Part shown: positions 1 to 64,000 of the stretch, piece after piece
Numbering within the stretch: the stretch's first letter is position 1
How the letters are laid out: each line of letters starts with the position of its first letter
Assembly: GCA_000934665.2 (NCBI GenBank)
Contig: KZ538422.1
Coordinates: 1-64,000, forward strand
DNA: 64,000 nucleotides
Source of the DNA: Catajapyx aquilonaris
Taxonomy: Eukaryota
Direction of reading: 5' to 3'
Notes under the pieces: generated by a model
Database searches by the model: none
What the model was told of the DNA's origin: nothing
Seen by the model: the letters and a program-made list of their open reading frames with translations, nothing else
Translations under genes and position numbers: made by a program

Positions 1-1241
1 GGGGTTCTCTTTGGGATATGGCAGAACAGAATTCATGGGATGGCAGAATTCAAAGTGGTTTCGGTGTTCGGATTAAGTTCACAATGTGGTAAAGCACCAC
101 GAGGTCTCCCTGCATTTGCAAATGGATGCAACTTGTTCAGCTCTACCTGCTTTTGCTCCTTCGTAGTGTCGAGCATCGTGGTCATGACCGACTCTCCGGC
201 AGCCGACTCTCCTTGCACACCAAACTCCATTACGTCGCCACCTATGCCTTACGCAGCTCTGTCACCGTCAGCGGGCCTCTGCCCAGGGTGTCCCAACTAA
301 TTCGACCGAAATGCAGTGGAGGACAGGCTGCCACAACAACGTATCATACGAGAAGACAAAAGCACCGGCGACGAACTACAGTCGTTTCTCCCTCAAACCA
401 GCGCCAGCGCATGCACTAATGGGCTCACGAGCGATGGGAATATCACATGTAGCGATACCACCACTCGACTGTATTCACATACTGTATCAATTTACTCCAT
501 GCTCCATGCTTTAACCCTCTTAGTTTTAATTTCCCATAGTAGATTAGTAGGCCCTACTGTCACTTGGACCATGAACCAATAGGCTACTTTACACCATCTT
601 TATGACTGGTGTCTACCTGGCTTACAATGCCAACATCAAATCAATGCAACATACTGTTCAAAAATAAATAGGCCTAATAATAATCGTAGAAGATGCCAAA
701 AATAACCAAAATGGCAAAATTTGGCCTCAAAAGTCTCCATGTGGGGGTGGATAAATTTTAGATTTCTTCACATCGATAAATGAAGCTCATCAGGTTAGCA
801 TTAGTGCAAAGAGGTGCAAAGGATACAGGTAGTAAGTTATTGACTATCTCTTCCTCTACCACTGTACTTGCCTCTTCTTACCCAGGATGGCCACCCCCAC
901 ATCATGCTTTCATGTGCACCTCTCTTCCCTGCCTACCCACTCATAGACTTCCCTCGCCCCGTAACCTGGGTAGAGGAGACATCCACAGAAATAAGGACAT
1001 GTGTCTCTTGTAAACACGTTACAATAACGACTATTAGATTCTCCCAATGGGGTCAAATAATTTTTTTTCAATAACGACTATTAGATCAGGCCACTCCATG
1101 CAATGAAAATTCCTTTCTGGTTTAATGTTGAAAGTATAATGGGTACATCTGACTAATAATAATAAATGCCAGAATCCGTCAGCTCTTGCATTGTGAATTC
1201 TAATGCCAAGAGCTCTTGGTAATGCTGATAGAAGCCTCATT

Positions 1242-1666
1242 TCATTCCTTCTTTGGGTCCTCGGAAGCCTTCTTGCCCAGCCTCCTCATTGCTCCCGGTG
1301 CTGACGCTGACGTCTTCATCTTCAGCTTGTTTACCGGTATATCTGGAAAGGACTAAACTTAAAAAGTATATTTTGCTGTAAAAGCATAAACTTACTTGCT
1401 AGAAACTTGATCATTGCATCCTTGAATTCGTCCAGCTGCATTAGGCTCATTGCCTGGATGACATCCTCACTTGAGACAATATTACGAGAATCGCCGATTA
1501 CAAGTGACCCGGCATTAGAAGTGGCACACAGAATCAAAAAGGTAGCTGCTCTAGTAACTGAATCTACAGCAGCTTCGGACACAGTTACTCCATCAGGGAG
1601 GGTGGCACTGACCAGTTGATTAATTGCCTGGGCTGATGCGAAGAGACCTTGGAAATTGCCTTCCAT
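1242..1666 (-). CDS. Divergent POLE3/CHRAC17/DPB4-like histone-fold protein, 2 coding exons (1666-1396, 1342-1242), ~123 aa
   Basis: MEGNFQGLFASAQAINQLVSATLPDGVTVSEAAVDSVTRAATFLILCATSNAG...EDVIQAMSLMQLDEF aligns without gaps to POLE3 as recalled (LPDGV, RAA, ATS, DV, AM, F at the same positions). 53-nt intron GTAAGT(1395)...TTCCAG(1343). A CTAACAG acceptor sits just before the ATG. Confidence 0.75.
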
Positions 1667-1913
1667 TGCCTGTTAGAGTCATGGAATATTGCATGAGTCA
1701 ATGATGATTTTATCTCCACCATATGGACCTACAGTAGGCCTACATATTAGCATATACCACAATCACAGGCTAATAATTTAAAATTGACATGGTTCTGTTT
1801 TGGTAAAAGAAAAAAACTACTCGCATACTCAGAATATGTTACCGGTACGCAAGATTATCTCATTTGGTTACTGAAAATACTACAGGTGTAAGGCGGTGTA
1901 AGGCCGTATATAT

Positions 1914-2286
1914 GAATTAATCTGCCAAAATGATACGGGTGGTAGAGGGTGCGCATGGAAGAGGCATGGCATGGGTCCGAAGGGCTGGCGACAATCTGTT
2001 TTGGATATGCCGACCTTTGACATCTACCGTACGAAGTCTATCCTTACAAGTGTGGATACCCCCGGGCATGCATGTATTGTTGGTTGCCGAGGCCAGGGAC
2101 TTTCTCAAATCTCAACAGGCCTGGCCCGGCAACCAGCAATGCGGGCATGCACGGGGGTATCCACACTATTGTAAGGATAGACTTCGTAGATGTCAAAGGT
2201 CCTTGGCGGACTTTTATTTCAGATACATGCTATCCCATAAACCCCTATTAACCACCAGTATAATTTTGGCAGATGAATTCACACTC
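1914..2286. mobile_element. Fold-back MITE (outer and inner inverted repeats); right end ...CTC, possibly Sola-like
   Basis: GAATTAATCTGCCAAAATGATAC pairs with GTATAATTTTGGCAGATGAATTC. Inner arms run GACCTTTGACATCTAC...GGCCAGG / CCTGGCC...GTAGATGTCAAAGGTC. No clear TSD. Confidence 0.65.
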
Positions 2287-4628
2287 TGCATAGCTAGCCA
2301 TTGTTTTAGAAATAATGTCATGTTCCATATTACCAAGTTTCATAGTAAGTTACCTCATCCTTTCCAATAATAATCATTATCATCTAGCAAAATTTTATTG
2401 AACGCTGTGTTACATTACGTCCTTCAATAATAATTATGTACTATATCTTTTTTATTGTAGGGAGTTCCCCTAACTGCCTAACTAAACGGACCTGCGGTTA
2501 CTTGGAAGAGTTGGAATAGGTACCTTGTATAGGCCTACCTTACATGATAAAAGAGGTGGTATAATATTGCGTTGACTAACATGTTTCACGGGCTACAATA
2601 CTATTTTCCGAAATTGGGAAAGTGAACTGAAGATATTGGAAAAAATGAATTCAATAATATTTATTCTTACTACTGTAATAAAGAAAATTACTTCTGATAA
2701 TGAGGTGATTATGATGGTACGTCAATGAAGGGAGCGTATTATCAGAAGTAAACCTGCACGATTTGTGGCCCGCGCAACATAAATTGATACACTCAAAATA
2801 AAGATAACAGGGCTGTCATACTGTAGCCTACACTTCCCCTCCCCCTCCTCGAGTACCGGTAGCCCTACTTATCTAGCGCATACACGACGAACATGATCAG
2901 AAATCGGAAAATTTTGCCATGTGGATATACTTTTCTGACAATTGACATATTATTGAAAATCACATAGTTTTCCGAATGTATGTAGACCCTACTCATAGAG
3001 GTTAGGTTAGAGGTAGAATCGTGACTACTTCATTAAACAAAAAGACATTTAATCGCTTAACCATGCGTAGTACAATTTCGGAATGTCCCTGGCAAATCAG
3101 CATCGGAATTACTCGGAAAACCCTGAAATCCGACTCATCTGACTCATTCCAGCTAGGTCGACGATAAGGTTTCCCCCTAAATGCCTGATATGGAACCTGG
3201 GCACCACGCCGCGCCGGTGGAATTGAGACTGGCTAGGATTAGTAGGATAATGGCCATCATCATAATCATCATCATCACTATTATTGTTGTTGTTGTTGTT
3301 AGTTGTTGTTCAACTTGAAAATATGACCCGAAAGATAATGGCATGTGCGAAGCAGCGTCCGTCGAAAGATGGTAAGAACTAAGAAGAATGCACACATTAA
3401 GTAGAACTAACACATTCTGCAGATAAATATTATGGCAACGAGAAAAGAACTTAAATCCACTTGTATTTTCCACTAGTAAAATGGCCACACCCTACTTACA
3501 GCCTACTTCATTGCTACTCACGGATCTGATCACTGAACAGCAACTGATGCCTACCAATGGAACCCTGTATGACAATGACACCTTAATTACGATGCGTATT
3601 ATATTCACTTACAAGTTACAACAGTATATGTTGTCCCAATGCTCTGTGCAGAAATAGACGATCTCAGCCTTTGCGTCCCGACCAGCTACACAACATCCTC
3701 CAAGAGCAATAGCTTCATATGCGAATAAGCAGGTGTTTTCCGCCAGAGGCCCTCACATGACTGCATGGATATAAAGTCATATGACACAGGGTGATGAACC
3801 TTCGGACACTCGATTTTTATAGTTCAAAATTAATGGCTTGTGATAACGCCAAGTGCTGGACTAAACTTCTGGCCATTAAGTGGCGAACGAACGAATGTTC
3901 TCAGGTTACAAGAAAATATTTTCTTCCTGGGATGTGAGTGTCTAGCCTTTATTGCTGTATGTATTGTCTGGTAGTCTGGTATGTGCCGGTCCCAATAGAA
4001 TTATACAGCATTATTTATGTTATCAATCCGCAGGCGTGAGAGAGCAGTGGTTTGCAGGAAGTTTTTCATAATAATAATATATTGTTACTTATGTATGCAA
4101 GCGAGATCTTTTTATGTTGAGATTAGTTTGGAAACATGAGAAATCTTCATTTTACCCGTGCGGTTTCCACTATACTGTACTTAAGTTTCACTCTGCTGAC
4201 ACAGGCAAGGGGGAGGGGTTACCAGTGACACATTCACATGTGATTCATGCTTCTCATATTTCTGGAGCAAAACAATATGTATTCATAGCTTCTCTCCCAC
4301 CTACATTGTTATTAGTGTGTGAACTTGGGCATTACATCACCCTGTCCGGTTTTTTAAATGTATAATTTTCAACATTTTCTGGCGATTTAATACGTAAGAA
4401 GTTATTTGCGATGGTTTTTTGCACATTTGGCTGCTCATACACATGCCTAGCGTGTAATTAGTAACAAACTCTGCACTTACTGATTGCAAAATGAAAAGGG
4501 ACGGACTTAATTTTGCGTTATTCAAAATCAGTAATAATAATGGATTATCCCATGATAAGTATGTGGCCTTTCAAGGCACCCTCTTTTATACGTACATCCC
4601 ACTTTATTAATTAACTGCTTTTCTAATG

Positions 4629-4798
4629 TATTTTGATAGTGGGGGAAATGGAATAATCCAGAGAAAACCCATGCAAATACAGAGAGAACCCATCGAACTT
4701 TTTTCTCCAGGAGAAACTCTGCTCTCTGATTCGGGGATTGAACTTGGGACTCCGAGGGGGATAAGGCTGTGGCGCTAACTATCACACCACGGTGCCGC
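4629..4798 (-). mobile_element. tRNA-derived SINE family A (V-domain-like core), partial copy
   Basis: Similar to 30542-30848, 18810-18985 and 41765-41965. The minus-strand head GGCGGCACCGTGG...GTTCAATCCC carries A/B-box-like motifs. Confidence 0.7.
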
Positions 4799-6485
4799 CT
4801 TGTGTCATGACAGAATGCGTCAACACAAATTCCGTCTAAGTTGGCATCAAGACACAATGATGTATTTCAGGATGCCAGAGAAGATGGATAATTAGTATAA
4901 AGCATTAATAATGACATTCCTCTCCGTATCATTTTCTGGAACGATTGAGGAATTATTCCGAGAATTATTCACTTCGCATACTCCTGTCTGCAGCACATAC
5001 CCAGAATACTTCTTACAAGGCCAGTACTTGGGTAAAGCAAATAATATCGTTGTACCGTACTACTTTATTTGGACTACCACTGAACTACCCTCGGACCCTG
5101 AAGATGGTTGCCAGTAAATGACTTTAAACGGAAATAATCGTCACCTACTCTATAGTACAGGACGAGGCTATAGCCTACTTATGTGTTCATGTGTACCAAC
5201 AGATACCGGTATTTCTGCACTGGTTAGCGATTTTTTCGGCACTAAGTTGCTTAATAAATTATTATTAATAAAAATAAAGTAATTAATCATTCACTTTGGA
5301 ACATTTTCTTCTAGACTGCTTTTAGTTTCTTCAAGTTTCTTCTAGAGCTGCTGGTAGAGGAAGTGGACCAAAGTCGGGTTCCACCCTATGTGTTGGGCCC
5401 TTGACTTGTTTTGTCAAGGAAGTGATGTAGAGATTGTAAACTATTGAGGTGACTGGTGAGTGAGATAGTTAATTCAGAAAGCCTGATGTTTTTTGAAGTA
5501 GTGGAATCGCCATTGCTTAGTTAGCATTGTGCAGTAGTGAGAGTGTGTTGATTCGTTCTATTATCGTGACTTGTGAAATTGTTTTCACGTTTCTTCTCTT
5601 TGGCATAGCTTGACTTCGAAATATTGGTCCGAGTTCGTGCTGTCACACTACTGCTTTCCTCATGTCATGCTCCGAGAAGTACAGTAATATACTACGGTAC
5701 TCTCCACTGGTAGCTTACAGGTCATGTAACCAACGAGGTTACATAATTATGGCATGATAGGCGTATAAGTAATAGCTGATCACGTGTCAGTGCCTTCAAT
5801 TTATACAGCATACAGAAATATGGAAAAATGAACCCTTCCATCAATCTGATTTTTTAAAATAGTTGTACCCCGTTATCTGGGGTGGCCACATATGAGGCAG
5901 AGGCACTTGCAGCACGTCATGTGTACACTGCAACTTACCACCCCAATGACGACGACGAGAAGGAAGAGGGAGAGGAGGCGGAGGGGAAGGAGGCGGAGGG
6001 GGAAGTAGAGCAAGAAGTGGGCAATGCCGAAGCTGCCACAACAGCAGGTCCACAATCCCATCCCCGACGACCTGTTGCATACTGTTGGACAGTTGCATAC
6101 GGTTCGAATACGTTCCGGTTTGAATTCGCGGGCAGAGCCAGGCACCTCCTCCATTTCCCATTCCTGCCGCCAGGCGGCGAGGGTGTCGTGTACAGTAGCA
6201 TACGGTTGCAACCGTATCGCCAAAATACGCATAATTAACCGGTTCCCCTGGGCTCATCGTTCATCGGAAAAAATAATTATTGGTGTCGTTGGAATCGTAT
6301 TTTTTTGCCCGATATTTGGGGGCCAACTTGCATTTTGAGTGGAGTGTCCCTTTAACACAGTACAGTGGTGATATGGCTTATCCAGCTTTATGGTATGAAA
6401 TGCATAACATCCTATTCTCTTTCCATCAAAAAGGTGCATTGAAGCAGTTATTATAATAGAGTGAAACCGTACCTGTCTGTAAAGG

Positions 6486-6844
6486 GGAGGGTGTAGATGG
6501 CCCATGGCCGAGATGCGGTAACGTGTCTCGACTTGCTGAGTGAAAGGCCCCAGGTTCGATCCCCACCTGGGAAACTTCCTTTCACCTGCGCCAGGAGGGT
6601 CTCTGACCTGCACCTAGGAGGTGTCTGGCAACCTAACCTCCTGGGGAAGAGCACATGACCCAATTTGAGACAATGCACTTGCACCTATGTTCCCGCCCCA
6701 AAAATCCCTACCCCTGCCCTACATCCTTGACTCCTTGCACCGGAGATTGAAGTTTACAAATCCAGAAAAATGGCGTGAGATGGTGGTATTCCACCCCCCT
6801 GAAAAGGCCTAGACGCCCTGACGGGGTAAACAGCTTAAAAAAAG
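6486..6844 (+). mobile_element. tRNA-derived SINE family B, near full length
   Basis: Head TGGCCGAGATGCGGTAA...CTTGCTGA...GGTTCGATCCC. Similar along its length to 44720-45089. Flanked by GTCTGTAA(A/C)GG direct repeats and has an A-rich tail. Confidence 0.8.
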
Positions 6845-8006
6845 TCTGTAACGGACCCTTAATATAGAGAAAACTTGTGTGCTGCTGAATTTCGGTCCTA
6901 GCAGTCCCGGAGAGAAGAGATCCGGTGTACTCTTTGTCCGTCCTGTATATCAGTAGGCTTCCTGTGTAACACGGAAACGGACAGCAATTTTTGGTAAGCA
7001 AGTACTGTAAGTTACTTGTGGGTTAATAACTTACCTTAACGGAATTTGTACTGCTGCATCACATATTCGCCCAACAGAAAACTACATGACCACTTACCAT
7101 GCAAGCAGGTGCGACGTGTCACTTACCATTTTTGAGAGCCAAAGAATGATGACGGAATAAAAATGATGAAGAGGCACTGGTGATTAAAAATTGATGACAA
7201 TAAGTGACATTGTGTCGGGAGATGGATCAGAAAGGTCAAAAGACAACAATAATGCCAGAGATAATTCAATAGTAGCTTGCATGTTTACATATTATGCGAA
7301 TTTTTAAAAGGGTTTTGCAAGAACAGACATGTACTGTATTGCTTCCTTTTTATTGGTCACAAAACATATACACAATGAACGAGTAAGGGACACCATGATT
7401 AGTATGTTGTCCTAACACATTCCAAACATAGAAACCCAGTTACAAACACAGGCTAAATCTACTATATCATGAATTTTTAGAGAAGCTCTGGGGAATTGAG
7501 GCCTGCTTCATCCTATTGAATGAACGGATGTTTCAATCTGAAAACTGTTCATCAAAAGCTGAGGCGTGTCCAAATATTTTATAGTTATAATTTAATAGGA
7601 TGCTAAGAAAACGCGACATTAATCCCTAATGACACTGAGGAATCAGTACAGTCAGCCCAGAGCTTCCAGACAGATATTATAATCCAAGTGCTTCTTAAAC
7701 TGGTGAATGGTTCACCCAACGGTGAATGAAATAGGCCATATTATTTGGTGAAGAAAACTAGGCGGTGAATGGTTTACTATACTAACAGTAAGATATTTTA
7801 TTATTCTGAGATGGCAGTAGAACTGGAAATATTGGTTTTTCTACTATGATGATTTTCTTATTTCAAAGTTGCAGGATATTTCCTATACAGTATACAAGCA
7901 GTCTGTATGATAACTTTTTAGAGAAGACCAAACGACATTTCAACACTGGAGAATCGCCGTATATAGGAAACTGTGTAACTGTGACTTTGCATCATGTTGC
8001 AAATGT

Positions 8007-8115
<109 letters not shown>

Positions 8116-9133
8116 TTTTGCTAGAACTAGAATTCTACACATACTAAGCTATATTTACTGTATTTCAATCTAACAACGTTTATTGGCATAAAACAACATG
8201 CACTGTCGACACATTGTACACATTAAAGTTTTAGGCAATATGTTAGATTGTGCCATTTTCTTGTTGTGATATACTACATTTTCTACTCTAAAAACTCCAT
8301 TATTTTCTGAGTTTGATTTGGAAACTCTGTTTACACGATCACTGCTGCAGGTAATGACCAGGGTAGTGTGGAAACAGCACGTGGGTCATTGTGTCAAACA
8401 ACGTGGTTCAAACAATAAGGTATATACCAAACAATAAGCATATACAGTCTGTCAGTTATTATGGCTGCAAAATCCGTATACGTTACAATATTTTTTTAAA
8501 TGTCCAAACATTGGTGTAGTTCCTAATTGATTGATGTCTAATTTAAGCTAAATGCGAGTCTATCAGGTCCGAACGTAGGGCGGGAAGTGGGGGAAGGCGT
8601 CATGGCAATGGGACGGGATTGTTGGAGAGGGGGCAACAAATGCCTTCTATTGCTGTGCTAACAATCGGTAGGCTCACTTCGACACCTAGAGCTGCAGAGC
8701 CATCTGCTTTACCGTATTTTTGCTACTGCGCCTGACTGCGCCCCCTTAACAATACGGCCTCCACCATCGCAGGCCGCAGGCGTATACAAACAAGCGAGCG
8801 AAGCGAGCGGCTTTGTAGGCCTGCACCCTAGAAAAATTAGGGTTTTTCTTATTCCCTTAAAATCTCTTCAACCCTTAGTAATGATGACAAGAGCGTTTAT
8901 GTTTAAGAAATGCTTTTCGACTTTAGTAGAACAGGAAAAAACTAAATTCACTTCAATTTGTTGATTTGGTAATGTGGCTTGGTTGAAGAAGGGAATAATT
9001 GAACCTCGGTTTGAGACATTTGTCACAGAAGGGCAGGAACATAGCCACTGACAATTTCCGTACATACATAGAAGTCTGCTTGTAATTTTTGCAGTAAACA
9101 TACAGTACACGTGTACATCATAAGGAAGCATTT

Positions 9134-9548
9134 GAAGGGTTTGGTGCAAAAACAGGATAAGTCCACTTTTTGTCCGAACATGAGTAATGGGTGTTTCTGC
9201 CATCTTGGGACCATTCTGCATATTTTGGTTCAAAAATCAGACCTGTCACGCCCTCCACTTAGAAATTGTAGCCTCTAGAGACCTAATGTCCTCATATGAG
9301 GACTTTAAAAAAAGGAAGTGTTTTTTTCTCCAAATGGGCTGTAACTTTTTTTTAAAGTTCCTGTATACCTATACTATACCTCCACAAGGAAGTGTGCTTT
9401 GTACTACAGTTCACTACAGACTTTGGTATCCCCCTATTAAACAAAAAATATCATTAGAAACATCATTAAAATTAGCAGGTAATTAGTTTTTCTTTGTTTT
9501 CTCGAAAGTAACAAAGTTGACTTATCTGGTTTTTGCACCAAGCCCTTC
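9134..9548. mobile_element. Non-autonomous Sola1-like MITE
   Basis: TIR GAAGGGTTTGGTGCAAAAACAGGATAAGTCCACTTT / AAAGTTGACTTATCTGGTTTTTGCACCAAGCCCTTC. 4-bp TSD ATTT (9130-9133, 9549-9552) fits the AWWT Sola1 target. Confidence 0.75.
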
Positions 9549-10180
9549 ATTTTTTTTAGAACTTATCTAATATTATAAGTTCTACGGCTGTTGTTTATTA
9601 ACTTTAGGCTACTTCATATACAACAATTAACAATGTTACGGTATCAGTATTAATTTTCCGTCACTCCTAGTTTTCTTCGCCCATTTTAGGCTGTTCAAAA
9701 ACTTAAATGAAGTAAACAACAAATGAGTTAATTTATGTTTTTCACTCCTATGACAAAATGAATTAAGTTATATATAAAATGATACACAGAAGAGAAAAAG
9801 GTTAAAATGATTTTAAAAAACACAAGGATTTAGTCGCGGTTGAATTAAATTTTGCGAAAGAGACTCGAGGGTGAATGATACTTAAACTGTTTAAGAAGCA
9901 CTGTACTAATCTACCACCATGATATATTGCCTCCTTTTACAGAGAGAGTATAATTATGTTAATATTCATGACCCCAGATTTTCTTACTTCAGCTCTTTGT
10001 GTATGATGTGATTAGCCTAACTTCGGGTAGTTATGTTAGCTCCACAATAAGAATGAGATTTCATTTCTTACGCATATGTTACATGAAATTCGCAAATACA
10101 CCTTATTCTCAAGGTGGCTTCATGATTGCGACAATCAGACTTTTTTTGTTTGTTCTGCATTCCATGCCCGAAAGGAGACA

Positions 10181-11820
10181 CACTGAAAACCTGGAGTGCA
10201 TTAAAATATGCACGAAGTGAATATGTGGAGCAGAATATGCATCTATCGCATGAAATTATGCACGAAACGTCAATGGTTTGCATTATTTTATTCACTTTTG
10301 AAAACTGCATAAATTTATGCAGCGACAATGTTCACTAAGTAAGTAATTAAATGCACTATATGAATAATGTTATTCATATAGTGCATATTCACGTTATTTT
10401 TATTCATTTCACGCAGTTTATGCAGTAAGTGAATGGAACATAAGCAGTGCGTTATTTTATTCACTTACTGCATAAACTGCATAAAATGCAGTAAGTGAAT
10501 GAAATAATTGATCCTTTTTTCCATTCACTTACTGCATTTACGCATTTTATGCAGGAAGTGAATAAATTAAATGTTTGATTAAGGATGACGTCATGCGTGT
10601 GACATCATGATGAAGGTCAGGTCTATCGGGTTTGCGGTGATCGGGAGGCAACTTATACTGACAAGACTGAAGCAGCCTTCGTTTGGCAACGGAAGGCCGC
10701 GAGTGCAATGGACACATCAGCAACGTAAGTAGCCTAGATAACCAAGTAATAATGTATCCGTATTTGTTGACATTTACACTGCTGTCGTACTATATGTTTG
10801 ATCTGTTCCTCTATGCGACACTCCGTTTCTATTTGATTTCCCCCATTTGAGTGCATTTTTGGCGTTAGCACTAATTACTGTTCCACTTACAGCAAAAATG
10901 GTTTGTTTTGGAAATCGACTTACTTCACTCCAAAACACTTCTCCTCAAGGAGAAGATGAGGCATCAAACATAATAATTAACCACAAAGAGCGGATGAAAA
11001 AGGAAATGAAACACGTAAGTTTATGTACAGTAATTTGTGTAATCATTATCTTTAATATTTCTGAGTAATAATGTCATTAATTTCGCAGCAATTAATTTCA
11101 TGCATTTACTCGAACCCTTTTCTTCCAGACATAGCCGCATCCGTACCGGAGATTGTGGATATTGAACATAGGAAGGATGGTACAGTACATGTAGAATTGC
11201 ACACTTCTCATCCATCAATGTATACAACTGTCAGTATTAACTGTACGTAAGTGTATGCCGCGGCTGTGATTAATTTCATTTGTGGTTCATAATTTCAAGT
11301 CATATTATGCAGAAGGTTATTTGGATAATCCTTATAATGACATCATCAGAAATGCACAATTTTATGACGATCAAAGGAAAATATTATAAAAGGATGTTGT
11401 TATGAAAGGAATCAGCTGCAGCATATTTTAATACTGTGAATGTATTTACTCAATGTATGTCAATTAGTATTGCAAATAAATGATTATTGCCAAATGCATA
11501 CGTTTATTTATACAGGTGTGTATTGAACTACCAAAGAATTCACCCAATGCATATAGTCTATTAATGCACTTAAATGAATAAAGTGACTTTATTCACCTGT
11601 CCCAGTTTCAAGTTGGCAAGTGAATTAATATATTCACATTGACGCATAAGTTTATTTACTAAATGAATAGAGTGAAATTATTCACTTGCCCAATGTGGTG
11701 AATTTAAAAATGCACTCAATGCATATATTAATGCATTTGAAATGAATAAAGTGAAATTATTCACCTGTCCCAGTTTCAAGTTGGTAAGTGAATAAAATTA
11801 TGCACTCCAGGTTTTCAGTG
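10181..11820 (+). mobile_element. Non-autonomous EnSpm/CACTA (CMC)-type element, 1,640 bp
   Basis: TIR CACTGAAAACCTGGAGTGCAT / ATGCACTCCAGGTTTTCAGTG and 2-bp TSD CA. Dense subterminal AAGTGAATA/TATTCACTT/TGCAT repeats at both ends. Confidence 0.85.
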
Positions 11821-13705
11821 CAGAGTGAAGAGTCTCTCCTTACACTGTATTTGTGAAAATATTAAGTTTATAGAACTGTGCCTTGTACCCCATTGAATTA
11901 CATAATGCTGACTGCATAATTTTATGGCAGACTAATGATATAACTACTTCTCAGTCATGTATCTTGACATTGATTCCTTACTATGGAACTTTGGTAACAC
12001 TCTTCGGGCTCAGTCGCAAGATACTTTTGTGACACAAATATGAAACAGTTTCATTAAAAATACTCATAATCACACTCATCTGAAGCATGCTGGAAAGTGG
12101 GATGCACTATCAGGTGATGATAAGATTCCTGCATGTATAGGTAACGATCCACAACCAAAAACTGGATATTGTATATATACAATATCATTATAGACTGTCC
12201 CATATACCCCTAACTTTTGCCATCGCTCTTGTTTATAATCTACCATGAGCTCTTGAGTCTACCCGGAAAAATATATTATCATATGTGCTTAGAGTTAGAG
12301 ATATAGTTTTAAAATATATATTACACCTCGTGGTACTTCTTTGCCCACGAACTTCTCTGAGGACAGAATGATTGTATTGTCAATGCAAATTAAGGAGAAA
12401 ATCTCCAATTATGCATTATCTTTCGAATGCAAAATGGGAGATATAATCGGCACCGAGTCCCTCAAAATATTGTCCTTCGTCACTTGAGCTAGGGTTTTGG
12501 TTAGCAACACTGGCGTAATGAAGAAAGGGCAGCATCTTATGTAGGTGGAAGTTGGGTTGGAGATGGACGTGAGGAAGGGGGAAAGGTGGGAAGGAGCATG
12601 ATTATACAGTATTGTTCACAGTACTTTTTGCCAATATATTATGACGTCAGCACCATATCTAAGGCTAAATTTATTTATTCGATAGTATTTTGTAATAATT
12701 ACAGCCTCCATAATCAAACTGCGAGTATTTTGATGCTGAGTTGAATGATAGTTACCAGTTACTAAGAGGTGAATATGGCTTTATTTCAATCAATCAATCA
12801 ATTAATTAATAATAATTGCAAAGATTCTAATTACAAATTATACCTGTAGCCTAAAGAAGATAAATGTGCGACTAATTAACTAACAATGCTTATAACGTTA
12901 CTGCTTTAATGTTACAAATATTATTTTCTACAGGATAGATCACCGCACAATCGTTGATCTACAACCTATCAAATCCGATAAAATTTATAATTAAAAACCT
13001 CCCCCTTTAAAATAAGTTAAAAATTACTAACTTATTCTTTCATTAATTAAAATGACATTTTCACTTAATAACAATACAGATTTAATTCGGATTTCTAACG
13101 GCTTGTACCTTCCAGTTAGAATAAGGAGCCAAACTAAGGCTGCATTAAGTTTCTGAGTAGCAAACAGGGATTTTCATGGCACACAAGAGAGCTGAAGAAG
13201 AATGAACATATATTATTAAATGACATTGAGAACGTCTTCATAATCTTGATCATCCAGAGATGTCTACTTGGCACTGTCTCCCGGGATGTCAATAATTCTG
13301 TCCAATCAATATCCTAAAAGGCTTCCAGAGGAATGACTATGAACATCTCTGGATGATGGGCGATTTAAAAAATTGTATATTTCTTCAAATTCCATTTCCA
13401 AACTGAGTGCTTGGTACAAGGAATCATCATGTGGCCCAGGACCTAGCTCTTCCATCACATCCTGAAGGTTGATTTTGCCAGGGTTATCATCATAATCATA
13501 ATCATATAGAATCGAGTTGAGGGAGCCGTCCACCGCCAAATATTTTGGTGGAGGACCTTCATTCGCCATGGTCTAAAAAAGATTGTGCAGGCATTGCGCA
13601 TTTCAAAAACTGTGAAGCTGATCATATTTTAGATATTTAGAATAAATTATTAAACTTGATGTCCAAAATGAAAAAAAAAACATGACGTTGACAACAATGG
13701 GAATA

Positions 13706-13788
13706 GGGTGAAGTGGGGGAAGTGCACACCCGGGGTAAGTGCACATATTGTGCACTTACCCCGGGTGTGCACTTCCCCCACTTCACCC
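13706..13788. mobile_element. 83-bp perfect palindromic micro-MITE with TA TSD (pogo/Tc1-mariner type ends)
   Basis: TA-GGGTGAAGTGGGGGAAGTGCACACCCGGGGTAAGTGCACA-TAT-reverse complement-TA. Confidence 0.8.
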
Positions 13789-14207
13789 TACCACATGTTG
13801 ATACACGCCAGGTAAGCCTTCAAAATAAGATTGTCCTTTGCATGCGCTATCAGCCAGTTGAAAAATTATGACGTGTCATTTTGAACACCCGGTTTATTGA
13901 AGCATTAGGACAATAGCAGACGAGTTCCCACACTACATGAAAGCTCTTGGGACATGAATGATATTCATCTCTAAAAATAATATTATATCAAATTTATTGT
14001 CAACTCACATTGTAACCTACTCGTTTTTACTGTATATTATTGAATGGGTATATAAATGTCTCATATATAAAGGCACGAGTATGGATAATACACAGGAATA
14101 AAATAATTATAACGTTAATATAATAGTAAGAGGAATAAAGACTAAGGAATAAACATTACAATGGAAAATACCATTATATTAATTGAAATTTATAATACCT
14201 TGAGTGG

Positions 14208-14522
14208 CCAGGAGTGGTGGCATTCAAAAATAATTTCATTTATCTTTAATTGTCTTCTGAGAGGAATTGCTGCCACGAATTCCACAAATGAGTGTGAAAA
14301 ACATTGTTTTGAAGATAGAGTACTATGTTAGTGATCCATTAAGTGGTATTTAAATTTTCATCTTTCATCCGTTCTGCTTTTGTAGCAGAAATATTGTGGG
14401 TCCTAATGTTATTCTCATTGGTTGTTTGTCACTATTTTTGTCAATATTTTAAAACTAAAATTCTTTTCTCGTTTCCTATTGGGAAAATGTTCAGAAAATT
14501 CAATAGGAACTGACATTGCGTT
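14208..14522. repeat. Unclassified ~310-bp dispersed repeat (inverted copy at ~55168-55480)
   Basis: CAGGAGTGGTGGCATTCAAAAATAATTTCATTTATCTTTAATTGTCTTCTGAGAGG...AATAGGAACTGACATTGCGTTA matches the reverse complement of 55168-55480 along its length. Confidence 0.85.
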
Positions 14523-17500
14523 ACTCAATTCTTCTCGGGTCTGAAGATGTTAAGAATGACGTGGAATGACTAACTTTACCCATCCAAAATTTTAACCAGA
14601 TGACTTACAGTATTTTCAATGCATTTCGGACTCCTGGTCAGCAGGTCATGCGTACCTGGATTGGCATCATTAGCAGCCCCACCATTCTGGTCAGCACCTT
14701 CCTTCGTGCCATTTTTCTGCCCCTCTTTCTTCCTAAATTCATTTTCCAAATCTGCTGCGGTTCTCTTTGCCTAATATCGGAGAACAAAAGACATATCAAG
14801 ACTGTGACTATGTCGCCAAACTTTATATACCGGTATATCTTTCTCTCGTTACATGAGTGTGCCCAGTCAAGCACCGCTATTAGCTGCGAGAATTGGCACT
14901 GGGAAGGAAGTAATTAGTATTGTCTTCTAACCTTTTGTATACGTGTGTTCTTCGCAGGTGGACCCTGATTCTTTTTCTCTTCCCCAGAAAAAGCACCTGT
15001 AATGATGAGTAATGTGTTAATATATTCAAAGTCAATGTTAGATTCATGCATATGTCACTTCTGTGTGTGAGCAGTTGGATAATAATCAAATGGATTGGAG
15101 GATGATAGTATGAATGGCGGATGTCACTGAATGATCAATAAATTCGCCAAGTGATAAGTGGATTTCAGTAGTATAGGGATTGGACTAGGAAGAATTGTCA
15201 GAAAAAATGGTTGATCCCATACGGTATTATTAATTACTAGTTCTATAGGTATGACATCGTTTATGCAACTGGCCCTAAGTGAAACAATCACGTCTGCCAG
15301 AAGCGTTTTTTTGCCAAATAGTGAAGCATGCTCGTTACCCTAATAACAACTGTGTTATTAAAATCACGGGTATTCTGCAGAGAAGGATGCTGATAATACG
15401 CATTTTTCTTCCTAAAGGGCGTAAGCGTCACATTTTTATCCTATTATTGCAGTAGTTGTTACATATGAGCTGTACACAGGTCCTAGTATCACACACATTG
15501 CCTCACAATTTATTAAGTGTACGATATTGGCACATCAGTAGTGTCAACAGAAAAAAAACATGCAGGTTGCTCAAGTCGGAACACCGTACGCGATCAAAAA
15601 ATGTTGTTTCAGAATGTGATATAGAGACGATTTTGCATTTGACTCGAGTGCAGCCTGAACTTGAATCAAATGCAAAATCGTCTCTATCTTTTTGAGCGAT
15701 ATACAGTAGATACATTTTGTCTGTTCTGAATAATACCATTTGTACTGTACAAGATACACGATTTCCCTTTGTTTCGCATAGTTTTTTTTTTAATCTGCCC
15801 GAGTTATTCAGGGTAACTGGGAAAATATACGTCCCAGAGATGGAGACTCCTTTCGCGTTTTTCTTACCATATACGCATGAAGATTGGCAGGTGGCATATT
15901 TTTACTGTCCAGATCATGTTTTTGATAACAGATGCCGCGACCGCGAAATCTGAGCAATATAAGCCTCGCTTTGTCCCACGCAGTTCAACCTCCCAAACAC
16001 AAAGAAGAAAAAAAGTGCATGTCTTACAAAAATTTACCAAGATTAATGCAATCGAGAGAATTTCGAATAAACTTGCAAACACGTGTTGAGCCAAAGTTTT
16101 GCCATTGCCCTGTTCTCCGTACAATGTGCAACTGCGCACTGCATTCTACTGTACTGTAATTGCCAAAAATCACACTGGAAAGAGGAGCGGAAACCCTGTG
16201 ACAACAGAAAACTTGTCTTCCTCCATATGTGTTCATGTCACAATCCTACCTGCTATGTGCACGATTCTATTACACCTGATTACACCTCAAAAATCACTTC
16301 CGCCCCCAACCCTTTCCAAGATCACACTTTAGCTTACGTTTGTGTAATGTTTGTGTAATGTCCAGTGTATCACAAATGTATATAGTATGCCTCTCAACTA
16401 CATTATATTCGACTCTCACCAGTAACTGGATGAGCTGCCATCTCCTATGAGTGTCAGATGAAGACTGATCTGGTGTATCAGCCGTACGACACTGGACCTA
16501 ACTCATGCTATACGGTACTGTACGCATCAAGGGCTGTTGCCAAGCTGCAAAATTGCCCGTTTTTACCAGGATCGTATAACAAGGTCCTCTTACCCACACC
16601 CCACCCACCTCGCCAACAACCCCTCAGAAATGGAACATTTTAAATATATTTTTGAAAGGCTCCTCTATCGCGCAGGTCCTTTTTTTTAATTCAATGTGAC
16701 ATTGCAAAACTTCCAAGGTTGATGTAGTTTTGTGTAAGCTGACTTCAAATTTAATGGTAGGCCTAAAATCCACTAAGCCAAAATATTTAAGAAAAGCATA
16801 TAAGCCTACTGGGCTCCTGCGCAGGTGCCGCCACTGAGCATGTGCCAGGACGGCTATTGTACCATTTCGTGCAAACTTTAACAGGACACCCTGGGAATCC
16901 CCTCCTCACATCTTTCGAGTGTAGTGACATGCAGATATGAGTGATCTTATTGCCTAGTCAGCATCCTGAACTCTCACATGTCTCATATATCTTCATTTTC
17001 AGAACCAAAAGTACACACGATGTGCGATAAGGTGTCATTGACTCAGTGTGCTCATTACAGGTAGTTCACTTCAAAAGCGCTTTGAATGCGACACATAGGC
17101 CTACGCATATCATTATTTTTAAAAGGTCGGCAGTAATTTGCAATCCACTAAAAAGGGAGACAGCAAGAGCCAGAGGCCTATATCTCCCCGGACTATAGTC
17201 CGGGGAGATCGGAAATATACTCGTATATGCCGTAGTGTGTGTGTGGGGGGGAAGGGGGGGGGGCATTTTTTGTCATTAATTTCATGGAATTCAACAGTTC
17301 GGGGCATTAATTAGGGTGGAAAGTATAGTGTGTATTGTAAATCACCTCCCGAGTTTTGTATTCGGTATTTAAAAGGATAAAATTTGCATGAACACAGCTA
17401 CAATCATTATTGGCTATAATAATGCCTGTTTCTATATTATGGTAGGATGAGCCCTTGGCCTATGCTAAGGCCGAACAGGTATACAAAATAATATTTTTGG

Positions 17501-18809
17501 AATTGAAGGTTAATCACTGCGTGAGGAAACAACTGAAGCTCTCTTTTTTTGCAAAAGCAACACTATAATATTGTCAAAAAATGTCACTTTTTAGAAGACA
17601 CAAAAAAGGCTTTCCACAGGTGAAAAAATTGTGTCTTATGGACACACTGATGTGACAGATCATGACATGAAGTTACAATATCCGCATGCAGTAGGCTAGT
17701 AATGCTGGAGAAAATTCCAGACGGATTTTGACATAAGCTGTTCTTACGTAAAAGGTGGAATAATTATGCATAATTTTCCCACTTTTCATTATTATTTGAT
17801 GAATGATGATTTGATGATGATTATTTGACGAAGAATACATTATTTTCATAATCAGAAAATGCACCTATTGATTCCTACACATTATGAATATTAATATCTG
17901 CAAGTGGCAGTAACGTAGGAAAAATTCCGGACATTGACATACTTGTATATTATTATGCTGTTCTTGTGTATAAGGTGGGATAATAATGCATAATGTTACA
18001 TTTTTCATTATAATTCTTAAACATTTGTGAGTTTAATTTTCAAAAATGCACTCATTGATTTCTACACGTCTTCCCACTACTTAACGCTTATGATTTCATC
18101 CTTCAGTGGCATCTGTGACAGATGAGTGTAAGGGTTAGACAGTAGGAAGGTGCAGTGACAAGTAATTAAGCAACATTAACAAGACATTGTTCTGACCACG
18201 ACTCTGACCCTCCCTGGATACTCACTCATGGAAGACATAACATGTCACACCATTAGTGCTGTTCTTCTGTAAAAAAATAATTTCAGCTCGGAAAGACTGA
18301 CATGACATCTGCTCACCTTGCATAATGTGGATTTTATTATCAATTTTTTCTCCTTTGGTAATTATCCTTTTGCATTGGTGTTGAACCATTAAGAAATCGC
18401 ATGGCTGCGGAACTATGAGGTGGTGGTCATAACTCATTTTTGACCATTTTGACATAATTATATGTTGTTTTTGCATAAAAGGCTTCAACTATTCCGTCTG
18501 TTTTGATTTTCTTAGCAATATAGGGCCCGATTGGGATATAGAAAATATCCTGCAGGAATTCGTGCCATGAAGGAATCATACTGTAGAAGTGTGCCATAGA
18601 AGTGTTCCATATGCACCGCGATTGTAAAATAATATCAACGTAATAATATTTCCTCAGGATGCTGTAATTAAGTTAATTTATTCATAAGGATCATGTGTTA
18701 TGGGTCCATTCCTGTCGCCGCCGCCGCACTGTAATATTATTGAAACCAAGCCACAAGAATCAGGAAAGATGCCTTACGACACCATAAGAGGCCTTTGGGA
18801 GGAAACGGC

Positions 18810-18985
18810 AGAAGCCTGAGAAATTGATGCGATTACGGAGAGAATCCGTAGAAACCCGGTAGAAACTCTTTACACATGAAAAAAAAATCATAAGCCCGAC
18901 CCAGGACCGGGGATCAAACGCGGGACCCCAGAGATAAAAAGCTGTGAGGATAGCCTGGAATAACCACTACGTCACCTTGCTACCC
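18810..18985 (-). mobile_element. SINE family A, degenerate copy
   Basis: GGAGAGAATCCGTAGAAAC...CCGGGGATCAAACGCGGGACCC...TAACCACTACGTCACC matches the family A layout. Confidence 0.6.
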
Positions 18986-19284
18986 CGGTTGTAAGTTAAT
19001 ATGTGTCGATGTCAAAAATTATGAAGTGAGTTTCGTCTTAAAATATGCCAAGTAAAGAGTTGCCCTACCTGAAACAATTTCGGGAGGTATACAGACATAC
19101 AGTACAAACCACCCCTGTATTGTGTGACCACCTTCACGTATGTCTTAAAAAGTTAATTACTCGTTTTAGCAGTTACTAATAAGTAGTAGCATTGCGCTAT
19201 GTTATGAGCTGTCTTTAGCCAAGCGTATCCTGGAACTATGCAACCAACACTACTTTTAATGCTTTTCCTCCATAATCCATATAT

Positions 19285-19361
19285 CGAGGGTGATAGATCA
19301 GAAGAGCGTATGATCCATTTGTTTACATTGGTTCATACGCCCTTCTGATCTATCACCCTCG
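19285..19361. mobile_element. 77-bp hairpin micro-MITE, Sola1-like
   Basis: ATAT-CGAGGGTGATAGATCAGAAGAGCGTATGA...TCATACGCCCTTCTGATCTATCACCCTCG-ATAT, i.e. a 4-bp AWWT flank on both sides. Confidence 0.7.
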
Positions 19362-19988
19362 ATATGCTCCACTTCTGACTTCGGCCGAACATTTTTTTGG
19401 GACATGTTTGACGTAGAAAAGAACAGTCTCCTATCATCATTAGGCATCGCCATAGATACAGTACAAGAGTGTAGGAATCATCCGGCCTTATTGGACCGTC
19501 ATGACAACGGGGCGCAATCCGTGGATACTAAGAGGACCAGGAAGCTTATACCATCTAATGATTTCAAAGTGGACAAACCTACCATTTTGTCCTTTTGCGG
19601 AGAATCAGCAGTGCTTGAGCCTTCTATAATCCCTCAGGCTCCCATGCATTTATTTTTATCTCAAAATGTCAACATCTTCGTGGAAACTGGAGAACTCGAA
19701 TGAAACGGGATATAATTATTGAAAAGGGACACATTTTCTTATAGAAGCAGCAGAAATTCGCGGTATCAAATTGATCAATACCATATACAATAATGGATCT
19801 TTTCTTTTCCTCACACTATCAGTGAGATCCTGACAAAAGAAAGAAGACACTGAATATCAGACCCATTTTAAGCTTACAAAGGCTCTACGTCCTGCTTACA
19901 AGTTAGTGAGCAACAGGTGCTCCATGCTCTAACTTTCGCCAAATTGGTAGCCTTGGACTTACAGGTGGTTTTACTATATGCACATTAT

Positions 19989-19989
<1 letters not shown>

Positions 19990-20056
<67 letters not shown>
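19990..20056. repeat. (AAT)n microsatellite
   Basis: Directly visible. Confidence 0.97.
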
Positions 20057-20229
20057 TCCTGACGACACAGTAATTTTACTGAAGCTATAACTGCCAGAAA
20101 AATACACGTTGTCAACAATCTAAATGTAGAGGATTGAGAGTAAAACATGTCTCAAACCATGTATAAACTTTATTTTTGTTGCGATAATGATACAGCAGAG
20201 CAGGTGCCTTATTACCCATCAGCATCAGA

Positions 20230-20378
20230 GGTATCATCAGTTGAAAAAGAATTGTCCCAGTCATCCTGATGTGTGTGCTGCCCGCTCGACACACACCATG
20301 TAACTTACATGGTGTGTGTCGAGCAGCCAGCCCACACGTCAGGATGACTGGGACAGTTCTTTTTCAACTGATGATACC
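20230..20378. repeat. ~149-bp near-perfect palindrome with 1-nt centre
   Basis: GGTATCATCAGTTGAAAAAGAATTGTCCCAGTCATCCTGA...CATGTAA-C-TTACATG...TCAGGATGACTGGGACAGTTCTTTTTCAACTGATGATACC. Confidence 0.95.
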
Positions 20379-21176
20379 ATAATTATACAGTGTATAGGAC
20401 AGTAATCTTCCAAACCATCTGCTGCCGCTTTTCAGTGATTTCTTTTTCTTGCTCTCGTCGCGTAGGATCGGTCGATTGAGGGCTTTCTAGGTATTGCGTG
20501 GGAATATAAGCTATAACGACCTCTCGCCCACACTCACATATCCTGGCGGTTCGAATTCCCTTTGTGAAGGAGCGGCGAAAAAGGTTTATCTCCAGGAAAA
20601 ATATACCTGATCAATAACATGGTACTGTGCAAGACTCAAGTTGATTGGTGTTATGCTTTGTAGTAATTATATTATATAGGTAGACTATTCCATACCTCTG
20701 GACCATTCAGGAAGGGACAAAAGGTCCCCAAAATCGCTTGGGTCAATTATCTCCTAAGCATTGTGATTCATGACTGAAAGACCAATTACGACTGGAATTT
20801 TATGTGATTTTTCTGCCCATCTGGAGGAAGTCGTTGCGGCTCATTGCTATATACTGTATAGAGTTCCACCTATAAGCTACGGCTTGCCAACAGTCTGACT
20901 GAACGAAATGCTTAACAAAACCTGGGCACCCAATGAGTGTTATACTGCATTGTGTAACTTACTTCGTCGAAAAGGTATACCACAATATTGACGGAAGGAA
21001 ATGTACTGTACAGTCCCTCTATATCAGAGGCGCTCAATCTTTTGCTAGTCGCGGGCCAATAATTTGTGGCCCGAAGGCCATAGTTTGAGCACCCCTGTTA
21101 TTATTGGTCCAAGAGAAAATGCATTGGAAGGTTACATTATCTATAAAATGAATTTAACAACACCGCTATGTTAAGT

Positions 21177-21389
21177 GAGGGGTCTCAGATCAAAAGCGTC
21201 CAAAAGGCACCCCCCCCCCCCAAAAAAAAATGGCCGTAAAAATAATGACCAAAAACTGATGATTACTTAACTTTCACTGGTACAATATTAAAGCTTTTTG
21301 CGTCCATATGTTGCCGCGGCTCAGCTACATACGCATTTGTGTTACAACCCCCAAAAATGGACTTTGCCACTTTTGATCTGAGACCCCTC
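21177..21389. mobile_element. Non-autonomous Sola-type MITE (GAG...CTC ends)
   Basis: Perfect 20-bp TIR GAGGGGTCTCAGATCAAAAG / CTTTTGATCTGAGACCCCTC and 4-bp TSD AAGT. Confidence 0.8.
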
Positions 21390-22405
21390 AAGTACAGTAT
21401 GACGGGGCTCTTCTATTCAATATGCGAGTTAATAAAATGTATTTTCTTCCCGTCCAATTACGTATTATTTCTCAGTAAAAGTCAGTCAAAGTACAGACGT
21501 TCCCGCCAATGTGGGCGAATATAATTCTGGCCAATTTGAGAGTGTTTACGAGTATAGGCTAAAAATGGGGTTGTATGTTTAATAAACACGTCTGTGTAAG
21601 ACTTAACTACGTAAAACGATTCACAGTGCGGTTAAAATCATTAATAATGTGTCACCAAAATTATTCAGAAAAACTCCTCTGGTGAACTCCTGGGCACCAG
21701 AAGATCATGTTATGAGAGGTGTCATTACTATATCCGTAATCTCGTTAGCGAGATCGTCACAATATTATTTTAAGGAGTGTATTAAACCTTCTCTCTCGCG
21801 GATACAATCTTCGACAATGTATTCATCACCTAACGACTGCCTGCTACACCCAAAGAGTTCTGCTCTAATACATATACCCTACACCTACGTCATCTTTACT
21901 TGGGTCAAGATCGATGATTGACACTGTTTACTTATTTTGCTATGCGACGGCGTCTCCATGGAAATGCATAGAAATAAACAGTGTCTCTCTAGGTTTATTA
22001 TATAGCAGAACTCTTTGGCTATACACCTACTAAAATCGCCGTTTCAATTAAAATTTCATGATAATGCTCGTATATGTTTTGAATTTCTTTGTATCATTAT
22101 GAAACACCCTGTATTGTATGGAACATGTAGCTCACAGTTGATTGTAGTACATTTGCTCTTATAGATGCTCTTATAATAATACCCGATTTGATTCAATAAC
22201 TGTCATGCTTATGAATTTTCATTGAGGAAATGGGAGAGCCCGAATATACAATCCATAAACTCTCTCTCTCTCTCTCTCTCTCCCTCTCTCTCCCCCCCCT
22301 CTCTCTCTCCTCCACTCGNCCCCCCCCCCCCCCCCCCCCCAATATCAGAGCCATCTCTGCTACCCGGTAATCGAACTCGGGACTTCAGAGGTCGGAGGCT
22401 GTGGT

Positions 22406-22577
22406 GTGTCGTGTCTGGTCAAGAAAAGCCCGTAACGCGCTGTGACAATTTCTTGTTTCCCACTACGCCATGTAGATAACAACAATAGGGTGATTTATTT
22501 TCAGCATCTACTTGGTGTAGTGGGAAACAAGAAACTGTCACAGCACGTTATGGGCTTTTCCTGACCAGCCACGACAC
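22406..22577. repeat. Inverted repeat with ~65-70-bp arms, next to a SINE-A head fragment
   Basis: GTGTCGTGTCTGGTCAAGAAAAGCCCGTAACGCGCTGTGACAATTTCTTGTTTCCCACTACGCCATGTAGAT pairs with ATCTACTTGGTGTAGTGGGAAACAAGAAACTGTCACAGCACGTTATGGGCTTTTCCTGACCAGCCACGACAC. Confidence 0.85.
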
Positions 22578-24125
22578 TAATTTCGCATCCTGACATTTTT
22601 GTGTAGGCCCTACTCCAGAAAAGCGTTCTGGCCTTTAAAAAAAAAGAGCATTTCGCCAAATGGATGGTTTGAAATTGAGACATCGCGAGCTGACCATTTT
22701 AAAGTGAACATTTCGCGATCTGCCTGAAAAGAGCATTCCGCGAAATGCTCGTTTTGTATTTCTGTCCTTTATTAGCCGTCTCCAAGAGTGGTTATTGTGG
22801 GCTTCAGCTTCCAAACTTTCCGCTGCTCTAGTACAGGTCAGGAAATTGACAATATTATTTTAGACGGGCCCCCCAAAAGAAGGGCGAATCAACGTCCTTC
22901 TTGAGGTGGCGAAGGACGAAGGACAGAATTCTGAAAAGAAGGACTGTCCATCCTAAAGAATGACGTCTGGCTATGCAATTTAGAAGCATAGTAAATAAGA
23001 AGAATATTCTTCTTCTTATTTACTACGCTTCTAAATATCATTGTGCCCTTCCTGATACTTGGTTATGTGACACGATAAGAGATAAAAAGGGGAGAAATAG
23101 TAGAGCCCACCTACTCTTCTTCAACAGTCAGCAGCCATGCGTGAGGACTTCCAGCAATCCAAATATTTTTACAAAATGCAAATCTTCTGCACACGTTATG
23201 AGTATATTTTATTTTTAACAAACAGTAGTTTAAGACAGTAGGCCTACTGGTCCACATTTATACCTTCTAACCTGCCATTTAACCTGTAACAAGACATAAC
23301 TGTGGAGATTCAATAGCAGTTCAAATTAAAATATCTGATCATTTTATAAGGAAATAATGAAATAATGAAATGCCCCACTTTATACTGGACAGTCGGTTGA
23401 GCGGGGTATACTGACCCCCTGGTGGCCTGGTGCACTTCTTTTCATACTGGTATGCTGCAATATGCGAGTAAGTTCAATAGGAACCATACATAATTAATAA
23501 CTTACATACAGCAGCTTACAAAATAATGATCTATGTGGTGGTTGAAATTTAAGATGATTATTATTTTATTCCAGTGTTACTTTGGACTGTTAGTTTTCTC
23601 TTTATTTTTTCTAGGGGGTTACCCTAGTGTTCCTGGGCACTTTCATAAAATTATTAATTTATTTGCATGCAAAATAATGGTAATGGTCCTTCATTGAGTC
23701 AGCTTCTACTTGTAGTCCGTGGCTATATCGTTATTTTGCTGTAGAGGGCGACAGACTGTAATATGACGAAACAATAGGACCGCTACTAAGGTGCCATATT
23801 AAAGGTGTCGATAGAATATTCGGAACAAAATTGTTCCTTTTATTTTGACAAACATTTTGGATACAATACTGTATAAGTGTAGAGAGGAATGGGCAAAATT
23901 TAAACACAAACATGACATAGTAACATACGGTAACATAGTATGCCTTTAGGAATGAAGATAAAATGATAAAAAATATAGGCATACCACGATAATCATTGAT
24001 ATAAGCATTGTGGAATCTCGACTTCTTCCATCACGTACGTTTTCAGTCTTGTCGTTATTGGCCTATGTTGACGTCCATTTAGTCATCTTGACCAGGTAAG
24101 GGGGAATAGCAAGAACTGTCGGTGC

Positions 24126-27100
24126 CTACTTTTGTTCAGGCACAGCGTCCTTACCAGTAGCATTTGCTGCTGTATCATTTTTGCCCGTGCACTCCTGCTG
24201 TCCCTGATCTTCTCTTGCAACAGTAACATCTGTCATGTCCGTGGCCGTGGGGAAGTCTTCGGATGACTGTAGAACATGTAATGAAATTCAAAGTACATTT
24301 GATTTGTAAAATTATGATTCAAAAATGCTTTCAGTGATAATATATTTATGACCCAACAAAAATACAAAATATTGTCACGAAACAGTTGGCGAAACAGAAG
24401 GCGTTTTAGAGAGGCTGTACCCTCGCAAAGAGTTCACACCTGCTAATTCCAATTTTATAGTATGTTCTGAACGAAGTTCCTTGCTTCCTTCCACCAGATC
24501 TGTATCTCTTCGATCGGCTTCAGCTTTTAAGTTCAGATAGTATATATAAAAGCAGGGATTCGTAAGTTGTATAGTTGCAAAAAGTACTACATTGATAAGA
24601 AATGTAAAATTTTGGAGACATAGAGTTTTTGTAGGTATGAATTACGCAAAAAAGGATTCGGCTTTCGACGTGCATCAGCAAAAATATTGGCCCAATCGAA
24701 AGGAACAAACGTTTCAGAACGCTGGTTTATCGAACCAAAATCTTTGTCACACTACTCCATTATATAACTGTGACCTCTAATGGGAAATGTCACTTGGATT
24801 GTTAGAAACGGTTAGAAACCTATAATTATGCACAGACAAATGTAGCATGATACATGAGGCTTCTGATGATTGTGTAGTTTTTATTTTGCCCCTATTTGCA
24901 AAAACAATCGACTGCGCAGAGTGCAAGGGTGGACGTTGATCAATTTCCCCCCAAAGGCGGTGGACGTTGATCGTTCTTCCAACAATTCCAAATATTTCAG
25001 GGCCTTTCGTAGCGAACTACTGTATGATCATTTCACCACAACAACGACCAAACCATGTATCATATTCTATACGCTAGTCAAACTATCCTATGGAAACTCA
25101 TTTTTGACAAAAAGTGGACCTTTATCGTTTTTCTCCCGAGGTCTTCAATTGCTGTATATGTTGTAGGCTATGTAACTTATTACCCGCTAAATGCATAAAA
25201 TAATGTGGTTGGATCTGAAATGTCCTGGTCTATTTAATTTGTCTCTATTTCCTGTCTCCCACTGCGCTGGAATACATGAGGCAGGTAGACCAGAGTTTGC
25301 GCCTGCACTACACAACCTTACCGTACTTCTATATAGTTCTATATTCCTTTAAAATGATACACATAAACGAATACGGTTTTGGCAACACATCCAAATCTTG
25401 AACATTCCAAAAATAAACTAGCATGCAAATCTATGTAACAGGTACATTAGTTTCGTATGTTGTATGATACTCTTGACATAATTCACGCCTACATAATTCC
25501 TTCACAGATTCCAAAAACCCAGGTCGTGACAGAAGACACAATCAATACAAATCTTTACACTTATTTAGATGACGCGGTACGTACTGCACATTGCATATGA
25601 TTATGTAGCGTCCGAAAACAACATTCAACGTAATTATCGTTAGAATGTACTACTGACCTCATCCATATCCAGGGACCCCGACAAAGAGGGACTGGGAGTC
25701 AAAATGCCAGCAGCCTCTAATATCCACTCGTTTGTCTCTTCCTGGTCAGTGATAGCTGTCAAAGTTTCAGATGAGTCGTCACTGGAGGCGGACTTGTCTG
25801 AATCGACCTCGTCCTCTTCCATGTTCTCTTCACATCCATATTCTGCTTCTACAACGCCTTTCTTTCTTTCTTTGGCCTTCAAGTGTTCCTCGTCTTGGTT
25901 GGGGACTGCATTAAAAATTACATTCTCACACTGATGTTGGCATAAACTTACAGAATTTATTATAAGGTGGGTATGAGAAAACTGGAGCCTCATATTCACA
26001 TGAAATAGTAAACCAACGGAAACTGGTTAAAACCACGTTGGATGATCTATTGAAATTAAAGAATTACCGTAAACACCTTCAACCTAATCGCCACAATATG
26101 ACGTCGGCCCTGATAAAAAAAGGACAAGTAAGTGATTGATGATATCGTATCATATAAATTAATAATAATTATATCCCTATATACTGCACTTCTACACAGC
26201 ACCTGCGCAACAATTTGACACGTACCACATTTTCTTGGCATCTTTTTCCTTTTTCCAAGGTCTGGCTCGAATTCCACGGGAGTCTCAGGCACAGGCTGGT
26301 GAAAGAATAATATCACTATAATAGACACAATGGCCATGCGCCAAGGTGAAGATGAAATGAGGGAGTCTGTAATGAGTTAGAAATTGCGTAGGTTATTTTC
26401 AATGCAACAGTAAGTTAATCAATGAGGTTACACAACATTCTTGAGGTATATTATTGAACAAAAAAGTAGGTCCAGTGAGAAGAATGGATATGCACTTATA
26501 ATATAAACATCGCAGTGGCATAATTGCACGTACAAACAATAGCACTTTAGTACATCGGGCCCTCATTAACTTGAGTATTCTATTGTTTTTACAACTACGC
26601 ATTATTAATCTCTCCCACAACAAATGTGTAGGCTACGGAAAATGCTTCAATAGGCCTGCGACTTTCTGGGAATTATTGGGAATTCATGTTTTATTTGATC
26701 AAAAAATGGATGAACTTTGTCACATAGTCTACTTTCCATAATGTGAATGAATATCTGTAACTCAAATCACGATGTTCATGCCAACCCAAGTGGACCTCTT
26801 TGCAAAGTGCAGCTCACATACATGCGCGTGTTTCAGAATTTAGCTCAACTCAGTATGGTTGGAAATCATTCATCTCTGTAGTCCATCACCTTAACGTAGT
26901 TTTTCATTGGTCCTATAGATTAGTATGTAGTAAGTAAACTTATTCTCCAGGTTAACCAGTGGAAGGCTTGCAAGATGTTTCTTTCCTGGAGTAAAATGCT
27001 TATCAGATTAGTTGGCCTCTGTATTAAACACAGTACGCCAAATATATTATTACTTACACTGACCTACTAAAAACTAATAAATATCTTCTCCATCTCCCCT

Positions 27101-27204
27101 CTTACCTCTTCGTTGATGAAGGACAGCAGCTCTTGCGTATCTTCTGGAATCTGCTGATTCTCGTTGTTCTGGTTATCATGGTGTTGTGCAGTAGGTTGTG
27201 CCAT
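24126..27204 (-). CDS. Putative acidic, low-complexity uncharacterised protein (~185 aa); exons 27204-27106, 26295-26226, 25905-25658, 24266-24126
   Basis: Four GT-AG-bounded exons with compatible phases (0,1,0) give MAQPTAQHHDNQNNENQQIPEDTQELLSFINEE|PVPETPVEFEPDLGKRKKMPRKC|VPNQDEEHLKAKERKKG...EEDEVDSDKSASSDDSS...DMDE|SSEDFPTATD...EQK*. Extra or alternative small exons are possible. Confidence 0.5.
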
Positions 27205-28364
27205 TTTCTAGGTAATGTTGGATTGCTCTCGGACAACGTAAATATCTGAAAAAGATCACCTTGATTACAAAGGTCCGGTAAAATATCAGTTAAATAGTGA
27301 GGCCATTTTTAGGACTCTTATTAGTTATATTAATAACAAATAAAATGTTGAAAATAGGGAAGAGCCAGTGAGAGACGAGTGACGAGTGAGCTCATTACCC
27401 CCTTTATCATACTTTTGTAACGACAATGTTTGACCATTTGTAACGATAATATAGCAATATGACGAGACCATAATTTGTTCCGTGTGATGCTGGCAATCGA
27501 GAGAGGGGCGGGCGGAAGAAGTTCATATGACTTTTCTTTAACTGTGATTTGTGACCTTTTGCTTTGCGACCAGATACCTTTCTCAAGCAGGGTGTTCCTC
27601 CAAGGCAATGTCACTGGTTTTAAATCCGTAAAAGGCTTGTCTCACATTACCAAGATTGACCGTGTTTCAGATATCGATGATGACTAGTGCATTTAAATCC
27701 ATATATGGTTTTACCTGTCTAGTTCATTACACTCGGGATCCCACCGGGATCAAAATCTAGCATCTAATATTACATGATACCAGTGCCAAAGTTATCCATG
27801 ATTCCACATGGACGTGATTAATTTCGTTTTACAGGTAACCTTGAGGGGTTATGAAGTCACGTGACAATCGTAACTCCAGGACAAAATAATATATTCATCG
27901 AAAAGGTAGATGCCATTTAAGCCTAGGCCTCGATGAAAGAATGAAGGTGACGTTAATTTTGTACAGAAATACACGAATGTTCAGTGAAGATCCAGTGGAA
28001 GTAATTTTACTGTCCTCGGAATGTTCACCCAACATTCTTGGCATTTAAAAATCGGGTTGTTATTTTTAAATACTTATCCATGTGTGGTTGTCACTGAGTT
28101 TATCTTGCAACCTAGTGTTATGTAGGTCCATTGCCCCACATTTCCTTAATATTTATAATAGACACTGACAAATGGGCAAAAGTACTATGTCCAGTGCTGA
28201 ATATTCACTTGAGATTCACGGGACATTTGAATTGAACTTTTACTTTGAGGACATTGATACAACATTACTGAACATACATTTCTGTGCAATTTAAGTTATT
28301 ACAGAGAGGTTATAGCCACTCCACTTCCAATTGCATAGCCTACCTAATGACGATTACTTGTGAC

Positions 28365-28512
28365 TAATGTACGGAAAACGAGAGAATGATCTGGCGTCAT
28401 TGTTTCTTCCATTGTTGCTTTTTTTGGACACTGTTTACTCATATTGTTCTGGGATGGTATTTCCATGGAAACCTTGATGACGTCAGATCGTTCTATCATT
28501 TTCCGTACATTA
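28365..28512. mobile_element. Small inverted-repeat element (MITE-like)
   Basis: TAATGTACGGAAAACGAGAGAATGATCTGGCGTCAT / ATGACGTCAGATCGTTCTATCATTTTCCGTACATTA. Confidence 0.6.
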
Positions 28513-28836
28513 CCTGTAATCACTTACCATTAAGTTTCACTAAGTAGTTTCGAACTCATGAATTAGTTTTTCCTCCCTTTATCTCACATCCCCCCCCNNN
28601 NNCCCCCCCCCCCCCCCTCTCGGAATTATTGACTTTATGATCACCTATATTACCTCTTTTCTGCTAATGTGCAAGAAAAAAAGCCCATTTCATTTGATCA
28701 GCAATTGGATGACCTGAGGTGATCGAACCTTTCCAATCTGCCAGTTAATTCGAGCCCTTTCGCGAAGTGTAAATATATGGCTTCCCAGCCATTGCGACAG
28801 AGAGTGTCGTCTACCCTAACTATACGAGTGGATTTT

Positions 28837-29096
28837 ACTCACCCTCGAATGCTTTCAAACTACCTTTAATTTTCCTTTGCTTCACAATGTCACTTAACAG
28901 CAGGCTGTGTAAAATCGGCAGCAAATCGAACAGTAAGAACACCCTGCACCCCGGCAGCGAACTTGCCGCCACAATCGCTGATGTGTTCTGTATACAACAG
29001 CCGCTGTGAGCTAGTGGCGCTGATTTCCACAATCGTCTACAATATACAAATATCGATTCTAATAATTCGATTCCTATTTACAGCTAAAAGGTAAGA
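28837..29096. promoter_or_regulatory. Candidate bidirectional promoter with non-coding first exons (ADCK5 and the minus-strand gene)
   Basis: CpG-richer patch with a minus-strand donor GTGAGT at 28842-28837, a plus-strand donor AAG|GTAAGA at 29091 and a DRE-like TATCGATT at 29051. Confidence 0.5.
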
Positions 29097-29478
29097 ATAC
29101 AACAAAATGTTACTGTATTTAGCATATTTAATGCAAAACTTACTTATATAATGAGTAGTATCATTTATAAAAAGATAATTTTGATAGCGGTAGAGCAGTA
29201 TCCGAATGCGTATTACCTTAGGGCACTTAGCATGTGAGGGTGGTGAGGGCCTGGAGTATGTAGCTTTCTACACACTTCCTTAGGAACAAGAATTCTGTCA
29301 CATTTGGATATTGCCGACCTCAAGAATAACGGAACATGTGTTGAACTGCTGTTCATGCTTGCCTTCATGCTTCATGGTACGGTACGCTGACAAGGGCTCT
29401 AGACATTTGGATAATTTCTGGAAATGTTGGATATGTAAATGTGCTAATTGTGATTTAGGTTTTTAAAATTTTCAGATT

Positions 29479-30539
29479 ATGCATTCTGTGGTGCGACATG
29501 TGGCGAGTAGGTTCATACCTCATCCAGTATTTAGTTTGCGTCACTTGTACTCAACTACCCCGACACCCAAGATACGCTTTCGACAGTATTTGAAATGGGG
29601 CATTATAGGGATGAGCATCGCTGTACCTGCGGGGTGCTTGATCAGCATGGACAAAAAAGATCTGCGTGTGGCCATTTGCACCGTGAAAGGATTCAGGCGT
29701 TTCATTCGGTAGCCCTTGTGTCAAGTAAGTGAAGTTGTTTAGCAGAATTGTGAGGCTTAATTTGGCATTTTCAGGTCGTCGCAAATTGGACTGACAATAT
29801 CCTTAGACTACTGGTGGTCACTGTATTCTTTGAACGAGGATTCTGCTGACTATGATGAAGCTCTAACTCAATGCCACCAAAGGTCTGCAGAGCGGATACA
29901 TCAAGGGTGCCTCTTGAATGGCGGGTTATACATCAAGCTGGGCCAAGGCTTGGCAGCATTGAATCATATCTTGCCAGTAGAATATGTTGAGAAGTTAAAG
30001 GTAAGACGTTTAACAATACTGTTATTCCTCACTAACCGGTAAAATAATAATATTCTAGTCATTTGGAGTTGCTGATTCCTCTTCGGGGAGGGAGGGGGGG
30101 GGGGGGNAGTTGTTTATAGGCTTATTTTTACAAGTTTTAATATAGTTCATATTTTGGGTTAGCTTGCGGCTCCCGTCATCGCTGACTACCCCTTATCGGG
30201 AAATGTTGTGATGATGATGATGATGATGATGATGAAAAACAGCAATATTAGTACTGCCTATGGAAAAGTTTTGGAAATTTTGGAACCTATCTCATTTACT
30301 TACGTTATAATTTCGTCTTGTTTTACACCAATTCACTTTATGCCATGTTTTGCTGGAACCAATTAACGGCGTAAAACAGGTGTAGGTGATTTTACAGGCC
30401 ATTTCATTAACCCATTTGTTCCCAGCATCCTACATATAATGGTTGGGAAAAATTTATTTCTTGAAGTTGTGCATATAAATCACAGAATAAGCAAGCTGAA
30501 CCACTTCATGAAAGTAATCTAGTGGGAGAATGCAGATAC

Positions 30540-30596
<57 letters not shown>

Positions 30597-33500
30597 GATG
30601 CCCCGTGATAGGCCCCTTGGGCCTCTTAGGGGATCATCTTTTCGTGAACCGTCTTTAATCATTGCCTGTAATGTGATGGATTTTTATTGCGGGAGGAAAC
30701 GGGAGAACCCCGAGAAAACCCCGCGAACACGGAGAGAACCCTTCGAAACTCTATCCACATAAGCATCCTTTTCGCGACCCGGGGATCGAACTCGGGACCT
30801 TAGAGGTGGAAGGCTGTGGCGCTAACCACTCCGCCACCGTGTCGCCCTGAATGCAGATACATCACATTTTAGTAATTCTATCAGCCCCAATTACAAGTTG
30901 AATTTTGGGAAATTTGCCAATTTCAGAACAGGAGCAATTGAGTAACCATTTCCTTGAATTATAAATAAATATACAGCTTTGAAAAATAAATACAGTGTAT
31001 GACTGTTCTAAGAAAGGTTGTGGGAAGCTACCATAAAATATATACATTGTTGGCCTTTATGAGCTGGCAAATGGCAGCAAGGGAAATAATGGTGTCCTCC
31101 AATCCATTAATACTTTTGATAGCCACTAAAGTAACTGCTTGAATTATACAGATTAGTGCCAACAACAGCCACAGCAATCAGAGAAGTATTTTAGATCACC
31201 CTGTATAGTCAGGTGTTACATAGTGCAACTTGGGACCCATACTTTCCAAGATGTAAAAAGAGAGAGACCTTTGAAAAAGTTATGAAACTCAATATAATGG
31301 GCTTAAATACCTGAATGATTGGGATATAATACGATTCCATCGTTGATACCAGCACTGCACCATTAAATGTGAGAATTGCCACATTGCATTGCTTGTAAAG
31401 TGAAGCAATGAGTGGAGAAAAAATTATACAGATTGTCCTACCTTTCTATACAGGAGTTTCTGAATTCAGCCGACAAGCTTCTAGGGGTAATAGAGGGGAC
31501 CAAGACAAACATCTATCTTCTATATCAATAAAGACAGATGTGAGTCTGTCTGTCTTTCTGTCTGTCTGTCCGCCCACCAATGCCATCTGTGGACCAATAC
31601 TCCAACACCTTCAACCTCTCCCGCCTGTATAACCCCAACCGTTATTTGCCTGCCATCTGTGGTCCATCTGCAACACCTCCAACCTCTCCCGGCCTTCCCA
31701 ATTTTCTATCAATAAAGACGGCTGTGATTCTGTCTGTCTGTCTGTCCGTCCGTCCGTCCGTCCGGCACACCAACCATCTCATTCGCCTGCCGTCTGTGGT
31801 CCGCTTCCTGCACCTCCAACCTCTTCATATAGGAACCCATGTTCGGAAACTCTTCTGAGAGACATGTTCCTTGTCTATTGACCCCCTCTAGATGGTGTGT
31901 CCAGACACATGTTCCTATATGAAATATGTTTGTTTTGGTCCCCTCTATTACCCCTAGAAGTTTGTCGGTTGGATTCAAAAACTCCCTGTATATAGGACGC
32001 CTTGTAACTTCTGTTGCAATTAAAAATTTACGCTGAACTATTTTTTTCTATCTTAGTTTCTGGGTAAATCCATATCAAGGCGATCACTCATGAAACCTTA
32101 CCTCCTCCGATTTTGACCAAATTTGGCAGAATTGTAGGTGTCATCGAGATATGGTATTGGACCAAATTACATGCCAATTTGTTCGACCTGTTCGGCGTGA
32201 GAGGTCACGGGAATTGTCGCTCTCGGTCAGCAAGCGCCGCAATTTTTCGGACATTTTCTTGAATAACTTTCTCTATGGGTCACATTTGGACAATGAGCAT
32301 ATGTATGGGTAGATCATAGTTAGATGCACCATGATATGTCACTTGTATGAAAATATTCCTTAATTTATGCACGTGCCATGGAGTTTCTTTCTGTGACCTT
32401 CGACCTCATTTTAAAGAAATTGATGCATCTTCGATTTTGAAAATTGATGTGCCATATGAAAGGGCAGATCATGGTCTAAGTGACTGCCAAAAATCAGGAT
32501 GGGCCCTCCAGAGGCCGCTGAGAAAATAAATAAAACGTGTACCACCAGCCGGTGACGCATATGTGTGAAGTAAACAGGCCACCTGAAACCAGTACCTTTG
32601 ATGGCGAATTGACTCACCTCTTGTGACGAGTATTGTTTTGGCTGCCTCTGTTGATGTATTGGCTCCCACATGAGTGGGTGTGTGTGTTGATTCTTGGGGT
32701 AGGTGTTCTGAGCTCAGTTGGAAAGTGTCAGTTCCAAGTGACAGGGTCCTTGTCCTTTGGTGTGTGGTCATTATTATTACTGTAAGTACCTGTATTGCAC
32801 ATTTTTGGTTTATTATGTCGGAAATTTTGCAAGCAGTACCTTATCACTATTTGGCAGGTTAGTCACTTGCAATGGCATGTTCGGTTGGTTATATCCTGAA
32901 TGAACCATGCCCAAGTGGTAGTCGTGATGTAGTGTTGCATTCCATCAGCAGAGAAGAGGAGGAGCTAGTTCAGTTAAGGATAGGCCATTCTGAAACAATT
33001 GAGAATGTGTGCGATGAACACCGTAACAGGTTACTGCGAGTCTACAGTGTTAAGCAGAAAAAGTGCTGTGATCCTCTTGCTATGCACTCAGATGAAATTA
33101 GGAGGAAAAACATCAGGCCGATCACACTGGACACTGTTCATAATTCCGCCTTAGAACTAATTCCTGGACAAAAACTCTGCACGCCTTGTCGCAAAGCAAT
33201 CTTACAGTATCATATATCCCATGATGATGACAACTGTGAGAATGATTCCGAACCTGAAGGCGCAGGTAACGAATCTGATGCACCGTACGAGCCAATTGAG
33301 GGTGCCTTATCAGAAGTTATTTCCAGCCTCAATGAATCTGTTGTTCCGCTGGTGGGGGAGTCTCCAATTGTGGCCAAAAAAATGACGCAGAAAAAGTACC
33401 CAGGGAAGAAACTGAAACAAATTCATGAAGGAGTCCGAAAACGCCTGAAGATGACGCCAGAAGGGGAAAATGAGCAGCAAATTCAGTTAAGAAGTAGTGC

Positions 33501-36500
33501 AGATTATGCTGAGGAAATGCTGTCACAGTTGAAGGACAAGTTTAACGTTGCTACAAACCGAAGTGAAAGAATGCAGATTTTAACAGTGTTGCCTCGCAGT
33601 TGGAGCATAAGAAAAATCATGGGCCAATTTAACACAACATATCACATGGCAAGGGGCTCCAAACGTCTTCAGCAAGAGAAGGGGGTGCTTTCATCCCCAA
33701 ATCCCAAACCTGGAAAATCACTGGATGACACCACAGTAAAAACCGTAAGAGAATTTTTTGAGAGCGATGATGTCAGTCGTTGTATGCCAGGGAAGAAGGA
33801 TTGTGTTACAGTAAGAATTTGTGGAAAAAAAGAAGTCGTTCAGAAGAGACTGCTCTTGTGCAATTTGAAAGAAGCCTACAGCTACTTCAAAGAGCAGAAT
33901 CCTACAGCCAAAATAGGATCTAGCAAGTTCGCTGAATTGCGTCCCAAAAATGTAGTGCTGGCAGGGGCAAGTGGTACACACAACGTATGCACTTGTCTGA
34001 CACATCAGAATGTGAAGCTGATGGTTGAAGGGATGCAACTGAAAACTACTCCAGAATTTGAGGATCTTCTTGACAATTACACCGGCAACATTTCCTACAA
34101 ACACCTCATAGCTGCAATAACATGCAATCCGCCTCAACCCACTTGCTTGCTAAATGAGTGCATGATGTGCAGCAGCAAAAAGGACTCGGAATCTTGTGAC
34201 TACTGTAGCGGGGAAGAACATGATGAAAGCGAAAGCCAATTATTCTGCCCCTGTTGTGACCGGATTCGGAGCCTGCGGAGTGCCATCAGTGATAGATTCG
34301 AGGAGCTCCAAAGTGATTACATAACGTATAGATCCTGGGTTTCTGCTGACCGGACAACTTTAGAAGTAATCACAAAAGGTACAGATGACTTCATGGAAAT
34401 TCTTATGGAGAGACTGGTGGCACTTCGCAGGCACGATTTCATAGCTAAACAACAAGCTTCTTTTCTGCGAAGCAAGAAGGAGAGCATCAGAGAAGGAGAA
34501 ATTGTGGTTTTATGTGATTTCTCTGAAAACTATTCCTTTGTGGTGCAAGATGCTGTGCAGGGTTATCATTGGACAAACGATCAGGCGACAATACACCCTT
34601 TTCTAACCTACTACTACTGCCCTGAAACCCCTGAAATCAAGACCATCAGCTACGTTATCATTTCTAATTCCATGACTCATGACACTATTGCAGTCCACCT
34701 TTTCATCAAGAAGTTGATTACATATTTAAAAACAAAAATCCCAGTCTCGCATATTTCATACTTTTCCGATGGAGCTGCTTCCCAATACAAAAATCGCAAA
34801 AATTTCCTCAACTTGGCCCACCACCATCATGATTTCGGAATTTTGGCAGATTGGCACTTTTTTGCTACCAGCCATGGAAAAGGACCCTGCGATGGACTGG
34901 GAGGCACTGTAAAAAGACTTGCAGCGAAGGCCAGCCTGCAACGACCCAATGAGAACCACATCACCACAGCAGAGCAGCTGTTTCAGTGGGCAGAAGGTGC
35001 CTTCAACAGTGTCGCCTTCCACTATGTGGCAAAAGAAGATGTTAAAATAGAAGAGGCACTGTTGCAGGAGAGAATGGACGCAGCCATACCGATCAGAGGC
35101 ACACAAAAGCTACATTCTTTTCAACCCGTGTCAGGCTCTTGCGATAAAGTGACTGTCCGTATGTACTCCACGGAAGAGAGAGGGAAGATTGTGAGAGTTG
35201 GTAGACTGAAAAGTGAATAGAGACACCACCCATCCGTGCAATCTTCACTTCCAGAACACGATAGACTGTACAAGTAAGTCTAAAATACTTCTACATCATA
35301 TCACGTATCATTTCATAATCCTAGGTGGTCTCACATTGCCAGATAGCCTGTTTACATCACACACACTACCCCAAGGATCAACACACAAGCCCACTCATGT
35401 GGGAGCCAATACATCAGCAGAGGCAGCCAAAACAATACTCGTCACAAGAGGTGAGTCAATTCTCCATCAAAGGTGCTGGTTTCAAGTGGCCTGTTTACTT
35501 CACACATATGCGTCACCGGCTGGTGGTACACGTTTTATTTATTTTCTCAGCGGCCTCTGGAGGGCCCATCCTGATTTTTGGCAGTCACTTAGACCATGAT
35601 CTGCCCTTTCATATGGCACATCAATTTTCAAAATCGAAGATGCATCAATTTCTTTAAAATGAGGTCAAAGGTCACAGAAAGAAACTCCATGGCAAATGGC
35701 ACGTGCATAAATGAAGGAATATTTTCATACAAGTGACATATCATGGTGCATCTAACTATGATCTACCCATACATATGCTCATTGTCCAAATGTGACCCAT
35801 AGAGAAAAAGTTATTCAAGAAAATGTCCGAAAAATTGCGGCGCGTGCTGACCGAGAGCGACAATTCCCGTGACCTCTCACGCCGAACAGGTCGAACAAAT
35901 TGGCATGTAATTTGGTCCAATACCATATCTCAATGAAACGTACAATCCTGCCAAATTTGGTCAAAATCGGAGGAGGTAAGGTAAGTTCCAAGACCAAAGT
36001 GATCGGATTCACGTGGACTTACCCTTCTGCCTTCTAACACATGACAAAATATTATTAAAATATCATAAGTAGATCAACCTTGGGAACAATGGGTTAATAA
36101 GCAACCCTGAAGTGAGTGTGAGATTTAGGAGATGGGAATCTACAGTTTCCTGAATTGATCTCAGTTCCTGTATGCTGTCATAGTGTGAGCAGGTTGTGGT
36201 CCTCAGTGTGATTCTAGGGTTTTCAGAAACTTAGTGTGGCTTTTAGACCTTCTGCAAAAGTTAGCAGTACCTATCAATAAATATGGAGTGGAATTTTCGT
36301 CCCACTGTTAGTTCCTGCTAACTTAGCAGTAACCATCCCCAACAATGGTACTGCTAAGCTAGCAGTAATTAGCAGTGGGACGAAAATTCCACCCATGGTT
36401 ATTCATGAGACAGTTTACAGGAGAATCTCGGCTTCCTGGAAGAAGTATGCTTCTAGCCGAGACTTAACAGAAGGACAAATAACTCGCCTCTGTATGAATA

Positions 36501-39500
36501 TACGTAGAACTACTCGTATATGTGCAAATTAGCCTTTTGTGAACTAATGTTTCTTTTATACATTTATTAATATTTCCAGTATTTTTTATTGTGATTTTAC
36601 TGTGGAAAATGTTTTAGAGTTTGCAGGACCAATGCCTCATGCGTCGTAGCCATGAAGTGATTCACCTTTTTTTGGAGGACTTTGGCAAGCCACACACAGA
36701 GATATTTAAGAGTTTTGATGAGAACCCTGTGGCTGCTGCAAGTTTAGCGCAGGTGTTTCGTGCTCGCACCCAGGATGACAAAGAGGTGGCTGTGAAGGTC
36801 CAATTTATTGACCTGAGAGATCGATTTGATGGTGATATTAAGACACTTGAACTTTTGATGGAAATTGTTACATGGATGCATCCTAAGTTTGCCCTGAAAT
36901 GGATTTTAAAGGTATAAATAATCAGTCAGTTCACAATACTTTGGGTTAGTAACTTGCATTGTTTTGCAGGATTTGAAAGATACTTTAGCTCAGGAGCTAG
37001 ATTTTGTACATGAGGGCAAGAATGCTGAACGTTGTGCCCAGGACTTGAAGATGTTTTCATTTGTGCATGTGCCAGCAATACATTGGGATAAGACAACACA
37101 GGTGCCTCATTGCACATGCCATTCATGATGACATTACCTGCCACATTTTTTTTTACAGAGGGTGCTGACAATGGACTTCATAGATGGGATGAAGATCAGT
37201 GACAAAGTAAAGCTGAAAGGGAATGGATTTTCACTGAAGGATATAGATACAAAGCTGATCACTATCTCCTCAGAGCAAATTTTCCGCACTGGCTTTGTCC
37301 ATGCAGACCCACATCCTGGGAACAGTAGGATGCATTCCTTGCTCTTCTACAGTATACAGTAAAATCTCGATATAATGCTCGTGCATATACCGCTTTCCTG
37401 CTTTTAACGCCCTTTTTCCAGTCCCTTGGTCAGCCCCATAAGGCCCAATGGTAAATTTTCCCGCTTATAGCACTTTCCCGCATATACAGCTTGGTTTCCC
37501 TGGTCCGCAAGAGAATTGAAAAGTTTTATATTTGGAAAACAGCACTTATGTTAAAGCCAATTCTGCTTAGGTGACGGGCATGGGGAATGCCCGTCACCTA
37601 AGCAGAATTGGCTTTAACATAAGTGCTCCCCCTAAGTTATCAATTTTATGCCATGTAAATTTCACCTATCCCGCTTTTAACGGCCCTTTTTTCTGGCCCC
37701 TGGACCATCCCCATAAGGCCCAATGGTAAATTCTCCCACTTATAGCGCTTCCCGCTTGTAACGCTTGGTTTCCCTGGTCCCCAGACACACTTGTCCCACA
37801 TATAACTTCAATTTTCATCACTCTCCTCTGTCCTCCCCATAATTGTGATAATGGGGAGGAAAGTGACGGAAATTTTAACAATTCTAATTTGGCTACAAAC
37901 ATTATATTTAACATTTGAAGGTGTCGGTGCAATACTGCCCTAACCCTCCCAAACCTGATTTTGAGAAAACTGAAGTTGAAAGTTTGAGATGACCCATAAA
38001 TTACCTTTTCCATAGGACAATTTTCATATCTCCCCCAATATACAAGGCATTAATAAGGGATACTTATGTGCTATTATGATGATGATGATGCACCACCGAC
38101 TCTAAGAATGAACAAAATAAGGTGGCCACGTGTGAAAAAAAGGGTTAGGGCAGTATTGCACCCAACTTGTAATGCGAACTAAATTTTGGTCAAGAACGTA
38201 TCACAAGCTTCACTAGTTAGTTTAGTGATCATATAAATTATATCAAATGAACTGTCGTGAGATGAGGAACATTTTGGTGGCATCGGGTATAACCTAGATT
38301 GTAAAATAAAAATGCTAAAAAATTCGCATTATTGTTCAAAACGGACACATTTCATATGGTCCAATGTCATTGCTAAACACATGCTAAGCGTACCATACAC
38401 TTCTAATTTATACTGTAAGCTTAAGCTAGAGAAATGAAAAACCCCTGGATGGGGGTGGTCCTAAACTTTCGGGAAAGACTGCGTGGTACGTGGGCAGGTC
38501 AGTTCAGGTTAACGTGGTTTATGGGCTTCATTCTACAGTGAAGGCATTTATTTCCTGAGAAAAGGGTGAATTAAATAGTATTTCCCGCATATAACACTAC
38601 TTTGGGTCGGTCCCTTGAAGAGCCTTATATTGAGGTTTTACTGTATATCTGGTTTTGATAACTCATATTTTTTCTGTTCTTTTTCCTTGGCACAGTCCTA
38701 ATTCGTAAAGGCCCAGACAACAAAGCACAGCTGGTGCTGCTTGACCATGGGCTGTATGAAGAACTGCCAGACAAGACACGCAAGTCGCTCTGCATGCTGT
38801 GGAAGTCAATTGTCCTCAAGGATCATCCAAACATGCAGAAATGTTCTTTGGAACTGGGGGTTAAAGGTATGTTAAGGTTTGTGTAGGACATCAAGTGAAA
38901 AGCGGAAAAGACCTGACCAAGCGAAGGTGATGGGAGACAGGATTTTATCCCTGGACCTCCCGCTTGGTTGGCCAGCAGCATATCCACTAGCCCACCACGA
39001 CCCTTATGATAAAAGACACTATGATCAGTGCATTTTTCCAAACGTGACATTATTTTCAAAATACCCACCTCATAAAAATGGGCCTTCTGATACTGTAACC
39101 CAAATTCGCATGCAAATGCAACTTCCTCGTCAATGTTGAACTTTCTTTCCCACAGGGTCAGTTTGAGAAAGGTGACAATTTATTGCTAGGTCTAAAGTCA
39201 CGTGTATCTCATGCATATTAGCTAGTATCTGACCACTTGACCATAGGTAGCTAATGACTGCTCTCTATTCCTCTGTGGTGGACATTTACAGCATGGGGTG
39301 TAGTGGTGAATTCCACCCTAACCCACACATACCTGATTTTCAGAAAACTGCAGTTGAAAGTGCTAGAGGCCATAGTAGCCTACATCCCATATTCCATGTG
39401 ACTTTTTTCATTTGATTTCTCAGTGACTGATGGCAGAAACTGCACAATCTCAATGTATTTTATTAGATACATGAGGGTAGTACATTTTAATTGATATTTA

Positions 39501-42500
39501 AGGAGGTTGGCCCAGCATTTGCCATTCAACCTCCAAGGATAGGGAAGGAAGGAAGCGGCTGTGGCCTATTATACGGAAGCGACCCCGGAATTATCCTAGA
39601 AAGACCGTGGAAAACCACAGAAAACCACGGTCAAGGTTGCCGGCCCCGGGATTCGAACCCAGGACCTCCCGATTAGCAGTCGGACGCCTTATCCACTATG
39701 CCAACCTGCTTCGGTCCAGTACAGTATATGGAAGTGTGCGAAACTCAATTTGTGTCATTTGGTGGGTTANCCCCCCCCATTGAAAGAATCGGCGCTCCCC
39801 GAGGGTGGAATACCACCATTTTACCACTCTATTTTTCTGAACTTTTTTCATCACATGGGTGGGGCCAAGGATAGGGAAGGAAGGAAGTGGTTGTGGCCTA
39901 TTATACGGAAGCAACCCCGGAATTTTCCAGGGGGACCGTGGAAAACCACAGAAAACCATGGTCAGTGTCGCCAGCCCCAGGAATCAAACCCAGGACCTCC
40001 CGATTAGCAGTCAGACTCCTTAACCCTTGGCTTTCCAAGTATAATTCACATACTGCATTCAGGAGGGGGGCCTGAGCATTTGCCCTTGTCAGTGAATCAC
40101 TCCCTGTAACCTGCATATCGGTGGGGAAATCTGAAACAATTTTAAACTATTTTAAAAGGACACCTGCATTCCGGAGACCGTGAAAAATAGGCAAACAACC
40201 CCTGACTCGATATTATTGCGGGCTCTCGAAATAAGCATTTTGGCCGAAACTACGCTTGGATGCATAAATTATTATTTTCTGATCACACTATTTGCTCAAA
40301 AAATGTAAACTAAACGCTATTTTGTTGTAGAAGGAATCACACTATGATTGTCTCAAAGGTGAAGCCCAAATGTGCTATATTTCCCCAGATATAACAAAAA
40401 ATATGGCTTGGTCACAAAAATTGTCCACATCTCTGGAGAGCGAACATTTCGCACGTCACCGTCCGAGAGTTAACCACTACACCAACCTGCTTCGGTGTTA
40501 GGGTGGTATTGCACTGAGACTTTCTTGCTTTGCTCATCTTGCAGATTCCAAGAAATTCACACCTACCACATATAGCGGTAATAATACAGGGTGTTACCTG
40601 TAATTCGGGACAGACTTGTAGCCGGGTAATAGAGGGGACCCAGACAAGTCTTTTTCACATATGAACCAGTGTCCGGCAATGCCATCTAGAGGGGGTCAAT
40701 AGACGAGGGACAGGTGCGCTCAGACACATCAGGCGAGAGGCACTAGGCAACCGGATTGTTTAGTTGCTAGGTGGCTCGCAGATAGTAAACAATGGGGAAA
40801 CTTGCAGTAACCTGGCAATAACAGAGCCGTTGTTTACTATCCGCAGGCTACCTAGCAAGAGGGCTTTAGTTGCTAGGTGGGTCTGTTTTTTTTGTTGTTG
40901 TTTTTATTTTTCTAGATACAGCCGTAAGCGGATTTTGGGTGGGGTGGCATACCACCATCAGTTTTCTAGTGTTTTTACAACTTTTTTCTTCATTCTCTGG
41001 TGCAGGGAAACAGGGACATTGGGAAAGGATAGGGATTTTTGGGGCTAGGTGGGTCTGTTGTTGCCAGGTTAATTCGAATTGCGCCGTTGTTTACTATGTG
41101 CCTGCCACCTAGCAACTAAACGGTCCACTTGCCTAGCCCCTCCCGCCTGACGTGTCTGAGTGCACCTGTTCCTCATCTATTGACCCCCTCTACATGGCGT
41201 TTCCGGACATGGGTTCCTATGTGAAAAATATTTGTCTTGGTCCCCTCTATTACCTCTACAAGCTACAGGTTACACCCTGCTTATAATTGGGTTAGTGAAC
41301 CGCCCATTTGATGGGCATTTGGCACGGTACCTTTATTTGCTTTTTAGGTGTACAAGCTTTGTTGGTCCTTTTCCGTAACGCCCGGGTACCACGAGTGAAG
41401 GGGAATGAGTGGGAGGGGATGTGCGATGTCCAGTGCAATGTCGTCGCTATGGTCATTTTGTGAACTCCCCCGGGTGGTTAGTCTCAATGAATCCCACCCA
41501 AGACGAAGCCAGAGATTACCCTGAACTCTGCACGAGATTACGGGGGGAATCCCTGGGCTTGCGATTGAACCCTGGACCTTTACATCCATGGGCGCATAGG
41601 TTACTGCAGTGCCACTCCGCCTCCCCATATACCGGTATATGAGAACCCAATGGAGCTTTCAAATGTATGTTTCATTTTTTGCATATTATAAAAATGTTAA
41701 TGCATAAAAAATTGTTGCTCGATAATAAGCCAGTGGGATTTTAGGGGATTATCTTTTTAATTGACAGACTGTAATCATCGACTATGATGTGATGGATTTG
41801 ATTGTGGCAGGAATGGGAGAACCCCGAGAAAACCCACCTGAACACAGGCAGAATCCATGAAAACTCTTTTCACATGAGAAATTCCTCTGTCCAACTCAGG
41901 GATCAAAATCAGGACGTCACAGGTGGAAGGCTGTGGTGCTCATGACTACACCACTATGTCACGCCAATTTTGTAGTAAATTCAATACAAAGAGTAGGAAA
42001 AATTAACCTACCCTGTTTAATGAAACACCCTCATAGTAGACTGCAGCTAGGGGAGGCAAAGAGTTATTTTTACCTAGTTTTACCAAATGAAGGACCCACC
42101 CTACCACTGGAATGAGTATTTTGTTTATGACAGTATAAAACGATATATTGGGATTTGATCTTGCTTGTGTTGCTAGGGTGAAACATATTATAAATTATTT
42201 TTTTAAATGAGTGTAGAAAGGAAGCATCCATTGGCAGAAAAGTGAACTAAGGTTCATTTGTCAATGAAGAATTTCAATCTGTAGAAAAATGTAAGCTATA
42301 GCCCAATTGTAAATGGATGTATGGTCAATTGCAGAAAGGGAATCACAATCATTATTAATTTTGAGTGAACTATTGTAATCTTATTATTTGATTAATTACT
42401 GTACTTTGCAGACTATGTCCTTCTGGCAGAGATTCTGACCCAAAGGCCTCTTCGATTTCTGGGTTTCCAGCTGGCTGGCCATCTCTCTGAAAAGGACATT

Positions 42501-42970
42501 AACTATATGAAGAAGATGGCAGCTGAGCGCTTTGACCAAATCAATGAAGTCCTGCGTGCTATGCCAAAAAATATGTTGTTGGTTATTAGGTAAGTCTGAC
42601 ACCTACTGCTTTACAGCATTTGTAAGTTCATTTCCTTGGCAGGAACATAAACACAGTGAGGTCTATAATAAAAGAACATGGGTATCCCGTTGATCGGTAC
42701 ACGCTGATGGCAGAACGAGCTGTTCATGGAATGTTTACTGGGAGAGGTAGTGGTCTTTTTCAAGAGATATTAGGAAGATGGGAAGGCCTGTTGTTTGACA
42801 CCCAGCTCATGTGAGTTGTCAAGTTTTGGGTGACGAATTACGTATCAAAGGCCCTTTTTTTTTGCAGCATCAACTATTTAATGCACATGTTGACGAAGAC
42901 TTTCCTGAGATTTTTGCATCTTATTGGTCGTGCACCAGACCTCAGCCAAATTGCACCTGAGATGGCATAA
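29479..42970 (+). CDS. ADCK5: aarF/ABC1-domain atypical kinase ADCK5, 555 aa; exons 29479-29708, 29775-30000, 36618-36911, 36970-37101, 37159-37324, 38696-38866, 42412-42589, 42643-42810, 42868-42970
   Basis: ABC1 motifs [45 protein letters not shown] and LLDHGLY. ADCK5-type [19 protein letters not shown] and RNINTVRSI...[12 protein letters not shown]. All introns are GT-AG and phase-consistent (1668 nt). AATAAA at 43049. Confidence 0.93.
30542..30848 (-). mobile_element. SINE family A, full length, V-domain-like core, (ATT)n tail
   Basis: 14-bp TSD GAATGCAGATACAT (30528-30541, 30849-30862). tRNA-like head GGCGACACGGTGGCGGAGTGGTTAGCGC...GAGTTCGATCCC. Core GTTCTCTCCGTGTTCGCGGGGTTTTCTCGGGTTCTCCCGTTTCCTCCC. 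Confidence 0.9.
31451..31988. mobile_element. Tc1/mariner-type MITE (TA TSD) carrying two Helitron-like 5' fragments
   Basis: TA-CAGGAGTTTCTGAATTCAGCCGACAAGCTTCTAGGGGTAATAGAGGGGACCAA and its reverse complement ...CTCCCTG-TA. Internal TCTAT(AT)CAATAAAGAC...(CTGT)n units at ~31519 and ~31705. Related to 40587-41279. Confidence 0.75.
32062..36024 (+). mobile_element. Autonomous Sola2-type DNA transposon, 3,963 bp
   Basis: Termini GGGTAAATCCAT / GTGGACTTACCC (GRG...CYC). 4-bp TSD TTCT at 32058-32061 and 36025-36028. ~600-bp highly similar inverted repeats (~32095-32702 and ~35365-35982) enclose one long ORF. Confidence 0.88.
32872..35220 (+). CDS. Sola2-type DDD transposase, 782 aa, uninterrupted
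   Basis: Motifs [28 protein letters not shown] and [18 protein letters not shown]. Candidate catalytic Asp codons at 34516, 34768 and 34891. N-terminal Cys/His domain CCDP..H...LIPGQKLC..C. Confidence 0.9.
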   Translation: MACSVGYILNEPCPSGSRDVVLHSISREEEELVQLRIGHSETIENVCDEHRNRLLRVYSVKQKKCCDPLAMHSDEIRRKNIRPITLDTVHNSALELIPGQKLCTPCRKAILQYHISHDDDNCENDSEPEGAGNESDAPYEPIEGALSEVISSLNESVVPLVGESPIVAKKMTQKKYPGKKLKQIHEGVRKRLKMTPEGENEQQIQLRSSADYAEEMLSQLKDKFNVATNRSERMQILTVLPRSWSIRKIMGQFNTTYHMARGSKRLQQEKGVLSSPNPKPGKSLDDTTVKTVREFFESDDVSRCMPGKKDCVTVRICGKKEVVQKRLLLCNLKEAYSYFKEQNPTAKIGSSKFAELRPKNVVLAGASGTHNVCTCLTHQNVKLMVEGMQLKTTPEFEDLLDNYTGNISYKHLIAAITCNPPQPTCLLNECMMCSSKKDSESCDYCSGEEHDESESQLFCPCCDRIRSLRSAISDRFEELQSDYITYRSWVSADRTTLEVITKGTDDFMEILMERLVALRRHDFIAKQQASFLRSKKESIREGEIVVLCDFSENYSFVVQDAVQGYHWTNDQATIHPFLTYYYCPETPEIKTISYVIISNSMTHDTIAVHLFIKKLITYLKTKIPVSHISYFSDGAASQYKNRKNFLNLAHHHHDFGILADWHFFATSHGKGPCDGLGGTVKRLAAKASLQRPNENHITTAEQLFQWAEGAFNSVAFHYVAKEDVKIEEALLQERMDAAIPIRGTQKLHSFQPVSGSCDKVTVRMYSTEERGKIVRVGRLKSE
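36285..36394. mobile_element. 110-bp MITE with AT flanks and internal CTGCTAA/TTAGCAG repeats
   Basis: AT-GGAGTGGAATTTTCGTCCCACTG / CAGTGGGACGAAAATTCCACCC-AT. Confidence 0.65.
37357..38643. mobile_element. pogo/Tigger-like MITE (TA TSD) filling an ADCK5 intron, with internal duplication and palindrome
   Basis: TA-CAGTAAAATCTCGATATAA / TTATATTGAGGTTTTACTG-TA. Subterminal CCCGC(T/A)TATA repeats. Confidence 0.75.
39535..40030 (-). mobile_element. Two adjacent copies of tRNA-derived SINE family C
   Basis: GGATAGGGAAGGAAGGAAG(C/T)GG(C/T)TGTGGCCTATTATACGGAAG...GGAAAACCACAGAAAACCA...AACCCAGGACCTCCCGATTAGCAGTC occurs twice and matches 62001-62306. Confidence 0.85.
40587..41279. mobile_element. Tc1/mariner-type fold-back MITE
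   Basis: CAGGGTGTTACCTGTA / TACAGGTTACACCCTG termini with long (~190-bp) imperfect inverted arms. Same family as 31451-31988. Confidence 0.75.
41290..41627 (-). mobile_element. tRNA-derived SINE family D
   Basis: Similar to 57774-58118. Minus-strand head GGGGAGGCGGAGTGGCACTGCAG...GGTCCAGGGTTCAATC. Confidence 0.7.
41765..41965 (-). mobile_element. SINE family A, degenerate copy
   Basis: GTGATGGATTT...GGGAGAACCCCGAGAAAACCC...AGGTGGAAGGCTGTGGTGCT matches 30542-30848. Confidence 0.75.
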
Positions 42971-43345
42971 GTTTTTGTTATTTTTGGGTTATGATGTTAT
43001 TTCTTTACATTTTTATCTGAATTAAAAACAGATGAAGAGTCTATATACAATAAAATGCTCTCAGGGATGCTTGCTACAGTTCCAGCCAGTGTTATGTTCT
43101 GGATGAAAAAGATTATGCTAGTGTTCTATTTAGAAGGTTGTGATAAAAAGATAGTGTCTCCTTTATATTGTCAAGCAATATTTTCATAATTAAAGGAAAA
43201 ATGGTTTGAAATACTGTTGTATTGTTGGGGCTTGTTGCTCCCATTCTTCCCGTCAGGAATCTAAATAGTATCCCCTTAACATTGGCATATCATGCACAAT
43301 GCTTTTTTCATCAATGCTTAGCTCTTGTGTTATAGGAATCATAAT

Positions 43346-43594
43346 GAGGGCTGTGGGGGAAAAACATGATAACTGACATTTTTGTCATTTTTTACCTAAA
43401 CACCTAGCAACTATGTATAAGACATGACAAACAGTTTGGTATACTCCAAGTTCATGTATCATGCATGAGACGGCCACACGGACTAGATCAAAACCAGCAT
43501 TCCCTATGATTTGTTAAGCAAATTCAAACTTCAATTCGCTCTCCTGAAAAATTACTCTTTTGTCAGTTATCATGTTTTTCCCCCCACACCCCCC
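43346..43594. mobile_element. MITE, probably Sola-like
   Basis: TIR GAGGGCTGTGGGGGAAAAACATGATAACTGACA / TGTCAGTTATCATGTTTTTCCCCCCACACCCCCC. The flanks TAAT/ATAT are an imperfect TSD. Confidence 0.6.
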
Positions 43595-44189
43595 ATATCA
43601 ACTCCTTATGATTAAAAACTGCATTTCTAGGTTTTTACCTACTCTTTATTCTGTAGGCAGAACACCAGAACCAAAATATCGATCCATTTTATAATACAAG
43701 GACCTCAAAAATCATGGTTTTATAGACCCTAAAATTGCCTATTTTGAACGTAGGAACCTAAATGCCTATTAGTGCCTGTTAGTACCTATTTACACCTTTT
43801 TGACATTGTTCTTTAAGATTTTCGAGAGTTCTGCAGGTTTTCTATTCAAGGCATCCCTCCTGCTTCCATCTGCCATACATTAGTAGCTTCCATTGAGCAA
43901 GGTGGTCCCCCTCCTTTTCCAAGGACATCATAATCAAGTCCATGTGGAATTGATTCCAGACTACAGAAGCCTCATGCATGACATCTAAATATCAATTATA
44001 GATCATTATAGATAGAACCCTCTTGGAGTAGAATACACTGGTTCCACAGGTGTGGTAACCTCTCCAGGGCCTCCAGGAACCACTTTTTGGTGGTATGACA
44101 CACCCACCCCCGGACAACTGCTCAGAGTCAACAACTGTCAACAATGTCCTCGAAATGGCGTCGGCGAAGGGATTTTTTCATTTATCCGG

Positions 44190-44503
44190 GTTTGGGTGCT
44201 TCCACACCCGGCATACTACCCCTATATGGCACCCAGTAACTTTCACCTGTTCGAATCCATTTAAAAATTCCTCCGCATATGCTATTTCGAGAATGTTGAA
44301 CAGGAAGCAGTTGTCTGGGAGTGTGCGCGCTGCACCACCAAAAAGTGATTCCAGGAGGGCCAGGAGAGGTGGACATACCCTTGGTGCCAGTGCATTCGCC
44401 TCCAGGAGGGTTCTATTGATAATGTGTGCATATCTGCTGACCTGCATGGGCCCTGCATTTGTGGCAAAAAAATAAAGTGTAAAGACTTTCTGAACGCCCC
44501 TTG
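44190..44503 (+). pseudogene. Degenerate mariner transposase C-terminus plus right TIR
   Basis: LPHPAYYPYMAPSNFHLF resembles mariner HPPYSPDLAPSDFHLF. The segment ends in ACTTTCTGAACGCCCCTTG-TA, a mariner-like TIR. Confidence 0.75.
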
Positions 44504-44719
44504 TACTAATAACAACTTCCCATAAACTCACTGTGGGCCACTTCAAATCAATCCTAGAAGGCAACCTTTGAAGCGACAACTGGAACTACCTTTTACTTTT
44601 CAGGAGAGAGGAAATCAATGACTCTTCATGTTGTTGGGATAAGGGTTCAAACATGGTAATTTTATGTGAATTTGTGTTGCAATCCTGAATAAGGAAATTA
44701 ATATTATGAAGTTTGAGTT

Positions 44720-45089
44720 GAGGGTAGTACATGGCCGAGATGGTAACGTCTCGGCTTGCTGAGTGAAAGGTCCCAGGTTCGAGCCCCCGCCTGGGGAGTT
44801 CCCTTTCACCTGCGTCAGGAGGGTCTCTGACCTGCACCTTGGAGGTGTCTGGCAACCTAATCTCCTGGGGGACTGCACATGGCCCAAACTTGAGAAAATG
44901 CACCTGCACCCGTGTCCCCTCCCAGAAAATCCCTATCCTTACCTAACGTCCTTGTTTCCTTGCACCGGAGATTGAAGGAAAAAAAAGTATATGTACTAGA
45001 AAACTGATGGTGGTGTGCCACCCCCAAAAAGGCCCTTGGAGGCCTGTCATGGGGTAAAATAAAAATATATATATATATATATATTTTTT
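44720..45089 (+). mobile_element. SINE family B, full length
   Basis: 11-bp TSD AAGTTTGAGTT (44709-44719, 45090-45100), tRNA-like head, AT-rich tail, similar to 6486-6844. Confidence 0.85.
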
Positions 45090-45860
45090 AAGTTTGAGTT
45101 CTCACAGGTATTGTCATGGACCAAACCTGATGGCTGAGGGCAGACCATGGATGTAAGATTTATCCTTGTTAGTGATTGTTGTCAACACTAAGCATAACAA
45201 CATATTAGATGAGAATGTGTCTGGTTGAAACCATGCTGCATAATGTAAATGAAAAAAATGAAGCTAAAATTGCGAAAGAATGAAAACTGGGATCCAGGGA
45301 TCAATGTATTGAGAATTTGAAATTTTGTCAAACTGTTTGATGAAATCCCTTTGAAGGCTTCACAGGAACACAATGTTAGGTTACTAATACAATGTTACTA
45401 ATACGATGGATTTTTTTTTTAAATGTGCCATCCCTGATCTCTTCCTGTGGCCCTTTGAAGTCTAGCTAAATTGTAAATAAGCAATAAACCCCTGTTTATC
45501 AGTTGATTTGCACTGTTTTGAAACTTAAGCTTTCACGGTTTCTCAACACAATTTTATAAGGAACGAACTGTTGCGTCCTGAATGGATTGAATATTGTACG
45601 TACATTAAGACTACTGCATACTGATTGTTCGATACAATCATCTACCTATCCACCAGCTCATAGGAATTACATAATCATCCATAGTGCTTAATCCTATACT
45701 AGTATACAACAATGATACAAGGACCATCAACTTGTTCAGGATTTACAACCGCCCACGCAACTAGAGACGTAAGAAAAACCAGCATTCACCTAATAAAATC
45801 ACTGCTAAAAATGATTGTATCCAATTGCAATTCATATTACCGCTGGTTTTGGGTCTTCCA

Positions 45861-46253
45861 GTGACGTCAAATTCTGTTCGACCAATGGCGAGACAGCAAC
45901 CTCATACGCTTATAGCTCGTTATGAACACACCCACGACCCTGAACCGCAGCCTGAACACACCCTGTTACCGAAGAATAAACTGACCTATTTGCTAATATT
46001 CATTCTACAGCCCTCCTTACATATGAGAGGCGACTGTAAACTGCATAACGCATTGTTTTATTTTTATTACTATTACTCCGAGATAAAGCAGTCGTGGACC
46101 AATCAAAAGTCATGACGTAACGGACAAACATAAACAAGAGCTCTGCTCTGGTTGGCTGAATTATTGCATAAGATTTAGGGGAGGCTGGACTCTGGGCTGA
46201 GGGAAGACACATCGAACGTCTCGTCCGCAGTAATTCGTCCACAATCACTAACC
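45861..46253 (+). promoter_or_regulatory. Candidate promoter and non-coding first exon of the TP53INP/DOR gene
   Basis: CRE TGACGTCA (45862), CCAAT (45882, 46099), TGACGTAA (46113), forkhead-type TAAACAA (46131) and donor GTAAGT at 46254. The DOR ATG is preceded by an acceptor at 59313. Confidence 0.45.
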
Positions 46254-47117
46254 GTAAGTGGAATTTCCATGCACTTTTAGGTTGGAATTGATATTGAAAC
46301 TTGTACGAATCGATCGTGCATACAAAATTCTATGCATAGTTGAACGATAGTGCAGGGTAGTGAAAGTGACAGTTGGTGACAGGTAGTGTTGTGTAAGTTT
46401 TATGCTGGGGAATATACAGTAGGGGCTGATATGTTTTTTTCCCCTGTACTGTGAAGAGTGACAGGATTTTTTACAAATGAGTTGAGGGATGGTTGCCAGT
46501 ATGTACACGTCATGTTTGAAGATTACACAACCTGGCCTTTCTGGCAGTTCCCCCTGAAGCAAGGCTGACGGGAGGCAGGAAAAAGAACAAATTGGGGCTC
46601 CTTACCCATCATTACGTGTAGAGTACTCTTTGCCAAAGGGGGAAGTGGGCAGTTAACAATAATCTGTGGTTTGCCACTTGCACATGTAGGAGTTATTTGC
46701 GCATATATATATATATGCGTGTGTTGCACCTCAGTTGCAAGATTGGAAGTTCCTGTTGTGCTTAAGGAATTGCTGTCAGTGCCTGAGAGATGTTTCACTT
46801 GTTGCTACTGGTTCAGTATGTTACCAAAGATTTTGGGACTCATGACAAAGTCTTGGCAGCTGGTTGGCAGTTAGAACTTGGGATGAAGCCAAGAAATTTC
46901 ATCTTGCAATTGGACATCTTTGGAAAATGTGCGAATAAATAAATATGCCTTCAGTAAGACATCTATCAGACTTCCTGTAGATGATGTTACATAATTTGAC
47001 ACAGGGATGAGGAGAAAAATAATTTGACAGTAGCATAAACAGCATAGTGGCAACATTTGAAACTAACTACTAGGCATTTCAATAGGAACACCCTGTTTAT
47101 GAATAAATAGGCTTGTA

Positions 47118-47537
47118 CAGGGTGTTCCAATTGAAATGTCTAGTACCGGTAGTTAGTTTCAAATGTTGCCACTACCCCACTACGCTGGATATTTTTAATC
47201 AGTTACTATTGCATAGTTACTAGGGACTATCAAAAGTATTGTCTGCTAATATTAGGCCAAATTGAATCATGTGTTGAAACTGTTAATTGCAATGAATTTC
47301 TGATTAAGAATGGTCCCTTAGAACAAGTGGCATTAGATGTCAATGATAGAACACATTTTTCAATGCCAGACCCCTTTTGTAGGCTTTAAAAAGGATGGGT
47401 CCACACAACCTCACATTAGCAGCTATATAATAGTTGCAGTAACCACTAAGAGTAACTCTGAAAAATAGCTTCTTTAGATCAGCAGCTTTGTGCCAAAAAG
47501 TTGCTAACCAATAAGGCATCATAATTGGAACACCCTG
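47118..47537. mobile_element. Tc1/mariner-type MITE
   Basis: TA-CAGGGTGTTCCAATT / AATTGGAACACCCTG-TA. Confidence 0.7.
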
Positions 47538-49290
47538 TATTTTAACTTTACAACTAACCTCTTTCATGATTGTTTATTGTGATAATTTCTTTCTACACTT
47601 CCAATGAAATCTTGAGCTAGATGCCACATAATGAACATAAACATTATCATGGTTACAATCTTGCACTGCCTGAATTTGTCTTTTTTTTTTCTTTCTCTGG
47701 AGGCTGTTGACCACTGGGTGTGACCTTAATTTATCAGGGATTGTTGGCTGTCACATTAAAAGTTTCATGAACTAACCTGACACATTTATCATGTACTGTA
47801 CCCAGACATATCTGAGCGAGTCATGCTAATACAAGTCTGATTTACTAATCAGTGTTTATGTGTGCCAGAAAAATAAATGCATGGCTCTTGCATTCCATCA
47901 AAGTGTGGAGATAGCTTTACATGTGACAGTCATTGTACAGTAACAGTGCTGTCTGTGTGGGAGGCCAAAGTCCCTATATCAGTGCCCTAGTGAACTGTAT
48001 AAAGTGCGAGGTTCAGGACAGGTCTGAAAATACAATTCAGTAATCCTTAAAAAGCTTGGCACGAATTAGGGCTCTGGGAAGTTGGCTCCTGTCAGTACCA
48101 CTCTCCTCTAGTTGACTCACGGAACATTTGAGTCCAGACACATGCCGAAGGTCACTTTAAATTCTAGTTTTTCCTGCCTATTTGCAACTGGCTAAATCAT
48201 ATACACATTATGTGCTGTTACAAAATATTTGGCGTCCTTTTTCCAGACTTCTTGAAAATCCAGTTATCGGAATGATGAGTGGCTGCTAGCCAAGTCTGAC
48301 TTAGTAAATTTCTGCCCATTGTGTCATGTTGGATGACGTTACTTTATTCCTCATGAAATACTGGCCATTAAAAATTATTGAGGTCAACCACATTCCTAGT
48401 TTGGGGAGGTCACTGTTAGACAAGTGTGTAGTCTTTAGCACGACGCCAGTCCTACCTCCACAACTAGTTCTGCAGCAATGCTCATCGTTCAAGGGACGGA
48501 TGGAAAAGTAGAAGGTTGTGGGGCTTGAAGGCTGATGTGCATCATTGATCCATGCATGTAATGAGTAGGAGGGAGTAGTAGGAGTGTTCCTTCCAGAACT
48601 TGTTTAGCTTCATATATTGCGTGAATAAGTGGGTTGCATTGCATTACATCAGCAGATGCAGTAAAATCTAAAATAGTCTTCTGCACAAGTGTCATGATCA
48701 TTGCTTGTAGTGTGCCAGTACCCATTGGGTACAAGGCCATGCTAACAAATTCATCCACACATGATCCACACTAAACAAAAATGTAAGAAATGTGGCATAT
48801 TGGCATGCCTCCCTTAGAAATTTTTTTGTCATTAATGATGTAAATGCAGTTTAGATCATTAACTAGGGTACATTCCTGACAGGAGTTCAATGTTGTTTGC
48901 ATGTGCATATTTTGAAATAGGTGGAATGTGTGTTCACATGATAACCATCTAAAAATGCGTGTACTACATGTGTATTTGGACATTTCGTGCGTCAGTTAGC
49001 CAGGAGAAAAAACATTCTTCCACTATCAGATTGTGGCACCCAGTTTGTTTATCGATCTGGGGTTTTTGCACTATGGCCCAAGACTGTCGTGTTTATGTTT
49101 TCTACTGATCTTTATAGTGGGGTCGGGTGGGGGTGTGTGTGTTCCTCATTGAGAGGCAGAAAGTTACACAAGATCCCCACACTGAACACACATTTGTCCT
49201 ACTTTGAACCAAAATAGGTTCATCACAATTGCCTCATCCATTGCTGATTGGCAATGTAAAATAATTTTATCACATGCCATCCTCTCCTGG

Positions 49291-49363
49291 TCTCTCATAG
49301 CTCAATGGAAAGAGCGACAACTGTTACAGTTGGAGGTCCTGGGTTCGATTCCTGGTGAGGGCA
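49291..49363 (+). pseudogene. tRNA-like sequence (tRNA pseudogene or isolated SINE head)
   Basis: TAGCTCAATGGAAAGAGC D-arm and GGTTCGATTCC T-arm are present. The acceptor stem is imperfect and the anticodon arm is irregular (CAACTGTTACAGTTG). Confidence 0.55.
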
Positions 49364-51923
49364 CCTTTACTATAGGATAGCATGTGATATTTCATTGGCT
49401 GCCAGTTATGCAAAAGCAATTGTTGCATGGGTGAGTAAGCAGGAAGCTCATGCAAGAGCAACCAACATACAAAATGGGAGGTGCTTTGCAGTCACAAAGA
49501 ACTTGCACTTTGCCAGCCCAAGGAGGTCAGTGACATGACTGAAACTTCCGTTCAAATTGCACAATTTAACGACTGGCAAGGACAGCAGTGGGGTAGGTAA
49601 CATTGAGGTGGGATGTGATTCCTTCACTGTCTAGCATGACAGTTTCTTATGACTGAAAGTAGGATTCTTTTACCTCTGCATTTATCATAGCATCCAACAG
49701 TGTTGGTACTGACTTGCATCATTCAACATAATAATTAGCCAGCTTTTCATTTGCAGTTAGATAAAAAATGTGTAAAACTTCTTTAAAATGTTTTCACAGG
49801 GGCAATTTGGTTATTGTTGACCTTATTCCTATCGCGATGATCTTTCTGATGTGGTAGTGCACTGTGCATACACCATGCCTGTTGCTTTAGGTAAGGTCAT
49901 AGTACTGTAAAAGGTCAGTCATCAGAGGTTATTCAGCACCGGCGTCACAATGGAGATACAACACGGTACAATTGGCATCTTTTATTTTGCCAGGCTGTTG
50001 TTTCTGTGGTGCATGAAATGCATTCACCACACTGAAAACAAACCCCAGGAATTTGCCAATAGCTGGACATTAACTTGCAAAACAATACGTCAACCAAACA
50101 TTATTTGAGACGGTGATTTCTAAGAGGCTGGTTACGAGAACTTAAATGACATCACACTTTATTTGACAATAACTGTTTTACATCCCATCTGTCACCTACA
50201 CCCAACGAAATTGTTTAGCATGCGTCATAAAATAATGTCACAGAAATATTGCACGAAATGTTCTTATGAGTTACGACACAACATCATTTATTGCCACAGC
50301 GACTCCACGATGAGGACAGCTGAGGAAATCGTTGCCCTCCCGATGTAAATCTTGGAGGTCACTTCTTTTGCGTGCAATCTTTTTTCGCTTGAAATAATTT
50401 GGAGGCGGGCCATCCCCTAGGGCTAGCTGCCAAATAACACAACCTTGTGCAGACTCCGCCTTTTATCATTTTTTTAACCCCCCCCCCCCNTCCTCTCTTC
50501 CCCAATTTTTTTTTTGCGGTTTTCAGCAGGGTCAGTTGGAGGTTGGGGTCATTGGTCGAGCAAAAGTAGGATAGAGGGAATTTAAAGGTCTCTTTACCCG
50601 TCTCCCTCCACACCGACAGATATGCATCATGCAATTAGCAGTCACGGTCGACGGAATGCATTGCGCGATTTTTTTTTTCTTATTCTTTTTTTTTTCGTTT
50701 GTTTGTTTGCAATTGCGGGCTTCTAAACCGTGACGTCGATGGCAACTCAGGCGAATTGACACCGTAGGGTCGTTCGGATATTCGGTACCGAAGTGTCGAG
50801 GGGGTACAAAACCGGTTCCAGTAAATTGCTACCCCCTCCATCCTTTTGAATGTATTTACGCATTCACACCTAACTGGTCCCTCTTTCCTGTAAGGACAAA
50901 GAAACGAAGTCCCCGAAGGACAGGGGGTGATGATATAAGAAATTCCACGTGCAAAGGGGTTGCCACGGCCGCCCCCCCCCCCCNGCCGCCCCCCCCCCCC
51001 TCTTTTTTATGTCGGAGCACTGCAAAACGGCAGATAGTGGTACGTCACTGATCATTAGTGACGCACGACGCATGCGGAAGCGGGTGTTTCAGTGTACGGT
51101 ACTGTATCGGGTTGCAGGACGGTAGGTGGCAGCAGTGGCAGTCAGCTGGGCGGAGGGCAGGTCCATTCTTCACCAAGGGTTGGGAGGGTGTTTTCGTCTG
51201 CTGCGGGAGCTTGACATATCAGTGTTGTGGGGCGAGGCTGGGGTTGTATTGCGAAGAATGCAGAGTAGCTGACTGCTGTGTGACAGGTTCAGCTTGCAAG
51301 AGTCATTTTCGGTTTGTCTGCGCTGATTTACAAGAGGTAATTTGGTATTGGGTGGGTGGTTTTTAGGGGGAGTGGGATGGAAGTGGTTGGATTGTAGTGG
51401 TTTGGATTTTTTTGGGGAGTGGTTGGAGACTTGGGAGGACTGTTTGGAGTGGATATTAATCCAGCAGTTTTAAGATGACAGGCTGATAGCTTTGGTGGTG
51501 TGCTTGTGTAACGGAGAGTGTCACATGACATTAGTGTCAAGGTAGTTAATGGCTTGGAGTGTGACAAGGGTCAGTGGGATTGGCTTTGAGTGTTCAGTAC
51601 GGTTGCTTACAATCATTGTAGACTAACATGTAGTCAGTGTTGATGAGATAGATGACAGCACCAGTATTTAAAATAGGAGTATAAACAGTGACACTACTTG
51701 CGACACCTGCAGCAGATGTTATCTTACCCATAGTGTCATGCTCACATATGTAGAATATCAGCTTGTTGATCTCTAAATAGTCAATATGTAGAATTTGAAA
51801 TATTGAGGAGAGTGGAGTAAGAGTGACTGCCACCCTCATGCCATCCTTACCAGCATGATGTTTTTTGTGTTTTGTGAAATGATTTTGAGTGTGGCCCAAG
51901 TGATTTGCTAAGACATGCATGTA

Positions 51924-52325
51924 CAGTGCTGGACAAATTAGCCATCGCTGAATGTTTTTTTCTGGCGGCGGCAGCGTTACCTGGCAACCCCGTCCAGCGG
52001 GCCAATTCAAACATCAGCCCATGGAGAGTGCTTGCCATTGTTGCCACTGTTTACAAATCGAGTGAGTGACGCGGACGACCCAGCGACGGGTCTCTTCTGC
52101 CTTCTTACACAGTATCTGCAGGGATATGCAGGAGAAAACGGAGAAAATAATGATGTTAGAAGCAATAAGTCATTTTGGGGTCACTCACTCGATTTGTAAA
52201 CAGTGGCAACAATGGAAGCGCTCTCCATGGGCTGATGTTTGAATTGGCCCGCCGGACGGGGTTGCCAGGTAACTCCGCCGCTGCCGGAAAAAAACATTCA
52301 GCGACGGCTATTATGTCCAGCACTA
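51924..52325. mobile_element. MITE with ~145-bp inverted repeats (hAT-like CAGTG/CACTA ends)
   Basis: CAGTGCTGGACAAATTAGCCATCGCTGAATG...AAATCGAGTGAGTGAC is mirrored by GTCACTCACTCGATTT...CATTCAGCGACGGCTATTATGTCCAGCACTA. Confidence 0.8.
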
Positions 52326-53611
52326 TGGTATGTTGTTATTCACTTGTGGTCAGTCAAGGAAGAAATCACTTTTTTGCATTGAGCTCTGTTGAATTACTAG
52401 TCATTAGCATACTAGTAATTTGAACCAGATGCTCAGTCTTCTAGTTTCATTAAAGACGAAATCTTGATTATATGTCATATAGTATGCATGTTCAGTATTT
52501 TAAGAAGTTGCTGAAGTAGCCGTAATGGTTGTGTTGGGTTGTCAGAAGAAGTGTACACTAGCTGTGGGTAAATTTGCATTTGATTTTTATGGCAAGTTTG
52601 CTTTGTAAAGGTGCTCATGTAAAATGCAATATAGGGGTCCAGAAATTAGTTAGCTCCAGGCATCTGCAGCTGTAGCTGTTAAATTCTCAAGACGTCTCAA
52701 AATAGCTGACTAAATAGTTGTCAACATCATTTTCTGCAGTGCAGGATGTGCTTTCTGTGCTTCATCAGTATTCTGAAATCTATTCAAGTACCCCACCTCA
52801 TGCTCACCTTCATAAATTCATTTAAGTATCTCAGCACGTTCCATAGTGACAGAAATTGGGATTTTGAGGGGTGGCTTTTCCTTGTCAAAGAGACTATTTT
52901 AAGACTTGCTTGCCAGCTAAATCATGGATGCCAAACTGATTATTTTTAGTGTATCTAAAAAAAATTGGAAACTCGCGACTTAAATTTTTGATAGGTGACA
53001 GCTAACTTGATGATGTAGGTTTCATATGTTATTGCAATCACTCAGTGAATGTTATCACTAAAGCTACGCAAAATAAAAATTCTACCCACACTTTTGATTT
53101 TACTCTTCAGCATAAAACCAGGTTATAAATGTTGCATTTAAACTCATACATATTGCATTTTAAATATGATTTTATTTAAAGCCATTGTGCCATGAATATT
53201 AGATGAAAGACTTTCTATAGCCTCTTTCTCTGCAAATATTTATGATCCAAAGAGGGGGAATGGAGAAGGGTTGGTGGATTATTCACTCCAGGCAATGTAA
53301 ACAAAGTCTGCTGCATGCAAGCAGGTAAAGGAAGACTTGACCGTTGTGGCGAGTCTGAAGGTGAGTTTTAATGAAGAACATGGGTGACTAATTCACCAAC
53401 TTTTCTGACCCCCTACATCAGAGGGCAAACTTGGGCAGAAACACCCTCTGTAGATTTCTATAGACTACACAAAAATAGTCAAATTCATTAGTAGCCTAAT
53501 CTATTAAAAATGATTATTAACATGTTTAAAGTATAAATAGTCATGCATATTTGCATGATGACCACAGATTCTTAGTGCCACAGTACTATGCATTTACTTC
53601 CGGAATGTATG

Positions 53612-53793
53612 CACAGAGCAAGGGGTTAGCAACTCCCCAAAAAAGTGTACACCAGATCCTGGAACCGGGAGATTCCACCCGGTTCCGAGCCGGTTCCACC
53701 TGGTTTCAGGCCGGTTCCAAGCCGGTTCCACCTGGTTCCTTGACCAATGTGTATACACCGGTTCCAGGGAGTTGCTACCCCTTTGGCACAGAG
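53612..53793. mobile_element. Small CACTA-like MITE with tandem (C)CGGTTCC subterminal repeats
   Basis: CACAGAGCAAAGGGGTTAGCAACTCCCC / GGGGAGTTGCTACCCCTTTGGCACAGAG, with about seven GGTTCC/GGAACC units inside. Confidence 0.6.
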
Positions 53794-55167
53794 TTATTGG
53801 TTTTTTTTTTGCATGTGTATTTTTTTCCGGAACTATGACTAACAAAAGTGGTATTTCACAAGTCAAAATAGTTTCGCAATGTCTTGTATTAAGTGTGGTA
53901 TGCTGACTTCTTACCACACAGGGTGACCTAAATGTCCTCTGCCTGCTGTTTAAAGGATCTATTGATATCCTGTTTTGAGGAGAAGGGAAATGCAATGACA
54001 CACCCTAATATTGCAGGGGTTATTTGGTTGACTCAGGTTTGCCACAATTTTGTGAAGGGACTGCACATGTCAAGCAACATCTGAGTCAAAGTACATAAAG
54101 CAATAGTAGGAATGTGGTCTCTGTCCTTGACCTCAGATGGGTTAGAACTGCCATAGTGTGAGGATGTCTGTCACCTCTACCCCTATTAAGTTTCAAACTG
54201 CCAGCTGGTCATGAGATAGACACAGAAGAAGTATGTGCACCACATGTTACACAGTGAACTCATCTTGGTGAACTCAATAGCCTACATAATTTTGCACTTT
54301 AAATGACTTGCAATTATTGATGTCAGCCACTGTATGTGACTAGTTCAATTTGCCATCAGCGTCAAATTCTTCTCAAAAACCATTGCATTGTGTAGTGCAA
54401 CTTTCCAGGCCACGCAGCCATTAGGCTCTTGCATTGATTAGACAAAAATACCTTAGTTAATTTTTAAAAAAATTGGGCTCCTTGATGGATTTTTGAATCT
54501 CTTTATAATCTGGTTATATGGCATGCCTGGCAACCCATGTAGTAGCAAGATGTTTTGCAAGTCACCTGGCCTGCAGGATGAGCTTGATCACTAGTGTCTT
54601 ATGGGATTGATTCAATAACTCTATAATGAAGCTGAAGCAACAAAAATCAACTAGGGAAATTTTGCCTTAGAAATCCACAAGAAGTCTGAATTTCCAAGAG
54701 GAAGTGGCACCACCCTGCATACCATGGGTGGTTAGGTGGTAGCACAACCATATTTTATCATTCACTACTGGGTGTCATCAAATCTATTGTCACCATATAT
54801 CATAAGGATGCCTTCCAGGCAAACATGATGTGTTTTGGTCTTGGAACAGTCCAGGGAGTTGCCCTATCTGTCCGCATACAGGAGTTACTGCCCAGGCTGT
54901 ATGAGACTGGAGTGCAACGAGAAATGCTACTAGGCCTATTACTTTATTCTCAAGAGACTCACTTGTTCTGTTTGCACTCATTGCTTCAGGCCTTGCCTGT
55001 GCTGCAAGTTGACCAGGTCTGTAGGAATAGAGTAGTGGTGTCAGGTGTGTTGACAAGCTACTACAAGATAGCATGCAGTGTAATGCCATATAAAGTGGGA
55101 CAAATTTGTGATTTCCCCTTTCTCTTGAAAATCATTGTATATCCTCCTGAGACCTGAGAATAATTTT

Positions 55168-55480
55168 TAATGCAATGTCAGTTCCTATTGCATTTTCTGA
55201 ACATTTTCCCAATAAGAAACAAGAAAAAAATTTTAGTTTTAAAATATCAACAAAAATAGTGACACACAACCAATGAGAACATCAGGACCCAATTGCTGCT
55301 ACAAAAACAGAACGGATGAAAGCTGAAGAAAATTTAAATACCACTTAATGGATCACTAACATAGTGCTCTATCCTCAAAACAATGTTTTTTAAAATTCAT
55401 TTGTGGAATTTGTGGTAGCAATTCCTCTCAGAAGACAATTAAAGATAAATGAAATTATTTTTGAATGCCACCACTCCAGG
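55168..55480. repeat. Second copy (inverted) of the 14208-14522 repeat
   Basis: Long reverse-complement match. Confidence 0.85.
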
Positions 55481-56805
55481 CATGGGGCTTGCTTCTTCCC
55501 TTCTTACCCCCTAACATGGTACCTAGCTATTCTAGATTTTAAAACTGAACTGTATAATGCAAAGCACACTTCCTTATGGGTGTACAGGTACAGGCACTTA
55601 AAGAAATGCCACAGCCCATTCAGCTAAAAATAATAATTTTGGATGTCCATTTAAATGGGCATTTGGTCTCAGGAAGAAAAGAAAATTACCAGTTCTCTAC
55701 AGCAACAAAGATTGTCACAGACACATCTTTTCGTATTCCCTAATACACATGCCTTGAGAATCCCAGGACATTCACTGCATTGCGAAAATTGCACTCTAAA
55801 TGTGAATAAAAAAATAAAACTTATCAGATGAGCGCCTAGCTTCAGCAGCGGAATCCGCCATTTTCATTAAGTGATTCAATTTTCGCGGCCAAAGTCAGAT
55901 ATTCGACACTTGGTGTTGCCACCTATTGAGGCCAGATTATAATCATGGGATACCAAGATTACAGTTTTGTTGGCATCACTAGTTGGCGCCAAAAAATTTA
56001 TTTGCTGATATCAACATATGTCGACACCAGGTCTCAGGAGGATATTTCATGTTTAACTGCTATTGTCTACAATTACACCTTGTTTGGAGGGTAAAAATGA
56101 CTTTCAGGTTAGGTGTAAAATACTAATGAACTCATGCTTATTAACAAAATTAAACCTTGCCCAAAGAGTGGTATGCATATACTGAGAGCTTAGGTACTGT
56201 ATCAGCCAGAAAAAATGAAATTAATCGTGTTGCACAGCTCCAGTAAGGTCACTGCAAAATCATTGTAGTCCGAGATCTAATGCAATTGGGTCATCCATAA
56301 ATTACGCAGACAGGATGGGGTCTTCAATTGTACATGAGTGTACATCAATGCATCTTATATAAGTGTCCACGAGGGGGGGAAGGGGAAGGTTGAAAATAGT
56401 GACCAAAGTGTCATGAATTAATTGATGACTCTTAAATATGGAGTAGAGCATGTCATAAGCTTTGATTGCCACTACTCAATATTCACATTGAGGCAGACAC
56501 ATTATCAAGTTTCAAACCAACTTGTTGGAGTCTTTGAGTGCTATTGCAAAATTTGCGAACATGTTCTCAGCAGTGTTCTGAAAGCAGCTTGCTTTCATTC
56601 CATTTGAGCCCAGTTTCTGCAGTGCTTGTGTCAACCATACTGTAGCATATGCAGACTTTGATATACCCAGAACTATTATCAATACCCTGAGCAGAATCTT
56701 CTCTCACAAGTCAGTCTGACCTGTGTAGTTGGCATGTGGTTTTTGAAAATCCCAGAAACTATCCATATATGTTTACATTTCTTTCCCTTCCCCCCCCCCC
56801 CACCC

Positions 56806-56863
56806 NNNNNNNNNNNNNNNNNNNNNNNNNNNNNNNNNNNNNNNNNNNNNNNNNNNNNNNNNN
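56806..56863. other. Assembly gap (N run) between poly-C tracts
   Basis: Directly visible. Smaller N runs elsewhere also sit in C/G homopolymers. Confidence 0.98.
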
Positions 56864-57773
56864 CCCCCCCCCCCCCCCCCCCCATCTAGCTACCATTTTG
56901 TAATCCTTAGGAACATGCAATCCTCCCTTGTTTGGGTCATGAGCCCCAATATGGGAACTGCTGGCTTACTTGTTCTCATTATTTGTGTTGTTTTTTTGGG
57001 AGGAGGTCAACGGGACAGGAGAGGTGGGCGGATATAAGTTGGAATGTGTTGTAACTTGGCAGGTTCAGCAGGGACTAAAAGGTGCCCCCTGGAACCAAAG
57101 ATAGCCTTGGCTGGCTTCCCAATGTACAATTGTGGAAACAGCTGCCTGTGATGTAGTGAGTCTGTTAAGGCACAGCATTGAACTTGACAGGGCTGATGGG
57201 AAGGTTACTGTGTCAGTTTGATGAACTTAGAGTTGATGTAATGTTATTTCTTGTGTGCATCATTTGCCAAGAAGATTTTGATTGCACTGATATTGACTGA
57301 TGTGGATAGATTATTGTTTCTATTCAGAGTTTAGCTTAACCAGCAATTTATCTGTATTGCGTAGGTATAACAAGGCTTTTCTGAAGTGTTTGTCCTAAGT
57401 CAGGTAATATTTTTAACTACTTTTACAGTTGGCATTTAATTTACACCCATGTGACAAACTATTTCATTGCCTATATTTTGTGTATAAAAATGAGCAAGTT
57501 CTGAATTTTGGGTCTGATTCCAAATATTTTGGATGATTTCGATCTTTTGAAAAACTAAGAAAAGCAGTATAATACGCTATGGTTCTTGCATTTAGGTCAT
57601 TGCTAAAGTTTACTTGCTGGATGCTGACAGAAAATTTGCTAATAATCTTGGACGTTCAGTTTTTGCAATGTCACAAAAAAAATAAGGATTAACACCATTA
57701 GTGGCTGGTGATAGTTGCTCCATAGAAAGAAGGGTTGGATATGAGCTCTGGATCCTGGAAGGTTGTTTGCAGT

Positions 57774-58118
57774 ATAATAATAATAATGCTGGGGTAATGT
57801 GCTTTCGCCCCCACCTGGGGGCATATCGCATGGACCTTTATTAGAAGGTATACATTTCGGCGCCTATTGATTGAAACGCCCGGGCCCACGGGCAGGATGA
57901 CAGGAGGGGATGTGCAAGGTGCAGTGCAATGTCCTTGTGTGGCCATTTTTAGTGAACTCCCTTGGGTGGTTTAGGCTATTGGAAATACCACCTGAGACGA
58001 AGCCAGAGGTGACCCTGAACTCTGCACGAGATGAAGGGGGTTTCCCCGGGTGGGATTTGATCCTGGGACCTTAACATCCATGGGCGCGTATGTACCGCAG
58101 CAGCACTTCTCCTCCCCT
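57774..58118 (-). mobile_element. SINE family D, full length
   Basis: TSD GGTTGTTTGC(A/T)GT at 57761-57773 and 58119-58131, (ATT)n tail, similar to 41290-41627. Confidence 0.75.
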
Positions 58119-58688
58119 GGTTGTTTGCTGTGAAAGGACTTGTTGCCCAATAATTAAATTGCAATAGGCAGCTGGAAGTGTTTATTGTGATGCAGAAAAA
58201 AGTACAAATGCTTTCTCTTGGCTGATTTGTTTCTAAAGCCTAAAATCTTTACAAAATACTGTGCAGAGAGCATAGGTCTTTCATCATCTAGGCCAAAGAA
58301 AGAAGCCTTTGTTGATTGAAACTCTGCAGGTCATGGTTACACCAAGCTAAGCAATGCAAGGGCTGTGCTGACAACACTGGGAACATATGCTGCTCTCAGA
58401 TGAAGCTCGCCTCAGCCTAGAATTGACTTGATGGGAAGCAGTACATGAGGCATTGAAGTTGCATATCGTCAAATTCTTTTCAAACACTGCCAAACACTTA
58501 TAGGTGATGAGTCAGTGGTAGGTGGATGGAGGCCTACCCTTCCAATCTGGTACAATGAACCCAGAAACAGTTTCTCCATTGAAAGTGAAAACTTCTGCAA
58601 TAGAATCCATCAGGGTAGAAATATGGTGGGATTGCATATAGGCCTATAATAGAACTTTAAAGTGAAAATGACATATACCCTACTTATA

Positions 58689-59115
58689 CAGGGTTCGGAA
58701 ATTTAATCTACCGTCACTTTGGGAAATGATAGAGAGGTTCTGGGTGATCACTTTGAGTATATGCAACATGGGTCTCCCGACACAGAGATAATTAGCATTA
58801 AATAAAAAGTGCATTATCTCAGCTTATGTTTCGGATACTGCTTACGACACTTCCATCGCCTAGGACATTCCCTGTTACACCTAACAGGATTGTAAATTAA
58901 AATTAAATTACATGGTACAATCTTAAATTTAAATGGAAAAGGTAAGGTCACATGAGGGACGCATACCTGCGAGGATATTTGATACCTTGTGCTTGAAGCA
59001 CATTATCTCGCTAACTATGTGTTGGAGACCCATGTTGCATAATCATGCTCAAAGTGATCACCTAGAACCCACACATCATTTCCCAAAGCGACAGTACGTT
59101 AAATTTCGAACCCTG
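58689..59115. mobile_element. Tc1/mariner-type MITE
   Basis: CAGGGTTCGGAAATTTAATCTACCGTCACTTTGGGAAATGAT / ATCATTTCCCAAAGCGACAGTACGTTAAATTTCGAACCCTG. Confidence 0.75.
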
Positions 59116-59319
59116 CATAATCCTGAAAGGTCAACCCAACAATAATTAGTGATGACTATAAGATGTTGATTTTATTAACATGTACACTTTAATTCCAACT
59201 TGATGCAATAATTTTTTTCTCCATATGTTGCATCATTTGCAATATTAAGAAGTTAACAACTGTAGGTGATGTTATTTTTGTGCAACATGTAAAGAGTGGT
59301 GTCTTGATTTCAGACCACC

Positions 59320-59896
59320 ATGCTAAAATCACTGGCCAGTTACTTCCTTGGTGGTGACGATGTTGATGGCAGTCATGAATCAAATGAAGACTTGGCCCTC
59401 AAATCAGTGGATGCGGAGGATGACTGGGTCTTTGTCGATGTTGCTTCAGGTAAAGGGCTCAACTCTAGCAAGGTTGACAGTGTGATTTAATACAAGAAGT
59501 CTTTACATACCTACTGTTTTTTTTTTCAGATAAATTGCATGAGGCTAGAACCTTTTCCCCTCGCCCAGCTTTGCCTGCCTCTCCTCCCCTCCCAGTGCCC
59601 TCCGACAAGCAGCTGGCCTTGTCGGTAGCAGTAATGGTATCTCCAACGGCAACTCCCTTGGCTCCTCTCTCACCCCAAGCTATGGAGGGTTCCTGGTTCC
59701 TGACCCCCCCTCCGTGCTTTACTGTTGAGAACCCCACCTCGGTGGAGACGTCGCCAATGGAGAATCTGCTTATTGAGCATCCAAGCATGTCAGTATATCA
59801 CCATGCTCAGCCAGCGGCCATTCCTGAGCCTGCACCTCATCCTGTTCAAAACACAGCGGCTTCACCTCCACAGGAGTCTTCCCAAGGAACCAAGAG
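59320..59896 (+). CDS. DOR: TP53INP1/2 / DOR-family autophagy regulator, first two coding exons (59320-59449, 59530-59896); 3' end not found in window
   Basis: MLKSLASYFLGG start, LIR-like EDDWVFV and family motifs MEGSWFLTPPPCFT and SPMENLLIEHPSMSVY. 80-nt GT-AG intron, then donor GTTAGT at 59897. Confidence 0.92.
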
Positions 59897-62000
59897 GTTA
59901 GTTGGCTTAAGAGTCTAGCAAGGTGTTTCAGAATTGGACCAAAAAACTTGGAGTGTGAACTTGGACTTTCAGCACCAGTGCATCACTTTAGGTGGAGGTG
60001 TCTTTTTGCATCTGCAGCCTAGTTACTGAGATAGTGGGCTATTTATCATGTAGTATAACATGTACTGGAAGGCTTGCATTTCACCAGACGTGATCTGCAA
60101 CTGAAAAGGCTTGCCTGTCTACTTCTTGGCAAGGAGACGAAGTGTGGATGACTGACCCATCAGTTGCAGTGTGTCAATCAGCTGTGCTATGCATGTGACA
60201 GTTGCTTCTGGCCCACACTCTTAAAGTGTTGTAATTGGAGTGATAAAGACGTACTGGTATGCAGATCTGAGAGTGGTGCCCCTTGAGTATGACACCATGC
60301 AATGTTTTATTAGGGGGAGATGGCTGATGTGCACCTAACCTGTGGTGCAGCAGAAGAGAATGTTACGTTGCAGTTTTAGTTTACACCATGGATTGCATCA
60401 TGCCGAAATGGCAACTACATTAAGATACCTAGGTGTCAACGCAGTTTTGGTGTCGTTTGTGTAACTTATTTAATGTACCAAATTTTCCAGCACCAGTGGG
60501 ATGCCATAATAGTAGCAAAAACTCGGCACCAATTTCGGTGACAAAGTATTGGCACTGGTTAGGTACCAATTATGAACCAACATCATCAGTACTTGTTATC
60601 CATGAACATGTTGGTATTATTTCGACACCAGGTAGACACTGTGCTGACGAAATTCTGTCGTGTCATTGGCACCAGAAGTCGGTATCCTATTGGCACTGGT
60701 AAAAGTAGTAAATCCTAGCCTTTTTGGTACCGAATATTTAAATATTTTGGCACCATTTCGCAACCAAGTATGTTTGTTGGGTTGCACTAGCCATGGGCAG
60801 GAAACACATAGTTCAGCCATGCCGTGTGTGTGGTCAGATGCAATCCTTCCAGGATGTCCTACTACATGATAAATTGCCCATTATCTCAGTAACTAGGCAG
60901 CAGACACCAAACAGCACCTCTACATAAAGTAACCCACTTCAGCCCAAGAGATCAGCCTAGAGGTCTTTGGCCAATTTTTGAAACACTTCCCACCCGCTCC
61001 AGGGTGGGAAGTGTTTCAAAAATGTGTGGTGTACATACCCAGTGTTTGTCTGAACACGTCAATGAAATGACAGGGTTTATGGCCAGCAGTGTACTCCATG
61101 GCCCAAAATAAATCAAGAACGTAGGGCGGAGAAATGTCTAGGGAGCAACTGTTAATAAGATTTGGGTTCCCCTTAGACAAATGTGGCCACCCACCCAACA
61201 GCTGTTTTGTAGGGAAAGCAACATACAGATGGCCACATTTGTCTCACAGAACCCAAATCTTCATCATATGATATTAACAGTTGCTCCCTCGACATTTCTC
61301 GCCCCTACATGTTTGACATGCTAAGGAATATGCTTCCAGCCAGATGACATACTCCAGTAAGAATTGATGGAAAATTGGTGCACTTCCTCTCATACAGAAG
61401 TTCCTTGCAACATTCCAGGACAACATTGCTCTAGTGATTTTGGCTTCATTAGTTGCATGTTAAGTTTAATTTGCTGTTAATAGGGTCTTCCTGTACACCT
61501 GCGATACATGGTCATCAGTTATGCATGGTAACCCTTATTACCAGCATCTGTGACAAAATGAAACTTATGAGTAATTATCTTCCTGATGAAGCCAAAAGCA
61601 CCAAGATCAACTAGAGTAATTTTTTTCTTGGAATATTGCAAGGAACCTAAATCCAAGAAGTAGTGCATAAATTTGCAACACCCTGCAGAGGGTGTGCCAT
61701 ATGCCCTATCACCTCCTTTTAATGCATGAACTAGGGCGTAGAGGTTCTGTAATCAAGGTTATCGTATGCGGAAACTTCTCTGGATTTATTATGTTGTTAT
61801 AAATTCTCAGTACATTTACCGCGTACCTGTAATTTGCAAAAATATAACCACACGTTCTAAATGACAATTTGCCAAGGAGATTGGGATTGCAAATAAGAAA
61901 TGGCTTTTATATTGTCTTAAATAAAGTGGGGTATTTCGAGCACAATGGCAAAACGGCATGTACCTCTTTTCGCAACTCAAAAACACAGTGCGCTTATTGT

Positions 62001-62306
62001 ATAATAAATAATAAATAATTTGTGCCCCGTGCTAGGGCCATGGGCCCTCTTAGGGGGGTGGGATACCACCATATTTTTTTATCTGGAACTCTTACTTTCG
62101 TTTTTACTTATCGTATATGGGGATGGGATAGGGACGGAAGGAAGCGGCTGTGGCCTATAATTACGGACACGACCCCGGAATTTTTCTGGTGAGACCATGG
62201 AAAACCACAGAAAACCACCGTCAGGGTCAGCGGCCACCGGGATTCGAACCCAGGACCTCCCATTAGCAGTCAGATACCATATCCCCTCCGCTACCACTGC
62301 TTCGGT
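62001..62306 (-). mobile_element. SINE family C, full length
   Basis: 15-bp TSD CAGTGCGCTTATTGT (61986-62000, 62307-62321), head ACCGAAGCAGTGGTAGCGG...GGTTCGAATCCC and an AT-rich tail. Confidence 0.88.
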
Positions 62307-62469
62307 CAGTGCGCTTATTGTGAGCATACCATTCCCAAATGCCAGTGTCTGCCTTTGTTTTCACCCCAAGTGCCTGAAATTCAGCACTTGGTATTTTGAC
62401 CATGTTGTAGACTACAAGTGCATTTGGGATATACCACTCGATTGATGGTTTTATCTGTGCTAGTTCATA

Positions 62470-63161
62470 CAGGGTGTTTCTTCCCAATAGGTCAACCAGC
62501 ATGCAGCGTATTCCTTGGGTCAAAACAAGTTGAAAATGTAGAGGGAAGAAATGTCGAGGGACCAACCTGCAACGATGTCGACAACCATAAACATTGGCCT
62601 ACCCCTAAACACACTCGGCAACACACGCGACGCCTCTTCGTGGGGAGATCCCCTGGCAGATGGAGACATGTGCCACCTGTCAACTGTTAGGAGATCTCCT
62701 TACAAAGAGACATCAAGTGTGTTGTTGCGTGTGTCTAGAGCAGCCCTATGACACTTCTCGAATACGGTAGTGTAATAACTGTGTCACATCGTTCGCTAAG
62801 ACCCCATCTTGTTCAAGGTGCAGCTCCTGTGGTAGGTAGCGGGTAGTCTGCCGCGATTGGCTCCATCTTTCTTCGGCATACTTACCACTAGAGTGCACCT
62901 TGAAAAAGATAGCGGATAGCGAATGTTGTAGCGCCTCCAGCGCCAAATTCCCAGCTTGGCGATCACACAGTAATTAAACTACCGTATCCATACAACTAGG
63001 GGGGAAGTGACAGGGGGCTGGTCTAGAGGTAGGCCAATGTTTGTGGTCGTTGACCTTGTTACAGGTTGGTTCCACAATATTTCTCCCTCCTACATTTACG
63101 ACTTGTTTTAGCCCAACGAATGTGGTATGTGCTGGTTAACCTACTAGTAAGAAACACCCTG
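62470..63161. mobile_element. Tc1/mariner deletion derivative
   Basis: TA-CAGGGTGTTTCTT...GGTCAACCAGCAT / ATGTGCTGGTTAACC...AAGAAACACCCTG-TA. The internal minus-strand LEQDG may be a transposase remnant. Confidence 0.7.
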
Positions 63162-64000
63162 TATGTTACAGGGAGCTGAGAGGGCTTTAGGCCAGCATTA
63201 GTTTCTGTAGACTGGGGATTCAAAAACTAGGATGCAGTTTGTCTTGTGTTTTTCCTGACAAAAAGCCCTTCTGGGCAAACTTGGCTAGGAACTTTTGTTA
63301 TAGGTAGAGTCAAAGAATTATTCTTCTTTTTTTAAAATGAGAAGAATATTCAGTCAAATATGTTCCAAAAAATCAGTACCCTAAAATTGACATAATGCAC
63401 AGCCCATATAAATATATTTTTGTAAGAATGGTGTCCGAAACCTCATTAAGCTCCCATGATCAAAAACACAATTTATTTATTTCAAATTTATTATTCACTT
63501 ACCGTTAGTGAAGCTGGATAGAAGTTTCTCTCCCCTCCCCCGCAATATTAAAGAATTTTCGACATGGCCAGCATGGCCTAATAATTTGCGGGTGTAATCT
63601 CAGCAGGAGTAATTTGAGGGCAAATAGAATTGCATTTTTACAAGCAAGGAAAGGATCATTTGAAGTGCATCCTTGGCTGTAATATGTTTCAAATGGAATA
63701 ATGTCATATTCCTTCATCAACAGAAAATACCTAGACATTCAACAGTAACACCATGTTAGAATAATAGCTTCCTAGGAAGGAGAAAAGGTTTTATGCACTG
63801 CTCTGTGCCTCTTTCCACAGTGGAACACAAAGTGGTAAATAGAGTGCATAAAAAATAAAGCACCTTTCCAGAAATACATTTAAAATGTCAAAGTAGACAC
63901 TCGTATACCATTATTGGGCAAATATTCCTAAAGATTCAATTGTGTGCAAAATGAGACCCACTTTTGGGCACAGCAAGCCATGATTTGCACTTCTGTGAAA

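Follow-up and report, generated by a model that had tools for sequence, protein, structure and literature searches.

THAP, the N-terminal C2CH zinc module of the P-element transposase, is reused by host genomes in chromatin regulators, and its domestication would be the best analogy for the capture proposed here, that of a Sola2 transposase domain by the vertebrate gene ARL14EP (C11orf46). The first-pass annotation of this locus had stated that ARL14EP binds SETDB1 through its C-terminal Cys-rich domain (PF14949, ARF7EP_C), and this is in print: the binding is assigned to aa 209-237 in PMC6739341 and has also been reviewed (PMC13108219). According to PMC6739341, ARL14EP binds histone H3 even after deletion of the C-terminal Cys-rich domain, and another part of the protein therefore appears to contact chromatin. 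Worm ARLE-14 and fly CG14464 are orthologues of ARL14EP (PMC13108219). No link between ARL14EP and a transposase was found in the literature searched; a full-text search with a 10-residue motif returned nothing, and the phrase 'ARL14 effector protein-like' was found only in unrelated papers.

The DNA analysed is a stretch of 64 kb, hereafter called the window. It contains an ordinary, well-preserved Sola2 transposon, the transposase of which begins with a conserved domain rich in Cys and His. The explanation that we consider best, with a probability of about 0.7, is that this is the N-terminal domain of Sola2 transposases, that it has a targeting role, and that the N-terminal half of ARL14EP is a captured member of the same family.

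The Sola2 element and its transposase

The element (Table 1) has terminal inverted repeats (TIRs), one of the features by which Sola2 membership is judged, with arms of approximately 0.6 kb. The arms, 32095-32706 and 35982-35361, matched at 96.1% over 622 columns in blastn, and were resolved by a repeat search into three abutting pairs of 97-99%. At approximately 612 bp the TIR is much longer than those of the amoebozoan Sola2 families, which have 12-21 bp (PMC3627910). A 4-bp target-site duplication, which is a stated Sola2 trait (PMC3627910), was not found beside the outermost matching bases, where the flanks read TGAA and AAGT, and no shift of the boundaries yielded a direct repeat. Both flanks share the word GATCACT a few bases beyond the ends of the element, and for this reason the true ends of the transposon may be eroded. 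Neither the TIR nor the internal part of the element had a second match elsewhere in the 64-kb window, and tblastn with the N-terminal domain and a Hydra transposase (P0153) as queries found a single copy of the element there. Candidate binding motifs repeated inside the TIR amounted to four unconvincing two-copy families of 11-15 nt.

Table 1 Features of the Sola2 element in the window
Feature	Position	Strand	Remarks
Whole Sola2-type DNA transposon	32095..35982	+	~3.9 kb; bounds set by the inverted repeat
Left terminal inverted repeat	32095..32706	.	~612 bp; blastn and repeat search
Right terminal inverted repeat	35361..35982	.	Pairs with left repeat
Intact transposase ORF	32872..35220	+	782 aa plus stop; intron unneeded
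N-terminal domain, aa 1-113	32872..33210	+	Cys/His conservation, AF2 model
Acidic, low-confidence linker, then helices	33211..33558	+	aa 114-229
Helical segment with conserved LTxLPxSWS block (aa 237-245)	33559..33906	+	AF2
Catalytic core blocks	34513..34917	+	Three blocks, matched to published Sola2 alignment
Catalytic block 1	34513-34572	+	aa 548-567
Catalytic block 2	34759-34794	+	aa 630-641
Catalytic block 3	34858-34917	+	aa 663-682

The transposase ORF is one of only two stop-free frames of at least 150 aa in the whole 64 kb, and is thus not a chance ORF. Translation of the plus strand reproduced the 113 N-terminal residues and all the motifs listed in the first-pass annotation, and the identification of the protein as a Sola2 transposase made there was borne out: the predicted protein is collinear with the 820-aa Hydra vulgaris protein P0153, to which it is 35% identical over 773 columns (E 3e-148), and its catalytic blocks agree with those of Sola2-2_HM, Sola2-5_HM and Sola2-x_SP in the Sola2 alignment published as supplementary file 2 of PMC3627910. 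The three blocks, DFxENY..QDxxQxxHW, SDGxxxQ[YF]KN and SHGKxxCDGxGGxxKR, are common to the window protein and to the Repbase sequences Sola2-2_HM and Sola2-5_HM from Hydra and Sola2-1..3_SP from sea urchin. The block DF[AS]EN[YF] was present in all ten relatives of at least 650 aa. A Pfam search with all 782 aa gave no family at E<=1.

The linker that follows the N-terminal domain carries 14 D/E residues within aa 114-170, and in the second AF2 model the pLDDT was <50 over the first 21 residues of the model. The helical segment beyond it was modelled by AF2 as three short helices with pLDDT 90-98. It had no match in Pfam. The Foldseek matches were all weak (E 0.5-2), winged-helix regulators accounting for many of them; a possible helix-turn-helix (HTH) is suggested, no more.

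The N-terminal domain and its relatives

The transposase begins with a compact module, approximately 110 residues long, in which Cys or His is conserved at eight positions. It consists of two sub-modules, C3/C13/C47/H50 (module A) and C65/H72/C103/C106 (module B), each predicted to be able to hold one zinc; in module B the neighbouring C64 is a ligand candidate as well as C65. In an alignment of 50 sequences C47 and C65 were invariant, and C3, G6, C13, R36, H50, P68, H72, G99, C103 and C106 were at least 90% conserved. The domain alignment was without any conserved stretch of 7-10 columns. The AF2 model of aa 1-113 had a pLDDT of 92.5 and a pTM of 0.81. When the 113 residues were compared by phmmer with 1.84 billion representative sequences, 365 matches reached E<=1e-3, of which 23 also passed E<=1e-10; the top match had E 1.6e-23 and 45% identity. 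No Pfam family was found for the 113-aa domain, the THAP profile being without a match at E<=10, and neither PF14949 nor any other Pfam family (E<=0.001) was found in the best 150 of the 365 representative matches. The zinc module that the first-pass annotation had placed at the N-terminus is therefore, from phmmer, the alignment and AF2, a discrete conserved Cys/His module, with two predicted zinc sites, of Sola2 transposases from many animal phyla. Module B alone (the CCDP..H...PGxKxCxxC half) is tandemly duplicated in six relatives.

Sola2 transposases of many animal phyla have the two-zinc domain as their standard N-terminus. Among 44 relatives that were inspected, all those longer than the domain run on into the Sola2 body or into linker motifs. 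When metagenomes were scanned for CCDPFxxHKK, written as a degenerate DNA pattern, 42 loci were obtained, all transposon-like, in which the domain scored at least 25 bits (30 loci), was weak or truncated (6) or was absent (6); in four of the loci (L038, L022, L041 and L012) a complete transposase follows the domain, and in L012 the coding sequence of the domain is interrupted by an intron after ...HKKPAHGK. The same kind of scan of prokaryote genomes gave 26 loci, all of them chance matches in bacteria, including six motif-only matches below 20 bits. In the ESM Atlas only unnamed echinoderm, cnidarian and mollusc clusters were found (0.90-0.91), and a search of the named clusters only gave no usable match. 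No fusion to a host protein was seen in 174 proteins, 13 of which have tails of at least 60 aa that are unmatched by the transposase-body profile; judged by eye, these tails are either pieces of linker or junk from frame shifts, without the richness in Cys of the ARL14EP C-terminal domain. A search of sequencing runs listed four DNA matches, all from a single study, and no RNA matches.

The published Sola2 alignment (PMC3627910) begins downstream of the region in which the domain lies, so the domain is not described there. With the present result an N-terminal domain would be described for these transposases for the first time.

Putative function of the domain

Within the enzyme the domain would serve for targeting, most likely by binding DNA at the ends of the transposon, perhaps in partnership with the HTH-like helical segment approximately 120 residues downstream; binding of chromatin, or pairing of two transposase molecules, would be less likely roles. 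A prediction of a complex of two copies of the domain with zinc, run without controls, had a score of 0.00.

It is rather doubtful, though the best placed of the alternatives, that the domain does not bind DNA and is instead a dimerisation module resembling the ZAD (zf-AD) domain, or a binder of chromatin or histone tails, with the ends being read by the helical segment downstream, which is well folded in the model. The five best chains in a VIA-align search of 48,161 representatives were all ZAD (Z 4.2, 3.6, 3.4, 3.2 and 2.9), and the sole find in a profile search of PDB sequences was the ZAD of Serendipity-delta (E 0.026). The binding of histone H3 by ARL14EP lacking its C-terminal domain, reported in PMC6739341, is also consistent with a chromatin-binding role. 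A Z score of about 4 is, however, below the typical best score of unmatched models, and the sequence match and the structural match to ZAD cover different halves of the domain: the structural alignments span residues 1-63, or 1-84 in the fifth and weakest, Pita. The likeness to Grauzone (1pzw), M1BP (7po9), CG2712 (6fp5), Serendipity-delta (7poh) and Pita (7pok) is weak and topological, with scores at noise level; for Grauzone 56 residues within 1-63 were aligned, at Z 4.2 and rmsd 3.6 A. Both the window domain, as predicted, and ZAD are held by zinc and end in CxxC followed by a helix, but the first site of the window domain is C-C-C-H (C3, C13, C47, H50) instead of the four cysteines of ZAD, and a second zinc module is predicted, unlike in ZAD.

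Membership of the ZAD family by sequence was rejected on account of the C-C-C-H site and because neither the 782-aa protein nor the 113-aa domain had a zf-AD match in Pfam. Foldseek gave no match to the 113-aa domain at E<=0.001. A THAP structure appeared only at Foldseek E 7.7 and, with no Pfam match either, identity with THAP was also rejected; the first two Cys of the window domain are nine residues apart, unlike in THAP.

Probable relationship to ARL14EP and possible origin of the domain

The window protein is a transposase with a catalytic body of DDE type and does not belong among the ARL14EP orthologues: PF14949, by which these are recognised, was not found in its 782 aa at E<=1. Homology is proposed for the N-terminal domain. 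The N-terminal motif string of human ARL14EP used for comparison is the one given in the first-pass annotation and not taken from an aligned sequence. Its motif order matches the consensus of the domain family. Four of its motifs, LRTG, ICFHH, CCDPF and KLCPxC, do not occur in the window protein but are found in 16, 4, 53 and 16 of 173 relatives, respectively.

Profile searches were made in a set of 5.8 billion proteins. Profile A1, applied to proteins of 355-2000 aa, a range that excludes the 260-aa ARL14EP, gave four transposase-type matches, and profile A2, applied to proteins of 51-496 aa, gave 27. Vertebrate ARL14EP was absent from both sets of matches, only candidates sharing exact 5-residue words having been scored, and it was also absent from a single-sequence word search of longer proteins and from the PDB sequences. 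Three of the 27 A2 matches, however, carry the NCBI/UniRef name 'ARL14 effector protein-like': P0061 from the spider Uloborus diversus, P0122 from the crinoid Antedon mediterranea and P0168 from the phylloxera Daktulosphaira vitifoliae. These consist of little beyond the two-zinc domain and have no PF14949 match even at E<=10, so the similarity behind the name should lie in the N-terminal part of ARL14EP. A '-like' name is an automatic database label and, from the general working of the NCBI pipeline, probably reflects the best Swiss-Prot match. The alignment of P0061 with the window domain has E 4e-18, and P0061 shares 61% identity with P0157; between P0168 and the N-terminus of P0160, a transposase fragment, the identity is 81%. 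The names and the shared motif order indicate indirectly that the window domain is very probably homologous to the N-terminus of ARL14EP.

The N-terminal half of vertebrate ARL14EP would, accordingly with such homology, be made up of the family of the window domain, and its likeliest origin would be a Sola2 N-terminal exon captured beside an older SETDB1-binding Cys-rich domain. The worm and fly orthologues are not known to share more than the C-terminal domain with ARL14EP. Capture in the direction from transposon to host is mildly favoured, and the chances are about even that the N-terminal half of ARL14EP is a domesticated Sola2 targeting domain fused to the older Cys-rich domain; domestication from Sola2 is plausible, if unproven.

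The opposite direction, in which the homology is real and an ancestor of the animal Sola2 elements captured an ARL14EP-like N-terminal domain from a host, is unlikely. It would accord with the amoebozoan Sola2 transposases in supplementary file 9 of PMC3627910: a CSxG...CCDP domain is missing from the displayed stretch of their N-termini, so that, as far as this stretch goes, Sola2 does not carry the domain universally and the animal lineage could have acquired it. Against it, all 173 relatives and the 30 metagenome loci with a solid match resemble copies or fragments of transposons, and none of them has the architecture of a host gene or a C-terminal Cys-rich domain.

If capture from Sola2 is correct, it would be the first Sola-derived part of a host gene recognised in humans, and Sola would join the transposon superfamilies that have contributed to vertebrate genes; in the table of a Repbase review (PMC5753468), judged by its text formatting alone, Sola is listed, but left unmarked, with those superfamilies that have human traces. 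The main transposon-silencing H3K9 methyltransferase would then have a cofactor that reads DNA or chromatin with a module derived from a transposon. The N-terminal half of ARL14EP would gain a testable function, the targeting of DNA or chromatin with two zinc sites, and several hundred natural homologues would be open to work on its structure and function.

That the likeness to ARL14EP is convergent or compositional, the small Cys/His domains being unrelated and the name an artefact of a weak match, is improbable: spurious similarity does arise from Cys-rich motifs, ARL14EP was not among the word-search matches, the best 150 of the 365 phmmer matches or the A1 and A2 matches, and the named ESM Atlas clusters gave nothing, but the name was given independently to three proteins of three phyla that are little more than the domain, and the seven motifs listed in the first-pass annotation occur in the same order, including variants of the family consensus that are absent from the window protein.

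Sola2 element and its genomic setting

Only two frames in the 64-kb window reach 150 codons; one of them is the transposase frame, with 785 codons from stop to stop, and the 113 residues read by the first-pass annotation at its start proved to be an exact translation of the forward strand. No Pfam model matches any part of the 782-aa protein. Its identity as a Sola2 transposase, also proposed by that annotation, is borne out by end-to-end collinearity with a Hydra vulgaris protein of 820 aa (35 % identity, E 3e-148), which represents a cluster of 49 member sequences, and by blocks shared with published proteins. Two blocks of the transposase are those of Sola2-2_HM, Sola2-5_HM and sea-urchin Sola2 proteins in the available part of the alignment published as a supplement by Bao and Jurka (PMC3627910, supplementary file 2). 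On these sequence grounds the assignment is accepted.

Features of the Sola2 element and its flanks in the window
Feature	Position	Strand	Remarks
Flanking inverted repeat	31453-31522 / 31916-31985		70 nt, 87 %, 393 nt apart
Flanks sharing GATCACT	32080-32095 / 35982-36010		outside the TIR, at 6 and 15 nt
Terminal inverted repeats (TIR)	32095-32706 / 35982-35361		about 612 bp each, 96.1 % identity over 622 columns
Transposase ORF	32872-35220	+	782 aa, opened by the 113-residue domain
N-terminal domain	32872-33210	+	113 aa
Flanking inverted repeat (hairpin)	36288-36331 / 36349-36392		44 nt, 91 %, 17-nt loop
Part of ABC1 atypical kinase-like domain (PF03109), one exon	36639-36914	+	E 2e-25, profile positions 12-98
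Part of ABC1 atypical kinase-like domain (PF03109), further exon	37171-37359	+	E 2e-13, profile positions 147-198

Since the ORF is enclosed by the two TIRs, the element is about 3.9 kb long; it is present as a single copy within the window. The repeat search also resolved the TIR as three abutting pairs (97-99 %). The TIRs are far longer than those of the amoebozoan Sola2 families in the available part of PMC3627910 (12-21 bp), and whereas a 4-bp duplication is expected from the Sola2 families treated there, none was found at the outer ends of the element. The word GATCACT is common to both flanks, suggesting the possibility that the original ends lie farther out and are eroded, which could account for the absent target-site duplication. 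As a Sola2 transposon the element is ordinary and very well preserved. The ABC1 exons lie just downstream on the same strand, and the transposon is thus located either directly 5' of an ADCK-type host gene or within one of its introns. Two more inverted repeats flanking the element may be small non-autonomous elements.

Conservation and spread of the N-terminal domain

The 113 residues matched 365 proteins at E ≤ 1e-3, 23 of them at E ≤ 1e-10, in a phmmer search of 1.84 billion representatives (top match 1.6e-23, 45 % identity). The named sources are mosquito, Hydra, spider, crinoid, frog and phylloxera, and Atlas clusters extend the family to echinoderm, cnidarian and mollusc. Among 44 relatives inspected, every one that was long enough ran on into the Sola2 linker (SPxK, LTxLPxSWS) or the catalytic body, and the first catalytic block was present in all 10 that measure at least 650 aa. 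The displayed portion of the amoebozoan Sola2 proteins (PMC3627910, supplementary file 9) contains no such N-terminus, so that the domain is apparently a feature of animal Sola2 elements.

Residues C47 and C65 are invariant across the domain and 49 short relatives, and conservation in the same alignment is 90 % or higher at C3, G6, C13, R36, H50, P68, H72, G99, C103 and C106. Eight of these positions are Cys or His and thus candidate ligands, a number that would suffice for two zinc sites. The second half (C[CA]DP..H...PGxKxCxxC) is doubled in tandem in six Sola2-type relatives (P0009, P0019, P0032, P0063, P0114 and P0125), which shows it to be a separable zinc module and, since this half alone is duplicated, argues for sub-modules A (C3, C13, C47, H50) and B (C65, H72, C103, C106). 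AlphaFold2 with the 50-sequence alignment modelled the domain with a pLDDT of 92.5 and a pTM of 0.81. The domain is a real two-zinc module, described in none of the family libraries searched.

Proposed relationship with ARL14EP

The first-pass annotation had proposed, from a motif string given for human ARL14EP (C11orf46), a vertebrate SETDB1 cofactor, that the domain resembles the N-terminus of that protein. Three of 27 profile matches are called 'ARL14 effector protein-like' in NCBI/UniRef: P0061 from Uloborus diversus (167 aa), P0122 from Antedon mediterranea (128 aa) and P0168 from Daktulosphaira vitifoliae (118 aa). The NCBI pipeline assigns names of this kind according to the best match in Swiss-Prot. 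Against the window domain, P0061 scores E 4e-18. The three proteins consist of scarcely more than the domain and show no trace of PF14949, the C-terminal Cys-rich domain and only Pfam domain of ARL14EP, so the similarity behind the names must sit in the N-terminal part of ARL14EP. P0168 shares 81 % identity with the beginning of P0160, and P0061 shares 61 % with the beginning of P0157; P0160 and P0157 both run on into Sola2 linker motifs; to judge from these alignments, the named proteins are pieces of transposons.

The human motif string is closer to the family consensus than to the window protein. It contains LRTG, ICFHH, CCDPF and KLCPxC, which are absent from the window protein and occur in 16, 4, 53 and 16 of 173 stored relatives, respectively; a string made by copying the window would be without these family-typical variants. 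Three negative results tell against the link: PF14949 was found in none of the best 150 of the 365 representatives, word-seeded profile searches returned no vertebrate ARL14EP, and the named clusters of the Atlas yielded no match. We put the probability of the putative homology between the domain and the N-terminal part of ARL14EP at about 0.85; the proposed kinship is likely and interesting, though the evidence for it is indirect.

Among the freely accessible papers listed by full-text search, none proposes, to judge by abstracts and search entries, a link between ARL14EP and a transposase; in the portions of ARL14EP papers available, 'transposase' refers to ATAC-seq or piggyBac. In a Repbase review table, as inferred from its plain-text spacing, Sola is without the mark for superfamilies with human traces (PMC5753468). 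The similarity is easy to find, since an automatic pipeline already labels these proteins 'ARL14EP-like', and it may have come to the notice of curators.

Proposed direction of capture and possible function

Binding of SETDB1 by the C-terminal Cys-rich domain of ARL14EP, stated in the first-pass annotation, agrees with the available text of PMC6739341, which places it at aa 209-237. Worm ARLE-14 and fly CG14464 are described, in the sections available, as orthologues interacting with SETDB1 homologues (PMC13108219; PMC8850192). Binding of histone H3 by ARL14EP persists after deletion of the C-terminal domain, according to the same portion of PMC6739341, indicating that another region contacts chromatin. 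Only transposon architectures were seen, in the 173 stored relatives as well as in 30 solid metagenome loci. Given homology, the simplest reading, and a fairly probable one, is that an older gene with only the Cys-rich domain would have gained the Sola2 module by capture. In the transposase, the domain is taken to be a putative DNA-binding module that would recognise the element ends, by analogy with other transposase N-terminal zinc domains; dimerisation or chromatin tethering is the main alternative.

Predicted fold

Foldseek against the PDB gave no match to the domain model (best E 2.5), and in an exhaustive structural alignment none of 48,161 representative chains reached a Z of 5. The top five rows of the latter were all Drosophila ZAD domains (Z 4.2, 3.6, 3.4, 3.2 and 2.9), covering model residues 1-63 (1-84 for the fifth), and the sole entry in a profile search of PDB sequences was also a ZAD (weak, E 0.026). 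The sequence match aligns module B and the structural matches module A; the likeness hints weakly at a treble-clef-like zinc module and is not read as family membership. In a second model (aa 115-345; pLDDT 87 overall, confident from about aa 145 onward) three helices form a short unit around the LTxLPxSWS block, and the Foldseek rows of this model, all weak (E 0.5-2), include many winged-helix regulators, suggesting that the transposase may possess a separate HTH.

Metagenome and prokaryote loci

A stretch conserved among Collinsella genomes (…ICCDPFYWHKKRGRGR) likewise fits the degenerate DNA pattern for CCDPFxxHKK. The domain profile A1 gave no match on metagenome loci L003, L008, L023, L029, L030 and L035, and only motif-only matches of less than 20 bits, on six loci, among the prokaryotic L043-L068; the former and most of the latter were therefore rejected as chance matches. 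Numerous decayed copies of a single domain family (…WKKCCDPFAKHKK…; L004, L005, L007, L009, L010, L014, L015, L018, L019, L021, L024, L027, L028, L031-L033, L036, L037 and L039) occur in three groups of metagenome contigs (prefixes Ga0210059, JGI24159J19872 and JGI24021J15306), presumably animal host DNA. In the Sola2 locus L012 (1312-1626 and 1787-4087, +) the domain is split by an intron of about 200 bp after ...HKKPAHGK, its remainder and a 766-aa transposase body following in another frame; L017 has the same first exon, and the stored relative P0056 ends at the equivalent point.
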